Assembly (NCBI GenBank): GCA_963727445.1
Contig: CAVSGI010000010.1
Coordinates: 256,001 to 320,000, forward strand
DNA from: an uncultured delta proteobacterium
GTDB lineage: Bacteria; Myxococcota_A; Polyangia; Polyangiales; B10-G4
Direction of reading: 5' to 3'
Length of the DNA stretch: 64,000 nt
The notes beneath the pieces were generated by a model. That model saw only the letters and a list, made by a program, of their open reading frames with translations. It searched no databases and was not told the origin of the DNA. Made by a program: the position numbers and the translations under genes. This document shows, piece by piece, positions 1-64,000 of the stretch (positions are counted from its first letter, which is position 1; each line of letters begins with the position of its first letter).

Positions 1-154
1 CCATCACGGTGGGATAGCGCTTCGTTCCCTCGTCGTAGCTCGGCGGCAGATAGGTGAGCACCTCGCGGCGCGTGGGGTCACCGAGGATGTTTCCTTCGAG
101 GAGCTCGCTCTCGATCGTGGTGACGCAGAGCGTGCCGCGAAGCGGCGCCTTCAC
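1..154 (-). CDS. Esterase / alpha-beta hydrolase-fold protein (5' part only; runs off the window)
   Basis: GTG overlaps the argS TGA. Translation VKAPLRGTLCVTTIESELLEGNILGDPTRREVLTYLPPSYDEGTKRYPTVM is a typical esterase N-terminus (YLPPSY...RYP). Confidence 0.65.
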   Translation of the reverse strand, partial: MKAPLRGTLCVTTIESELLEGNILGDPTRREVLTYLPPSYDEGTKRYPTVM

Positions 155-1908
155 ATCTGCTCCACGACGCGGATACCCAGCAGCGACAAGCCGCGCTCGA
201 GCTGGCGCGCGGTCAGCGCGCAGAGGGCGAGGCGCGAGTCACGCGTGGCCCCTTCGGACTTCAAGACCGGGCACTTGTCATAGAAGGAGCTGTAGGCGCG
301 CGCGACCTCGTAGAGGTGCTCGCAGACGAGGTTCGGCAAGCACTTCTCGGCGGCGTCCTCGACGATCTGGCCGAAGCGCAGGAGCAGGCGTCCGAGGGCG
401 AGCTCGGCCGGCTCTTCGAGGTGAATCGGGCCCTTTGCGCTCTCGAGCGGCACGCCCGCGTTGGCGAAGATGCTCCGCACCCGCGCATACGCGTAGTTGA
501 TGTAGGGGCCGCTGTGGCCCGACAGGGAGATCATCTTCTCCCAGTCGAACTGGTAATCCGTGTTCCGGTTCTGGTGCAGGTCGGCGTACTTGATGGCGCC
601 GATGCCCAGCACCTCCGCGACCTGGTCGATGTCCGACGGGTCGATGCGCAGCTTCTCCTGGTTTTCCAGGATCAGCGCCTTGGCGCGCTCGACGCCCTCG
701 TCCAGGAGCGACTCCAGCGTGATCGCCTTTCCGTCGCGCGTCTTGATCGGCTTGCCGCGCTCGTCGAGCACCATCCCGAAGCCCACGTGCTCGAGGCGCA
801 TCTCCACGCCCATGAGCTTCACCGTGGTGAAGAGCTCCTCGAAGTGCTTGCCCTGGCGCTTGTCCACCACGTAGATGGCGCGGTCGGCGTGAAAGTGGTC
901 CCGCCGGTACAGCACCGTCGCGACGTCGGTGGTCGAGTAGAGATAGGCCCCGTCCTTCTTCCGGATGATGAAGGGCGTGGGCTCGCCGTCGGCGTTGCGC
1001 TGCTCGCGGAGCTTCTTGGGCACGACGTCCGCGTCCTTGTCGTGCCAGAAGACGCAGATCGCTCCGTCGTCCCCGCGCGCGATGCCCTCGTCCAGGAGCA
1101 GGTCGACCACGCCTGGCAGCGCGTCGTGGTACGCGCTCTCGCCGAGCCACTCGTCGAAGCTGACCCCGAGCTTGTCGTAGACGCGGTCGAGGGCGACACG
1201 CGTCGCCGAGACGAACCTCTTCCAGAGGGCGAGGTTGTCGGCGTCCCCCGCCTGGAGCTTCGCCAGCTCCGCCCGCGCCGACGCGGCGAAGGCCTCGTCG
1301 CTCTTCGCCTTGTCGCTCGCCAGCCGATAGACGCGCTCGAGCTCGACGATGGCGTCCTTCTCGAGCGCCGCTTCGTCGCCCCACTCGCGCATCCCCACGA
1401 TGAGCAGCCCGAACTGCGTGCCCCAATCGCCGAGGTGGTTGTCGCCGATGACCTCGTGGCCGATGGCGCGGAGCAGATGACAGATGGCGTCGCCGATGAT
1501 CGTCGAGCGCAGGTGCCCCACGTGCATCTGCTTGGCGATGTTCGGGCTCGAGAAGTCGACGACGATCTTCTCGGGCGCCTCCGCCTTCTCGATCCCCAGC
1601 CGTTCGTCCGCCAGGTCCTCGCTCAGGCGCGCGGCGATCCAAGCCGGATCGAGGTGCAGGTTCACGAAGCCGGGCCCCGCGACCTCGGCCGAGAGGATCG
1701 CCTCTTCCTCGGCGAGCGCCTCGGCGAGTGGCGCTGCGATCTCTCGCGGCGCCTTCTTCAGCTTCTTCGCGAGCGGCATCGCCGCGTTGATCTGATAGTC
1801 GCCGTGCTTTTCGTCCTTGGCCGCGCGCAGGAGCGCGGGCGCCTTCTCGCCGGTGGTCTCTTCGATGACCCGGGAGGCGAGCGCATCCAGATGCCGTTCG
1901 ATCCGCAT
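151..1908 (-). CDS. argS: Arginine--tRNA ligase
   Basis: DFSSPNIAKQMHVGHLRSTIIGD (HIGH motif), NHLGDWGTQFG, C-terminal DALR-type domain (YAYARVRSI...FYDKCPVL). Confidence 0.97.
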   Translation of the reverse strand: MRIERHLDALASRVIEETTGEKAPALLRAAKDEKHGDYQINAAMPLAKKLKKAPREIAAPLAEALAEEEAILSAEVAGPGFVNLHLDPAWIAARLSEDLADERLGIEKAEAPEKIVVDFSSPNIAKQMHVGHLRSTIIGDAICHLLRAIGHEVIGDNHLGDWGTQFGLLIVGMREWGDEAALEKDAIVELERVYRLASDKAKSDEAFAASARAELAKLQAGDADNLALWKRFVSATRVALDRVYDKLGVSFDEWLGESAYHDALPGVVDLLLDEGIARGDDGAICVFWHDKDADVVPKKLREQRNADGEPTPFIIRKKDGAYLYSTTDVATVLYRRDHFHADRAIYVVDKRQGKHFEELFTTVKLMGVEMRLEHVGFGMVLDERGKPIKTRDGKAITLESLLDEGVERAKALILENQEKLRIDPSDIDQVAEVLGIGAIKYADLHQNRNTDYQFDWEKMISLSGHSGPYINYAYARVRSIFANAGVPLESAKGPIHLEEPAELALGRLLLRFGQIVEDAAEKCLPNLVCEHLYEVARAYSSFYDKCPVLKSEGATRDSRLALCALTARQLERGLSLLGIRVVEQM

Positions 1909-1920
1909 GCGCGCTCTGTA

Positions 1921-3363
1921 TCAGGGGTGGATGTAGCGCACCAGCAGGCCGTCGGTGAGGTCGGGCATGTCGCAGCTGAAATCGTTGTAGTCGGTGGCCG
2001 AGCCCTGGATTCCGGCGGCCGCGCTGGCGCCTGCGTCGTAGGTGGCGTCCCCGACGTTGGTGTCGACGTAGCAGACCTGGATGTCGTTCGACCCCTCGGT
2101 GAGGACCACGGTGAAGACGAGGTTGGTGGTGCCGCCGAAGAAGCGCGCCGTGTCCCACTGGACGATGAGCTCGTGGCTGCCGGCGCCTCCACGGGTCTCG
2201 TACCAGACATTGCTTCCCGACGTGGTGGGGTCGAGGTCGTCCCAGAACGCCGCGATGAAGGTCTCGGGCGAGAAGGTGCTGGTGGACGGCCAGGGGCAGG
2301 ACAGGCCGGTGCTGAGGTCGCCGGTGCCGAAGCTGAGCCCGCCGTTCGACTCGATGTTCACCATCGAATACGAGGTCCCGTAGAAGTCGAAGTCGAAGCC
2401 GATGGGCACGGCCGTGTAATCGTCGTCGCCGAGGCTGGTCGCCGTGCCCGTGCTGCTGATGTCGGGGCAGGGCAGGGTGGGCGGCGTGTAGGAGCAGCCG
2501 GTGTAGCCGAAGGTGTCGCTCCCGAAGGGGACGCAGGGGTTGCTGCCGCAGTAACCCATGGTGCAGGTGCTGGCCATGCAATCCCGCGCGCGGCTGCACA
2601 TGCGGAAGTCTGCGCAGCGCGGGCACCCGGCGCTCAGGGGGCCTCCGCAGTCGATGTCCGTCTCCGAGCCGTTCATCACCCCGTCGACGCAGGACGGCAT
2701 CTGGCACTCACCACCCATGCAACTACCGGTCTCGCAGTCGCTGCCCACCGAGCACATGTCGCCCACCGGGCACCGGTCGCTGCACATGGAGCCGCCACAG
2801 TCGATGTCCGTCTCGTCCCGGTTCAGGACGCCGTCGGTGCACGAGGGGACGTGGCAGGTGTTGTCCGGGTCGCAGATCATGCTCGAGCAGTCGGAATCCA
2901 TCATGCACATGTCGCCGGGCGGGCAGCCCATGCAGGAGCCGCCGCAGTCGAGGTCGGTCTCGGTGCCGTCCTGAATGCCGTTGGTGCAGGAGGGGGGCTG
3001 GCAGCGACCGATGATGCAGATGCCCGAGGCGCACTCGGAGCTGGCAGTGCACGCCGCGCCGACTGGAAGACCGCCATCGCTGAGCGCATCGGCGGTGGCG
3101 TCCATCGAGGCGTCCATGGTGGCGTCGCCGGTCATGCCGGAGTCGGCCGTCCCGGTGTCCATGGTGCTGGAGTCCGTGGTGCCCGTGTCGAGGGTGCCGG
3201 TGTCGGCGCCGGTCCCAGTGTCCACGATGCTGGTGTCCGCGGTGCTGGTGTCGCCAACGCCCGAGTCGAGGCTGGCGTCTCGGCCGGTCCCTCCGGTGGT
3301 ACAGCCGACCGCGCCGAACGCCGCGCCGAACAGCACGACGAGAAGAATCCGATTAAGAGTCAT
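1921..3363 (-). CDS. Cys-rich repeat lipoprotein with C-terminal nidogen(NIDO)-like domain
   Basis: Signal peptide and lipobox (MTLNRILLVVLFGAAFGAVGC), D/T-rich linker, three CxDGxxNxxETDxDCGG repeats, NIDO-like IGFDFDFYG...SNGGLSF...IAAFWDDL. Confidence 0.75.
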   Translation of the reverse strand: MTLNRILLVVLFGAAFGAVGCTTGGTGRDASLDSGVGDTSTADTSIVDTGTGADTGTLDTGTTDSSTMDTGTADSGMTGDATMDASMDATADALSDGGLPVGAACTASSECASGICIIGRCQPPSCTNGIQDGTETDLDCGGSCMGCPPGDMCMMDSDCSSMICDPDNTCHVPSCTDGVLNRDETDIDCGGSMCSDRCPVGDMCSVGSDCETGSCMGGECQMPSCVDGVMNGSETDIDCGGPLSAGCPRCADFRMCSRARDCMASTCTMGYCGSNPCVPFGSDTFGYTGCSYTPPTLPCPDISSTGTATSLGDDDYTAVPIGFDFDFYGTSYSMVNIESNGGLSFGTGDLSTGLSCPWPSTSTFSPETFIAAFWDDLDPTTSGSNVWYETRGGAGSHELIVQWDTARFFGGTTNLVFTVVLTEGSNDIQVCYVDTNVGDATYDAGASAAAGIQGSATDYNDFSCDMPDLTDGLLVRYIHP

Positions 3364-3479
3364 CGAAGCGCTCCAAAGCATCTCGCCGAGGCGAGGAGGG
3401 GCGGGATAGCACGATTGCTCCGGGATGCATTCCGACGCGCTTCCGCTATAGTGCCGCGCCCTCTTGGAGAGACTTAACG

Positions 3480-5177
3480 ATGGCCGCAACTCTTGATCCT
3501 CGGCGACTCGCCCTCGCGCTGGCACTCACCTGCTTCGTCCTGCTCCTCTCGCTGTCCGCGAGCGCACAGGCCCCGCTCCTCACCGGCCTCGGTGGCGCGC
3601 GCGATTTCGGCACCGAGTGCCTGTCGCCAAACGACGACAGCTCGTCGTCGATCATCGACCTCACGCCCGCCTTCCCCTCCGGGCTCGACTTCTACGGTCG
3701 GCGCCACACGTCTGCGTACGTCAACACCAACGGCAACATCTCCTTCACCGAGTCGCTCTTCGAGTACACCCCCGATCCCTTCCCGATCGCCGACCAGCCG
3801 ATGATCGCGCCCTACTGGGCCGACGTGGACATCCGCGGTGCAGCCTGCTCCGGCTTCGACGGCTCCCTCGGTTGCTCCGATCCGATGGACAACGGCGTGT
3901 GGTGGCACCTCGAGGACGGCCTGATGGTCGTGACCTGGAACGACGTCGGTTACTTCGCCTGTCACGACGACAAGAAGATGAACTTCCAGCTCATCCTCAG
4001 CGCCGCCACCGACGGCTGCGGCGCCGGGGGCGACTTCGACGTGGAGTTCCGTTTCAACCGCTGCGAGTGGCACACCGGCGACGCCAGCGGCGGCGCCGAC
4101 GGCTTCTGCGATCCGATGCCGGGCTTCGACACCTGCGTCCCGGCTCAGTCCGGCTTCGACGCCGGCAACCTGACGGACTTCGTCGAGATCATGGGCTCGC
4201 GCACCGAGATGATCCACACCATCCTCTGCACCGAGTCGAACGTGGACGAGCCGGGCGTGTGGCGTTTCCAGATCCGCTCCGGATCCGTCATCTGCCCGGA
4301 GGCCGGCGACACCTGTGACACCGGCATGACCGGCGTCTGCGGCGACGGGCTCACGCAGTGCGTCGGCTCCGGCATCTCCTGCCTGCCCATCATCGGGGCC
4401 TCCGACGAGGTCTGCGACTCTCTCGACAACGACTGCGACGGGATGACCGACGAGGGCGACGGAATCTGCGGCGAGCTCTCGGTCTGCGAGCGCGGCGTCT
4501 GCACGCCCCTGTGCTTCGAGGGCGGCTGCCCCGATGGGCAGATCTGCAACAGCGCCGGCCGCTGTCTGGACGAGGGCTGCGACGGGGTGGAGTGCGACGA
4601 GGGCCAGCGCTGCATGGCGGGCAGCTGCGTCGATGCCTGTGAAGGCGTCGTCTGTCCCGAGCCCCTCTCCTGCCGCTCGGGTCAGTGCCTCGACATCTGC
4701 GCGACCCTGACCTGCGACGACTGCACCGTCTGCGACGACGGCGCCTGCGTGCCCCGCTGCCCCGACACGCCCTGCGAATCGGGGATGGAGTGCAACGCCG
4801 AGGGCCGCTGCGTGCCCTCCGGCTGCTCCACCGTCACCTGCCCGGCCGGCCAGGCGTGCGCGGGCGGCACCTGTCAGGACGCCTGCATCGGCGCGGTCTG
4901 CCCGCCCGGTCAGGAATGCGCCATGGGCGCCTGCGCCCCGATCAATCGCCCGATGCCCGACGCCGGGATGGGGGGCGACGCTGGCACCATCGACGCCGGG
5001 CCGGACGCCACCCTCTGCCCCATCGGCTTCGACTGCAGCGATGGCGGAATGGAAATGCGCGCCCGCGACAGCGGCTGCGGCTGCGCCACGCCCGGCCTGT
5101 CCCCGACCGGCAACCCGCCCTTGTGGGCGCTGGCCCTCTTCCTGGCCTTCGCCGCCCTGCGCTTCCGCCGCCCCTGA
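3480..5177 (+). CDS. Nidogen-like domain, Cys-rich, MYXO-CTERM surface protein
   Basis: Signal peptide, NDD...FYG...YVNTNGNISF...IAPYWADVD, many Cys repeats, C-terminal GCGC + hydrophobic segment + RFRRP. Confidence 0.8.
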   Translation: MAATLDPRRLALALALTCFVLLLSLSASAQAPLLTGLGGARDFGTECLSPNDDSSSSIIDLTPAFPSGLDFYGRRHTSAYVNTNGNISFTESLFEYTPDPFPIADQPMIAPYWADVDIRGAACSGFDGSLGCSDPMDNGVWWHLEDGLMVVTWNDVGYFACHDDKKMNFQLILSAATDGCGAGGDFDVEFRFNRCEWHTGDASGGADGFCDPMPGFDTCVPAQSGFDAGNLTDFVEIMGSRTEMIHTILCTESNVDEPGVWRFQIRSGSVICPEAGDTCDTGMTGVCGDGLTQCVGSGISCLPIIGASDEVCDSLDNDCDGMTDEGDGICGELSVCERGVCTPLCFEGGCPDGQICNSAGRCLDEGCDGVECDEGQRCMAGSCVDACEGVVCPEPLSCRSGQCLDICATLTCDDCTVCDDGACVPRCPDTPCESGMECNAEGRCVPSGCSTVTCPAGQACAGGTCQDACIGAVCPPGQECAMGACAPINRPMPDAGMGGDAGTIDAGPDATLCPIGFDCSDGGMEMRARDSGCGCATPGLSPTGNPPLWALALFLAFAALRFRRP

Positions 5178-5192
5178 GGTGAAAAGGGCCTA

Positions 5193-5221
5193 TTGACGCG
5201 GCGCAGCACTGGGACTACTTC
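5193..5221 (+). promoter_or_regulatory. Putative sigma70-type promoter of the acyl-CoA dehydrogenase operon
   Basis: TTGACG-N17-TACTTC upstream of the GGAGG RBS and GTG start. Confidence 0.35.
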
Positions 5222-5275
5222 TCTGAATGGCGATTCACTCGGTGGCTCGCCGGTCCCCATTCGGAGGTCTCCCCC

Positions 5276-7116
<1,841 letters not shown>

Positions 7117-7117
<1 letters not shown>

Positions 7118-7734
7118 TGAGCGGATCGCCCCGCGCCTCGTCCAAGAGCGTCGAGATCTACTACGACGTCGTGTGCCCCTACGCGTATCTGGGCTCGACC
7201 CAGATCGCGTCGGTGGCGGCGCGCGCGGGGGCGGAGGTCGTGTGGAAGCCGTTCCTCCTGGGCGGCGTCCTCAAGGCGCTCGGCAACCTCGACCCGAACG
7301 AAGCCATGAGCGAGGCCAAGAAGCGTCACAACTTCCTCGACATGCGCCGCTGGGCGGCGTTCTTCGAGGTGCCGCTCTCGATCCCCGAGGCGCATCCGCG
7401 GCGCACGGTCCTCGCCATGCGCGCGCTCCTCGCCGCAGGTGTCGAGGCGCGCGTGCCGGCGACGCGCGCGCTCTTCGAGAGCTACTGGGTGCGGGGCGAG
7501 GACGTGACCGACCCATCCGTCGTCGCCGAGGCGCTCGGCCGTGCGGGCGTCGACGGCGACGCGTGCGTGGCGCGCGCGAGCGACGACGCCATCAAGATGG
7601 AGCTACGGACCCGCACCGACGAGGCGCTCGCACGCGGCGTCTTCGGCGCACCGACTTTCTTCGTAGGTGACGAGATGTTCTGGGGACAGGATCGCCTCGG
7701 ATTCGTCGAGCGCGCGCTTCGCCGCGAGGGGTAG
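7117..7734 (+). CDS. 2-hydroxychromene-2-carboxylate isomerase / DsbA family protein
   Basis: ATG overlaps the upstream TGA; YYDVVCPYAYLG, GVFGAPTFFV, FWGQDRL. Confidence 0.88.
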
Positions 7735-7770
7735 TCACCCGATCGTTTTCCGGTACCATCCGCCGCTTCG

Positions 7771-8733
7771 ATGCTGGTACCCGAGAAACACACCTGGCTC
7801 CGCATCATCCTCTACACGCGCGGAACGCCCATCCGCGACATGTGGCGGCGCTGGCTGACGGTGACGCTCACCGCGTTCGTGATCACCTACATGGAGGTGA
7901 AGCTCGACTTCTTCAATCTCGAGCTCACCATCGTTCCCTTCTCTCTCGTCGGCCTCGCGCTCTCGATCTTCCTCGGGTTCCGCAACAACGCCAGCTACGA
8001 CCGCTTCTGGGAGGGCCGCAAGCTCTGGGGGAAGCTGGTCAACAACGCCCGCACCATGGCGCGCGAGCACCAGATGCTCATCGGGCCCGTGCCGGAGCGT
8101 GACGGTGGCGAGGCGAACGTCGCGTCGGCCGAGGAGATCCGCGAGATCCACCGCGGCCTCACCTACGCGATGATGGGCTACGTGCACGCCCTGAGGCTGC
8201 ACCTGCGCGGACAGAAGCACCTCGACGAGCTCGCGCCTTTCCTCGCTCCCGAGCTGATGACGCAGCTCGAGGACAGCCACAACCGCCCGATCACCATCCT
8301 CGAGCACATCGGCGCGAGGTATCGCGAGCTCTGGCAGCGCGGCCTCGTCCACGTGATGCACCTGCCGCGACTCGAGGCCTGCCTCGAGATCAACGCCGAC
8401 GTCCAGGGCGGCTGCGAGCGCATCCTCAAGACGCCCGTGCCCTACGCCTACACGGTGCTCCTCCACCGCATCGTCGCGGTCTACTGCTTCATGCTCCCCT
8501 TCGGGCTCGTCCAGAGCCTCGGCATGGTCACGCCGGCGGTCGTCGCCTTCGTCGCCTATGCCTTCCTCGGCCTCGACGCGCTCGGTGACTCCCTCGAAGA
8601 GCCCTTCGGCTTCGACGATGGCGACCTGCCGCTGACGCAGCTCAGCCGGATGATCGAGATCAACCTCCGGCAGGCCCTCGGCGAGACCGACCTGCCACCC
8701 GCGATCGAGCCGCTGAACGACGTCCTGCCGTAG
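7771..8733 (+). CDS. Bestrophin-family (YneE/RFP-TM) ion channel
   Basis: FLGFRNNASYDRFWEGRKLWG, GGCERILKTPVP, LEEPFG...DLPL. Confidence 0.92.
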   Translation: MLVPEKHTWLRIILYTRGTPIRDMWRRWLTVTLTAFVITYMEVKLDFFNLELTIVPFSLVGLALSIFLGFRNNASYDRFWEGRKLWGKLVNNARTMAREHQMLIGPVPERDGGEANVASAEEIREIHRGLTYAMMGYVHALRLHLRGQKHLDELAPFLAPELMTQLEDSHNRPITILEHIGARYRELWQRGLVHVMHLPRLEACLEINADVQGGCERILKTPVPYAYTVLLHRIVAVYCFMLPFGLVQSLGMVTPAVVAFVAYAFLGLDALGDSLEEPFGFDDGDLPLTQLSRMIEINLRQALGETDLPPAIEPLNDVLP

Positions 8734-8763
8734 CACGGTGATGACAAAGCCCTCGGGCTCCTG

Positions 8764-8786
8764 CCCGTGCCCGTGCCCGTGCCCGA
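8764..8786. repeat. (GCCCGT)n hexamer microsatellite between convergent genes
   Basis: gcccgtgcccgtgcccgtgcccg read directly. Confidence 0.7.
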
Positions 8787-8797
8787 CGCCTGCCGCA

Positions 8798-9514
8798 TCA
8801 GGCGGCGGCTGCGATGTCGGCGACGTAATAGGCTGCGTACGCCGGGACCGGCTCGACGTTCAGCTCGTTGCGGACCTCGTCGAGCGGCCGCGACAGGAGC
8901 GATTCCCAGTGCACGACCGGGAAGAAGGCCGCGTTTCTGGCGCGCAGGAACGCGGCCTTGACCAGCCGGCGTCCTTCGCCGCCGAGCTCCTTCGGGAGCG
9001 TGAAGGAGCGGGCATAGCCCGCGAGGGTGAGCACCGCGACGCCGACGCTCTCGGTCTGGGCGGTGGTGAAGGCGAGGATGGCGAGCTCGCCCGCGAGATC
9101 GGTGCGGCAGCCGACCACGACGTGCCAGAGATCGTGCGCGTCGCGCATGCGGTCCGCGACGTAGCGCACCTCGGGATCGATCCCGGGGTCCACGTCGTCG
9201 AAGTGACTCGCGTCCACGAGGCCGCCGGGAGTGATCCCCTCCGCGTCGCAGAACGCGAGATAGGCGCGCCCGAGGCTGCCCTCGGGCATCGCCGCGAGCG
9301 CCTCCCGGTCCTCGAGCTTGGACAGCAGGGAAGGGCGCTCGCTCAGCAGCAGCCGTCCCTTCGGCGACTGGCGGAAACGGGCGTGAAGCCGGTCGAGCCC
9401 CCCCGCGTCGACGGCGCGGATGATCCGGAACGCCTCCTCGGTTCGGGTCGGATCGGTGAGGATGCCTCGGACCCCCCGAAGCGCTTCCAACGGACGAAAA
9501 TTCTCGTTTTCCAT
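8798..9514 (-). CDS. Coq4-family protein
   Basis: LAAMPEGSLGRAY, HDLWHVV...GELAILAF (HDxxH...E metal motif). Confidence 0.85.
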   Translation of the reverse strand: MENENFRPLEALRGVRGILTDPTRTEEAFRIIRAVDAGGLDRLHARFRQSPKGRLLLSERPSLLSKLEDREALAAMPEGSLGRAYLAFCDAEGITPGGLVDASHFDDVDPGIDPEVRYVADRMRDAHDLWHVVVGCRTDLAGELAILAFTTAQTESVGVAVLTLAGYARSFTLPKELGGEGRRLVKAAFLRARNAAFFPVVHWESLLSRPLDEVRNELNVEPVPAYAAYYVADIAAAA

Positions 9515-9537
9515 GGTCTTTTTCCCCTGGTCAGGCG

Positions 9538-9568
9538 ACTTACGAGAGTGTAAGTTACAGCTCTGTAG
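9538..9568. promoter_or_regulatory. Candidate tandem TetR operator
   Basis: Palindrome ACTTAC-N6-GTAAGT (9538-9555) followed by TTAC-N6-GTAG (9555-9568), in the short divergent coq4/tetR gap. Confidence 0.55.
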
Positions 9569-9600
9569 GTAAGTCATCCGCTACAGGGGTCAAGGGCCAC

Positions 9601-10230
9601 ATGGCGAAAAAGCGAAAACGGCTCAGTGGGGAGGAGGCGCGGCAGCGGATCCTCGACGCCGCCGACGAGGAGCTGCGGAGGTCGGGGCCCGATGCCCTCA
9701 AGCTCACCACCCTCGCCAAGGAGCTCGGCGTGTCGCATCAGGCGATCCTCCATCACTTCGGCAGCCGCGATGGGTTGGTCGCGGCGGTGGTGCGGCGCGC
9801 CCTCGAGAGCCTCTGGGCGGAGCTCGCAGGTGGGCTCCGCGTTCTGGAGGATCACGAGCGCGGCACCGGCGTGCTCCTCGACCGCGCCTTCGAGGTGATG
9901 GTCGATGAGGGTCATGGGCGCCTCCTCACCTGGCTCGCCCTCGCCGACCCCGAGGGCGAGATGCAGAAGGAGGAGCCGCTCGCTTATCTCGCGCAGATGG
10001 CACACGCGATCCGCGAGCGCGACCACGGCGCCTCCGACCTGCGCGATACCACCTTCATGCTCATCATGCTCAGCCACGTGGTGCTGGGCATGAGCGTCTT
10101 CGAAAAGGGTGCCTTCGTGGCCGCCGGCCTGGCGGACGATCCCGATGCCACGGAGGCCTACCGCACCTGGGTTCGCGACCTGGTGGTGCGGCACTTCGAC
10201 GAGAAGCGAGGGCGCGATCCGAGCGCGTGA
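9601..10230 (+). CDS. TetR/AcrR family transcriptional regulator
   Basis: RQRILDAA...LTTLAKELGVSHQAILHHFGSRDGL N-terminal HTH. Confidence 0.92.
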   Translation: MAKKRKRLSGEEARQRILDAADEELRRSGPDALKLTTLAKELGVSHQAILHHFGSRDGLVAAVVRRALESLWAELAGGLRVLEDHERGTGVLLDRAFEVMVDEGHGRLLTWLALADPEGEMQKEEPLAYLAQMAHAIRERDHGASDLRDTTFMLIMLSHVVLGMSVFEKGAFVAAGLADDPDATEAYRTWVRDLVVRHFDEKRGRDPSA

Positions 10231-10233
10231 CGT

Positions 10234-11505
10234 TCACCCGGACGCGGCGCGCACGCGCGGGCACTCCGGATCGGGCGTGAAGGGGCTCGCCGCGCGCCCG
10301 GCGACCACGCGGCATCCGCCGCGGCAGCTCTGGACGAAGTCGCAGCTCGCGCAGGGCTCGGGCATCCGGGCGACGTAATCGCGAAAGCGCTCGAGGGTCT
10401 CCGAATCGCGCCACGCCTCGGCTGGCGGTCGCGGGTCCGCGTCGGTTTCCCAGAAGCTACAGGGCTTCACTGCGCCGCGGGCGTCCAGGGTCATCAGCGA
10501 GCGCCCCGGCTCGCAGCCCGAGACGGCGAAGCGCTCGAGATCCTCCGGGCGCACCTCGTGGCTCGCGGCGAGGAAGGGAACGAGGGCGCAGTCGATGCGG
10601 AGCGCGGGTGCGACGGCCTGAGCGAGCGCACGGAGCGTGGCGCCGAAGGCGTCCACCTGCCGTGGGGTGAGGCGCGAAGCGAGGTAGTCGAGGCGGCCGC
10701 GCCCGGAGGGCTTGAAGCGCAGGAGCTGGAGCTCGACGGCGCCGAGGGCTTCGGCGCCGCGGGCGATCTCCGCGAGGTGCGGATAGTTGTGGCGGGTGAG
10801 CACGGTGTTGACGCCGACCAGGATGCCGGCGGCGCTCAGATGCGCGATGGCGCGCTCGGCCACGGGCGCGCCGTCCCATCCACGCACGCCCTGGTAGAGC
10901 GCGGCAGGTCCGTCCCAGCTGACGTTGATCTGGGCGAAGGCCGTCAGGTCGCGGGCGCGCGCCTCGGTGATGCCGAGGCCGCTGGTGGTCATGGTGGGGG
11001 TGAGGCCGACCGCGCGCGCGTGGCGGGCGAGGGCACCGATGTCGCTGCGGAGCGCGGCTTCGCCGCCGCCGAAGGCGACGGAGAAGACGCGCATGGCGGC
11101 GAGGGCGTCGAGGCGCGCACAGAGCGCCTCGAAAGACGGCTCGTGACCCTCGGGCTTGGCGTCGGCGTAGCAGCCGGCACACCCTGCAGGACAGCGCTCG
11201 GTCGCGGCCACGTGCACCTCGGTGGGCGCGGTGAGCGCGCGCACCGCGAGCCCTGGATCCGCCTCGTCCCAGAGCGCGCCGGGATCGACGCCGATCTTCG
11301 CGGCGAGGACGCGGTCGACGGCGACCAGCGCCGGCGGGTGCGCGAGGGGAACGAGCGCGCCGAATTTCTCGGGCCGCGGCCTCCCGCTCGCGCTCCCGCT
11401 CCCGCTCCCGTTCCCGCTCCCGTTCCCGCTCCCGTTCCCGTTCCCGTTCCCGCTCCCGTTCCCGTTCCCACTCCCGTTCCCGTTCCCGTTCCCGTTCCCG
11501 TTCAC
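10234..11505 (-). CDS. Radical SAM / SPASM domain protein with N-terminal (GN/GS)n tract
   Basis: CPAGCAGC (CX3CX2C), FGGGE, SPASM cysteines CEPG...PC...CASC...CRGGC...DPECP. GTG start overlaps the stop of the upstream small ORF (GTGA). Confidence 0.9.
   Translation of the reverse strand: MNGNGNGNGNGSGNGNGSGNGNGNGSGNGSGNGSGSGSASGRPRPEKFGALVPLAHPPALVAVDRVLAAKIGVDPGALWDEADPGLAVRALTAPTEVHVAATERCPAGCAGCYADAKPEGHEPSFEALCARLDALAAMRVFSVAFGGGEAALRSDIGALARHARAVGLTPTMTTSGLGITEARARDLTAFAQINVSWDGPAALYQGVRGWDGAPVAERAIAHLSAAGILVGVNTVLTRHNYPHLAEIARGAEALGAVELQLLRFKPSGRGRLDYLASRLTPRQVDAFGATLRALAQAVAPALRIDCALVPFLAASHEVRPEDLERFAVSGCEPGRSLMTLDARGAVKPCSFWETDADPRPPAEAWRDSETLERFRDYVARMPEPCASCDFVQSCRGGCRVVAGRAASPFTPDPECPRVRAASG
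11380..11502. repeat. (TTCCCG/CTCCCG)n hexamer microsatellite
   Basis: About 20 tandem hexamers; encodes the GNGNGS tract of the radical SAM ORF. Confidence 0.9.
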
Positions 11506-11777
11506 GAGTCCGTCTCCGCGTCCGAGTCCGTCTCCGCGTCCGCGTCCGCGTTTGTGTCCGTCTCCGTCTCCGCCTGATTCCCCAGATACACCGCCAGCGC
11601 GCCCAGAATCGCCGTGCCGGCGACGCTGCTCAGGAAGAGCACGTCGACGACGCTGCCGACGGAGCTGCAGTTGGCGCTGCGACCGAAGTGCACAGAGAGC
11701 ACCCGGCCTCGGTCGCGGCCGGTGGCCGCTCCAGCTTCGCCCGACGAAGCTAGAGCTCGATCGTCTTTTCGATCCAT
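11502..11777 (-). CDS. Small protein (ANCSSVGS motif, hydrophobic helix, acidic tail); start uncertain (11777 or 11702)
   Basis: RGRVLSVHFGRSANCSSVGSVVDVLFLSSVAGTAILGALAVYLG followed by an E/T/D/A repeat tail; its stop overlaps the radical SAM start. Confidence 0.6.
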   Translation of the reverse strand: MDRKDDRALASSGEAGAATGRDRGRVLSVHFGRSANCSSVGSVVDVLFLSSVAGTAILGALAVYLGNQAETETDTNADADAETDSDAETDS

Positions 11778-13443
11778 CCGACGCGACGGCTGCCGATGCG
11801 GAGCTTCAGGGTGCCCTCGCCGCGGACCGTCCAACTGAGCTTCTTCGCGTTGCTGGAGCCGCTGCCGCGGACGAAGTGAACCGAGGCCTCCCCGCTGTGG
11901 AAGCCGTGGCCCCATCCCTCGAGATGGCCCAGCTCCATCCGTCCGCCGATGGGCGCCAGGATCTCCACGCCGTGCGCTTCGACCTCCGCCCACAGCCCCT
12001 CGTTGTGGTCGAGCTTCTTACCCGCGTGGGTCACGTAGGTGGGCAGATAGCCGACGTTCGAGATGCGCGCGCTGACCACCTTCGCTTCGCCGGCCTGCTG
12101 TGGAGCGTCGACCTCGAGGTCGAGGCGTGGCGCCATCGCCGCCACGCGGAACCACATGGCGCTCTGCTTCTCGCAGACCTCGGCGAGGAGATCGTAGGGC
12201 GGGTTCCAGACGCCCACGCGCGGATCGAGGCCACCGACCTCGACCTCACCCAGCTGTGGATGCTGGATCTCTTCCAGGGCCGCACGACGCGCCCGGCGTT
12301 CACCTCCTGGTCCCACTTTCGGAAGCCCACGATCTCCTTGCGGCCGATCTTGGAGAAGTGGTCCACGAAGCGCTTCGGGCGTTCGTGACCGAGGCGTGCC
12401 CACAGGTCCCACAGCTCGCAGACGTAGGCCATCGCGCCACGCATGGCGTAGGCCCACTCGCTCAGGTCGCCCCGGAGCGGCGTCTCGGGGCTGTAGGTGA
12501 ACTCTTCGAAGCCGCTCACCATCGGGTAGCCGGTGATGTCCTTTGCCCACGCGCCGAGCTGGCGATAGATGGCGAGGTCCCGCGCGTCCATCTTGTTGTC
12601 GGGCCGATCGCCGCAGGGCCGGATGAAGACACCGCCGAAGCAGTGCAGGTTCACCCACGCGCAGATCTCCGGATGATCGATCGCGAAGTCGATCACCGCG
12701 CGCGACTCCACCTCGCTGCCGGGATAGTCGCCCGCACCCACCTGCTCGTGCTCGGGCGCCCAGTCGAAGGGGAAGTTGCGGTTCAGATCGGGATAGGTGT
12801 CATCGTAGAGCTGCGGGTCCGGGATGTCCCGTCCGTTCCAGTTCGCGATCACCGCCTCGGCGAAGACGCGGTAGTAGGGCGGCGGGTCTTCGATCTCCCG
12901 AGGCGCCATCATCCCGTCCACCTCGACGTACTCGCCGGCGGGATCCTCGATCCGCATGAGCAGCGACGCGCCGTCGCCGTCGAGGTCCTGCGCCCGCCAG
13001 TAGGGCGCCGACTTCCCCTCGCGGCCCGTCTTCGGCACCGAACGGACCCATCTGCCGACGTTGAGGACCTCCTCCGCACCGTCCGGCGAGATGCGCGGGA
13101 GCACGAAGAGCTTCACCCCCCGCAGGAACTCGAGCACGTGCGGGGGCAGGCCGTGCATCGCGCCGTCCTCGGTGTGAAGCCGGATGAAGTCTTCGGCGAT
13201 GGAGAGAGCCACCGACGAGCCTGCGAGCTCCGAGGCATGCATGTTCCCGTCGACCCAGACCGCCGGACGCGTGACGTCCGGATCGGGACCGATGGTGAGC
13301 AGCCAGATGTCGCGACCCTCGGCGGTCACCGCCAGCGACTCGAGGCGCACCACGTCCGGGTGCGCCTCGGCCCAGGCCTTCACCTGCGCCGTCAGCTCTT
13401 CGTGATCGAGGTACTTCTGCCGGAACCCCGTCCCTTCGCTCAT
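11750..13443 (-). CDS. M14 zinc carboxypeptidase (frameshift near 12270)
   Basis: DGNMHASE (HxxE), DLNRNFP, NLHCFGG in ORF 12031-13443; C-terminus continues in ORF 11750-12658. Confidence 0.85.
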
Positions 13444-13462
13444 GCGAGGAACGGTACCAGAA

Positions 13463-14891
<1,429 letters not shown>

Positions 14892-15114
14892 GCCACTCAA
14901 GTTAGTGCGATCACGAGCAAAAGCGTCCCCCTCCCAGTGTGGTGACTCACGTGTCGGCGCTCAGGCTCTCGAAGAAGGCGGAGCGCCACCGAAACGGAGC
15001 CGCGCCGTAGCGCGGCATTTGCCGCGTGAAGGGGCCGCGCAGCGCAGGTGGCGCGGCGCTGGGAGTGCGCTAACGTGTCGAGGCTCACGCGCACACACTC
15101 ACACCGAGCTTGGC

Positions 15115-16773
15115 TCAGCAGCGCGTCCAGTCGAAGATCGGGCGGTCGGGCTCGCCGTACTTCGTGAGCGCGCCCTGTGGGCCGACCGCGTTCGGGCGCT
15201 GGAAGATCCAGTTCTGCCACGCCGACAGGCGCGCGAAGATCTTGCTCTCGAGCGGTCTCGGGGCCGGGGAAACGCAGGCTCGCCTCCATCCCGGTCAGCG
15301 CATCGGGGCTCAGGCTCACGCGCTCCTCGATGGCGATGCGCACGTCGTCTTCCCAGTCGATGTCGTCGGCGGCGACGGTGATCAGGCCGAGCTCCTCGGC
15401 GTCCTCGGTGGCGATGCGCCTCGCCCGCTCGAGCACCTGCCCGACCTGCTCCGGGCGCGCCGAGAAGCGGGCCGGCGAGGCGCGAGAGGCCGTGGCTCAT
15501 CGGAAAGCGACCGCCGTTGTGGGCTCCGGCCGGACCGCGACCTCACCGTCGTCGTCCTGGAGCATGTAGCTGCGGTCGGCGGCGAGCGCGAGCTCGAAGA
15601 GCGAGCCGGCGAAGCAGGAGCCTTCGTCGACGAGCGCGAAGAAGCTCTTCGCGGTGTAGGTCGAGGCGGCGGAGCACCCGCGCCTGCAGCCGCAGGATCT
15701 CGTTCGCGAGCCAGTGCTCTGCGGTTGTCGCAAGAGCGCTCTGGTCGGCCGCGAGGACCGCCTCCGCGTCGCCGCGGGTCCGAACGACCACCAGGCCGAT
15801 GTCGCCGTGGTTGACCCGCAGTCGCAAGAGCGCGTCGTCGAGCTCGCGGAACGCGCGGAGCGACCACTGCGTCGGCGCCCGCCTTCTGGATCTGCTCGGC
15901 GCTCTCGGGCTGCGCGTCGCTCGGAGCGCTGATCGTGAGCACGGCGGTGCGCTTGCTCGGGTCGACCGAGAGCTGCACGTGTCGATAGGCGACGGTGGTC
16001 ACGCCTTCGTCGCTCGTCTCGACCTTCGGCTCGAGGGGGCCGAGGACGATGCCCTGACCCTTCGTCAGCCCTTCGCTCTGCTTCGACAGGAGCGCTGCCC
16101 GCTCGGCGATGGCGTCGTCGAACTTGCTACGCGGCGCGATCGCGTCGACCAGGCCCCACTCGACGGCGCGCTTTCCGCGGATGCCCTCCTCGGTCGTGCA
16201 GAAGACGTCCGCGCGGTCTCGGCGCACCTTGCGCTTGTCGACCAGCCGAGTGAGCCCGCCGGTGCCCGGCAGCACGGCGAGGAGCGGCACCTCGGGCAGG
16301 CTCACCGCGCTCGACCCGTCGTCGATGAGGAGCACCTCGTCGCACGCCATCGCGAGCTCGTAGCCGCCGCCCGCGCACGGCCCCGCGACCGCCGCGAGGT
16401 ACTTCTGGCCGCTGTGCCTGGAGGCGTCCTCGATGTAGAGGCGCGTCTCGTTGGTGAACTTGCAGAAGTTGACCTTGAAGCTGTGGGTGGAGCTGCCGAG
16501 CATCGGGATGTTCGCGCCAGCGCAGAAGCAACGCTCGATGGCGCTGTCGATCACCACCGTGCGCACTTCGGGGTGCTCGAAGCGAAGGCGCTGCACCGCG
16601 TCGGCCAACTCGATGTCGACGCCGAGGTCGTAGCTGTTGAGCTTCAGCTCGTAGTCGTCGCGGAGCCCGCCGTGGAGCTCGACGCCCATCGTCAGGTGGG
16701 CCGTGTGGCCCGTTACCGTGAGCTTCCAGTGCCTGTAGCGATCGGGGTGAGTCTCGAACGAAATCGCGGTCAT
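15115..16773 (-). CDS. boxC: 2,3-epoxybenzoyl-CoA dihydrolase BoxC (multiple frameshifts)
   Basis: FETHPDRYRHWKL, KLNSYDLGVDIELADA, KVNFCKFTNETR, LPEVPLLAVLPGTGG, SPDALTGMEASLRF, ends FDWTRC. Confidence 0.92.
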
Positions 16774-16894
16774 GGGGGAGGGACCATACGTCAGCGCTGG
16801 GGCGGCCGGCAGCGCTGGACGTGCGAATCCGCACGATCGGGCGTGGGTGGAGCCGGGTGTTTGCATGGATCTCGAGCCGCCCTAGGTTGATCGG

Positions 16895-17500
16895 GTGAGC
16901 GCGCCCCGCCTCGCCTTCTATTTCGACTACTCGTCGCCCTTCGGCTACCTGGCCTCGGTGGACGTCGCGGATGTCGCCACGCGCCACGGCGCCGAGCTCG
17001 CCTACGAGCCGATCCTCCTCGGCGGCCTCTTCAAGGCCATCGGCACGCCGCTGGTGCCCCTCGCGGAGATGTCCGAGCCCAAGCGCCGCTATCAGAGGCT
17101 CGACATGGAGCGGTGGGCGAAGGAGCGCGGGGTCGAGCTTCGCTGGCCGTCGCGCTTTCCTCTGCGCACCGTGAAGCCGCTTCGCATGACGCTCCTCGCG
17201 GAGGCCGAGAAGCGACCGGCGCTCATCGCCTCGTTGATGCGGGCCTGCTGGGTCGAGGATTGCAATCCCGACGACGACGCGGTGCTGCGCGCCTGTGCGG
17301 AGCGCGCCGGAGCGGAGCCCACCTTGGTGGAGGCGACCCGCAGCGACGCGGCGAAATCCGCCCTTCGCGACAAGACGGAGCGCGCCGTCGGGCGTGGCGT
17401 CTTCGGGGTGCCGACCTTCATCGTCGACGATCAGCTCTTCTGGGGGCAGGATCGTCTGGACTTCGTCGAGCGCGCGCTCGATGGTTGGCGGCCTCTGTGA
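16895..17500 (+). CDS. 2-hydroxychromene-2-carboxylate isomerase / DsbA family protein (second paralog)
   Basis: FYFDYSSPFGYL, GVFGVPTFIV, FWGQDRL. Confidence 0.9.
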   Translation: MSAPRLAFYFDYSSPFGYLASVDVADVATRHGAELAYEPILLGGLFKAIGTPLVPLAEMSEPKRRYQRLDMERWAKERGVELRWPSRFPLRTVKPLRMTLLAEAEKRPALIASLMRACWVEDCNPDDDAVLRACAERAGAEPTLVEATRSDAAKSALRDKTERAVGRGVFGVPTFIVDDQLFWGQDRLDFVERALDGWRPL

Positions 17501-18894
17501 TCGCGTTCCGCATCTTCGGCATCCCCGTTCGGGTCCAGCCCTTCTTCGCCATCCTGGCGGTGTTCCTGGGCTTCGGCCTGGTCGATGGACCGGACGGAAC
17601 GCTCATGATCGAGCGCCTGCTCGCCTGGGTCGCCATCGTGTTCAGCGGCGTGCTGGCGCACGAGCTGGGGCACGCCTTCGCCGGACGGGTCTTTGGCCTC
17701 CGGCCGCGCATCGAGCTCCACGGCTTCGGCGGGCTCACGAGCTGGGACGGGCAGGGCAAGAAGCTCACGCCGACCCGAAGCATCGTCGTCAGTCTGGCGG
17801 GGCCCGGTGTGGGGATCGCCTTCGGCATCGCGGCGTGGATCTCCCTCGCCGCCGTGTTCCCAGGGCATCCCTCCTTTGGCGACTTCCTTCACGTGCCGGG
17901 TCGCGCGTCCTTCGGCGAGTTCTGCCTTCTCGCGGCCTTCTGGGTGAACTTCGGTTGGGGCGTGTTGAACCTCGCCCCCATGCTCCCCCTCGACGGCGGC
18001 AACGTGATGGCCTCCACCTTCGAGCTCTTCGCCGGCCGCTCCGGGATCAAAGCGGCACGCTGGATCTCGCTCGTGCTCGCCGCGGGCCTGGTGCTCCTCT
18101 TCGTCGCGCTGCAGCAGATCTACATGTCCGTGCTACTCGGCTTCCTCGCCTACGCGAACTGGCGCGCGCTTCGTCTCGAGCGGGAGGTCGGCCCCGACCA
18201 GGCGCTGCTCGGTCGGCTGGGTACGGCGCAGCGCCGGCTCGACGCTGGCGACGCACGCGGCGCCGAGATGGACGCTCAGAAGGTCCTGGCTGAAGCCAAG
18301 TCACCCGTCGTCCGCTCCCACGCGCTCACCATCCTCACGCTCGCGCGCCTGGGGCTCGGCGATGCGGCGGGCGCGCGCGCCTGCCTGGACCAGATGCCGC
18401 GCAGCCATCCCCCCGACGTGGGCATCGAGGCCGCGGTGCTGCTGGCCGGCGACGACGCCGACGGTGCGTTCGAGCTTCTCGCCAAGCGACTGAGCGATCG
18501 TCAGGGGCCTTTCGTCGAGCAGCGCTTCCTCGACGCGACCGAGCGCACGGGACGATTCGACGAAGCCGCTGCGGTGCTGGACACGCCTCGCGGTCGGTCG
18601 GTGGACATCTCCATCCTGGAGGCCTTCGAGGAGAAGGCCTATCGCGGCGGCCACCACGCGGCGGCGGCCACCATCGGGCAGGTGCTCTGGGACATCGATC
18701 GCCGTCCGACACGCGCCTACAACGTCGCCTGTTCGCTGAGCCGCGCAGGACGCGCCGAAGAAGCGATGGGCTGGCTCGCGCAGGCGAGAAAGGCAGGTTT
18801 CGACAAGATCGACCTCCTCGATGGCGACGACGACTTGGCCCCGCTTCGGCAGCGCGCGGATTGGGCGGACCTTCGACAGAGCTTCGGGGCCTGA
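17497..18894 (+). CDS. Site-2 (M50) intramembrane metalloprotease with C-terminal TPR region
   Basis: HELGH, NLAPMLPLDGG, several TM helices, C-terminal AYNVACSLSR...DDDLAPLR. Confidence 0.88.
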   Translation: MIAFRIFGIPVRVQPFFAILAVFLGFGLVDGPDGTLMIERLLAWVAIVFSGVLAHELGHAFAGRVFGLRPRIELHGFGGLTSWDGQGKKLTPTRSIVVSLAGPGVGIAFGIAAWISLAAVFPGHPSFGDFLHVPGRASFGEFCLLAAFWVNFGWGVLNLAPMLPLDGGNVMASTFELFAGRSGIKAARWISLVLAAGLVLLFVALQQIYMSVLLGFLAYANWRALRLEREVGPDQALLGRLGTAQRRLDAGDARGAEMDAQKVLAEAKSPVVRSHALTILTLARLGLGDAAGARACLDQMPRSHPPDVGIEAAVLLAGDDADGAFELLAKRLSDRQGPFVEQRFLDATERTGRFDEAAAVLDTPRGRSVDISILEAFEEKAYRGGHHAAAATIGQVLWDIDRRPTRAYNVACSLSRAGRAEEAMGWLAQARKAGFDKIDLLDGDDDLAPLRQRADWADLRQSFGA

Positions 18895-18961
18895 ACCGCG
18901 TCGAAACTCTCTTGGTTTTTTAGAGGTAGGCTCGCTATCATCGCCCGCGGTGAGCAACATC

Positions 18962-20461
18962 ATGCGGAGCGCGGCTATCGCCGCAGTCCTGATGTTCGTG
19001 GGGGGCACCGCCTCTGCCCAGGACGGCCCGGAGGAGCCGGCGGACACCCGCATCGGCTACGGGGACAACGCGCTGCCGGGCTACGGCCGGGTGTTCCTCG
19101 CCCGGCCCACGCCATGGCTCGTGGGCATCGGCGCGAGCGCGGGTTACGGCCTGACCCCCAACGTGCTCGGGATGGACGATACCCATCACCGCATCATGGG
19201 TCGCTTCGCGGCGTCGTTGGCGCCCGTCGACTGGCTCCAGGTCGCTCTCCAGATGGACGGCCGCTACGACAGTCACAGCCTGGCGGGCGGGGCGTCCGAC
19301 GACGGCCTGGTCGGCGATCCGCGGCTGATCCTGCGCGCGGGTGGTGACCTCGGCGGCCTGATCCTCGGCGGTGAGGTCACGCTCTGGGTGCCGGGGGCCG
19401 ACGCGCCCAGCTTGGAGTTCGGTGCAACCACCGTGGACCTGAAGGCATCCGGCGGCTACATGATCACCCCGGACTTCAGCCTCGCGCTCAACGCGGGCTT
19501 CCGGATCGACAACAGCGCGAAGGCGGTCGCCAACGGCGGCAACGATCTCAGCGCTTCCGACCAGATGTCTCTCGGGCTCAGTCAGTGGAACGCCGTGCTC
19601 CTCGGCCTCGGCGGCGCCTATCGCTTCGGGCCCGGCGAGATCTGGGCGGAGTGGTCCTGGGACGTGCTGGTGGGCGACGCGGCGCCGGACATCGGCGCCT
19701 CTCCGATGCGCGTCGACCTCGGCGGTCGCTTCTGGCTCGACTCCGACGGGGCGATCCAGCTTCAGGCCGCCCTCGGCGTCCTGGTCAGCAGCTATCCGAC
19801 ACCCGACATGACCACGGGGCGCCTGCCGCTCATGCCCATCGATCCGCGCTTCCACGCAAACGTGGGGCTCGTCTTCCGCTTCCCGACACCCGCCAAGCCC
19901 TCCGAGGAGATCACTGGCGGTGGCGGCGGTGGCGAAGAAGGTGAAGAGGCAGGGGAGGTCGCGACCGTCAGCGGCCGCGTTCTCGACGCCGGCGGTCAGC
20001 CCGTCGTGGGCGCCACCGTCTCCATCACGCCAGGCCAGGGTGAGGCGCCCGAGCCCGCCACCACCGGCGACGACGGGGGCTTCGAGATCGAAGACGTGCC
20101 GATGGCGCCTGGCGCCACGCTCACCGTGAGCGCGGAGGGCTATCGCGAGTCCACCGAGGCGCTCGACCTGTCGGCTGGCGGCACGGTCACGTCCAACGTC
20201 TCCCTCGAGCGCGACCTGCCGAGCGGCCAGCTCCGCGGCGTGATCCAGTCCTTCCGGGGCCAGCCCATCGCCGCCACCATCCAGGTCACGCCCGGCGACC
20301 ACGAGATCACCGCCGGCGAGGACGGCTCCTTCGAGCTCGACCTCGAGCCCGGCGACTACGAAGTCGTCATCTCCGCCCCCGGCTACGCCAACCAGACCCG
20401 CCCAGTGCAGATCGAGCAGGAAGGCGTGACCATCCTCAACGTCGACCTGCGCCGCGACTAA
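18962..20461 (+). CDS. Secreted/outer-membrane beta-barrel-like protein with carboxypeptidase-regulatory-like domains
   Basis: Signal peptide, alternating beta-strand region, two domains of type VSGRVLDAGGQPVVGATV...G.F and LEPGDYEVVISAPGY. Confidence 0.7.
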   Translation: MRSAAIAAVLMFVGGTASAQDGPEEPADTRIGYGDNALPGYGRVFLARPTPWLVGIGASAGYGLTPNVLGMDDTHHRIMGRFAASLAPVDWLQVALQMDGRYDSHSLAGGASDDGLVGDPRLILRAGGDLGGLILGGEVTLWVPGADAPSLEFGATTVDLKASGGYMITPDFSLALNAGFRIDNSAKAVANGGNDLSASDQMSLGLSQWNAVLLGLGGAYRFGPGEIWAEWSWDVLVGDAAPDIGASPMRVDLGGRFWLDSDGAIQLQAALGVLVSSYPTPDMTTGRLPLMPIDPRFHANVGLVFRFPTPAKPSEEITGGGGGGEEGEEAGEVATVSGRVLDAGGQPVVGATVSITPGQGEAPEPATTGDDGGFEIEDVPMAPGATLTVSAEGYRESTEALDLSAGGTVTSNVSLERDLPSGQLRGVIQSFRGQPIAATIQVTPGDHEITAGEDGSFELDLEPGDYEVVISAPGYANQTRPVQIEQEGVTILNVDLRRD

Positions 20462-20499
20462 TCCGTCGCGTCCCCGCACGCCTCGAGCGGTGGGACGCG

Positions 20500-22180
20500 C
20501 TATTGCGCGGTCACGCGCACCGGGATCCGGAACCGCACGAGCTCGCCCTGGCCGGGGAAAGTGGTGGTGCGGGCGATCTGGGTGATGCAGGCGCCGAGAG
20601 GGGTCGAGCCGACGTTGGCGGGGGCGACGGAGGCGTTCTGGACGGCGCCGTCGGGGGCGAGCGTGATCACGACCTGCACCACGCCGTCCTCGGGCGCGCT
20701 CGCGGGATGGGAGCGGAAGCAGCCCACCACCTCGCCGCGGCGGGCGTTGAAGGCGCGGCTCAGCACCTGGGCGTTCGGTCCGTGCATGCCGGCGTGCGAT
20801 CGGCGGCGCATGCCCTGCGGGTTGGGCTCGCTCGCCTCGCCCGCGTCGACCTCTTCCTCGGCGCCCGTGTCCGGGGGCCGCGCCTCGCTGGCGTCGGCTG
20901 CCGACTCCATGGTGGCGCTCGCATCCTCTTCCGCGCCGCTCTGAACCACGACGAAGGTCTGCTCGTGATCGGAGGAGTCGGCGCCGATGCGATCGACGAG
21001 GATCACCGCCGCCGCCGCGATGGCGGCGGCGCCGATCAGCCCGACCGCGAGCCAGGGCCAGGGTGAGCGCTTCGACGTCGCGGGCGTGCCGTCGTCCAGG
21101 TCGAGCGGAGATCGGGATCCCGCCGTCCGCGACCGTCGGCGGAGAGCTCGACTTCCGAGGCGGCGGATCCGAAGCCACGATGGGCGGGTTGCGCCAGGAT
21201 TCTTCGCGCTCGGCCAGCGAGGGGAAGCTGATCACGTCGGCGATGCGCGGGTCCTTGAAGTCGCGCTGCACCGCCTCGAGCAGGCGCGCCTGCATCTCCT
21301 CTTCGGTGCCGGGGCGCACCTCGCGAAGCGCGGAGGCCAGCTCGGCGGCGTCAGCGAAGCGCGCATCCGGGGTCTTCCCGAGGGCCCTTTCCAGGACCGT
21401 CTGGAGCTTGGGGGAGACGTCGGAGCGCGCGTCGAGGATCGAGGTGGGGGTGTGCTCGAGGACGCGCGAGACGGTGGTGGCGACGTCCTTCGCGCGGAAC
21501 TCGTTTCGACCCACCAGCAGCTCGTGGAGCACCACCGCGCAGGCGTAGGCATCCGAGCTCGGGCTCGGATCCTCGAGGCGGAAGAGCTCCGGGGCGAGGT
21601 AGGGCATCTTGCCCTTGATGGTGCTCTGCTCGGTCTGTTCGGTCTGATCGGTGCTGCGCGCCACGCCGAAGTCGGCGAGCTTCACCAGCCCCTCCACGTC
21701 GATGAGGATGTTCGCTGGCGACACGTCGCGATGCACGATGTGGAGCAGCTCGCCGTCGTCGCCCTTGAGGTTGTGCGCGTAGTGAAGCGCATCGAGCATC
21801 TTGACGATGATGTGAATGATGAGGTCTGGCGGGAACGGACCATGCACCTTCTTGTGGAAGCGATTCCACTGTCCGAGGTGGTAGCCGTGGACGTACTCGA
21901 TGATCATCAAGTAGTCGCCCTTCTCCTCACCGAAGTCGATCACCCCCACCAGTCCGGGATGCCTCAGGCGCGACATCAGTCGTGCCTCGCGCACGAACAT
22001 GCGCGACATGCTCTGGTCGACCATCAGGTCGGAGGCCATGCGCTTGACGACCACCGGCTTGGTGAAGCCTGACGCGCCTTCGCTGCGAGCCAAATACACG
22101 ACGCCCATCCCGCCCTTGGCGAGGGCGCGAACGACTCGGTATCGGCCGAGAACCGTCCGGCCGATCATGGCGTCCTGCAT
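20500..22180 (-). CDS. Ser/Thr protein kinase with TM and AgmX/PglI-like C-terminal domain (frameshift near 21070)
   Basis: GGMGVVYLA, HRDVSPANIL, DFG, GKMPYLAPE; C-terminus in ORF 20500-21006 (VVGCF...LGACI...FP). Confidence 0.88.
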
Positions 22181-22184
22181 GCTC

Positions 22185-24161
22185 TCAGCGACCTCCGGCG
22201 CGACGGAGATAGTAATGGATCCCCGTGCGCGGGTGGGTGATGCGTATCGCGAGGGCGTCGAGGTCGGTGGGAACCGCCACTTCGCCCCCGAAGCGATGGG
22301 CCGAATCTAGCGGCAGGTTCTGGCCGCTGGCGCTCACGGTGCAGCCTGCGACACAGGTGCCCGATACCCGCACCGTGCCGGAAACCGCCGAACCGGGGTC
22401 GGGATCGCGGATGTAGGCCGCGGTGGTCGCGTTGTCGTAGCGGATGTTGACGGTGGTGACCGGCGAGCGGGAGGGGCTCGCCCCGGGGGCCTCGAAGAAC
22501 ACGCGGTGGGTGCCCTCGGAAATCTGTCCGGACTCCAGCGTCTGGCTGGCCGAGCTCGACTCGTAGGTCTCGTCGCCCACGTGCAGCACGTAGCGGCTCG
22601 CCGACGGTGCCTCGCGCCAGCGCACCGTCACGATAGGCAGGATGTTCTGATAGAGCAGGGTGTAACGCCGGCCGTCGGTGTCGACCACGTTGCGTGAAGG
22701 TCGTCGCGGAAGCTGCTGGCGCCCGCTGTCCCGGCGCACGATCAACGTGCCCTGCGCCACCGCGTCGCCAGTCGGCGAGCCACCGCTCGCGCATCGAAGC
22801 CGGTAGCGGTTCGCGCCGGGCGACACCGAGATGTTCGCCTTGCCGTTGCCGAAGCTCCGCATCTGCGGCCGGCGATAGGAACCACCGCGGGCCACCTCGA
22901 CCACGCCCTCGCCGCCGCCGCACTTCTCGCCGAACTGGACCTGCACGTTCACCGTGCCGCCCGGGTAGTGAATCGTCGCGCTCGCGCCTGCGCTCACCGC
23001 CATGTGCGCGCTCGAAGGCGCGCGCCCGGTGATGTCGAGCACGCCGTCGCCGCGGATGATCCCCGAATCCCCGTCGCGGATGCTGTAGCTCTCGGAGCGG
23101 CCCTGGAGCGTCACCGTGCCGCGCCGGGAGGCCACCGTCGCGTTGCCGTTGTTGGCGACGTGCGCCGAGCTCGAAGCGCCGGCGTCGCTGCCGTGGGTGA
23201 CGAAAGCACCGCCGGGCACCTCGACTTTCACGTCGGTCTCGCCTGCGCTCACCGCGGCGCGCCCGTCTCCGACGCGCATGAGCACCTCCGCGCTCGGCCC
23301 CACCGTGACGGCGCCTGGCCCGGTCACGCGCACGCTGCCCCCATCGCGGCTCGCGTCTACCCGCGCGCGCCGACGCAGCCGCAGCCGGCTTCCGCCGGGT
23401 ACGGTCTCGGTGCCGCGCTCGAGGCGGCTCCAGTTGCCTTCATCGTCCTCGATCTCGACGCGGCCTCGGAAGCTGATCGCCACCTCGGGCAGCAGCAGCT
23501 CGCCTGCGTCTCCGTCGCCGTCGGGTCCCGCATCGAGCGGGCCGGTGTCCGGAGGACCGGTGTCGATCTCCTCGATGATCACATCGCCGAGCTCGACGTC
23601 GAGCACGATCTCCTCGCCCTCACCGAGGTCGATGATGTCGCCATCCGCCGACTCGATCCGCGCCGCGCCGATCAGCACCTCCATGGAGAGCTGGCCGTCG
23701 GCGGAGGAGATCAGCATCTCGCCGCCGGAGAGCAGCCGCGCCTCGCCGAAGTTGCCGGCGATGGCCAGACCGCCTTCGCCGGCGGTGACGCGCGCGGCAC
23801 CCATCTCGACCGAGACCCGCCCCTGGTCCGGGTCGTTGGGTGCGGCGGCGAGAAATCGGACGATGGTGTCGGCGTTGAGCTCGAGCCCGCCGCCTCCCGT
23901 GAGCACCACCTTCGCCGACGATTCGCCCTCTGCCGTGCGGACCGCGTCGCCCATGGCAAACTCGGCGCCGGTCTCGGCGGCCTCCCACTGGCCCTCGTTC
24001 GCCGCGAAGTCCCGGGTCACCGTCCCGTGCGTCTCGACAAGCTCCGCGACCGCGCTCTTTCCGCAGCCACATCCCCCGTCGCAGGCACCGAAGGCCGGCA
24101 GTGACAAGAGGGCCAGGATCCACAGGGACAAGGGACGACGGTTGTGGCGCGTTCGTCTCAC
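22185..24161 (-). CDS. Large exported FecR-like domain protein (start uncertain)
   Basis: Signal/lipobox-like segment (LWILALLSLPAFGAC), GDAVRT...SAKVVL...LELNADT FecR-like motif. Confidence 0.65.
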   Translation of the reverse strand: MRRTRHNRRPLSLWILALLSLPAFGACDGGCGCGKSAVAELVETHGTVTRDFAANEGQWEAAETGAEFAMGDAVRTAEGESSAKVVLTGGGGLELNADTIVRFLAAAPNDPDQGRVSVEMGAARVTAGEGGLAIAGNFGEARLLSGGEMLISSADGQLSMEVLIGAARIESADGDIIDLGEGEEIVLDVELGDVIIEEIDTGPPDTGPLDAGPDGDGDAGELLLPEVAISFRGRVEIEDDEGNWSRLERGTETVPGGSRLRLRRRARVDASRDGGSVRVTGPGAVTVGPSAEVLMRVGDGRAAVSAGETDVKVEVPGGAFVTHGSDAGASSSAHVANNGNATVASRRGTVTLQGRSESYSIRDGDSGIIRGDGVLDITGRAPSSAHMAVSAGASATIHYPGGTVNVQVQFGEKCGGGEGVVEVARGGSYRRPQMRSFGNGKANISVSPGANRYRLRCASGGSPTGDAVAQGTLIVRRDSGRQQLPRRPSRNVVDTDGRRYTLLYQNILPIVTVRWREAPSASRYVLHVGDETYESSSASQTLESGQISEGTHRVFFEAPGASPSRSPVTTVNIRYDNATTAAYIRDPDPGSAVSGTVRVSGTCVAGCTVSASGQNLPLDSAHRFGGEVAVPTDLDALAIRITHPRTGIHYYLRRAGGR

Positions 24162-24273
24162 GAGCAGTCGGCGGGCGGGGTCCACCCCCACAACGCGACG
24201 AAACTCTATCGCAAATCCGCACTGAATAAGTGATTTTTGGCGGTCCCACAGGGATCTATTTGCATTCATGCGA

Positions 24274-24289
24274 ATCAAGGCATATAGAT
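24274..24289. promoter_or_regulatory. Candidate SahR operator
   Basis: ATCAA-N6-TAGAT near-palindrome just upstream of the sahR start; resembles the ATCAA...TTGAT SahR box as recalled. Confidence 0.5.
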
Positions 24290-24295
24290 CCGCCG

Positions 24296-25281
24296 ATGGC
24301 GTTGGCGGCCGCGGTTTCAGACCCACCCCGGTGGGAGCTCTACCGGCTCTTGGCCGAGCCCGTGCGCCTGCGCCTCTTGGCTCTCTGCTCCGAAGAGGAG
24401 CTCGCGATCGGGGAGCTGGCCGAGCTGCTGGGCGAGGGACAGCCCAAGGTCTCGCGCCACGTGGCACCGCTGAAGCGCGCGGGCCTGGTCTCGGTCCGCA
24501 AGCAGGGCACCCGCGCGCTGGCCCGCCTCGCCGAGGGTGTCACCAGCGATCCGGTGATCGCCGATGCGCTGCGCGAGGGCCGCGCCCTCTGTGAGTCGGA
24601 CGGGAGCCTCACGCGCGTCGCCGACGTCGTCCGCGCGCGCGAAGCGGCCGCGCGCGAGTTCTTCTCGAGGCCGGGCACCGAGGAGGCGCGCGGACTGCCC
24701 AGTGAGCTGCCCGCGTATCTCACGGCCCTCGCGCCGCTCCTCGCGCATCGCCAGCTGGCGGTGGATGCGGGCACCGGAGACGGAAGCCTGCTCGACGTCC
24801 TGGCGCCCGTCTTCGAGCGCGTGATCGGCGTCGACCGCGAAGAAGCGCAGCTCGACCGCGCCCGCGCTCGCCTCGCGGCCCGCGGCTACGACAACGTCAC
24901 GCTCCATCAGGGCGAGTACGACGACGCGTCTCTGCTCTCGCTCGTCGAAGAGAGCGGCGGCGCCGACGTGGTCTTCGCGGCGCGGGTTCTTCATCACGCG
25001 TCGCGCCCGGGACGCGCGCTCACGCGCGCTCACGCGCCTCGCGAAGCCGGGCGGCGCGGTCGTGGTCATCGACTACCGCGCGCCACGACGACGAAGCCCT
25101 GCGCGACAAGCAGGCCGACCAGTGGCTCGGCTTCGAAGGACAAGAGCTTCTCCGCTTCGCGGAGGCCGCGGGGCTCGAAGAGCCCTCGATCACCCGAATC
25201 GACGCGTCACGCTGTGGCGACGGCCCGGACGGGCACCTGGATTGGCAGGTGCTGGTCGCGCGTCGCCCGGAAGACGACTGA
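24296..25281 (+). CDS. sahR: ArsR-HTH + SAM-binding methyltransferase-fold regulator (SahR-like; frameshifted near 25020-25090)
   Basis: LAEPVRLRLLAL...QPKVSRHV HTH, DAGTGDG SAM motif, directly upstream of ahcY. Confidence 0.75.
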
Positions 25282-26671
<1,390 letters not shown>

Positions 26672-26688
26672 GGTAGAGAGAGCTTCGC

Positions 26689-26729
26689 CGACAACGCCCC
26701 CCGTCGCTCAGCGACGGGGGGCGTTGTCG
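26689..26729. terminator. Perfect 19-bp inverted repeat between convergent genes
   Basis: CGACAACGCCCCCCGTCGC-TCA-GCGACGGGGGGCGTTGTCG downstream of ahcY. Confidence 0.75.
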
Positions 26730-26749
26730 TCTCGAAGGGATGGGGTCGT

Positions 26750-26794
26750 GTCCCGTTCCCGCTCCCGCTCTCGTTCCCGTTCCCGTTCCCGTTC
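26750..26794. repeat. (TTCCCG/CTCCCG)n hexamer microsatellite
   Basis: About 7 tandem units, same family as the tract at 11380. Confidence 0.8.
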
Positions 26795-26800
26795 ATCGCC

Positions 26801-27748
26801 TCACCACTTCGCCTCGCGCTCGAGGAAGCGCTCGATGGCCGGCAGCACCACCTCCGGCCGCTCGACAAGCGCGAAGTGACTGGCGCGCATCAGGGCCATC
26901 CGCTGTGCATGCGGCATCCGTCTCGCGATCTCTCGCGACTGCCGCGCCGGCGTCAGGACGTCGAGCGCCCCGCTGATCACCAGCGCGGGCGCGTCGATCT
27001 CCGGCAAGAGGTGATAGACCGAGTGCGCGTCCAGCTCCTGGAAGAGGCGCATGTAGTTGTCGAAGCTCTCGCCGAAGACGTCCTCGCGATACGCGGCGAG
27101 CATCGGGCGCAATGACAGCGCCTTCGGTCCGGCGGTGAGCACGAACATGAGGGCCGTCGGCACTTCGGTCAGACGACCGAGGGTGCCCGCGAGCCGCGAG
27201 ACGAAGGCGCGTCCTCGCGCCAGCTCGGCGATGCGGTGCAAGCGCTTCGGCAGCGCGGGGATCGAGAAGAAGGGCTGAAAGCCGCTCGACATCGTGTGGC
27301 CGTAGGTTCCGTTCAACAGCACCAGACCCGCGACGCGCTGTGCGTGGGTCGCGGCGACGTCGAGAGATACCTGTACGCCCATGCTCCACCCGCAGAGCAC
27401 GGCGCGATCCGTCTCTTCGGTCGCCAGGATGGCCGCGGCGTCCTCGACGTGATTGGTGACCTGTAGCCGTCGCGGGATGCGCGGCGTGTCCGAGTCGAAG
27501 AGCCCGCGGTAGTCCCAGGTGATGAGGCGGTAGTCCTCCCACAGGCGGTCGAGGAGCGGACCCCAGGCGTAGAGTCGACCCCCGAGGCCGTTCGCCAGCA
27601 GGATGGTGCGATCGCCCTTGCCGACCACGAAATAGGTGATCCGGGTGCCGTCCTCGGAGACGCACTCCCGCCGGTGCCAGGTCTCTCGCCAGGGAGCGTC
27701 CCGATAGCGCTCGGGGATGGGCCCCGAGAGGGGAGGGACGGTGGGCAT
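26801..27748 (-). CDS. Alpha/beta hydrolase
   Basis: [14 protein letters not shown] nucleophile elbow, ASHF. Confidence 0.88.
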
Positions 27749-27834
27749 GGCTCCAATCATACGCCGAAGGTCTGGGAGAGGGCGCTCACCGATTTTCGTG
27801 ACGTCGGACAGTTATGGTGCGACGATACGCCGAC

Positions 27835-28518
27835 ATGGGACTGGTGGATGGCGAGGCGGGGCTGCACCTGGTTCGCGAAGCGCTCGAAGGAGTCATCGAG
27901 CCAACGGCGGCCTCGGCCGCGCTTTTCGAGGCCCTCGAGCGGCAGGGAACGGACGAGCTTCCCGGCTCCAGTACCGAGCTACTGGATTTCGTCCGGGGTC
28001 CGCTGCACACGGTGGTGGCGCGGCGCATCGGCGTCGTGGGCGCCGACGAGCTCGTCGAGCGGATGGAGCGAACGGTGGAGCGCGTCGAGAGTGGCCTGCC
28101 GCTTCGCGCCGGGGGCGCCAACACCCTCGAGATCATGATCGGGACGGGCCCGGTCCGCGTCCTGTCGGTGTCGACGAGCACCGCCCTGGCCGTTCGCCTG
28201 CGCGCGGCCCTCGGCGGCATGCAAGTCCACGTGGTGAGCGCGTCCGGTCTGGCGGAGGCGGAGGTCGAAAGCGCCAAGCTCGACCCCGACGTGGTGGTCA
28301 TCGATGCCACCGCCCCGGTCACCGATGACGGCGAAGGCGTCATGCGCTTCCTGAGCAAGCTCAAGCCGACCACCACCTCCGTGCTCTGGGGAGAGGAGCT
28401 CTCCTTCGGGCGCACGCTCGAGCACGAGGCCGTGCAGCGAAAGGTCAAGCTCACGACCGTGGAGCGGGCGGAGGGTGTGGATCTGCTCCTCGATCTCATC
28501 CGCTCTCGGCACAACTGA
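27835..28518 (+). CDS. Hypothetical protein (possible degenerate receiver-like C-terminus)
   Basis: Host-like codon usage; LDPDVVVIDA segment. Confidence 0.55.
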   Translation: MGLVDGEAGLHLVREALEGVIEPTAASAALFEALERQGTDELPGSSTELLDFVRGPLHTVVARRIGVVGADELVERMERTVERVESGLPLRAGGANTLEIMIGTGPVRVLSVSTSTALAVRLRAALGGMQVHVVSASGLAEAEVESAKLDPDVVVIDATAPVTDDGEGVMRFLSKLKPTTTSVLWGEELSFGRTLEHEAVQRKVKLTTVERAEGVDLLLDLIRSRHN

Positions 28519-28551
28519 GCTTCGGCACGGGCCGTGGTACCTTTCTCCGCG

Positions 28552-29217
28552 ATGCGCATCGGACTGACGGCCGCGTGCCTCCTCTCTGCGATGGGGTGCA
28601 TCTCCCAGGCTCCTCGCGTGGGTTACACGCCCTCGGGGATGGCGGGCAACGCCGTCTTCTTCGTCGAGTCACGCGCGGATCAGGACCGGCAGTATCTGGT
28701 GCTCTGCCATCCGCAGCGGACGCCGCCCTGCGCGCGCGTCGCTCCGGGCACCATTCGCAACGAGCAGGAGCTCGCGCATTGGGTCGAGACGCAGGAGGCG
28801 GCGCGCCGCGGTCGACCGCCGGCCCCGCGCCGTCCGAGCCCCGCCGCCGCCCCCGCGGCGCGCGCGCACGTTCCGCTCGTCGCCGATGACGACGATTGGA
28901 CCGAGTCCTCTGTGGTGGTCGACCAGCCACATCCGCCGAGCGAGGGGCCGCCCCCCGCTCCGTCGCCGGGCGTCGGCACGGTGAACGTCGTCACCCCAGG
29001 CGGCTGGGCGAATGTCTATGACTCGGACGGACATTTCCTGGGGCAGACGCCGATCCAGCTTCGGCTCCGCGCCGGAACGCAGGAGCTCTCGATGCGGCCT
29101 TTCGGGCAGCCGCCCGGGGACGCCGAGCCGCTGCGGGTGAACGTGGTCTCCGAGGAGTCGGTGACCATCGTGCGCCGTCTCGAAGGGACGCCCGACGTCG
29201 TCAGCGCGCAGCCCTGA
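28552..29217 (+). CDS. Lipoprotein with C-terminal PEGA-like domain
   Basis: Lipobox LSAMGC; GWANVY...LGQTPIQLRLRAG. Confidence 0.65.
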   Translation: MRIGLTAACLLSAMGCISQAPRVGYTPSGMAGNAVFFVESRADQDRQYLVLCHPQRTPPCARVAPGTIRNEQELAHWVETQEAARRGRPPAPRRPSPAAAPAARAHVPLVADDDDWTESSVVVDQPHPPSEGPPPAPSPGVGTVNVVTPGGWANVYDSDGHFLGQTPIQLRLRAGTQELSMRPFGQPPGDAEPLRVNVVSEESVTIVRRLEGTPDVVSAQP

Positions 29218-29232
29218 CCGCGGCGTGCGCGC

Positions 29233-30066
29233 TCAACCTTCGAGCAGCGCGAAGATGCGCCGCGCCAGATCGCGAGCCTGATGTTTCTGCGGGTTGTGGC
29301 CGCCGGTCGGGTACGCGGCGATCTCGGCGCCAGGAATGACCTGCGCCAGCTCTTCGCCGATCGCCGGCTCGGCCATGTAGTCGTCCTCGGCGTAGGCGAC
29401 GAGGGTGGGCGCGCGCACCGCCTCCGCCCGTCGCCTCGCGCGGTCGAAGTCGATCGCCATCACCACCGACAGGTCCAATCGGAGCTCGTCGCGGGTCAGC
29501 GAATCGGCGTGCGGAAAACGCATCCGGCGATAGAGCTCGCGCGAGCGACGCACCATGAGTGAGCCGAGGAGCGGCAAGCCCGCGGCGTGGTGAACCACGC
29601 GGGCGCCGACCGGCGGCAGCGCCATGCCCTCGTGACGGCGTACGCCCACGCTCGAGATGACGCAGAGGGCGGTGACGCGATGAGGCACCATCGCCGCCGT
29701 CGCGATCGCCGCCGGTCCCCCCATCGAATGACCGACCACCGCGAAGCGCTCGACGCCAAGGACGTCCGCGAGGGCGATCACCAGTCGCGCGCGTCCGTCG
29801 GGCGAGTAGTCGTCCCAGCGCGCGCCCCTCGCTGCGCCGTAGCCCGGCAGGTCGAGGCGATGGACGCGGAGGCGCTCGGCGAGGAGCGGTGCGAGGTAAC
29901 GGTAGTCGCGCGTCGTGCCTGGGACGCCGGGGACGAGGAGGATCGCCGGGGCGTCGGCGGGGCCCTCGGCGGTCGCGCCGACGCGGGTGCCGAGCACGGC
30001 GTGCACCGTGACTTCGGCGTCGACGGGCTCGGGGAGGCCCGATTCGCTCTGCTGCCTCTGATTCAT
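29233..30066 (-). CDS. Alpha/beta hydrolase
   Basis: DLPGYG, GHSMGG, GGHN. Confidence 0.88.
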   Translation of the reverse strand: MNQRQQSESGLPEPVDAEVTVHAVLGTRVGATAEGPADAPAILLVPGVPGTTRDYRYLAPLLAERLRVHRLDLPGYGAARGARWDDYSPDGRARLVIALADVLGVERFAVVGHSMGGPAAIATAAMVPHRVTALCVISSVGVRRHEGMALPPVGARVVHHAAGLPLLGSLMVRRSRELYRRMRFPHADSLTRDELRLDLSVVMAIDFDRARRRAEAVRAPTLVAYAEDDYMAEPAIGEELAQVIPGAEIAAYPTGGHNPQKHQARDLARRIFALLEG

Positions 30067-30067
30067 C

Positions 30068-30886
30068 TCAGTTGCTTTCAGGCGCGAAAGGACGGAGCTC
30101 GACTTCGCCGTTTTCCACCTCGACCCAGGTGGACTCTCGGATCGCGACCCAGTCGTCCATCTCGGAGAGCGGCTCGGAGACGATCGCGCGCGCGTCGTCG
30201 CTGAAGCTGTCCGCGTCCGGGTGGAGGTTGCGCAGGGCGTCGGCGTGCTTGCTGTAGAACAGCGTGCGCGACTCGCGCTCCGTGGAGTAGCGCACCGCGT
30301 AGATGCGTTTTCCGTCGCTGATGCCGAGGGTCATCATCAATGGGTGCGCGATGCCGGCGGCCTGGCAGGTCGACTCGACGAAGCGCGCCATCTCGGCGAC
30401 ACCCTTTCGGGGCTCGTCCATCAATCCGAAGGTGAGCGCGAGGTGGAAGAGCAGCTCGGTGTCGGTGGTGCCGGCGATCTCGGAGTAGAGCGACGGGTCG
30501 ACGGCGAGAGCGAGCTCGCGGCGCACTCTGTCGAAGTCGCGGATCAAGCCGTTGTGCATGAAGAGCCAGCGCCCGTGGCGAAACGGGTGGCAGTTGGTCT
30601 GCTGCACCAGGGTGCCGGTGGTCGCGCGGATGTGCGCGAGGAAGAGCGGCGACCGCACCTGTGCCGCGATCTCCCGGAGGTTCTGGTCGTTCCACGCGGG
30701 CCGGATGTCGCGGAAGAGCGCCGGCGTCTCGCGCTGCCCATACCAGCCGACGCCGAACCCGTCGCCGTTCATCGGAAGCTCACCCATGCGCGAGTCGCGG
30801 CTCTGCTGCGCGAGGGAGTGCTTTGCTTTGAAGAGGAGCTCCTCGAGGTAGAGGGGCGCCCCGGAGTAGGCGAGCCAGCGGCACAT
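30068..30886 (-). CDS. Class II glutamine amidotransferase (EgtC-like)
   Basis: MCRWLAYSG (N-terminal Cys nucleophile), NGDGFGVGWY, AHIRAT, NCHPF, MHNG, GTTDTE. Confidence 0.92.
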   Translation of the reverse strand: MCRWLAYSGAPLYLEELLFKAKHSLAQQSRDSRMGELPMNGDGFGVGWYGQRETPALFRDIRPAWNDQNLREIAAQVRSPLFLAHIRATTGTLVQQTNCHPFRHGRWLFMHNGLIRDFDRVRRELALAVDPSLYSEIAGTTDTELLFHLALTFGLMDEPRKGVAEMARFVESTCQAAGIAHPLMMTLGISDGKRIYAVRYSTERESRTLFYSKHADALRNLHPDADSFSDDARAIVSEPLSEMDDWVAIRESTWVEVENGEVELRPFAPESN

Positions 30887-30908
30887 GGCCGGCGAGTGTA
30901 GCAACGGC

Positions 30909-31688
30909 TCAATCCCGGTTGCACGAGCGCTGAAGGAACCCTTCGGCGGCGAACGCGCGAAAGAGATCCTTCCACACCGGCCAGCGGTGACCGCCGGCCG
31001 CGACGTGGACCGCGCGCGGCGGCAGGGTGTGCGCGAGCAGGGTGTGGCCTCGAACGAAGCGATCGTCGCGGCCGTAGCCGAGGTGCATCTCGACCCGGGA
31101 GCCGTCCGTTCGCTCCGGCTTGGTCGCGAAGCGCCACACGCCCCGGAAGAACTCTCCCTCGCCGCGTCGCCAGAAGCGATCGGCGACCGGCGGGGCGTGG
31201 GCGCGCCAGGCGCGCGCGCCGCCGGCATCCTCGATCTCGTCGAGCGCGCTTCCGCCGCCGAGATAGGGCGCGAGCAGGACCACGCCGTCGACCTGATCGG
31301 GTTCGGCGGCGGCCGCGGCGAGCGCGCCCATCCCGCCCAGGGAGATGCCCACCAGCCATACTTTCTCGTAGCGTTCGCGCGCCGGCCCGAGGACGTCCTG
31401 CTCGAAGCGATCGACGAAGACGCGATCGCGGTAGTAGCCGAAGTGCGCGTCGACGGCTGCCACGTCGGCGCGCACGCCGGCGCGGCGAAGCTCGGCGTCG
31501 AAGCCGTTGGCGCGGTAGTCCTCGGGCGAATCGCCGAGCCCCGGCAGGAGCACCACCAGACAGCGGGCGTCCGCCGCGTCGTCCTGCAGGTCCACGACCC
31601 GCATCGGCGTCGCGGGTGCCGGCGCCGGCGGCATGCAGCCGGCGCAGAGCGCGAGGAGACCAACGACGGTGGCGTGGAGCTTCCCCAC
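30909..31688 (-). CDS. Alpha/beta hydrolase lipoprotein
   Basis: Lipobox LCAGC, LLPGLGD, GISLGG, GGHRW. Confidence 0.8.
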   Translation of the reverse strand: MGKLHATVVGLLALCAGCMPPAPAPATPMRVVDLQDDAADARCLVVLLPGLGDSPEDYRANGFDAELRRAGVRADVAAVDAHFGYYRDRVFVDRFEQDVLGPARERYEKVWLVGISLGGMGALAAAAAEPDQVDGVVLLAPYLGGGSALDEIEDAGGARAWRAHAPPVADRFWRRGEGEFFRGVWRFATKPERTDGSRVEMHLGYGRDDRFVRGHTLLAHTLPPRAVHVAAGGHRWPVWKDLFRAFAAEGFLQRSCNRD

Positions 31689-31728
31689 GGAGCGATCGAT
31701 AGGGCACGGGGCAGGATGCGTAAAGCCC

Positions 31729-32469
31729 TCAAAGGTCGAGGAGCGCGCGCACCCGACGTGAGACCTTCTCGTCCCACTCGGTGACGGGGAGTCCCGTGCA
31801 CTCGGCGGCGATGGCGGCGACGTCCAGCACCTTTCCCGCGCTCTCCACACGCCCCTCGTCGAAGTGGGTCATGTCGGGGTGAGGCAGCGTGGTGCGCACC
31901 AGGGCGCGCAGCTGCACCACCTCCCACGCCGTCCACCCTTTGGCCCAGGAGGGGATGGTGTAGGCGCCGCGGCCGGCGATCACCGCGCGGAACGCCTCGG
32001 TGTGGCGGATGAGATCGAGGTCTTCGTCCTCGGCCATCGACCGGATGGAGGCGTCGTCGATGCCGCGCGCGATGGCCTCGCGGATCGCCGCGAGGGCGAG
32101 GTCGGGCTCGCCGAGGTCACAGAGGACGCAGGCGGCGTTGTGGTAGATGGCGATGTTGTCCGCGGCCACGACGATGGCGCGGTCGACGACCGCCCGCCGC
32201 TCTTCGGGCTCGCCGTGGAAGACGGCGAGGTAGCAGGCGTTGTTCTGGATCCGCAGCCATTCCTCGCGGAGCGGGGGGTCGGTCGGTGCGGGCCTTTTGG
32301 CGAGCCACCGATAGACGCGGAAGGCGAGGGCGCGGCGGCGACCCATGAGCGAATACGCGTAGGCCGACAGCAGGTGGAGGTCGTCGGGGGCCGCGCTGAG
32401 GAGCGCTTCGATCCCTTCGCGATCGTCCTCGTCCATCGTCTCGATGACGCTCGCGATGTGCTCGTCCAT
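31729..32469 (-). CDS. TPR-like protein
   Basis: IYHNAACVLCDLGE...DEDLDLIR (TPR end-of-group type). Confidence 0.6.
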   Translation of the reverse strand: MDEHIASVIETMDEDDREGIEALLSAAPDDLHLLSAYAYSLMGRRRALAFRVYRWLAKRPAPTDPPLREEWLRIQNNACYLAVFHGEPEERRAVVDRAIVVAADNIAIYHNAACVLCDLGEPDLALAAIREAIARGIDDASIRSMAEDEDLDLIRHTEAFRAVIAGRGAYTIPSWAKGWTAWEVVQLRALVRTTLPHPDMTHFDEGRVESAGKVLDVAAIAAECTGLPVTEWDEKVSRRVRALLDL

Positions 32470-32613
32470 CGGCCCACTCTGCCACCTCGACCGGTTGTGC
32501 CAAGTTGTTGCGTGGGGCGGATGCGCGCGCCGTGCGTCCGAGCCACGCCGCGATTTTGCCGGGGAATCGCGCGGCGCGTGGCTTGCAACGGGGAGCACTC
32601 GGAGGTTTCGGGC

Positions 32614-35600
32614 ATGCGCCATTGGCTCACTATCCAAGCGGTACCCCTCTCGATCGTCGTTCTCGCCGTCGGTTGCGGGGGCGAAGCGCCGCCGGAGCGG
32701 CACGAGAACTCGCTCGCGTCGATCGACGAAGGGCAGATCCACGCGGCCGTCGCCGGCGACGATCTCGCGATCGACGTGCCCGTTCATCGCCTCTCGGAGG
32801 CGGCGCTCTCCGGCCGGATCTCCATCGATCTCACCGACGTGGCGACCGGGACCAGCACCCACCTCGCGAGCGAGATGGCCGACGTCGAACAGGACGTGGA
32901 GGACCACGCCTATCGCCTCGTCTTCGCGGGCCGAGGGGTGGACTTCGAGCGGGTCGATGCCGGTCCGATGATCATCGACTGGCGGCTGCACCTCGACGGC
33001 GACGGCGACGATCTATACGGACATCGGAGCCTCTTCGACGCCCTGGGCAACCTCGACGTCTCGCTCCGTGGGCCGACCGAGCTCCCCGCCGCGGGCGACG
33101 CCCCGGTCCGCGTCGTGGTCCGCGACCCCTCGACCTACGCGCCGATCGAGGGCGCGAACGTCGAGGCCGTCCTGGTGACGCCTGCGACCACCGACGGCGG
33201 CGACCCGATCGAGCACGCGCTCTTCACGGGTACGACCGACGCGCGGGGCGAGCTCCTCGATCGCATCGCCCTGCCCGATGGCGTGGACGGCGGCAGCCTG
33301 CGCGTGACCGTGACCGATGAGGACGTCGAGGTCTGGACGAGCCGCAACGTCGGTCGCCGCGCCGACGACGCGCTCTACCTCGGCACGGACAAGACCATCT
33401 ACAAGCCCGGGCAGGACGTGCACCTGCGCCTGCTCGCGCTCGATGCCCTCGACCGGCAGCCGATCGCGGACGAGGACGTCCTCTTCGAGGCGCGCGACGG
33501 GCGGGGCAACAAGGTCTTCCGCCGGAGCGGCCGGACGGATGCCTTCGGCGTGGCCGCGGTCTCGGTCCCCACCGACACCCGCGTCAACGAAGGCGATTGG
33601 CAGTTCACCGCGCAGATCGCCGGCCGCCAGGCACAGATCCGCGTGCCGGTGCAGGCCTACGCGCTGCCCAAGATGCGCGTCTCCGTGGGCATCGACCGCA
33701 CCTTCGCCCTCCCCGGCCAGACCGCCCGCGCGACCATCGCCGCGCAGTATCTCTTCGGCGAGCCGGTCGTGAACGCGAACATCCAGCTCGAGGCCCGCTC
33801 GGTGAGCGGCGTCCCGGTGGGCTCGTTCTTCGCGACCACCGACGCGCAGGGAGCGGGCACCGTCGACGTCGCGCTCCCCGACACGCTCGCGAGCGATGCG
33901 CTCGAGCAGAGCGGCGACACGCTGCTCTTCACCGCCACCATCACCGACACCGCGGGGCAGAGCGAGCGGGGCGAGGCCGCGCTCCCGCTCGCGGCGGCGC
34001 CGATCCGCATTCAGACCATCGGAGACGCGACTCTCACGGCGGACACCGAGAACCTGGTGTACGTCGTCGTCACCGACGCGGTCGGCCAGCCCCTGGTGGC
34101 GGACGTCGACGTGAGCGGTGACGTCGCGCAGTCCCTGGTCACCGACGCCTCGGGCGTCGCGGAGCTCCGCTTCACACCGTCGGGGGACGAGGTCGCGCTC
34201 GACATCGCCGCGACCGACGGCGCCGGGCGGAGCCACAGCCGTTCGCTCACCCTCGGCACCTCCACCGACGCGCGTCTCGTGCTGACGAGCGATCGCGCCA
34301 TCTATCAGCCGGGCGACACGGCGCGCCTCCACCTGTCGGCCACCGGCGGCCTCACCCGAGCCTATCTCGACGTCTACCGCGGCGCGGCGGGCGTCCTCTC
34401 CGCCGCCGTCGATCTCACGGCCGGCGGCGCCGACATCGAGCTGCCGATCGACGGGGAGCTGGGCGGTCTGCTCGTCGTGGACGCCGTCGCACCCGGCGAC
34501 GACGGCGTGACGCATCGCGCTGCCCATCCGCTCCTCGTCGAGCGCGACGACAACGTGACCGTCGCGCTCTCGGCGGACCGCTCCGAGTACGGCCCCGGCG
34601 ACGAGGCGCAGATCTCCGTCGAGATCGCCGACAGCGCGGGCGTGCCCCGCGTCGCGTCGGTGGGCCTGACGGTCGTCGACCAGGCCGTCTTCGCCCTCGG
34701 CGGCGAGCCGACCACGAGCATCCGCTCCTCCTTCGGGCTCGACGGTCAGGTGCTGCCGCCGTCGGTGAACGTCGCCGGGCGGAACGTGGAAGACCTCCTC
34801 GCGACCTCGGACCCCTCCGAGCGCGAGCAGCTCGCGCGCCTGCTCTTCGCGAGCGCCGGCGACGTCCAGGGCCCGAGCTTCGACTACGACTCGCTCGCGG
34901 TCGAGCTCCCCGCGGTCGTCTCGAGCCTCCAGGGCAAGGTGACCGCCGACGCGACCACCTATCTCGAGGCGCTGCAGTCGTCGTCGACGGGTCCCTGGGG
35001 CACCGCGACCCTCACCGTCGACGACATCGCGAGCCGGGCTCTGAGCGCGCGCCTGGTCGATCCCTTCGGTCGCTACTACCACGTCGACGTCGAGGGCGAG
35101 GACGACTGGTCGCGGGAGATGGTCCTGACCTCGGACGGCCCCGACGAGACCCCCGGCACGCGCGACGACGTCGTGGGGCGCGCGTCGCTCTACATCGCGA
35201 CCTACGGACGCGCCGAGGGTGACTTCGCGGCGGCGGGCGGCCCCATGGCCGGCGCGCCTGCGCCCGCTCCGGAGGCGCCCGCCGAAGACGGCGCCAGCGG
35301 GGGTGGCGACGCCCCCGTGCGCACGGACTTCCGCGAGACCGCGTACGTGAACCCGACGCTGATCACGGATGCGAGCGGGCGCGCGACCGTGACCGTCCCC
35401 CTCGCGCAGTCGATCACGACCTGGCGGGTCTCGGCGGATGCCTCGACCGCGGACGGGCGCGTGGGCGCGAGCGTGCGCGGTCTCCGCACCTTCCAACCCT
35501 TCTTCGTCGACTTCACGATGCCCCTCGACCTCACGCGGGGCGACGAGCTCGACGTCCCGGCGATCGTCTACAACTACACGACCGACCCGCAGCACGTGGA

Positions 35601-37419
35601 CGTGACCATCGAGACGAGCGATTGGTTCGAGCTCGTCGGCGGCGCATCACAGAGCGTCGACCTCGGCCCGAGCGAGGTGCGCTCGGCGCGCTTCCGGATC
35701 CGGGTCACCGACGCCGGCACCCACGCGCTCACGCTGCACGGCAGCGCAGGCTCGCTCTCGGACGCCCTGGTCCGGACCGTCGACGTGCGGCCTGATGGCC
35801 AGCCCGACGACGACGTCGCCTCCGGCCGTCTCGCCGCGGGCACCCCGGCGCTCCACTCCCTCTCGGTCCCGAGCGACACCGTGCCCGGCGGCTCGATGAT
35901 GGAGCTGGTCCTCACCCCCGGCTTCGCGTCGGAGGCGGTGCAGGGCGTCGAGGCGCTGCTGCAGGAGCCGAACGGCTGCTTCGAGCAGACGACCTCCACG
36001 GCCTGGCCGAACACCCTCGTCGCGAAGTACCTCGACATGACCGGCGGGCTCACCCCCGACCGGCGCGAAGAGGTCATCGCCCTCGTGACGCGCGGTTACC
36101 AGCGCCTGCTCACCTTCGAGAGCCCGACCGGTGGGTTCAACTGGTGGGGCGACGCCGATCCGGGCAACCGCATCCTGAGCGCGATCATGCTCTGGCACCT
36201 CAAGGACATGGAGGGCCTGATCACGACCGATCCGGCGGTGCGCGATCGGACGCTCGACTGGCTCGTCGCGCAGCAGCGGGCGGACGGATCGTGGGAGTCG
36301 GGTGATGCGCTCCATGCGGGCGACGAGGTTCTCTCGACGAGCGAGGCGCGTACGACCGCGTTCATCGCGTGGGCGCTGGCGCACACGGGGTGGGCCGACG
36401 ACGCCGTCGCCCGCGCGGGGGGCTGGCTTCGCAGCAACCTGCCGCCGGAGAGCGACCTCTACGCCAACGCGCTGGTGGCGAACGCCCTCGCGATGGAGGA
36501 TCCGGGCGGGGCGATGACCGGCGAGGTCTTCGCGCGGCTCGACGGGATGCGAGTGGACCTGGCTCCCGGCGAAGGAACGCTCTGGCCGACGGACTCGCCG
36601 TCGTGGACGGGGACCGCGGGGGACACGGCGGCGCTCGAGACGACCGGGCTGGTGGCCTACGGGCTCATCCAGGCCGGCGCGTACCCGGACGATCTCGCCG
36701 GAGCGATGGAGTTCATCCTGGCGAACAAGGACGCGGTCGGCACCTGGTACAACACCCAGGCGACGATGAACGCGCTCCGCGCGCTCTCGGCGGCGCTCAC
36801 GGGCGGCGCGAGCGACGCGACCGGCACGCTCACCATCACGGTCGACGGAGTCGTCGCGGACACGGTCGACGTGACCGATGAAAACCGCGATCTGTACCGG
36901 CGCTTCGACCTCTCGAGCTACGCGACGGTGGGAGACCACACGGTCGAGGTCGCCTTCGCCGGAACGGGCGAGGTCAACTACCGCCTCACGCGGCGCGCCT
37001 TCCGGCCCGTCCTTCCGGACGCGGTGGGCCCGCTCTCGCTGACGGTCGACTACGACACGACGACCTCGGTGGTCGGCGTGCCCCTGAACGTGGTGGCGCG
37101 CGCGACGAACACCGAGACGAGCGGCGCGCGTGACCAGGTCATCGTGCGTGTTGGCCGTGCGCCGGGCTTCGTTCCGCGGACGGAGGACCTCGACGCCCTC
37201 GTCGCCGCCGGCGTGGCGAGCCGTTACGAGGTTCGCTCGAACGACGTGACCTTCTACCTGATGGGCCTCGCGGCCGGCGAGACGCGCGAGCTCCGCTTCC
37301 GCCTGACGCCGAGCCTCCCGGTCGACGCGACCGCCCCGGCGTCGCGGATCTACGCCTATTACGAGCCGAGCCTCGGCGAGACGCTCCCCACCGAGCGCTT
37401 CGTCGCCACCAGCCCCTGA
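32614..37419 (+). CDS. Alpha-2-macroglobulin family thioester lipoprotein
   Basis: Lipobox LAVGC, MG2 TDKTIYKPGQ, VRTDFRETAY, thioester EPNGCFEQT, C-terminal YAYYEP. Confidence 0.93.
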   Translation: MRHWLTIQAVPLSIVVLAVGCGGEAPPERHENSLASIDEGQIHAAVAGDDLAIDVPVHRLSEAALSGRISIDLTDVATGTSTHLASEMADVEQDVEDHAYRLVFAGRGVDFERVDAGPMIIDWRLHLDGDGDDLYGHRSLFDALGNLDVSLRGPTELPAAGDAPVRVVVRDPSTYAPIEGANVEAVLVTPATTDGGDPIEHALFTGTTDARGELLDRIALPDGVDGGSLRVTVTDEDVEVWTSRNVGRRADDALYLGTDKTIYKPGQDVHLRLLALDALDRQPIADEDVLFEARDGRGNKVFRRSGRTDAFGVAAVSVPTDTRVNEGDWQFTAQIAGRQAQIRVPVQAYALPKMRVSVGIDRTFALPGQTARATIAAQYLFGEPVVNANIQLEARSVSGVPVGSFFATTDAQGAGTVDVALPDTLASDALEQSGDTLLFTATITDTAGQSERGEAALPLAAAPIRIQTIGDATLTADTENLVYVVVTDAVGQPLVADVDVSGDVAQSLVTDASGVAELRFTPSGDEVALDIAATDGAGRSHSRSLTLGTSTDARLVLTSDRAIYQPGDTARLHLSATGGLTRAYLDVYRGAAGVLSAAVDLTAGGADIELPIDGELGGLLVVDAVAPGDDGVTHRAAHPLLVERDDNVTVALSADRSEYGPGDEAQISVEIADSAGVPRVASVGLTVVDQAVFALGGEPTTSIRSSFGLDGQVLPPSVNVAGRNVEDLLATSDPSEREQLARLLFASAGDVQGPSFDYDSLAVELPAVVSSLQGKVTADATTYLEALQSSSTGPWGTATLTVDDIASRALSARLVDPFGRYYHVDVEGEDDWSREMVLTSDGPDETPGTRDDVVGRASLYIATYGRAEGDFAAAGGPMAGAPAPAPEAPAEDGASGGGDAPVRTDFRETAYVNPTLITDASGRATVTVPLAQSITTWRVSADASTADGRVGASVRGLRTFQPFFVDFTMPLDLTRGDELDVPAIVYNYTTDPQHVDVTIETSDWFELVGGASQSVDLGPSEVRSARFRIRVTDAGTHALTLHGSAGSLSDALVRTVDVRPDGQPDDDVASGRLAAGTPALHSLSVPSDTVPGGSMMELVLTPGFASEAVQGVEALLQEPNGCFEQTTSTAWPNTLVAKYLDMTGGLTPDRREEVIALVTRGYQRLLTFESPTGGFNWWGDADPGNRILSAIMLWHLKDMEGLITTDPAVRDRTLDWLVAQQRADGSWESGDALHAGDEVLSTSEARTTAFIAWALAHTGWADDAVARAGGWLRSNLPPESDLYANALVANALAMEDPGGAMTGEVFARLDGMRVDLAPGEGTLWPTDSPSWTGTAGDTAALETTGLVAYGLIQAGAYPDDLAGAMEFILANKDAVGTWYNTQATMNALRALSAALTGGASDATGTLTITVDGVVADTVDVTDENRDLYRRFDLSSYATVGDHTVEVAFAGTGEVNYRLTRRAFRPVLPDAVGPLSLTVDYDTTTSVVGVPLNVVARATNTETSGARDQVIVRVGRAPGFVPRTEDLDALVAAGVASRYEVRSNDVTFYLMGLAAGETRELRFRLTPSLPVDATAPASRIYAYYEPSLGETLPTERFVATSP

Positions 37420-37466
37420 GATATCCGGTATGGTCGCGTCCCTCACCAAAGGAGAAGGGACTCGCG

Positions 37467-37847
37467 ATGATGGACGGAAGCGCAATTCTCAGGACGCTCG
37501 CAATCACATTGGTGCTCGCCGCGGCCTGCGGTGATGACGGCCGGGGGCCCACCGATACCGGAACGACGGCCGGCGACTCGGGCTCGGCGGGTGACACCGG
37601 AACGAGCGGCGACGTCGGGACGGCGGACACCGGTTCCGGCGGTGATGGCGGGAACCTCGGCGCCCGCTGCGGCTACTCCGCCCCCTGCGTGCCCGCCGCC
37701 GCCAACTTCTTCTGCGCCTCGGTGCCTGGCACGGAGCAGTACCAGTGCTGCCTTCCCGCCGAGCCCGATCCTTCCGCCGGGTGCACCGAAGCGTCCGGCG
37801 GGAGCAACGAAGACATCACGTCGTACTGCTGCACGGGAGAGCCGTAG
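37467..37847 (+). CDS. Small Cys-rich lipoprotein
   Basis: AAGGAG RBS, lipobox LAAAC, G/D/T linker, C-terminal domain with 8 Cys including two CC pairs. Confidence 0.7.
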   Translation: MMDGSAILRTLAITLVLAAACGDDGRGPTDTGTTAGDSGSAGDTGTSGDVGTADTGSGGDGGNLGARCGYSAPCVPAAANFFCASVPGTEQYQCCLPAEPDPSAGCTEASGGSNEDITSYCCTGEP

Positions 37848-37861
37848 GCGTCGCGACGGCC

Positions 37862-39922
37862 TCAGCGGCGCCGCCGCCGCCGGAACGCGACCGCGAGCCC
37901 GACGAGGAGCACGGCGAGGAGCCCTCGCGTCGAATGACGTGGGGCGGCGATGCGGCAGCCGCAGCCGCCGTCGTCGTCGGCGCCGCCGGTGCCGGTGTCG
38001 GCGCCGGTGGCCCCGTCGAGGCCGCTGCCGCCGTCCGTGGTGCCGATGCTGACGCACGAGCCGGCGGAGCAGCGCGCGCCCGGGCCGCAGTCGACGCCGG
38101 CGCAGGGGTCGGGGACGCAGTCGCCGGCCCGGCACACCAGGCCTTCGCCGCACGTCACGCCCGTGCAGGCGTCGACGCACTCGCCGCCCTGGCACGCGAG
38201 GCCGGGGCCGCAGCTCACCGCGGCGCAGAGATCGGGGACGCACTCGCCGTCGACGCACGCCTGGGCGCGCGGGCAGACCACGCCGGTGCAGCCGTCCTCG
38301 CAGGTGCCGCCGGTGCACACCTCGGCCGCGGTGCAGGTCGCGGTCTCACAGCCGGCGTCGACGCACATGCCCTCGGTGGGCGAGTCCATGCGCGCGTCGC
38401 AGGCTTCGGTGTCGGCGCAGATGGACGCGGCCAGGTCAGCGCATGCGCACGAGGGCCCGCAGAGCGTGAGCGCGTCCGGGTCGGCGGCGACGCAGACCTG
38501 ATTCACCGGGCAGTCGACGCCGAGGCACGGGTCGAGACAGGCGCCGCTGAGGCATCGCTGGCCGCGCGGGCAGACCACGCCGTCGCAGGGCCCCACGCAC
38601 TCGCCCTCTCGGCACAGGGTGCCGTCGGGGCAGGGCGCGGTCCGGCCGGCGCAGGCGGTGTCGACGCAGTACGTCCCGTCGACGCAGGTGAAGCCCGGTC
38701 CGCAGCCTCCCTCGAAGCACTGCGACACGCACAGACCGCTGTCGGGTGCGCAGGCCGTGCCCGGCGGACAGTCCGCCATCGGCAGGCAGTCGAGGTCCTC
38801 CGTCGCGTCGCAGCGCTCGAAGGCGCCGGGGTGCCGCGCGGGGTCGGCGTCGTCGCAGTCCGTTCCACCGCACGCGACGTCGCGGAATCCGTCGCCGTCC
38901 GCGTCGGGACAGATGGCGGTGTTGTCCTCGTTGAGGCCGGCGACCGCGTCGAGCTCGGCGTCGAAGGACCAGAACTGGCACGCGTCGGTCGGGTTGCCGT
39001 TGTTGCCGCCGACGAGTGACGCGTAGCGGAAGGTGAGGCCGCAGGGGAGCGCGAAGACCTGCACGATGCCGTCGCGCATGGTGGCGTTCGACAGATCCGG
39101 CGCGAGCGCGTCGGCCTCGGTGGCGGGGGTCGGCTCGTCGGGGATCCAGCCCTGGAGGAACACGGTGGTGAGCAGGGCCGGGTTCCACTTGCGCGGATCG
39201 GGCGCGGAGGGATCCGCCACCTCGGTGGCCATCGGATCGTCGGAGAGCCAGACCGAGTACTCCCAGGACTCGCAGGGGAGGGGGCCGTGGTCGGTGAAGG
39301 GAAAGACGACGACGCGATTGCCTTCGCCGCCGAGGTCGAAGATCGCGCCGTTCGCCGGATCGAAGAAGCCCTGCTCGCCGTCACACACCCGGTCGCCGTC
39401 GGCGTGGCCGGCTGCGCCGAGGTAGAAGCGATCGATCTCGGCGTTGTAGCAATCGAGGCCGTTGAGCGCGTCCTCGAAGGCGTGGTTCCATCCGAAGACG
39501 TACTCGGGATCGGTCGCGAAGGCGCGCGGCGGCCCGCCCGCCGGTGCGCAGTATCCCGCCGGCGCGCCGCTGCCGTAGTAGAGCCACGCGGTGCCGCCCG
39601 CGTACGTTCGGCTCACGGCGCGGTTGATGTCGGCGGCGGAGGTCGATGCGCCGCGCACCAGGCGGCCGAAGGTGAGCGAGCGCGCGTCCATCCCATCGCT
39701 CGTTTGAAAGACGCCGAGGCGCCGGTCTGCCGGCATCAGCGCGTTGAAGCACTCGGTGCCCGAGGCGATGCACGCCCCACAGTTCGGATCGGTCGCCCCC
39801 GCGCTGCAGGAGGCACAGGTCCCGATGACGGCCTGCGCCGAGGCCGTGTGCTCCGAGGCGAGGAGGGCGGCCGAGCCGAGGACCAAGAGTGCGAAGGCGC
39901 GAAGGGCGAGGCGAAGGGGCAT
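37862..39922 (-). CDS. Cys-rich MYXO-CTERM surface protein with MopE-like repeat
   Basis: Signal peptide, DADGDGF...DCDD...HPGAFERCD, CxGVxC repeats, GGCGC + TM + RRRRRR. Confidence 0.8.
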   Translation of the reverse strand: MPLRLALRAFALLVLGSAALLASEHTASAQAVIGTCASCSAGATDPNCGACIASGTECFNALMPADRRLGVFQTSDGMDARSLTFGRLVRGASTSAADINRAVSRTYAGGTAWLYYGSGAPAGYCAPAGGPPRAFATDPEYVFGWNHAFEDALNGLDCYNAEIDRFYLGAAGHADGDRVCDGEQGFFDPANGAIFDLGGEGNRVVVFPFTDHGPLPCESWEYSVWLSDDPMATEVADPSAPDPRKWNPALLTTVFLQGWIPDEPTPATEADALAPDLSNATMRDGIVQVFALPCGLTFRYASLVGGNNGNPTDACQFWSFDAELDAVAGLNEDNTAICPDADGDGFRDVACGGTDCDDADPARHPGAFERCDATEDLDCLPMADCPPGTACAPDSGLCVSQCFEGGCGPGFTCVDGTYCVDTACAGRTAPCPDGTLCREGECVGPCDGVVCPRGQRCLSGACLDPCLGVDCPVNQVCVAADPDALTLCGPSCACADLAASICADTEACDARMDSPTEGMCVDAGCETATCTAAEVCTGGTCEDGCTGVVCPRAQACVDGECVPDLCAAVSCGPGLACQGGECVDACTGVTCGEGLVCRAGDCVPDPCAGVDCGPGARCSAGSCVSIGTTDGGSGLDGATGADTGTGGADDDGGCGCRIAAPRHSTRGLLAVLLVGLAVAFRRRRRR

Positions 39923-39986
39923 GAGATCGAGACTGCACCCGTCGATCGCGCCCGTAAAGAGCGCTCGCGCCGAACCCCCGCTTCGA

Positions 39987-41363
39987 TCAGATGCCGGTAC
40001 AGAGCGCTTCGACGAGCTCGCTGTCGCCGCCGGTCGCCGGGCGCACGTAGGCGACGTGCAGTCCGTCGTCGAAATCCGCGCCCCAGAAGAGCGGGTAGGC
40101 GCTGTCGGCGAAGGTGAGCGTCGCGTCGGGGGTGTGGGGCATGGCGGTGCCGAAGGCGTGACGTTCGACGAAGACGGATCCGCTCGACGAGCGGAGCGAC
40201 ACGAAGCCGAGGCCCGCGGGGCGGTTCGCGAGCGCGGGCACGCGCGTGAGGCCCGAGGCAGGTGCGGCCGACCAACCCGAGCCGTCGCGCGCCGCGAAGA
40301 GAAGATCCGAGCTGCTCCGGTAGGCGATGGTCGCGCCTGCGCCGTCGGGGCTGGTGGCGAGGGCCACGGCGAGGCTCGCAGAGACGGGGTTGCGCGGCGC
40401 GCTGTCGACGGTGGTGCACGCCCAGGTGGACGACAGCGCCGAGGCATCGGCGGCGAGGATCGCGTCGGGTGCGGAGCCCTCGGGAACGGCGGAGACCGCG
40501 AGGGCGATCGTGCGTCCACCGGTCGACCCCCGCGCGGACATCTCCAGGCTGGCGCCGTTCGGCACCGTGCAGCCCGTCGGCGTCATCGACCACGCCGAGC
40601 TTCCCCGCCGCGCGCTCACGACGCTCGCTTCCATCGCGCCGGGGACGTCGTCGAAGAGGAGCTCCGGGACGTCGTCGGAGCCGATCAGCAGCGCGAGGTC
40701 CCGGGCGATCACGCCGTCGCGCACGTGCTCCACCGTCCCGAAGGTGCTGCCGTCGAGGGCGACGTAGTACACGCCGAAGGTCGTGGAGGAGCCTACCGTC
40801 TCGTAGCCGAGGAACGCGACGTGGATGACGCCGGTCGAGTCGACGGCGACCCGAACGGTCGGGTCGGCCAGGATCGGGTGCACGTCGCCCGGAACGGTCA
40901 CCGTATCCCAGGCCCCTGCCGCTCGGCGCGCGACCGCGATGGGGGCGTCGGTGCTCGCGCGCTGGGCGAAGGCGACCACCGGCTCGCCGCTCGCGTCGAG
41001 GGCCCAGTCTCCGCGGAGAATCGACGCGTCGCTCGTCAGGTCCACGTGATCGACCACGACGCAGGAAGGCATCATGGCGGCATCCGTGGTGCTCGCGTCG
41101 ATGGAGCCATCCGCGTCGGGCGACCCGTCGGCGCTCGCATCGGGCGCGACCCCGGTGTCCGCCGCCGCATCGAGGGCCGCGTCGGGCTCCGCGTCGGGCC
41201 CGCCGTCCGGCAGCGCGCTCGTATCGACGAAGGCGTCCGCCGCCGCGTCTTCGGTCCCGGCGTCCCCCTCGAGCATCCCCCCGTCGTCGACGACATCGCG
41301 CTCGTTTCCACAACCGATCGCCGAAGAGAGCAGGGCCAGAGACGTGAAGAGAAGCAGTCGCAT
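39987..41363 (-). CDS. Lipoprotein, D/A-rich linker plus beta-rich domain
   Basis: MRLLLFTSLALLSSAIGC lipobox; repeated xHVAF/Y strands. Confidence 0.7.
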   Translation of the reverse strand: MRLLLFTSLALLSSAIGCGNERDVVDDGGMLEGDAGTEDAAADAFVDTSALPDGGPDAEPDAALDAAADTGVAPDASADGSPDADGSIDASTTDAAMMPSCVVVDHVDLTSDASILRGDWALDASGEPVVAFAQRASTDAPIAVARRAAGAWDTVTVPGDVHPILADPTVRVAVDSTGVIHVAFLGYETVGSSTTFGVYYVALDGSTFGTVEHVRDGVIARDLALLIGSDDVPELLFDDVPGAMEASVVSARRGSSAWSMTPTGCTVPNGASLEMSARGSTGGRTIALAVSAVPEGSAPDAILAADASALSSTWACTTVDSAPRNPVSASLAVALATSPDGAGATIAYRSSSDLLFAARDGSGWSAAPASGLTRVPALANRPAGLGFVSLRSSSGSVFVERHAFGTAMPHTPDATLTFADSAYPLFWGADFDDGLHVAYVRPATGGDSELVEALCTGI

Positions 41364-41529
41364 GCGCGCCCCCTCAGCAAGAGCTCTGCCACCCGCGCCC
41401 ACCCGCATTCACCGACGAATTCCCGCCCCCGCGCGGCAGGTGTGAACGCCGGTTCATCCTCGACGCGGTTGCGCCTGTGGCGAGGGATTCACTGTCGACG
41501 GATGTCGTGGGCGTCGCGCCAGCAACGAC

Positions 41530-41557
41530 AAACGGCCAGCCTTTCGGCTGACCGTTT
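41530..41557 (-). terminator. Hairpin downstream of the displaced tRNA 3' half (probable original tRNA terminator)
   Basis: Minus strand AAACGGTCAGCC-GAAA-GGCTGGCCGTTT. Confidence 0.7.
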
Positions 41558-41604
41558 CGGAGCGGGCGATGGGATTCGAACCGACGACATTCAGCTTGGG
41601 AAGC
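41558..41604 (-). repeat. att site: 3' half of tRNA-Gly(CCC)
   Basis: 47-bp direct repeat of 46575-46621 with 2 mismatches. Confidence 0.93.
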
Positions 41605-41949
41605 CAACGACGGCACGAGCAATCTCGGGAGGTTGCGACCCAGCGTGGACGCAACGTGGACGATGTCGAGGGACTTGCGACCGCGGTGCTCGCGCTGGCG
41701 CAGACCGAGGTCGATCTTCCGGCCGATCTCGCCATCCGGCTGATCGACGCCGTGCTCGCGTCGGCGAGTGAGATGGTCAAGCTCGCCCTCGCGGCGAGAG
41801 AAGGCGGCCCACATGCGACCCGTCACCTGATCGACCTTGCAAGCCGCGTTCTCTCGAACGTCGACGACCGCAGGGAGCCGCAAGCAGCCGCGGTGGGAGA
41901 CGCAGCGACGTCGCCGATTGGATCAGAGGGAACCATCGAACCCGAGTAG
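41605..41949 (+). other. Displaced 3' end (114 codons) of the element A integrase gene
   Basis: Open frame continues from GFEPTTFSLGS, the same peptide that ends the integrase at 46624. Confidence 0.7.
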
Positions 41950-41965
41950 GGCGAAACACCAAACA

Positions 41966-42024
41966 CCAGCCCCTCTGCGGCGGTGGCATCCACCGCAGAG
42001 GTCGTCGCACGAGGCGACGGCTGG
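41966..42024 (+). ncRNA. Candidate structured RNA/leader (three-way junction) upstream of primase
   Basis: CCAGCC/GGCTGG closing stem enclosing CCTCTGCGG/CCGCAGAGG and GTCGC/GCGAC hairpins. Confidence 0.3.
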
Positions 42025-42055
42025 AGCCCGCCGCGCACACGGAGGACGGCGGACA

Positions 42056-43807
42056 GTGGACATTGTAGGCCAACAAGAAGTCGACCGCGACCAGCTCATT
42101 CCGCGAGATAGAGATCACCTACGCGGGAGCGGGCTCACGGACGAGACCATCAGGAGAGCAGGTGTCTACTCCCTGCGGAGCCCGGCGGACGTTGCACAGG
42201 CGCTGGGTCGGTCATGGGTCCGAGGCGGTGGGATCGCTTTCCCCGTATTCCTTCCCGGGGAATCGAAGCCGGACCACATTCGCGTGCGTCCACACGAGCC
42301 GAAAATGCAGGGACGCGACGGGAAGGAACGGCCCCGTAGGTACGAAGGGCCACGGGGTCGGAGTCCCGTCTACTTCTCTCCGCGCGCGCGAGCGCAACAA
42401 TGGACCGACGAGATCCTTGTCGTTGAAGGTGAGAAGAAGGCCCTCCTCCTGGACCAGCTCGGGTACGCGGCGATCGGGTTGATCGGTTGCTGGCAGGCGC
42501 ACGACAAGCCTCACAAGGACAAGACCGGCAAGTGGCGGCTGCATCCCTGGATCCGCGCTTACGTGCCGGTGAGCGGTCACCAGATCGTGGTGGTGGCCGA
42601 CGCGGATGCGTCCGTGAACCCCGACATCGCCGCCGCGGTCCGCAAGCAGATCGTGATGTTCCGTACTGCGGGTGCGGAGGTTCGGGTCGTTCACGTGCCC
42701 GACAGCGGGAAGAAGAAGAACGGCATCGACGACTTCTTCGTTCGCGCGGGCGAGGAGGCGACGAGAGCCCTGTTGAAGCAGTCGCACGCCGAGGCAGGCG
42801 TGACGGCAGTCGATAGCTGGATCCAGCAGACAGTCATCGAGATCGGTGATACCGCACCCCGTGACGGCGAGCCCGTGGTCCTATACTTGGGGCGAAATAG
42901 GCAGACGCCTGTGTTCAGGTACTGGCCATTGCCAGGCGTGCTTTCCATGTTCGGGTTGGGGTCGGCACGCACGCTCCTGCTCGCGCGTATTGCACGCCTG
43001 GCCGATGATGATGGCGTCGCCCATGGCCGCAAGACTTGGTGGTACGACGACGCCACGGCGATGCTTGGAACGCGTGGCCTCGCGAGGGCCCTAGGACTAC
43101 GTTCACCTGGAGGGGTCCTCAAACATCTACGAGCCCTCGAACAGGCCGGGTACATCGATCGAGAGCATCAGTGCGGTGCGGCCCGGTTGCCCGACACGAT
43201 AACGATCCGGCCTTTCATCTGGCACTATTGGGGATGCGGGGGCAGGTGGTTTCGCGAGGACATCCGTCGAACTGATGTTGTCCCGGACCACGTGATCGAG
43301 CACATCATCGAGAACAAACTGGCCATCAAGGATGACTGGGCCTGCTACACGGTCGGTGGAAAGCGCTTCGAGAGACTCCATCACCTGACCAACGCGATCA
43401 GGGCCGACGAGGCATGGGCCCGCGCGACGGTGCACGAGGCGGTGGCAAGCGGTACCCTTGCGGACCAGCTTCCGATCCGCTGCCCTCCCGACCGGTACTG
43501 GAACGTCATGCACGTCCCGGAGGCGCTGGTCGCCCTGCGACTCGTCAGCCATCAGGCCGCTCTCGTGTACACGCGGATCGTCTGGCGAAACGGCAGCCTG
43601 GGACCCCGCCCGCTGGACCGCCACGATCTCGCCGAGTATGTCGGGCTCTCCTCGACCGATGGCTTGCGCCGCTACCTGCGTGAACTCTATCAGGTGGGTC
43701 TGCTCTCCAGGCTCCCCAACGGCCGCTTCGTCCCGCTGATGCACGAGTGGCTCCGTTCACCCGGTGCTCTGATTGACGGCAAGACAGTTCGTCGCTGGTC
43801 GGGTTGA
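42056..43807 (+). CDS. DUF3854/TOPRIM-like primase fused to two HTH-like regions (replication protein); start approximate (frame open from 41837)
   Basis: HLRGSGL, VVEGEKKA, VVADAD, NGIDDF; later LARALGLRS...HLRALEQAGYI and LAEYVGLSS...YLRELYQVGLL. Confidence 0.75.
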   Translation: MDIVGQQEVDRDQLIPRDRDHLRGSGLTDETIRRAGVYSLRSPADVAQALGRSWVRGGGIAFPVFLPGESKPDHIRVRPHEPKMQGRDGKERPRRYEGPRGRSPVYFSPRARAQQWTDEILVVEGEKKALLLDQLGYAAIGLIGCWQAHDKPHKDKTGKWRLHPWIRAYVPVSGHQIVVVADADASVNPDIAAAVRKQIVMFRTAGAEVRVVHVPDSGKKKNGIDDFFVRAGEEATRALLKQSHAEAGVTAVDSWIQQTVIEIGDTAPRDGEPVVLYLGRNRQTPVFRYWPLPGVLSMFGLGSARTLLLARIARLADDDGVAHGRKTWWYDDATAMLGTRGLARALGLRSPGGVLKHLRALEQAGYIDREHQCGAARLPDTITIRPFIWHYWGCGGRWFREDIRRTDVVPDHVIEHIIENKLAIKDDWACYTVGGKRFERLHHLTNAIRADEAWARATVHEAVASGTLADQLPIRCPPDRYWNVMHVPEALVALRLVSHQAALVYTRIVWRNGSLGPRPLDRHDLAEYVGLSSTDGLRRYLRELYQVGLLSRLPNGRFVPLMHEWLRSPGALIDGKTVRRWSG

Positions 43808-43867
43808 TGATGCCCACGTAGGCCGCGGCAGTAGCCCGGATGGCACCCACCGCTACGTGGTCGTCGT

Positions 43868-45256
43868 TCAGGGGACCATGGTACGAGCCGAAATCACGAC
43901 GTCGCCATCGCTGCGAACCGCGAGATCTGTGGCCCACTCGTCCGGTCCTGGCAAGTCACCGGGAGACCGAAACCACGTGAGGCCATTCAAGTCCACTTGA
44001 TACAGTACCGCTTGGTTGACGTCATCGTCATCGACGTGCTCGTAGCTTCTTCCGACCACGAGGATGGAGCCGGGCTCCGGTCGAAGTTGGATGCCATAGG
44101 CCGACTCGTGCCAACGTGCGGTGGTACCGAGAAGAGCGTAGCCCGTCATGAATCCGAACGAGGTGTCGAGCGCACCCGTTGGGCCGAGGGCCGCTACTAC
44201 AATCCGGCCGGCGTGGAGGCCCCGCTCCGTATCGAAGGCCGTCGCTGTTGCTGCGAGCAGCAACCTGCCCTCGCCGTCGAAGACACCGCCGTTCGCCCAG
44301 GAATGCCCGGTCTCGCCAGTCATGGCCGAACCGGGAAGAACGGCAAAGCCGGTTCCTGAGCCTCCGAACGCAAGATCCGGGGTGCAATCTTCTGCGCGAA
44401 TCTTGCCGACCCAGATCGAGCGAACGCTGGAAAGAAGATGAAGTTGACCGATGAGGTAGATGTCGTCAGTTGCCGGATCGATCGCGAGTCCGCGTACGAC
44501 CACGTTGCTGGTCAGGTTGGCAGCCCCACCTCCATCGCTCGGGAAGAGCTGCAACCACTCGAAGACGCCGTTCTGTCCGCACGACGGGTCTGGATTGCCA
44601 TTTTCATCGAGTCGGGCCACGACGGGTCTCCCATACGCCGTCAACAGGTCGAACCAGCCATGCCCGGCGACCACGATTCGCCCCAGTGAATCCAGGCCGA
44701 TGTCTGTGGCGCGCTCATCGCGAAGCGTCGGAGAGTCGATCAACTCGTACCCATCCACCGCCGCAGCGTCACCGAAGGACAGATCCCTCACTCCCGTGGC
44801 CGTGTAGCGAGCCACCGCCATGCGGCCCGGAGTAGAAACATAGCCGGCCGCAACGAGGTAGTCGGTGGCAGCCAGGTTCTGGTAGGCGACAGCGGCATAC
44901 TCTTCGTCGGCAGAGCTAAGAAAGTCCTCCACCACGCGACCAGAACCGGAGCCGAACGCGGGATCCTCAACGCCAGTAGACAGATAGCGCGCCAAGGCAA
45001 ACACTCGGCCCGACGCCCCGGTCCCAAAGCCCACCGTGGCGAGCCCGTCGGCGGGGTCCACCACGATGTCGTTGGCTTGCTCGCGAGGGCCACTGAAATC
45101 GGTGGAGCGCGTCCAGAGCCGATCGAAAACGAGGCCGGTGGAGAGCGCCGGCCGCGTGCACGCTCGGAAATCCGGTGATACGTTCGCAGCATGACTCGTT
45201 CGTTGTTCGCAGAGACAACGATGGTGTTCCTCCTGGTGGGCTGCGGCGTCTCTCAT
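43868..45256 (-). CDS. Delta-60-repeat (beta-propeller-like) protein, ends uncertain
   Basis: Repeats of type LARYLSTGVEDPAFG, ARYTATGVRDLSFG, GALDTSFG. Confidence 0.7.
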   Translation of the reverse strand: MRDAAAHQEEHHRCLCEQRTSHAANVSPDFRACTRPALSTGLVFDRLWTRSTDFSGPREQANDIVVDPADGLATVGFGTGASGRVFALARYLSTGVEDPAFGSGSGRVVEDFLSSADEEYAAVAYQNLAATDYLVAAGYVSTPGRMAVARYTATGVRDLSFGDAAAVDGYELIDSPTLRDERATDIGLDSLGRIVVAGHGWFDLLTAYGRPVVARLDENGNPDPSCGQNGVFEWLQLFPSDGGGAANLTSNVVVRGLAIDPATDDIYLIGQLHLLSSVRSIWVGKIRAEDCTPDLAFGGSGTGFAVLPGSAMTGETGHSWANGGVFDGEGRLLLAATATAFDTERGLHAGRIVVAALGPTGALDTSFGFMTGYALLGTTARWHESAYGIQLRPEPGSILVVGRSYEHVDDDDVNQAVLYQVDLNGLTWFRSPGDLPGPDEWATDLAVRSDGDVVISARTMVP

Positions 45257-45640
45257 CCCGCGGACGACTCCGGCTTCGACGCAGACGCGAATCCCCCGGA
45301 TGCCGGACTAGATGCCGACGGATCTGCGGATGTTTCCGCGTCCGACACTGATGCCGCCCGTGACGCCGATGCCTTCGATACCACCCCTCCGCTGATCACC
45401 ACGTGCGAGGGCCTGTATGCCTACGAGGCCCGCTGCATGGAGGAGTTCAGCTCCTGCACCGAGATCGAGCCCAGGGTGATCTCTCACGGCTGTGATGATG
45501 AGCTGACAGCGCTCTTTGCTTGCTTCGTGGAGGAGAGGTGCATTCCGTTCGCCTGCGAAAGCGTTCGCTTTCCTTTGCTGGACTGCCTAGACGCCTACTG
45601 TCGGAGGATGCCCACACCACCTGAGTGTCCCGATACGTAG
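45191..45640 (+). CDS. Small Cys-rich lipoprotein
   Basis: Lipobox LLVGC, D/A-rich linker, C-terminal domain with 10 Cys. Confidence 0.65.
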   Translation: MTRSLFAETTMVFLLVGCGVSHPADDSGFDADANPPDAGLDADGSADVSASDTDAARDADAFDTTPPLITTCEGLYAYEARCMEEFSSCTEIEPRVISHGCDDELTALFACFVEERCIPFACESVRFPLLDCLDAYCRRMPTPPECPDT

Positions 45641-45699
45641 GCGTCGTCGCGGGGGATACGCGTGAAGAAGGTGATGACCGTGGTAGTTGGTCAACGGAG

Positions 45700-45797
45700 G
45701 GACCGAAAGTGAACGCGGGCTGGACCAAGAGTGAACGCGAGCCTCTCAGGCGGACCAAGAGTGAACACGGGGTCGAAAGTCTGGACCGAAAGTGATC
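45700..45797. repeat. Iteron-like direct repeats GGACCRARAGTGAWC
   Basis: Copies at 45700, 45722, 45752 and 45783 plus a partial at 45771, followed by an AT-richer tract. Confidence 0.7.
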
Positions 45798-46624
45798 ACC
45801 CTTTAATCCCTGATCTCAGATCAATCCCAGAAGACGGAGAAATCCCAATACGCCGCTCGCTCTGCTCGAAGGGGATATCGGCGGCCGTCGACCCAACCGC
45901 GCGTCCCAGCGACGTTTCGGACGATTGGTTGCGACCGGTGGAAATCGATCAGCTCCTCGAAAGCGAGGCCATCCCGATCCACCTGCGCACCGTATACGCT
46001 GCCGCCATCGGACTCGCGCTCCGACTGAACGACCTCAAGAACGCCGAAGTCGCCCACGTCGACCTAGACTGCAAGGTACCGGGCCCCGGCATCCGCGTCT
46101 GGATCAGCAAGTCGAGGATCTACCACCGGGTTCCGATCATGCCTTGGTTGGTGCCCATTCTCAGGGAGCACATCGCACGGCTCCCGCCGGGCTCGCGCTG
46201 GCTCTTCGCAAACCGGAAAGGAGAGCGCTACTGCAAGGGCTACGATTTCAAGTGGGCCGAGAAGAAGGCGAAGCGGGGGGCCTACGACTCAGCGCTCACG
46301 ATCGCCGGGGTGGACCGCCGGATTCGGTTCCACGACCTCCGAGGCACCTGCGCAACGCACCTAGCCCTCGGTACCTGGGGGCGGGCGTGGAGCCACTTCG
46401 AGATCCAGAAGATGCTCGCGCATTCGGACGCGAAGGTCACCGAGCGCTACCTCAAGCGCGTCGTGGACCCGCTCGCCGACGCTGCCCGGAACACGCCCGG
46501 TGGGCCTCGGTTCGGCGTCCACGGCCGTCCACGCCGCGAAGGCGTGGAGGACGTGCAGCCCAACGAGATCAAAGCGGAGCGGGCGATCGGGTTCGAACCG
46601 ACGACATTCAGCTTGGGAAGCTGA
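45731..46624 (+). CDS. Tyrosine recombinase/integrase A (catalytic domain; N-terminal domains apparently missing)
   Basis: ALRLND (R), ISKS (K), FHDLRGT (HxxR), LAHSD, TERY; runs antisense into the tRNA and stops there. Confidence 0.85.
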   Translation: MNASLSGGPRVNTGSKVWTESDHPLIPDLRSIPEDGEIPIRRSLCSKGISAAVDPTARPSDVSDDWLRPVEIDQLLESEAIPIHLRTVYAAAIGLALRLNDLKNAEVAHVDLDCKVPGPGIRVWISKSRIYHRVPIMPWLVPILREHIARLPPGSRWLFANRKGERYCKGYDFKWAEKKAKRGAYDSALTIAGVDRRIRFHDLRGTCATHLALGTWGRAWSHFEIQKMLAHSDAKVTERYLKRVVDPLADAARNTPGGPRFGVHGRPRREGVEDVQPNEIKAERAIGFEPTTFSLGS

Positions 46625-46650
46625 CACTCTACCAACTGAGTTACGCCCGC
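46578..46650 (-). tRNA. tRNA-Gly (CCC)
   Basis: GCGGGCGTAACTCAGTTGGTAGAGTGTCAGCTTCCCAAGCTGAATGTCGTCGGTTCGAACCCGATCGCCCGCT forms a complete cloverleaf; CCA is not encoded (CCG follows). Confidence 0.96.
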
Positions 46651-46662
46651 AAGTGACCGATG

Positions 46663-46691
46663 TTCTTAGCCATTGCCTCCTTCGGCGTCAA
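46663..46691 (-). promoter_or_regulatory. Element-supplied sigma70-type promoter for the central tRNA
   Basis: TTGACG-N17-TAAGAA, 12 nt upstream of the tRNA, overlapping the integrase B stop codon. Confidence 0.6.
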
Positions 46692-47879
46692 GCTCCCCCG
46701 AATCGTCCCCAGACCGATCCCCAGAGTCGGCCGGCGCGGAGCCGTTCTTGGCCCCTTGGACGAGCCGAAGAACCCTCCTGACGGCCGCCCGCTTCTCGTC
46801 GCCCTCGACGAAGGAGTAGTGGGCGGTCATCGCGTCGGTGACGTGGCCCATGAGGGCCTGAGTGACGATCGGGCTCGTCACCTGTCGCGTGAGGTTGTTG
46901 TTCGTTCGCCGGAGACCACTGCCGAGCGTCACGCGCCGATCGATCTTCGCAGCGGCCAGTACCTTCTTCCAAGGGTTACGAATCCCGCTCCCGTTCCGGA
47001 TGATCTTCCCCACCGTGGAAGGGAAGACCAGGCCGGAGGCGATGCGTGCGGCGTCGCCTTCTGACAGGAGACGTTCGCGGTGATCCTTCAGGATGTTGGC
47101 CAGGTAGGGCTCTATGGGTACGCCTCGAACCCTGATGCCCGTCTGACGCGTGGTCTTCAGCTTTGGCTCGCTATCTCCCTGGTACTGCGCCCGCCGGAAG
47201 GTAATCTCCGGTATTTGGAAGTCGACATCCTTCCATAGCAAGGCGCTCACGGCTCCGTAGCGCGCCCCTGTCAGCGCGATAGTCGCGAAGAAGGGATGCC
47301 ACTGAGGAGTGACCTCCTGTGCAGCGACCAGAACACGCGCCAACTCCTCAGCCGTGAGTCGATTCGAGTCCTCTTCTTCACTGGACGTCTCTTCGCGTAG
47401 ATAGCGAACCCGAGCGGCGGGGTTCACGGACAATCCGAACTCCACGGTCATGTCGGACATCATCGTCTTCACCACGCGAAGGTAGCCGTTCGCCGTGACC
47501 GGCTGATTGGGTCGGGTATCGCGCCACTTGCAGACATCGCGGTGCTTCACGGCATCCACGTAGAAGTCGCCCAGCCATCCGAGGTGGTCGAGCGCGTTGC
47601 CGTAAGTGTCCAGCGTCGATTTAGCGATCTCGCCGGCCTTTGATCTCAGCCACGATTCGGCGAAATCTGCGACTCTTTGCCGTGGCTTTGGTTCCGTCTC
47701 GTTGAGTAGCTCTTCCCTCAGCCTTGCTCGGATCGCCGCCGCGTCCGCGGCGCTTCGCGCCTGAACGATCCGAATCCCACCTCCTTTTGCTTTCCGGTTC
47801 TCGGGTCCATTGTCGTTGCCCGGACGCGGTAATCGCCTTTCCGGACTCTTCTTACACCTGGGTACTTCGTTGGTTTCAT
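46666..47879 (-). CDS. Tyrosine integrase B (probable frameshift near 47775)
   Basis: GGAGG-N5-ATG start MKPTKYPGVRR...DPRTGKQKEV, then in another frame VADFAESWL, TGARYG, SGLRRT, MGHVT...HY. Confidence 0.85.
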
Positions 47880-47884
47880 CCCAA

Positions 47885-48156
47885 CCTCCAACCCCAGGCG
47901 CTTCGTGCCGGGGGCAATGGTCCCCCCGCCGAAGGAAGGAGTCGAGCGTCGATTTCAGGTACAGCCGCCGTCGCCGAGAGCCGGCGTCGGGGGTGAGGTG
48001 GCCGCGCGCCACCGCGGTGCGCAGGCCGGAGGCGGTCATTCGGCAGTAGGCAGCGGCCTCCTCGGTGACGAAGTAGGGCGACACTCTCCCACTTGGTCTT
48101 TCTCGATCGTCCTGCGCATGGCGATCCTCGATCGCACGGTCGTCTTCGTCGCGCAT
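47885..48156 (-). CDS. Excisionase-like HTH protein (boundaries approximate; as sequenced, in frame with the integrase body)
   Basis: PYFVTEEAAAYCRMTASGLRTAVARGHL...RRRLYLKSTLDSFL. Confidence 0.7.
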
Positions 48157-48271
48157 CGCATCCAGATTTCTCCGGAGGCAGGAGCCACGAGTTCCGGTTG
48201 TCGTCGCTCACGAGGGAGCGCCATGGTGTCCATCTCATGGTGTTCAGCGGGCGGGTTGTTGTCTGTGTGGG

Positions 48272-48870
48272 CTACTCGAATGCCCACGTGCTCTCGTTCA
48301 GCTCTCGACCGTTGAGTAGCTGCACGCTCCAGCGGACGCGAGACCCTGAGCCCCGCCCGTTCTTGATCGCGACCTGCACCGACTCGCGGATGCACTTCGC
48401 GCCATCCGCTGGGTGCAGCAGCCCGCGAAGAACGGCATCGACGATCTTCCACCGCTGCATCCACGCCCAATGCGACTCGGACTGCATCTCAAGAAGCGCT
48501 GCGAGCAGCGGGGGCTTCAGAGCACCGACAATGACGTCGGGATCCCCACCAGTGTCCGAGGTGACCTCGACAGCAGCGCGCCAGATCACCCTGGCCAGCT
48601 CGATGCATCCGCGCAGCCACGCCGTGATGAGTGAAGCCGAGGTACTTCCGCGAGAAGCGGCAGAAGCTGCCGCCGATGTATCGGCGGTGCAGCTTGCGGT
48701 GCTCCACGGTCTCCAGAATCTCGCCCCAGAGGAGCAGATTGTAGACATCGGCCTTGAGCGCGGTCTCCAGGACGCCGCGGGGAAGGACGTGGGTCCGGCC
48801 CGAACTCGACAGCAGGTGCTCGGGATCGAAGATAGAAGGCGCCCTCGGCGTCAACGAGTGCGTCAACGCC
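48272..48870 (-). pseudogene. Phage-like hypothetical (DUF3102-like helix motif), split over two frames
   Basis: WGEILETVEHRKLHRRYIGGSFCRFSRKYLGF... joins ...CIELARVIWRAA across a frameshift. Confidence 0.35.
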
Positions 48871-48989
48871 GAGGGCTTCAAGCTGTCCGCGGTGCCCGGC
48901 CGGATAATCGATTTGGGTGTCCCGGTCCCATGACTCCTATGGGGCCTATGAGAGCGGGGACCTGCCGCTTGGGCAGAATGGCGGGGGTC

Positions 48990-49292
48990 AGTCGGCCCCC
49001 GCCCTCGGCCGTGCCTAGTGCGGAAAAGAGAAGTGATGTCTCGGAGTTCAGGGAACTCCAGGTCGACCTGTTCGAGCGCCGACCAAAGTTTGAGATTGCC
49101 CGCCGCGGGTTCGTACGCGCGGAGCCAGGACTCTAGGACCTGCATGCGGTTGGTGGTGTCGGGGGCACTCGCCCCAAGCCTCCCGAGCAGGTTCCACACC
49201 TTCGCGGCCCGGGAGTCGGCAGCGCCCCTCGAAGTACTCGAAGCCCAAGAAGGTGAACGGGTCCCGGATGCCCCCAACGCTCCGCTTGTACT
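48990..49292 (-). pseudogene. Possible reverse transcriptase C-terminal remnant (domains 6-7 plus thumb)
   Basis: YKRSVGGIRDPFTFLGFEY then, after a 1-nt shift, AAKVWNLLGRL...VLESWLRAY; no YxDD present. Confidence 0.35.
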
Positions 49293-50994
49293 CGGAGTGA
49301 CCTCGGCGGTTGCGCAGTACACCCCCGCGTGCTGGGCGGACCCTCAGCCCGAGGGATGTCCTTCGAAGCGGCAACGTCGATGTGTATCTCAACGTCGATA
49401 CGATCGGCCTATATGAAAGATCCTGACACGCTACGAACAAGCGCTGCTCGAAGTGCTCGCGGTTTGGAACGGGCGTTCCCACGCAGACATCAACCTAGAG
49501 TATCGCGGGAGAACCAGTGACACGAAGAAGGGTCCCAACACGCTCGTCGTCGACTTCATCGAAAGCTTCTTCTGCGACACGCGAGCATGCCCTCAGATAA
49601 TGGTCGGCGCTCAAGGCGTCTCCAACTGCTCCGGTGAAGGAGCCTTTGTCCAAGTAGTCCTCCGCGATTGCGTGGCGCCGCCGGGCTGAAGTGCGCCACC
49701 CGGTGCGTGCAGCGAGAACAACCCGTACGGGCCGTGGATGCCTGATACCGCACTCCGCACTTGGTCGACGGACCGCTCCACCGGCATATCTTTCCAGGGG
49801 ATCCGACCCACGAACTGGGTCATGCACTGGCCGGCGTCGGGCACACCACCTGCCCGGGCACGATGGAGGCGACCGCATGGGGTGCCGGGCAGCCCGACTG
49901 CATCCTGTACTCCGAGGATCAGTTGGCCATTCGTGGTGCCATCGGCTTCACATGGGACACCCCGAAGATATCCGAATCATCCGACGGACTAAACTGGGTC
50001 TCAAAGGTCAACGCCAGTGCCAATCCCTGGGCCGGCTCGCATCCCAGTTCGACCACTCTCTATGGCGCTTTTCCACCAGCGGTTGCCGGTCTGCCTTCGT
50101 GGTCTAATGAGCGAGTTCAAACCACCACGCTACTTGTCGACTACGCCGAGCGGTTCCGAAGCGTGGGAGACGTAGGGGGATAGTTTCCGCTGCCCTCGAC
50201 GACCGGCGACTTCAACGGCTCGACGCTGGCGGTTAGCTGGTTTGGCGCAGTACGCGGACGCGACCGCATCCTATTGCGATCCGGGACCGTTCCCAAGCGG
50301 CATGAGTGGCTGCCACCTGTTTCTTGCGTACGCCGTCGGCAGCGCGACGCCCACGGTTGGCTCGTACACACCAACTACCGGTGTAGGGACTGGAGAGGCG
50401 CCCAGAGTCCAGTACAATCCGGCGTTCGATGAGTTTGTCGCATTCTTCATAGACGCCGATACAGGCCAACTGAGATGGATGCGGGCACCCGCGATCAGTG
50501 GAGCGTGGGGACCTGACGCCCCGGTGACCGGCGCTGTCGGCGGAATGATGTTGCGGCACCTCGGCGGGGTTGTGTTTGATCCAACGACCGGAGACGGTCT
50601 GTTGACTGCCACACGAGACGACGGGACACCCCGCAATGCTATCTGGCAGATCGGACTCAATCGGACACCGTCGGGAGCCTACAACGCGTTTGCCGTGGGA
50701 CCCGCCGGAACGATCGTTGGGGAGCATCAGACGTTCAGCGAGTTCGGGATGGCGCGCGCCTCGGATGGCCGCGTGCTCCTAGCCTTCAGCGCGACGATCC
50801 CGATGGCTCCGCCATTTGCGTGGCGTCGCCGCTTGATGGTCTCCGAGAAGACCTCCATCAACCCAGGAGTACCGTTCCCGACCCCGTCGGAGCCGGGTAG
50901 TCCGCCCGTAATCAGTGAGGTGGGAGTCGATCTCACCTACGATGCGTTTGAAGACCGCTGGATCCTTGGTGTGGTGAAGGCAGAATGGGAGTAG
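49290..50994 (+). pseudogene. Matrixin-like (metzincin) secreted metalloprotease, fragmented by frameshifts and probably 5'-truncated
   Basis: EVLAVWN...INLEYRG, THELGHALAGVGH...GTM (Met-turn)...LYSEDQLAIR, followed by a beta-rich C-terminal region. Confidence 0.6.
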
Positions 50995-50996
50995 CC

Positions 50997-51458
50997 ATGA
51001 CTAGACTCATTCCTCTGATCGGCGTTGCGGCCGTGCTTGGTGGCTGTTCACTCTCCCACGAAGATGAGACCACGCCCTCGTCTTCGGAGTCTGTTGCGAC
51101 TCCCACGCCAGCTCCTTCCCCTCCTCCTCCATCCTTCCATGCCCCAGACGGGTGGAACTGTGCCATCTCGACCCACGCGGCCTGGCGGAACCAAACTAGC
51201 TGGGCACGTACGATCGTTGTTGAGTCCTCCGAGCAGGTTTCGGCCGAAGGAGAGTACCTGCGCGAGTACGCCATAGTGCCGTCGGTTGAATCGCCCACGC
51301 GAGTCGGTCGCGTATGGGCGCTTCCTGAGCTGGGCCAACCCGACGGCGCGTTTGTGGCACTCCTCGATTCTGGCGATCAAGTCTTCATGTGGGCACCTCT
51401 CAATGATCGGGTTGTCCATTTCGCTGACGAGAGAGCGACCCTCGATGACCTCTTGTAA
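50997..51458 (+). CDS. Hypothetical lipoprotein
   Basis: MTRLIPLIGVAAVLGGC lipobox, Pro-rich linker. Confidence 0.6.
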   Translation: MTRLIPLIGVAAVLGGCSLSHEDETTPSSSESVATPTPAPSPPPPSFHAPDGWNCAISTHAAWRNQTSWARTIVVESSEQVSAEGEYLREYAIVPSVESPTRVGRVWALPELGQPDGAFVALLDSGDQVFMWAPLNDRVVHFADERATLDDLL

Positions 51459-51747
51459 CTCCTTCTTCTGGGTTCTGGTCCTCGCTCTCGTATGCGTGAG
51501 CTGCTCTAGCAGCAGAACTCCCTCCGATGGAGGTGTCGACGCATCGCTGGATGCCGCTGACAGCGGTGGGGAAGATGCTCTTGACGGCGCTTCGCATGAC
51601 GCCGCGCTCGACGGCGCATCGTCCGATTCTGACGCCACTGACACCATGTGTCGCGGGATGGAGGAGCCGTGCACCGTTGACGAGGACTGCTGCTCCTACG
51701 CGTGCTCGGTCCGCCTCCGCCTTTGCGGAATGCCAATCGACCCTTGA
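51445..51747 (+). CDS. Small lipoprotein with C-C-CC-C-C (knottin-like) C-terminal module
   Basis: Signal/lipobox VCVSC, D/A/S linker, CRGMEEPCTVDEDCCSYACSVRLRLC. Confidence 0.65.
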   Translation: MTSCNSFFWVLVLALVCVSCSSSRTPSDGGVDASLDAADSGGEDALDGASHDAALDGASSDSDATDTMCRGMEEPCTVDEDCCSYACSVRLRLCGMPIDP

Positions 51748-51874
51748 TGGGGTCAGTGCGGGATCCCCAGAGCGATCCCCAGACCCGGTGGGACACCACG
51801 AAGCGGCACGAAGCGCCTAGGGACGCGATTGCTTCGTGATTACCGAATCTGCGAATCGTCTCGTGGTGGCTTGA

Positions 51875-51917
51875 TCAGCTTGGGAAGCTGACACTCTACC
51901 AACTGAGTTACGCCCGC
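51875..51917 (-). repeat. att site: 5' half of tRNA-Gly(CCC)
   Basis: 43/43 identical to 46608-46650. Confidence 0.94.
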
Positions 51918-51929
51918 AGAGGAGCGGGA

Positions 51930-51957
51930 TAGTTAGCTACGGCGGGCGGGGCGTCAA
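51930..51957 (-). promoter_or_regulatory. Probable original host tRNA promoter
   Basis: TTGACG-N16-TAACTA, 12 nt upstream of the tRNA 5' half. Confidence 0.5.
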
Positions 51958-51963
51958 GTGGGC

Positions 51964-52623
51964 TCAAGGGGTGAGGGGCGGTGCGGGAGGCGCGCGGGTC
52001 ACGACGAGTTGCAGGTCGAGTTGGGCCTGTCCTTGGGGGACGGCGGGCGGGACTGGGGCGTCGATCAGGGTGGCTTCGATGCAGTCGACGGCGTCGGCGT
52101 AGGCGAGGAGGGAGTCGGGGAGCGCGTCGGTGGGGACGGCAGGGATGATGTCCCAGGCGACGGTGACGGCAGTGACGGCAGGGCGGTCGTCGATGACGAG
52201 GCGCAGGAGCAGGTGGCCCTCGACGTCGGCGGAGAGCGGAGCGACACAGCGCCGGAGCTCGGCCTGGGTGGCGTCGAAGAGGACGCGCGGCGAGTCGGCG
52301 GCGTGAGCGCGGCTCAGCTCGAGCGCGACGACCGTGCGCGTCTCGACAGCGACTTCGTCGTTCCACGATTCGGACGATGGCGGTGCTTCGGGGTTCGTCG
52401 GCACGAACGCGCTCGGCGCGTGCTGCGTCCCGGTCGCGAACGCGCGGTTGCGACGCACCCCGGGGAGAGTGTCGGCCGCGGTCGCGCGCTCGGCGCTTGC
52501 CCCGTCGGCCGCGGCCGCGCGCTCGGCGCTTGCCCCGGGGAAAGTCGTGGGCCGTGTGGAGGCGAGGCCCGAGCCGCAGGCAGCGAGGATCAGGGCGAAG
52601 AGGAGGAGCAGGGCGCGGCGCAT
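51964..52623 (-). CDS. Lipoprotein with AgmX/PglI-like C-terminal fold
   Basis: MRRALLLLFALILAAC lipobox; ELRRC...VDCIEATL...P. Confidence 0.55.
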   Translation of the reverse strand: MRRALLLLFALILAACGSGLASTRPTTFPGASAERAAAADGASAERATAADTLPGVRRNRAFATGTQHAPSAFVPTNPEAPPSSESWNDEVAVETRTVVALELSRAHAADSPRVLFDATQAELRRCVAPLSADVEGHLLLRLVIDDRPAVTAVTVAWDIIPAVPTDALPDSLLAYADAVDCIEATLIDAPVPPAVPQGQAQLDLQLVVTRAPPAPPLTP

Positions 52624-52832
52624 GGCGAAGACAAGAGCAAGCCACGGGCCACGCGCATTTCCACGAAAGGACGCGCCCTCGCGGCCCGGCGCTGGTGCAA
52701 ATGCCCGGGCGCACGTCCCCGCTGAGGCGAGGTGGCGCCCTGGCGTCGCGTCGTTTGGCACGTGCCGCAAGTGCACGAGCGACGCGCGGCCGAACATGCG
52801 CGACGGGAGGTCCTCCGTGATAACGTCGCGGG

Positions 52833-53471
52833 ATGGCGGAGGAGCGGCGGCGGAGGGCGCGGGTTTCGGTCCAGCTGCCCTGTACGTTGAAGGGGCCCGA
52901 GACGTCTGCGAAGGGGGAGATCCTCGACATCTCCACCATCGGCGCGAAGGTCAGGGCGCCCGAGCGGGCGGCCGGGGACGACGACGAGGTCACGCTCGTC
53001 ACCGACGGGCTCGAGGTGGTGGGGCGCGTGATGTACGCCCGTGAGCGCGACGGCATGGTGGTGAGCGGCATCCAGTTCCTGGCGATGGACGCCGAGGACT
53101 TCCGCGCCATCGAGTCCTTCGTCACGGGCACCCTCGAAGGCGACGGCGGCGGCGCGCGCGAGCATCCCCGCGTGCAGCACCGCGTTCAGGTGGTCTGCAA
53201 GACCTCCAAGCGCGCCAAGGGAATGCTCCACGACATCTCGCGCGGCGGGATGCGGGTGATGGTCGAGGACACGGTCGAGGTGGGCGACTCGCTCACCGCC
53301 GAGATCAAGGTCGGCAAGCTCGACACGCCGCTGGTGCTCACCGGCGAGGTCGTGCGCGTGAAGTCGGACGCCAAGGGCGAAAAGCACCTGGCCGGCGTGA
53401 AGCTCGGGGACATTCCCCCCGAGAGCCAGCAGCTCCTGGATCGCCTCCTGTCGATGATCCTCAAGGCCTGA
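52833..53471 (+). CDS. Tandem PilZ domain protein
   Basis: RRRAR...DISTIG and REHPR...DISRGG (RxxxR / DxSxxG twice). Confidence 0.9.
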   Translation: MAEERRRRARVSVQLPCTLKGPETSAKGEILDISTIGAKVRAPERAAGDDDEVTLVTDGLEVVGRVMYARERDGMVVSGIQFLAMDAEDFRAIESFVTGTLEGDGGGAREHPRVQHRVQVVCKTSKRAKGMLHDISRGGMRVMVEDTVEVGDSLTAEIKVGKLDTPLVLTGEVVRVKSDAKGEKHLAGVKLGDIPPESQQLLDRLLSMILKA

Positions 53472-53552
53472 GCGGCCGTCCGCGAGCCCGGCGAGGACGC
53501 CCCGAAAAGGCCCGATCTGGTCGGATGGCGCGCCGCCCGCGCATCGGCAACA

Positions 53553-54689
53553 ATGCGCGCCATGACTCGCTCCGGCTTGACTTCGCTCCTCCTGATCGCG
53601 CTCCCGCTCGCCGCCTGCAGCAACGACCCGATGACGATCGGCACGTACAACGCCGGCCTCGCGCAGGGCTTCGTGCCCTACGCGTCGGAGCGGGCACCGA
53701 GGATCGACGCCGACTTCCCGGCGGACGCCCTCGACGTCGCTTGTCTCGAGGAGTTCTGGGAGCAAAGCGACTGGGACGCTTTCGCGTCGAGTGTCGCGGC
53801 GACGCACCCGCACACCTTTCGAAGGCCGCCCGAGGTCGAGGCCGGCTCGGGGCCGGCGTGCATGGGCAGCGACCTCGACGAGCTCAAGACCTGCGCGGCC
53901 GCGAACTGCCCCGACGCGACCCCCGAGACACTGTCGAGCTGCGTGCAGGACAACTGCGCCGCCGAGCTCGCGCGCGTTCCGAGAAATTGCCTCATGTGCC
54001 TCATCGCCAACGTCGATCTCGGCGACATCGACATGATTCAGGCCGTGTGTGAGACCTCGGGCGACAGCTACGCCTACGGGGGCTCCTTCGGCACGGGCAT
54101 CATCAGTCGCTACCCGCTCGCGGACACCGACTCCTTGCTGATGGACTCGACGGCGACCCGGCGCGCCGTTCTCTATGCGCGCATCCCGGACACGCCGCAG
54201 GGCGAGGTTCATTTCTTCTGCACCCACCTCACGGCCGACCTGGGCTCGGTTCCCTACACCGGTGAGTTCGGAAGCTGGGCGGAGGAGCAGGCGATGCAGA
54301 TCCAGGCGCTCCTCGCCTGGGCCGCGACCAAGACGGGCGGCGCCGACAACTGGATCCTCGCAGGCGACTTCAACAACGGCCCGGCCCTGCCGGGGATCGA
54401 CGCCGAGCTCCCCGACAACTACGCGATGTGGGCCGGCGCCGGGCTTCACGACCCCCACGTCTCGCAGGCGGACGTCCAGTGCTCGTACTGCGACGAGAAC
54501 CCCCTGAACCTCGGGACGATGGCGGGCGGCGGCGGCCTCATCGACCACGTCTTCATCACCAACGCCTTCCCCGATGGGCCGGCGTTTCGCTTCCTCGACG
54601 ACCACATCACCATCGACGTGATGGGCACCAGCACCGAGAGCGCGCACTCGGACCACTACGGCATCGCGCTCACCGTCGGGGGCGAGTAG
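53553..54689 (+). CDS. Endonuclease/exonuclease/phosphatase family lipoprotein
   Basis: TYNAG, CLEE, THL, AGDFN, IDHVF, SDHYG; lipobox LAAC. Confidence 0.88.
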   Translation: MRAMTRSGLTSLLLIALPLAACSNDPMTIGTYNAGLAQGFVPYASERAPRIDADFPADALDVACLEEFWEQSDWDAFASSVAATHPHTFRRPPEVEAGSGPACMGSDLDELKTCAAANCPDATPETLSSCVQDNCAAELARVPRNCLMCLIANVDLGDIDMIQAVCETSGDSYAYGGSFGTGIISRYPLADTDSLLMDSTATRRAVLYARIPDTPQGEVHFFCTHLTADLGSVPYTGEFGSWAEEQAMQIQALLAWAATKTGGADNWILAGDFNNGPALPGIDAELPDNYAMWAGAGLHDPHVSQADVQCSYCDENPLNLGTMAGGGGLIDHVFITNAFPDGPAFRFLDDHITIDVMGTSTESAHSDHYGIALTVGGE

Positions 54690-54713
54690 CGTCGGCGAAC
54701 GAAGACGCGCAGC

Positions 54714-56891
54714 TCAGAGTGCGGGCGCGTCGTCGGTGGGTGTCGTGGCGCTCGCGCGCTCTGCCGCGACCGGCTCCGGCCGGGGCGCCGGGGCTGGCGT
54801 GGGAGCGGACGTAGGCGCCGCCGCCTCGGCGTTGGGCGCCGCGGGCCCTGAAGCCTCTGCGCTCGACGACGCCTCGGACGCCTCCAGCCCTTCGGCTGCC
54901 GCGCGTCGCTCGGCGCGGCGGGCGCGGGCGGCGCGGATCGCGAGCAGCCGCTCCCAGCGCTCCTGTCGCGCCTGTCGCTCGGCTTCGGCCGCGGTGAGCG
55001 CGGGGGACTCGGCGCCGTCGTCGGCCTCGGCCGGCGCGGCGCCCTCTTCGGCGGCTCGCGAGACCTCGGGCTCCGGCTCGGCAGCCGCGGCCTCGAGCGC
55101 GGCGAGGCTCGCCGCCACGATGGTGGTGGCGCCCTGCTCGACCTCGATCCGCTGAGCGAGCTCGCGAAACCCTTCGGCGACCACTCGCACGTCGTGGCGT
55201 CCCGCCGAGAGCGTCCCGAGCGTCAGCGGCGCCATGCCCCGCTCGACTCCGTCGACGAAGACGGTCGCGCTCTCGGCGTCGCCGGACAGACGCACCTGCA
55301 GGACACCGGCGTCCGCAGCCGCCGCCGCCCGCCGTTCGGCGAAGTGCACACCCGCGCCGAGGATCGCCGCGGCCGCGAGCGCGGCGGCGACGAGGAGGGC
55401 AGGGTGCGCGCGTCGCGTCTTGGCCGGCTGCTTCTCGGTCTTGGTGATCTGCTCCTGCGGCCTCAGGGTGTCGATGAGGCGCGGCGTCTCGTCGGTGGTG
55501 CCGATGTGCTTCTTGGTCTCGGCGTCTTCCCAATCGCTCGGCGGGGAGATCTCCGCGTAGGCCTGCCACCACGGCGACTCGTCCACCAGGGTGGTGGTCT
55601 GGGCACGTGCCGCCGCGCGCCGCGTGGCGCGGTGGCCCCCGGGGCGCCGCGGCCGTTTGCCGACCTTGGTCTGAATGCCCGACGTATCCCGGCTCCACGA
55701 AGGGAGCTCGACGTCGAAGTCGGTCACCGCCGAGGTGACCGAGTCCTCCGCCAACTCCGCCACGTCGATGTCGATGTCGACGCTGAAGAACACCTCGGTC
55801 GCCGCTTCGACGAAGCTCGATTGGCCGTCTTTCGCCTCCTGCTCGGTCGCCACCAGCTCGAGCTCGGGGTGGTAGGCGATGGTCCCTTCCGGCACCGGCG
55901 TCGCGCCGATGCGCTGCATCTGCTGCTCGGCCTTCATCCGCTGGTCGGCCAGCTCCCGATCGAGCCAGCGACGCAGGGCGCGCTTGGGCATGGAGCAGCG
56001 CTTCGCGCGGTAGGCCTCGAGCGCCTCGCGCATCTCCTCCGCGCTCTGGAAACGGTCCCTGGGCTTCTTGGCGAGCGCCTTGTTCACGATCGCCACCAGC
56101 TCGTCGGGCAGGCCGGGGCGCAGCTGATCGATCGGCTTGAAGTCGCCGCCGCGGACCTTCTTCAGCGTCTTGAGGAAGTGCAGGTCGGGCGAGAACATCC
56201 GCCGCCCCGCGAGCCACTCCCAGAGGCAGACGCCGGTGCTGTAGATGTCCGAGCGGTAGTCGATGCGCGCAGTGCGCGTGGCCTGCTCGGGGCTCATGTA
56301 GCAGACCTTGCCCTTGAGCATGCCCACCGTGGTCTGCGCGCGCTGGATCGCGCTCTTGGCGATCCCGAAGTCGATGATCTTCACAGTTCCGTCGAAGCCG
56401 ACGATCAGGTTGTGCGGCGTGATGTCGCGGTGGATGAGGCCGATGTGCTCACCGCGCTCGTCTTCGAGGGCGTGGGCGTGGGCGAGCCCGGCGCAGACCT
56501 GCTCGGCGACGTAGGCGGCGATCTCGGGCGGGATGCGCCGGCGCCGGCGGCTGACCAGGCTGGCGAGGCGGCTCATGTCGAGGCCGCTCAGCATCTCCAT
56601 CGCGATGTAGTAGGCGCCTGCTTCGCGGCCGTACTCGTAGCTGCGGACGATGTTCTCGTGGTTCAGACGGGAGACGAGCTTCGCCTCGTCGACGAACATG
56701 TCGATGAAGTCACCCCGCGCGGCGATGTCGGGGAGCATGCGCTTGATGGCCACCACCCGGGGCAGACGGGTCCGGCGCAGGGGCCGCGAAGCATAGACCT
56801 CCGCCATCCCGCCCGCGGCCAGCCGCTCGACAAGCAGGAAGCGGCCGAAGGTGGTGGGGGAATCTTCGTCGACGCGAGCACCAGGGAGCAC
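54714..56891 (-). CDS. Ser/Thr protein kinase with TM and PEGA domain (start uncertain)
   Basis: GGMAEVY, HRDITPHN, DFGIAK, YMSPEQ; VFVDGVERGMAPL...GRHDVRV. Confidence 0.9.
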   Translation of the reverse strand: MLPGARVDEDSPTTFGRFLLVERLAAGGMAEVYASRPLRRTRLPRVVAIKRMLPDIAARGDFIDMFVDEAKLVSRLNHENIVRSYEYGREAGAYYIAMEMLSGLDMSRLASLVSRRRRRIPPEIAAYVAEQVCAGLAHAHALEDERGEHIGLIHRDITPHNLIVGFDGTVKIIDFGIAKSAIQRAQTTVGMLKGKVCYMSPEQATRTARIDYRSDIYSTGVCLWEWLAGRRMFSPDLHFLKTLKKVRGGDFKPIDQLRPGLPDELVAIVNKALAKKPRDRFQSAEEMREALEAYRAKRCSMPKRALRRWLDRELADQRMKAEQQMQRIGATPVPEGTIAYHPELELVATEQEAKDGQSSFVEAATEVFFSVDIDIDVAELAEDSVTSAVTDFDVELPSWSRDTSGIQTKVGKRPRRPGGHRATRRAAARAQTTTLVDESPWWQAYAEISPPSDWEDAETKKHIGTTDETPRLIDTLRPQEQITKTEKQPAKTRRAHPALLVAAALAAAAILGAGVHFAERRAAAAADAGVLQVRLSGDAESATVFVDGVERGMAPLTLGTLSAGRHDVRVVAEGFRELAQRIEVEQGATTIVAASLAALEAAAAEPEPEVSRAAEEGAAPAEADDGAESPALTAAEAERQARQERWERLLAIRAARARRAERRAAAEGLEASEASSSAEASGPAAPNAEAAAPTSAPTPAPAPRPEPVAAERASATTPTDDAPAL

Positions 56892-57173
56892 GAGGGACCT
56901 CCGCCCTCTGGGCGGTGCAAGCCTCGCACCAGGGAATTCGGCCCCGCGCCGGTAGAAAAACTCAATGATCGCACTCACGTGGAGCACAGATCGTTCCGGA
57001 TCGTCGGTGAAGGTGGCACCTGGCGCGCTCACCGCTCCACTCAGAGAGCGACCGTAGCCGTCCAGGGATTGGTCGCGGAGTCGGGCGCCCCAGGCCGCTT
57101 AAGCCCCAAAGGCGCGGTCGATCTTGGGATTTTCGGCCGCTGCGAGGTCACGGCAGTGGGCACGTCCCTTGCC

Positions 57174-58413
57174 ATGGAGGAGCCCATGCTCCCGCTCATG
57201 ACGCATCTCGACTTCTATCGCCGACTGGTCGAGCGCCGCCTCGCCAGCGCCATCTCCGAGCTCCTCGGTCCGAGCGAGCGCTACCGCCTCGAGGACAAGC
57301 TCGGCCGCGGCGGAATGGGCGAGGTGTGGCTCGCCACCGATCGCAAGCTCGGACGCCGCGTGGCGGTGAAGCTCATGAGCGGCGACGCGCTGATGAACCC
57401 GGCGGCGGCGGCGCGCTTCGAACGGGAGATCCGCGCGACCGTCGGTTTGCGTCACCCGCACACGGTGCGGAATCTTCGATCACGGGATGACCGTCACCGG
57501 CGTGCGGTATTACGTCATGGAGCTCCTCGAAGGGCGAAGCCTCGGCGAGCTGGTGGAAGACGAAGGGCCGCTCAAGCCGACGCGCGCCGTCGAGCTCGTG
57601 CGGCAGGCGGCCTCGGCTCTCTCGGAAGCGCACGAGCACGGCATCGTGCATCGCGACGTCAAGCCGAGGAACTTCGTCGTCGTCCAAGCGGGCGGACAGC
57701 GCGACTTTCTGAAGGTCCTCGATTTCGGTCTCGCCATCGGCAGCGACGATCTCGCGCTCACCGCCGATGGCATCTGCGCCGGATCGCCGAGCTTCGTGTC
57801 GCCGGAGGTGATCAGCGGCACGCCTGCCGACGCGCGCTCCGACATCTACGGGCTGGGCTGCGTGCTCTACACCCTGCTCACGGGCCAGCCGCCCTTCATC
57901 GGCGTGACCGCGCGGGAAGTGCTGCTCGCGCACCTTCACCAGGTTCCCGCGGCGCCGTCGCGCCTGTCGCCGCACCGCGTTCCGCCGGAGCTCGACCTTC
58001 TCGTGCTCCGCTGTCTCGCCAAGGTACCGGCGCATCGGCCTCAGAGCGCCGCCGATCTCTTCGACGACCTGGTCTACTTCCTCCGCGTGCACGCGTCGCG
58101 AATCTTCCGCGGGGACGGTGCGACGCGCGAGGTGCCCTCCTTCCACACCTCCGAGCCGATGCTCACGCAGATCCGCATGCCGCATCCGTCGCGGAGGCTC
58201 TTCGACCTGGCCGAGCACCTGGCGGAGGAGCTGCCGACCTTGAACAGCCGCGCCGGTGAGCCAGCACCCGCCGAAGAAGAATATGAAGAGACGACCCGCG
58301 ACGAGAGCCGCGAGCTCACGCGGGACGTGTGCATCGAAGACTCGGTGATCGAGATCGACCCCGAGGACCTCGACACCTATCCCGAGCCGTCCCGCTACGC
58401 GGTCGCCGTCTGA
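57174..58413 (+). CDS. Cytoplasmic Ser/Thr protein kinase (frameshift near 57475)
   Basis: LGRGGMGEVWLA...VAVK in one frame; HRDVKPRN, DFG, SPE in ORF 57487-58413. Confidence 0.85.
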
Positions 58414-58451
58414 CCGGGCTCGGACCCAGCGACGACCCGCTTCGCAGGCCC

Positions 58452-61010
<2,559 letters not shown>

Positions 61011-61128
61011 CGCGGCTCCGGATGGGGGTGCGTTTCAAACACATACGGCCCCCCGGGGTTGGGGGTCAAGGATCACGCCGGTTTCTCCCGACGAGGAAAA
61101 CCGACCGAGGCGGCCGAAAAGTAGAACC

Positions 61129-62460
<1,332 letters not shown>

Positions 62461-62470
62461 TCGCGCGCTT

Positions 62471-62932
62471 CTACTTCGTGACCTTGAAGAGGCGGTCGCC
62501 GTACTCCACGGGCTTCCCGTTCTCGACGAGGATCTCGAGGATCGTTCCGGAGACGTCCGACTCGATCTCGTTCATCAGCTTCATCGCTTCGACGATGCAG
62601 AGCACGGTGCCGGTCTCGATCTTCGAACCGACCGCCACGAAGGGATCCGCGTCGGGGCTGGGCGCGCGATAGAACGTGCCGACGAAGGGCGAGGTGACCC
62701 ATTGGACGTCCTCGTCCACCTCCACCGCCGCCGCTGGGGCCGCCGCCGCGGGCGCCACCGAGGGGGTCGCCGAAGCGACTGCGGGCGCACCGATCGTCAC
62801 GACGCTCTCGTTCGCGGCCGGGCCTCGGCGCAGGCTGATCCTCTCGTCGCCGTGCTCGAGCTCCAGCTCGCTGACGTCGAACTCCGACAGGGAGCGCATC
62901 AGCTCCCGTAGCTGCTCGATGTCGATGTCCAT
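62471..62932 (-). CDS. accB: Biotin carboxyl carrier protein
   Basis: [20 protein letters not shown]. Confidence 0.96.
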
Positions 62933-62978
62933 CTTCCGTGGGTCTCCTTGGCCTCGCGTGTCTTCTCGCCGCAGCGCG

Positions 62979-63461
62979 TCAAGAAGATCGGGTGGTCTCG
63001 TGCTCGGGGGACTCCAGATACTCGATGAGCGCCCGAAGTCCAAGCGCATAGCTCGTGGGGCCGAATCCGGAGATGGTTCCCATGCAAACGGCGGAGACCA
63101 GGGACCGGTGTCGGAACTCCTCACGCGCGAAGATGTTGCTGAGGTGGACCTCGACGGTGGGCAACCCCACCCCCGCGATGGCGTCGCGGATGGCGACCGA
63201 GGTGTGGGAGTAGGCCGCCGGGTTGATGAGGATGCCGTCGAAGTCGTGCATCGCCTCGTGAATCCAGTCGATGATCCGACCTTCGGAGTTGCTCTGGCGG
63301 CACTCGACGACGCCGCCGAGGCTCGCTGCGATCGGGGCGAGCGCCGCGTCGATGGCCTCGAGGCGAATGGTTCCGTAGATGCTCGGCTCGCGCTGGCCGA
63401 GGAGATTCAGGTTGGGGCCGTGGATGACGAGCACCCGCGGCCTGCGCCCGCGTGCGGACAC
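62979..63461 (-). CDS. aroQ: Type II 3-dehydroquinate dehydratase
   Basis: [41 protein letters not shown]. Confidence 0.96.
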
Positions 63462-63462
63462 G

Positions 63463-63822
63463 TCAGCCCAGATCGTCGCGCAGCTTGCTCGCCGCGGTTC
63501 GCAGGCGGAAACGCGCCTTGCCCGTGTTGCCGTCGGGCCGCAGCGCGACAGCCACGAAGTACTCGTCGTTCACGAAGCGGATGACCGTCGTCATGCGCTC
63601 GGCCTTGATCGACACCTCGGCGGCCGAGCCCGAATCGAGCATCTCGGCGGCGCGCCGAATGTCCTTGAGGATGACGCTGTACTCCATGCCCACGGTCTCG
63701 ACGTCGAGGGATGCGCCGTCTTTGACGTACTGATCGACGGGGATGCCATCGTAGCCCATCAAGAGCCCGGCCACTCCGCCTTCGGTGTTGTCGACGACTC
63801 CCTGCAGCACTTCCTTGAACAT
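63463..63822 (-). CDS. mglC: Roadblock/LC7 protein, MglC-like
   Basis: MGYDGI motif, [17 protein letters not shown]; position upstream of accB/accC/sgmX. Confidence 0.8.
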
Positions 63823-64000
63823 GCGCGTGGCCCTTTCGAAAGAATCCGCCTGACCGCGGATTCTAGAAGGAAACCGCCCAAAACCGAAGAACTCGCCCCG
63901 AGCCCGGTCATGGCAATTGCGGTCAAGGCGAAACGCCCCGGCTCATCGCCAGGGCGCTCGGTGCGGAAGAGAGGAATCGAACCTCCACGGGTTTTACCCC

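Follow-up and report, generated by a model that had tools for sequence, protein, structure and literature searches.

The window, a 64,000-nucleotide stretch of one contig, contains three exact copies of a 14-bp anticodon-arm core at 41591, 46608 and 51875, in agreement with the initial annotation. A search with up to two mismatches revealed no extra copies in the window, while 0.36 copies were expected by chance and three copies arose in 1 of 100 shuffles. The middle copy lies within an intact tRNA-Gly(CCC) gene (46576..46650, minus strand) called by ARAGORN, whose cloverleaf is the minimum-energy fold and which is identical to the corresponding gene of genome G022 at 74 of 74 positions. As had been proposed, the left copy belongs to a 3' half alone (nt 30-76; 41558..41604, minus strand; 45/47 identical by BLAST) and the right copy to a 5' half alone (nt 1-43; 51875..51917, minus strand; 43/43 identical), the core being the sole sequence that these two share. 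The segments between the copies, hereafter elements A and B, measure 5017 and 5267 bp from core to core. No other CCC gene is present among the 68 tRNA calls of the assembly. However, a fourth copy of the core was found outside the window, on contig C11 (5056-5098), together with a promoter, a 5' half and a B-like arm, for which no partner was found in the assembly. The claim that the middle gene is the only intact copy was therefore restricted to this incomplete assembly. The middle copy is indeed a full tRNA, but the integrase gene on its left does not simply end beside it: the open reading frame (45731..46624) continues across the 3' half of the tRNA, and its stop codon comes immediately beyond the core.

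This gene, integrase A (plus strand), encodes only a catalytic domain in its integrated form (PF00589, E = 2.8e-14, above cut-off), and it closes with codons that are read antisense to the 3' half of the tRNA. It lacks about 180 N-terminal residues, as an 87%-identical homologue (P0002) aligns only from residue 183, and no match to the P0002 N-terminus was found in the window or the genome. A detached C-terminal tail of 114 codons past the core is located at the other end of the element (41569..41949, plus strand), in frame with the integrase across the core; this continuity exists only across the middle-to-left junction. The tail was matched at E < 0.001 by 11 of 57 scored homologue tails, and an HMM built from 26 homologue tails recovered it at E = 1e-11 with no other match in the genome. 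That integrase A is truncated and split by its own att site had been overlooked in the initial annotation. A pair of 8-bp repeats (41644..41662, plus strand), read directly from the sequence, and an inverted pair of the same repeats (46516-46533), also read from the sequence, are candidate arm sites of this integrase. The remaining genes of element A encode a primase-like replication protein with DUF3854 and winged HTH domains (41837..43807, plus strand; Pfam DUF3854, E = 1.6e-16; PHROG primase, E = 2e-5), which has a homologue in the A-family element L183, and, as cargo, a beta-propeller protein (43868-45256, minus strand; Pfam DUF5122) and a secreted-looking product of 149 amino acids (45191-45640, plus strand; from the ORF list).

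The same architecture was observed among relatives of element A. Of 12 loci examined, 9 have an integrase gene that traverses a tRNA in the antisense direction; several tRNAs (Gly, Arg and Asn) are used, and the encoded peptide varies with the target tRNA. Joined and split forms of the integrase both occur among the homologues: integrase and tail are joined in L191, while in L183 and L188 a displaced 3' half is followed by the same tail ORF. The latter two are stand-alone elements with a duplication on the 3' side only, which extends back to nt 28-29 at 100% identity. Islander defines an island by an intact tDNA with a co-oriented 3' end fragment 2-200 kb downstream and a PF00589 integrase within or overlapping the island. 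Element A has its nt 30-76 fragment 5017 bp downstream on the same strand and a PF00589 tyrosine integrase in or overlapping the island, although the gene is N-terminally truncated. It also displays the split-integrase architecture of the Mx8 type, in which the integrase gene crosses the core and a conserved in-frame tail lies beyond the far att site; the displaced 3' half forms this outer att of element A.

Element B carries its own tyrosine integrase (46666..47879, minus strand; PF00589, 30.1 bits against a cut-off of 27.1; PHROG integrase, E = 7e-44), which belongs to a tRNA-Gly-targeting family and is co-oriented with the tRNA. Its frame is broken near 47778: residues 3-31 of a homologue match one frame, and those from 33 on match another. 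This break was not taken as proof of decay because a region that we take to be rpoB/rpoC is also spread over many frames in this assembly, which is rich in indel errors and has similarly frame-broken housekeeping genes. Upstream of the integrase lies an excisionase-like HTH gene (47880..48156, minus strand; Pfam HTH_17, E = 0.002, below cut-off; PHROG MerR-like, E = 7e-6), whose position is shared in G020 and G035. The cargo consists of small ORFs (48272..51747) with a GC content of 0.60-0.66 versus about 0.70-0.75 in the flanks, none of which matched a Pfam or PHROG family at threshold. An arm-like direct repeat near the integrase end (46706..46730, minus strand; family D15, 88% over 25 nt) has its partner at 51764-51788, and repeats akin to it occupy corresponding places in loci of the integrase B family. 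According to the repeat search, the far arm (51764..51874, minus strand) combines this D15 repeat with a motif (I24) that recurs inverted at 47892-47910, and it resembles the arms of G067, G036 and the 3'-type element L113. Beyond it follows the displaced 5' half, the outer att of element B, co-oriented and 5267 bp upstream of the intact tDNA. No virion, terminase or lysis genes were found: the 12 ORFs of the two elements, compared with PHROGs, yielded integrase, primase and HTH families only.

Sequences resembling expression signals accompany the tRNA copies. The motif TTGAC is found 40-41 nt upstream of both the right and the middle copy, and within 60 nt upstream of 62 of 72 distinct tRNA-Gly loci (background 0.017). 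The promoter-like motif previously noted before the right copy is thus present (TTGAC 40 nt upstream; 51918..51958, minus strand), but a consensus promoter scan called neither this sequence nor that of the middle copy. It is assigned to the host and now points into element B, and upstream of it there is neither an integrase end nor an arm repeat, a host-like ORF ending at 51964. The sequence preceding the middle copy (46651..46692, minus strand; TTGAC, a 17-nt spacer and TA) overlaps the stop codon of integrase B; its spacing matches most of the 62 TTGAC-bearing tRNA-Gly loci, and its position is shared with the co-oriented relatives L058, L070 and L074. It is a candidate for a promoter that element B brings to the restored tRNA. 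At the opposite end, the hairpin 3' of the displaced 3' half (41530..41557, minus strand) is genuine, with a folding energy of -22.4 kcal/mol (z = -4.7) equaled in 0 of 200 shuffles; its designation as a terminator is less secure, as the T tract is weak and a terminator scan made no call. A similar hairpin is also found 3' of the G022 tRNA-Gly(CCC).

The host block aroQ-accB-accC-TPR (58452..63700, minus strand), which lies outside both elements and takes its Pfam names from the G022 copies, has orthologues immediately upstream of tRNA-Gly(CCC) in G022 and G035, which places the right half at the native locus. In the genome studied here, the counterparts of genes lying 3' of the tRNA in G022 are on a different contig, and the left flank consequently lacks confirmation as native. 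The left half differs from the intact gene at two positions, one of which disrupts T-stem pair 51:63; none of 40 distinct intact Gly(CCC) genes from fetched loci has an unpaired T-stem. Its T-arm is a mix of two natural types found among these genes. The left half is likely the host's original, but it could be a hybrid or a relic of an earlier, lost element. Searches with three flank proteins against five relatives, and with two further ones against G001, yielded no empty site uniting both flanks. G001, the sole genome of the same genus (86% complete), gave no match to the 5' half, its flank orthologues are located elsewhere, and no tRNA-Gly lies near its orthologue of the gene at 53553.

Taken together, these results make it highly probable that a single tRNA-Gly(CCC) gene received two independent tyrosine-integrase elements, both inserted at its anticodon loop. 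That A provides the 3' half and B the 5' half, as first suggested, is borne out by stand-alone relatives with one-sided duplications (L183 and L188 for A; G206 and G067, with a 5'-side duplication only, for B), by separate arm-like repeats and by the upstream synteny. The proposal of two different integrases acting at one site with opposite restoration is upheld as well, the two being unrelated beyond one short stretch. The identity blocks of the left and right copies meet at the anticodon arm: those of the A family start at nt 28-30, those of the 5' types end at nt 38-43, and those of 3'-type relatives of B start at nt 31-32. The intact tRNA would accordingly combine a 5' half from element B with a 3' half from element A.

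In the proposed mechanism, element A would be 3'-restoring, with attP within the integrase gene and the tRNA 3' half on its antisense strand, so that integration would replace the 114-residue tail by an immediate stop and strand the tail at the far end. Element B would be 5'-restoring, carrying a promoter and 5' half between the integrase end and the core instead of an antisense 3' half and terminator. Each integration would rebuild the full anticodon arm; either order would therefore yield the observed layout, and each element should excise independently, while an A+B circle would be no natural substrate of either enzyme. Any encounter of a 3' type with a 5' type in the same anticodon loop results in such a two-sided layout. 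While the anatomy, the architecture of the families and the non-monophyly of the 5' type were demonstrated, we infer the crossover position in this loop, the integration order, activity, transcription and the role of the palindrome described below. Element A is probably older and now stuck, since its integrase lacks the arm- and core-binding part (the ~180 N-terminal residues) and the displaced half has decayed, as indicated by the T-stem mismatch. Element B looks younger and may be active. One public sequencing run (depth about 2) was uninformative, containing no joints and no piece spanning the locus, and no circle was found.

Other origins of this layout were weighed against the two-element explanation. 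The left 3' half and its hairpin may stem from an earlier, since deleted 3'-type element, the host 3' half having been lost, which would leave the chimeric nature of the middle gene unchanged. Similar hairpins do occur 3' of the tRNA in 3'-type elements of the B family, and the mixed T-arm and the absence of left-hand synteny would fit. We nevertheless consider this unlikely, given that GC content is back at host level left of 41500, that two HMMs detected no integrase remnant there, and that the genome contains no further 3' fragments. It is much less probable that element A crossed over near the T-loop or 3' end, making the middle of the intact gene host-derived and the differences of the left copy element-derived. 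Such a distal crossover would account for the unpaired T-stem and for the identity of the middle gene to that of G022, but would not need a duplication back to nt 30 here and, at 100% identity, to nt 28-29 in L183 and L188. Since the encoded peptide varies with the target tRNA in the A family, a protein constraint does not explain this identity. Still more improbable is a single composite element of 10.3 kb with a 14-bp core and its own complete tRNA, as in tRNA-dependent lysogeny, in which the middle gene was never split. While the left and right copies share exactly this core, and short cores with phage-borne tRNAs are described in actinobacteriophages (PMC10865867), the two integrases are unrelated and the arm-like repeats of each bracket only its own half. 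Moreover, relatives of each half occur alone, with a duplication on one side only, and the integrase A tail is in frame only across the middle-to-left junction. Misassembly of short repeats, for which the many indel errors and the lack of bridging public reads (depth ~2) might speak, is hardly credible: the repeats are just 43-47 bp long within a 1.58-Mb contig, the copies are not identical to one another, the positions of the detached tail and arm repeats agree with what the families predict, and the layout recurs in G036.

To place element B among its relatives, we compared loci of the integrase B family. Among 30 genome loci, 4 (including the present one) have a co-oriented integrase with TTGAC, 23 are convergent and 3 lack a tRNA; among 79 metagenome loci, 2 are co-oriented, 59 convergent and 18 unassigned. 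In this tRNA-Gly-targeting family, 3' duplication thus prevails and the 5' type is in the minority; displaced 5' halves were located for G036, G067 and G206. The 5'-type integrases have 3'-type relatives that are 77-81% identical. They are not monophyletic: an AU test on 23 chosen rows (7 versus 16; LG+G4) rejected a single 5'-type clade with p-AU = 4e-9, and a 67-row tree, obtained by a quick search and comprising loci with near-copies, required at least five label changes. A single 5'-type att module moving among integrases was also considered but could not be substantiated, as the 5' far arms are mutually similar but also resemble 3'-type arms (L113).

Two-sided loci are not confined to the window. 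In G036, one tRNA-Gly(GCC) is accompanied by a 5' fragment at 31.6 kb on its upstream side and by four 3' fragments on its downstream side, making it a second such locus, and L162 is probably a third. Homologous integrase ends face each other across the tRNA in both (88% over 153 bp in G036; 71% over 486 bp in L162). G020, with a 5' fragment, a full gene and a 3' fragment, was left uncounted because its 5' fragment lacks nt 1-6 and no integrase is present in the 3.6 kb behind it. The anticodon arm is palindromic except for its three central bases, so that, whichever way round an integrase engages it, the core sites would be the same; this symmetry is the likely reason why the B family can use either half. 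It is conceivable, though we hold it only tentatively, that in these tRNA-Gly integrases it is attP and not the enzyme that determines which side is restored, and that this side can be switched, the near-palindromic arm permitting both orientations. Two-sided loci such as G036 and L162 could then be the switch sites, where the segment made up of promoter, tRNA and terminator would be inverted or exchanged by recombination.

Several known systems resemble parts of this arrangement. The prototype of islands with 5' fragments is said to be that of Zhao and Williams (2002). Displaced 5' tDNA fragments were cataloged by Islander in 159 of 3919 islands (PMC4383910). Like these, element B has a 5' half duplicated from the anticodon loop, and the promoter for the rebuilt tRNA would have to come from the element. 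In the present case, however, the 5' type occurs as a variant state within a family that is mostly of the 3' type, and integrases on the two sides of the divide are 77-81% identical. Archaeal pTN3-like integrases also leave a displaced 5' fragment, the tRNA being expressed from the integrase promoter (PMC8371274); element B, by contrast, has a separate promoter-like motif overlapping the integrase stop codon. In the Myxococcus phages Mx8 and Mx9, attP lies inside the integrase gene, and the C-terminus of the enzyme is replaced upon integration (PMC6070905, PMC4383910). Element A shares the position of attP, the changed C-terminus and a myxobacterium-like host. Unlike Mx8, it is an island of 5 kb that carries a primase gene and lacks virion genes, its family uses Gly, Arg and Asn tRNAs, and the homology of the integrases is distant (27% over 128 aa pairwise; profile identity 14%). 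The tail HMM found nothing at E ≤ 0.05 in the Mx8 genome. By these three measures integrase A falls outside the Mx8 integrase sequence family. Annotated phages gave only XerC-level matches, Mx8 not among them, and viral contigs contained no relative of either integrase in single-query searches and one distant match when an integrase A alignment was used.

As in the 125 tandems of two or more islands recorded by Islander (PMC4383910), one tRNA gene is re-used and each element has its own integrase and fragment. Usual tandems, however, accumulate 3' of the gene and so leave the promoter and 5' half of the host in place, whereas the elements here lie on opposite sides, so that neither tRNA half nor the promoter is the host's. 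The dependence of the host's working tRNA on element DNA recalls tRNA-dependent lysogeny, where a whole tRNA is carried apart from the short core (PMC10865867). In the present locus the att junction shared by the two elements coincides with the intact tRNA, which is formed only where they meet. No description of a tRNA rebuilt from two elements was found in the literature searched, which is weak evidence as older work is thinly covered.

The locus is a clear natural example of elements exploiting a single tRNA gene from either side; 5' restoration and an attP within the integrase gene, both rare att designs, come together in one anticodon loop. Its rarity had been overrated in the initial annotation: 5' restoration, tandem use and split integrases are already known, and close integrase B relatives using either strategy are what is added here. 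Gly(TCC) tRNA can read GGG by wobble. Since a gene for this tRNA is present on contig C12, the physiological stake for the host is probably modest, although a rough tally of 2778 long frames puts GGG at ~21% of the codons for glycine. Such loci will be mis-drawn by island finders if these allow for only one side of each tRNA or take a detached tail for a gene. Integrases that are 77-81% identical and restore opposite halves provide matched natural pairs with which to ask what sets orientation at a nearly symmetric attB. If the restored side is indeed switchable, hosts can end up with tRNA halves and promoter that are all element-derived, and a dead element A would be fixed as the donor of the better-paired half.

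The 14-bp core of the anticodon arm occurs three times in the window (exact matches at 41591, 46608, and 51875; chance expectation 0.36), as initially annotated. The middle copy lies within an intact tRNA-Gly(CCC) gene (46576-46650, minus strand), and no other Gly(CCC) gene was found among the 68 tRNA calls of the 9.47-Mb, 27-contig assembly. The initial annotation had described the left copy as a 3' half only and the right copy as a 5' half behind a promoter-like motif, and both descriptions hold. The left copy covers tRNA nucleotides 30-76 (45 of 47 identical) and is followed by a strong hairpin; the right copy covers nucleotides 1-43 (43/43 identical), with a TTGAC motif 40 nt upstream, and the two overlap in the core alone. 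TTGAC was present at most 60 nt upstream in 62 of the 72 distinct tRNA-Gly loci compared (background 0.017). The DNA enclosed by the outer copies has a GC content of 0.59-0.66, compared with mostly 0.68-0.78 beyond them. One position of the left copy's T-stem is unpaired, a feature of none of 40 distinct intact Gly(CCC) genes, yet the computed empty site was still called a tRNA by ARAGORN despite the mismatch. The left copy is best read as a displaced half that was probably freed from selection and is possibly hybrid.

The observation is thus real, and it is very probable that the intact gene is a chimera of element-derived halves, element A (the left island) having supplied the 3' half and element B (the right island) the 5' half, as first proposed. 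The claim of two different integrases was borne out, IntA and IntB displaying no DNA similarity and almost no protein similarity. Each integration would regenerate a complete anticodon arm, so that A-then-B and B-then-A would give the same layout, which starts with the host's own promoter and 5' half, continues with element B, whose promoter and 5' half are joined to the 3' half of A, and ends with element A and the displaced 3' half with its hairpin. Excision of B would return the host promoter to the 3' half of A, while a circle of A plus B would unite an A arm with a B arm and fit neither enzyme.

To the right, the flank is native, since tRNA-Gly(CCC) immediately follows an aroQ-accB-accC-TPR block in the relatives G022 and G035 and orthologues of the block occupy 58452-63700 in the window, on the same strand and 6.5 kb upstream of the right copy. 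None of the relatives searched has an empty site uniting both flanks. The genes that follow the tRNA in G022 have their counterparts at another place in this genome, not in the left flank, and the host origin of the left copy is less secure than the native position of the right copy.

An integrase gene had been thought to end on each side of the middle copy. The full tRNA stands, but the IntA ORF (45731-46624, plus strand) does not end beside it; it runs on through the antisense of the tRNA 3' half and stops just past the core. An ORF at 41569-41949 starts with the same tRNA-antisense peptide and continues for 114 further codons. Among 67 IntA homologues, many stop soon after such a tRNA-antisense peptide and others bear a long tail. 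At E<0.001, ORF 41569-41949 is matched by 11 of the 57 tails scored. A tail HMM built from 26 hand-chosen long tails, with the window sequence excluded, matched this ORF (E 1e-11) as well as the tail ORFs after the displaced 3' fragments of L183 (6.1-kb element) and L188 (4.8 kb); in L191 it matched a single ORF joining integrase and tail. The integrase frame enters a tRNA (Arg or Asn) in antisense in 9 of the 12 A-family loci examined out of 21 genome loci; of the other three, one stops just short of the tRNA, one has the 3' half in sense, and one is a distant relative at tmRNA. Because the A-family integrases at L184:3230-3500, P0057, and P0061 read the 3' half of tRNA-Arg in the sense direction, the A family too seems to flip relative to its target. 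One left-copy difference (41558-41571) creates an in-frame ATG a few bases past GGAG, which could allow independent translation of the detached tail as a 126-aa protein.

Compared with an 87%-identical homologue, IntA is missing about 180 residues at the N-terminus. No trace of them was found anywhere in the genome, and the A-family HMM revealed no further close member in the assembly; element A is therefore probably unable to excise. Immediately before the truncated gene, at 45700-45776, stand three direct repeats of 25 bp that are unique to this site in the genome; they may be a trace of the event in which the gene lost its 5' part. Since element A has decayed while the 5' copy is perfect, the sequence suggests that A arrived first.

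IntB (46666-47879, minus strand) is directed at the tRNA 5' end, and its stop codon overlaps a promoter-like motif of element B. Ahead of the integrase gene lies an excisionase-like HTH gene, and the element has a 25-bp arm-like repeat at both ends. Part of the far arm (51804-51822) recurs as an inverted 19-bp match just upstream of the integrase start (47892-47910), a candidate site for excisionase binding and autoregulation. The IntB gene has a single frame break near 47778. Such breaks are weak evidence for a pseudogene here because indel errors are frequent in the assembly: in contig C12:240000-250000, genes that we take to be housekeeping genes (ribosomal protein and RNA polymerase) are split into many frames. 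As these are broken likewise, element B may be intact.

Within the order, 45 of 401 genomes contain IntB homologues. In the best 30 genome loci, near-copies included, the integrase is co-oriented with a full tRNA-Gly behind TTGAC in 4 (our locus included), while it is convergent with a full tRNA in 20 and with a 3' fragment in 3, neither being present in the last 3; 79 metagenome loci from the best 80 of 194, again counting near-copies, comprise 2 co-oriented, 59 convergent, and 18 unassigned. Displaced 5' halves confirm restoration of the 5' half (5' type) in G036 (31.6 kb), G206 (5.9 kb), and G067, the last a tandem of two 5' types. The side restored is labile within the family, since the 5' label must change at least 5 times on a quickly built 67-row tree, a single 5' group is rejected for 7 rows set against 16 (p-AU 4e-9), and integrases of opposite type share 77-81% identity. 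The anticodon arm differs from its own reverse complement at only 3 central bases in Gly(CCC) and 1 in Gly(GCC), so core-type sites look alike from either direction, a symmetry that we infer could enable the switch.

In G036, a single tRNA-Gly(GCC) lies between a 5' element on its upstream side and four 3' fragments on its downstream side; in L162, B-family integrases flank tRNA-Gly(CCC) on both sides, with fragments beyond the 21 kb covered. At both loci the integrase genes on either side of the tRNA have homologous ends that point at each other (88% over 153 bp and 71% over 486 bp, respectively), a possible substrate for type switching, a route that cannot apply to this window. In the G036 3' array (C10:189000-192410), a 414-bp segment with core, tRNA 3' half, and integrase-end remnant is duplicated exactly. 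In metagenome loci L093, L099, and L103, tRNA-Gly(GCC) 3' fragment arrays are split into nucleotides 31-53 and 55-75, about 65-70 bp apart, a pattern that suggests small insertions within the T-loop. G020 was not counted as a clean two-sided case: the fragment (nucleotides 7-39 of tRNA-Gly(CCC), with arm-like repeats; C23:21580-25300, L031) lies 3.6 kb upstream of the intact gene, and the interval holds a transporter-like ORF, presumably SulP-like, and no integrase.

Elsewhere in this assembly, a fourth core copy (C11:4957-5158, L038) combines a promoter-like motif, a tRNA-Gly(CCC) 5' half, and a near-identical B far arm (91% over 203 bp). It adjoins IS110, with IS91-like and IS256-like transposases nearby and cargo genes for cysteine-rich and FG-GAP proteins extending to the end of the contig. 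The assembly contains no matching att, and C11 shows a second B-like junction whose partner is unassembled. A 4.2-kb 3'-type B-family element at tRNA-Gly(GCC) (C13:351321-355591, L056) shares one cargo homologue with element A. About 8 atypical tRNA calls (Leu, Glu, Gly, Ser, Arg, Asp, Pro, one unassigned) cluster at C9:32019-35272, and a G001 stretch (L052) carries homologues of the neighboring genes.

Islander lists 5' fragments for 159 of 3919 islands, as well as 125 tandems, and, in view of Mx8 and SSV, admits att sites located within int (PMC4383910). Integrases of the pTN3 type target the 5' half, and element-driven tRNA expression is called rare in bacteria (PMC8371274); Zhao and Williams (2002) is cited for 5' integration (PMC6563490) and also referenced in PMC1635311, and tRNA-dependent lysogeny is described in PMC10865867. 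Element A shares with Mx8 an integrase read through att with its tail split off (PMC6070905, PMC4383910), although the sequence likeness of IntA to Mx8 Int is remote. No description of a tRNA rebuilt from two elements was found in the literature searched, whose coverage leaves out key older work. The two-sided locus combines kinds of element already known in a new variant form, and of greatest interest among the additions are the A-side integrase with its split-off tail and the repeated 5'/3' switching in the B family.
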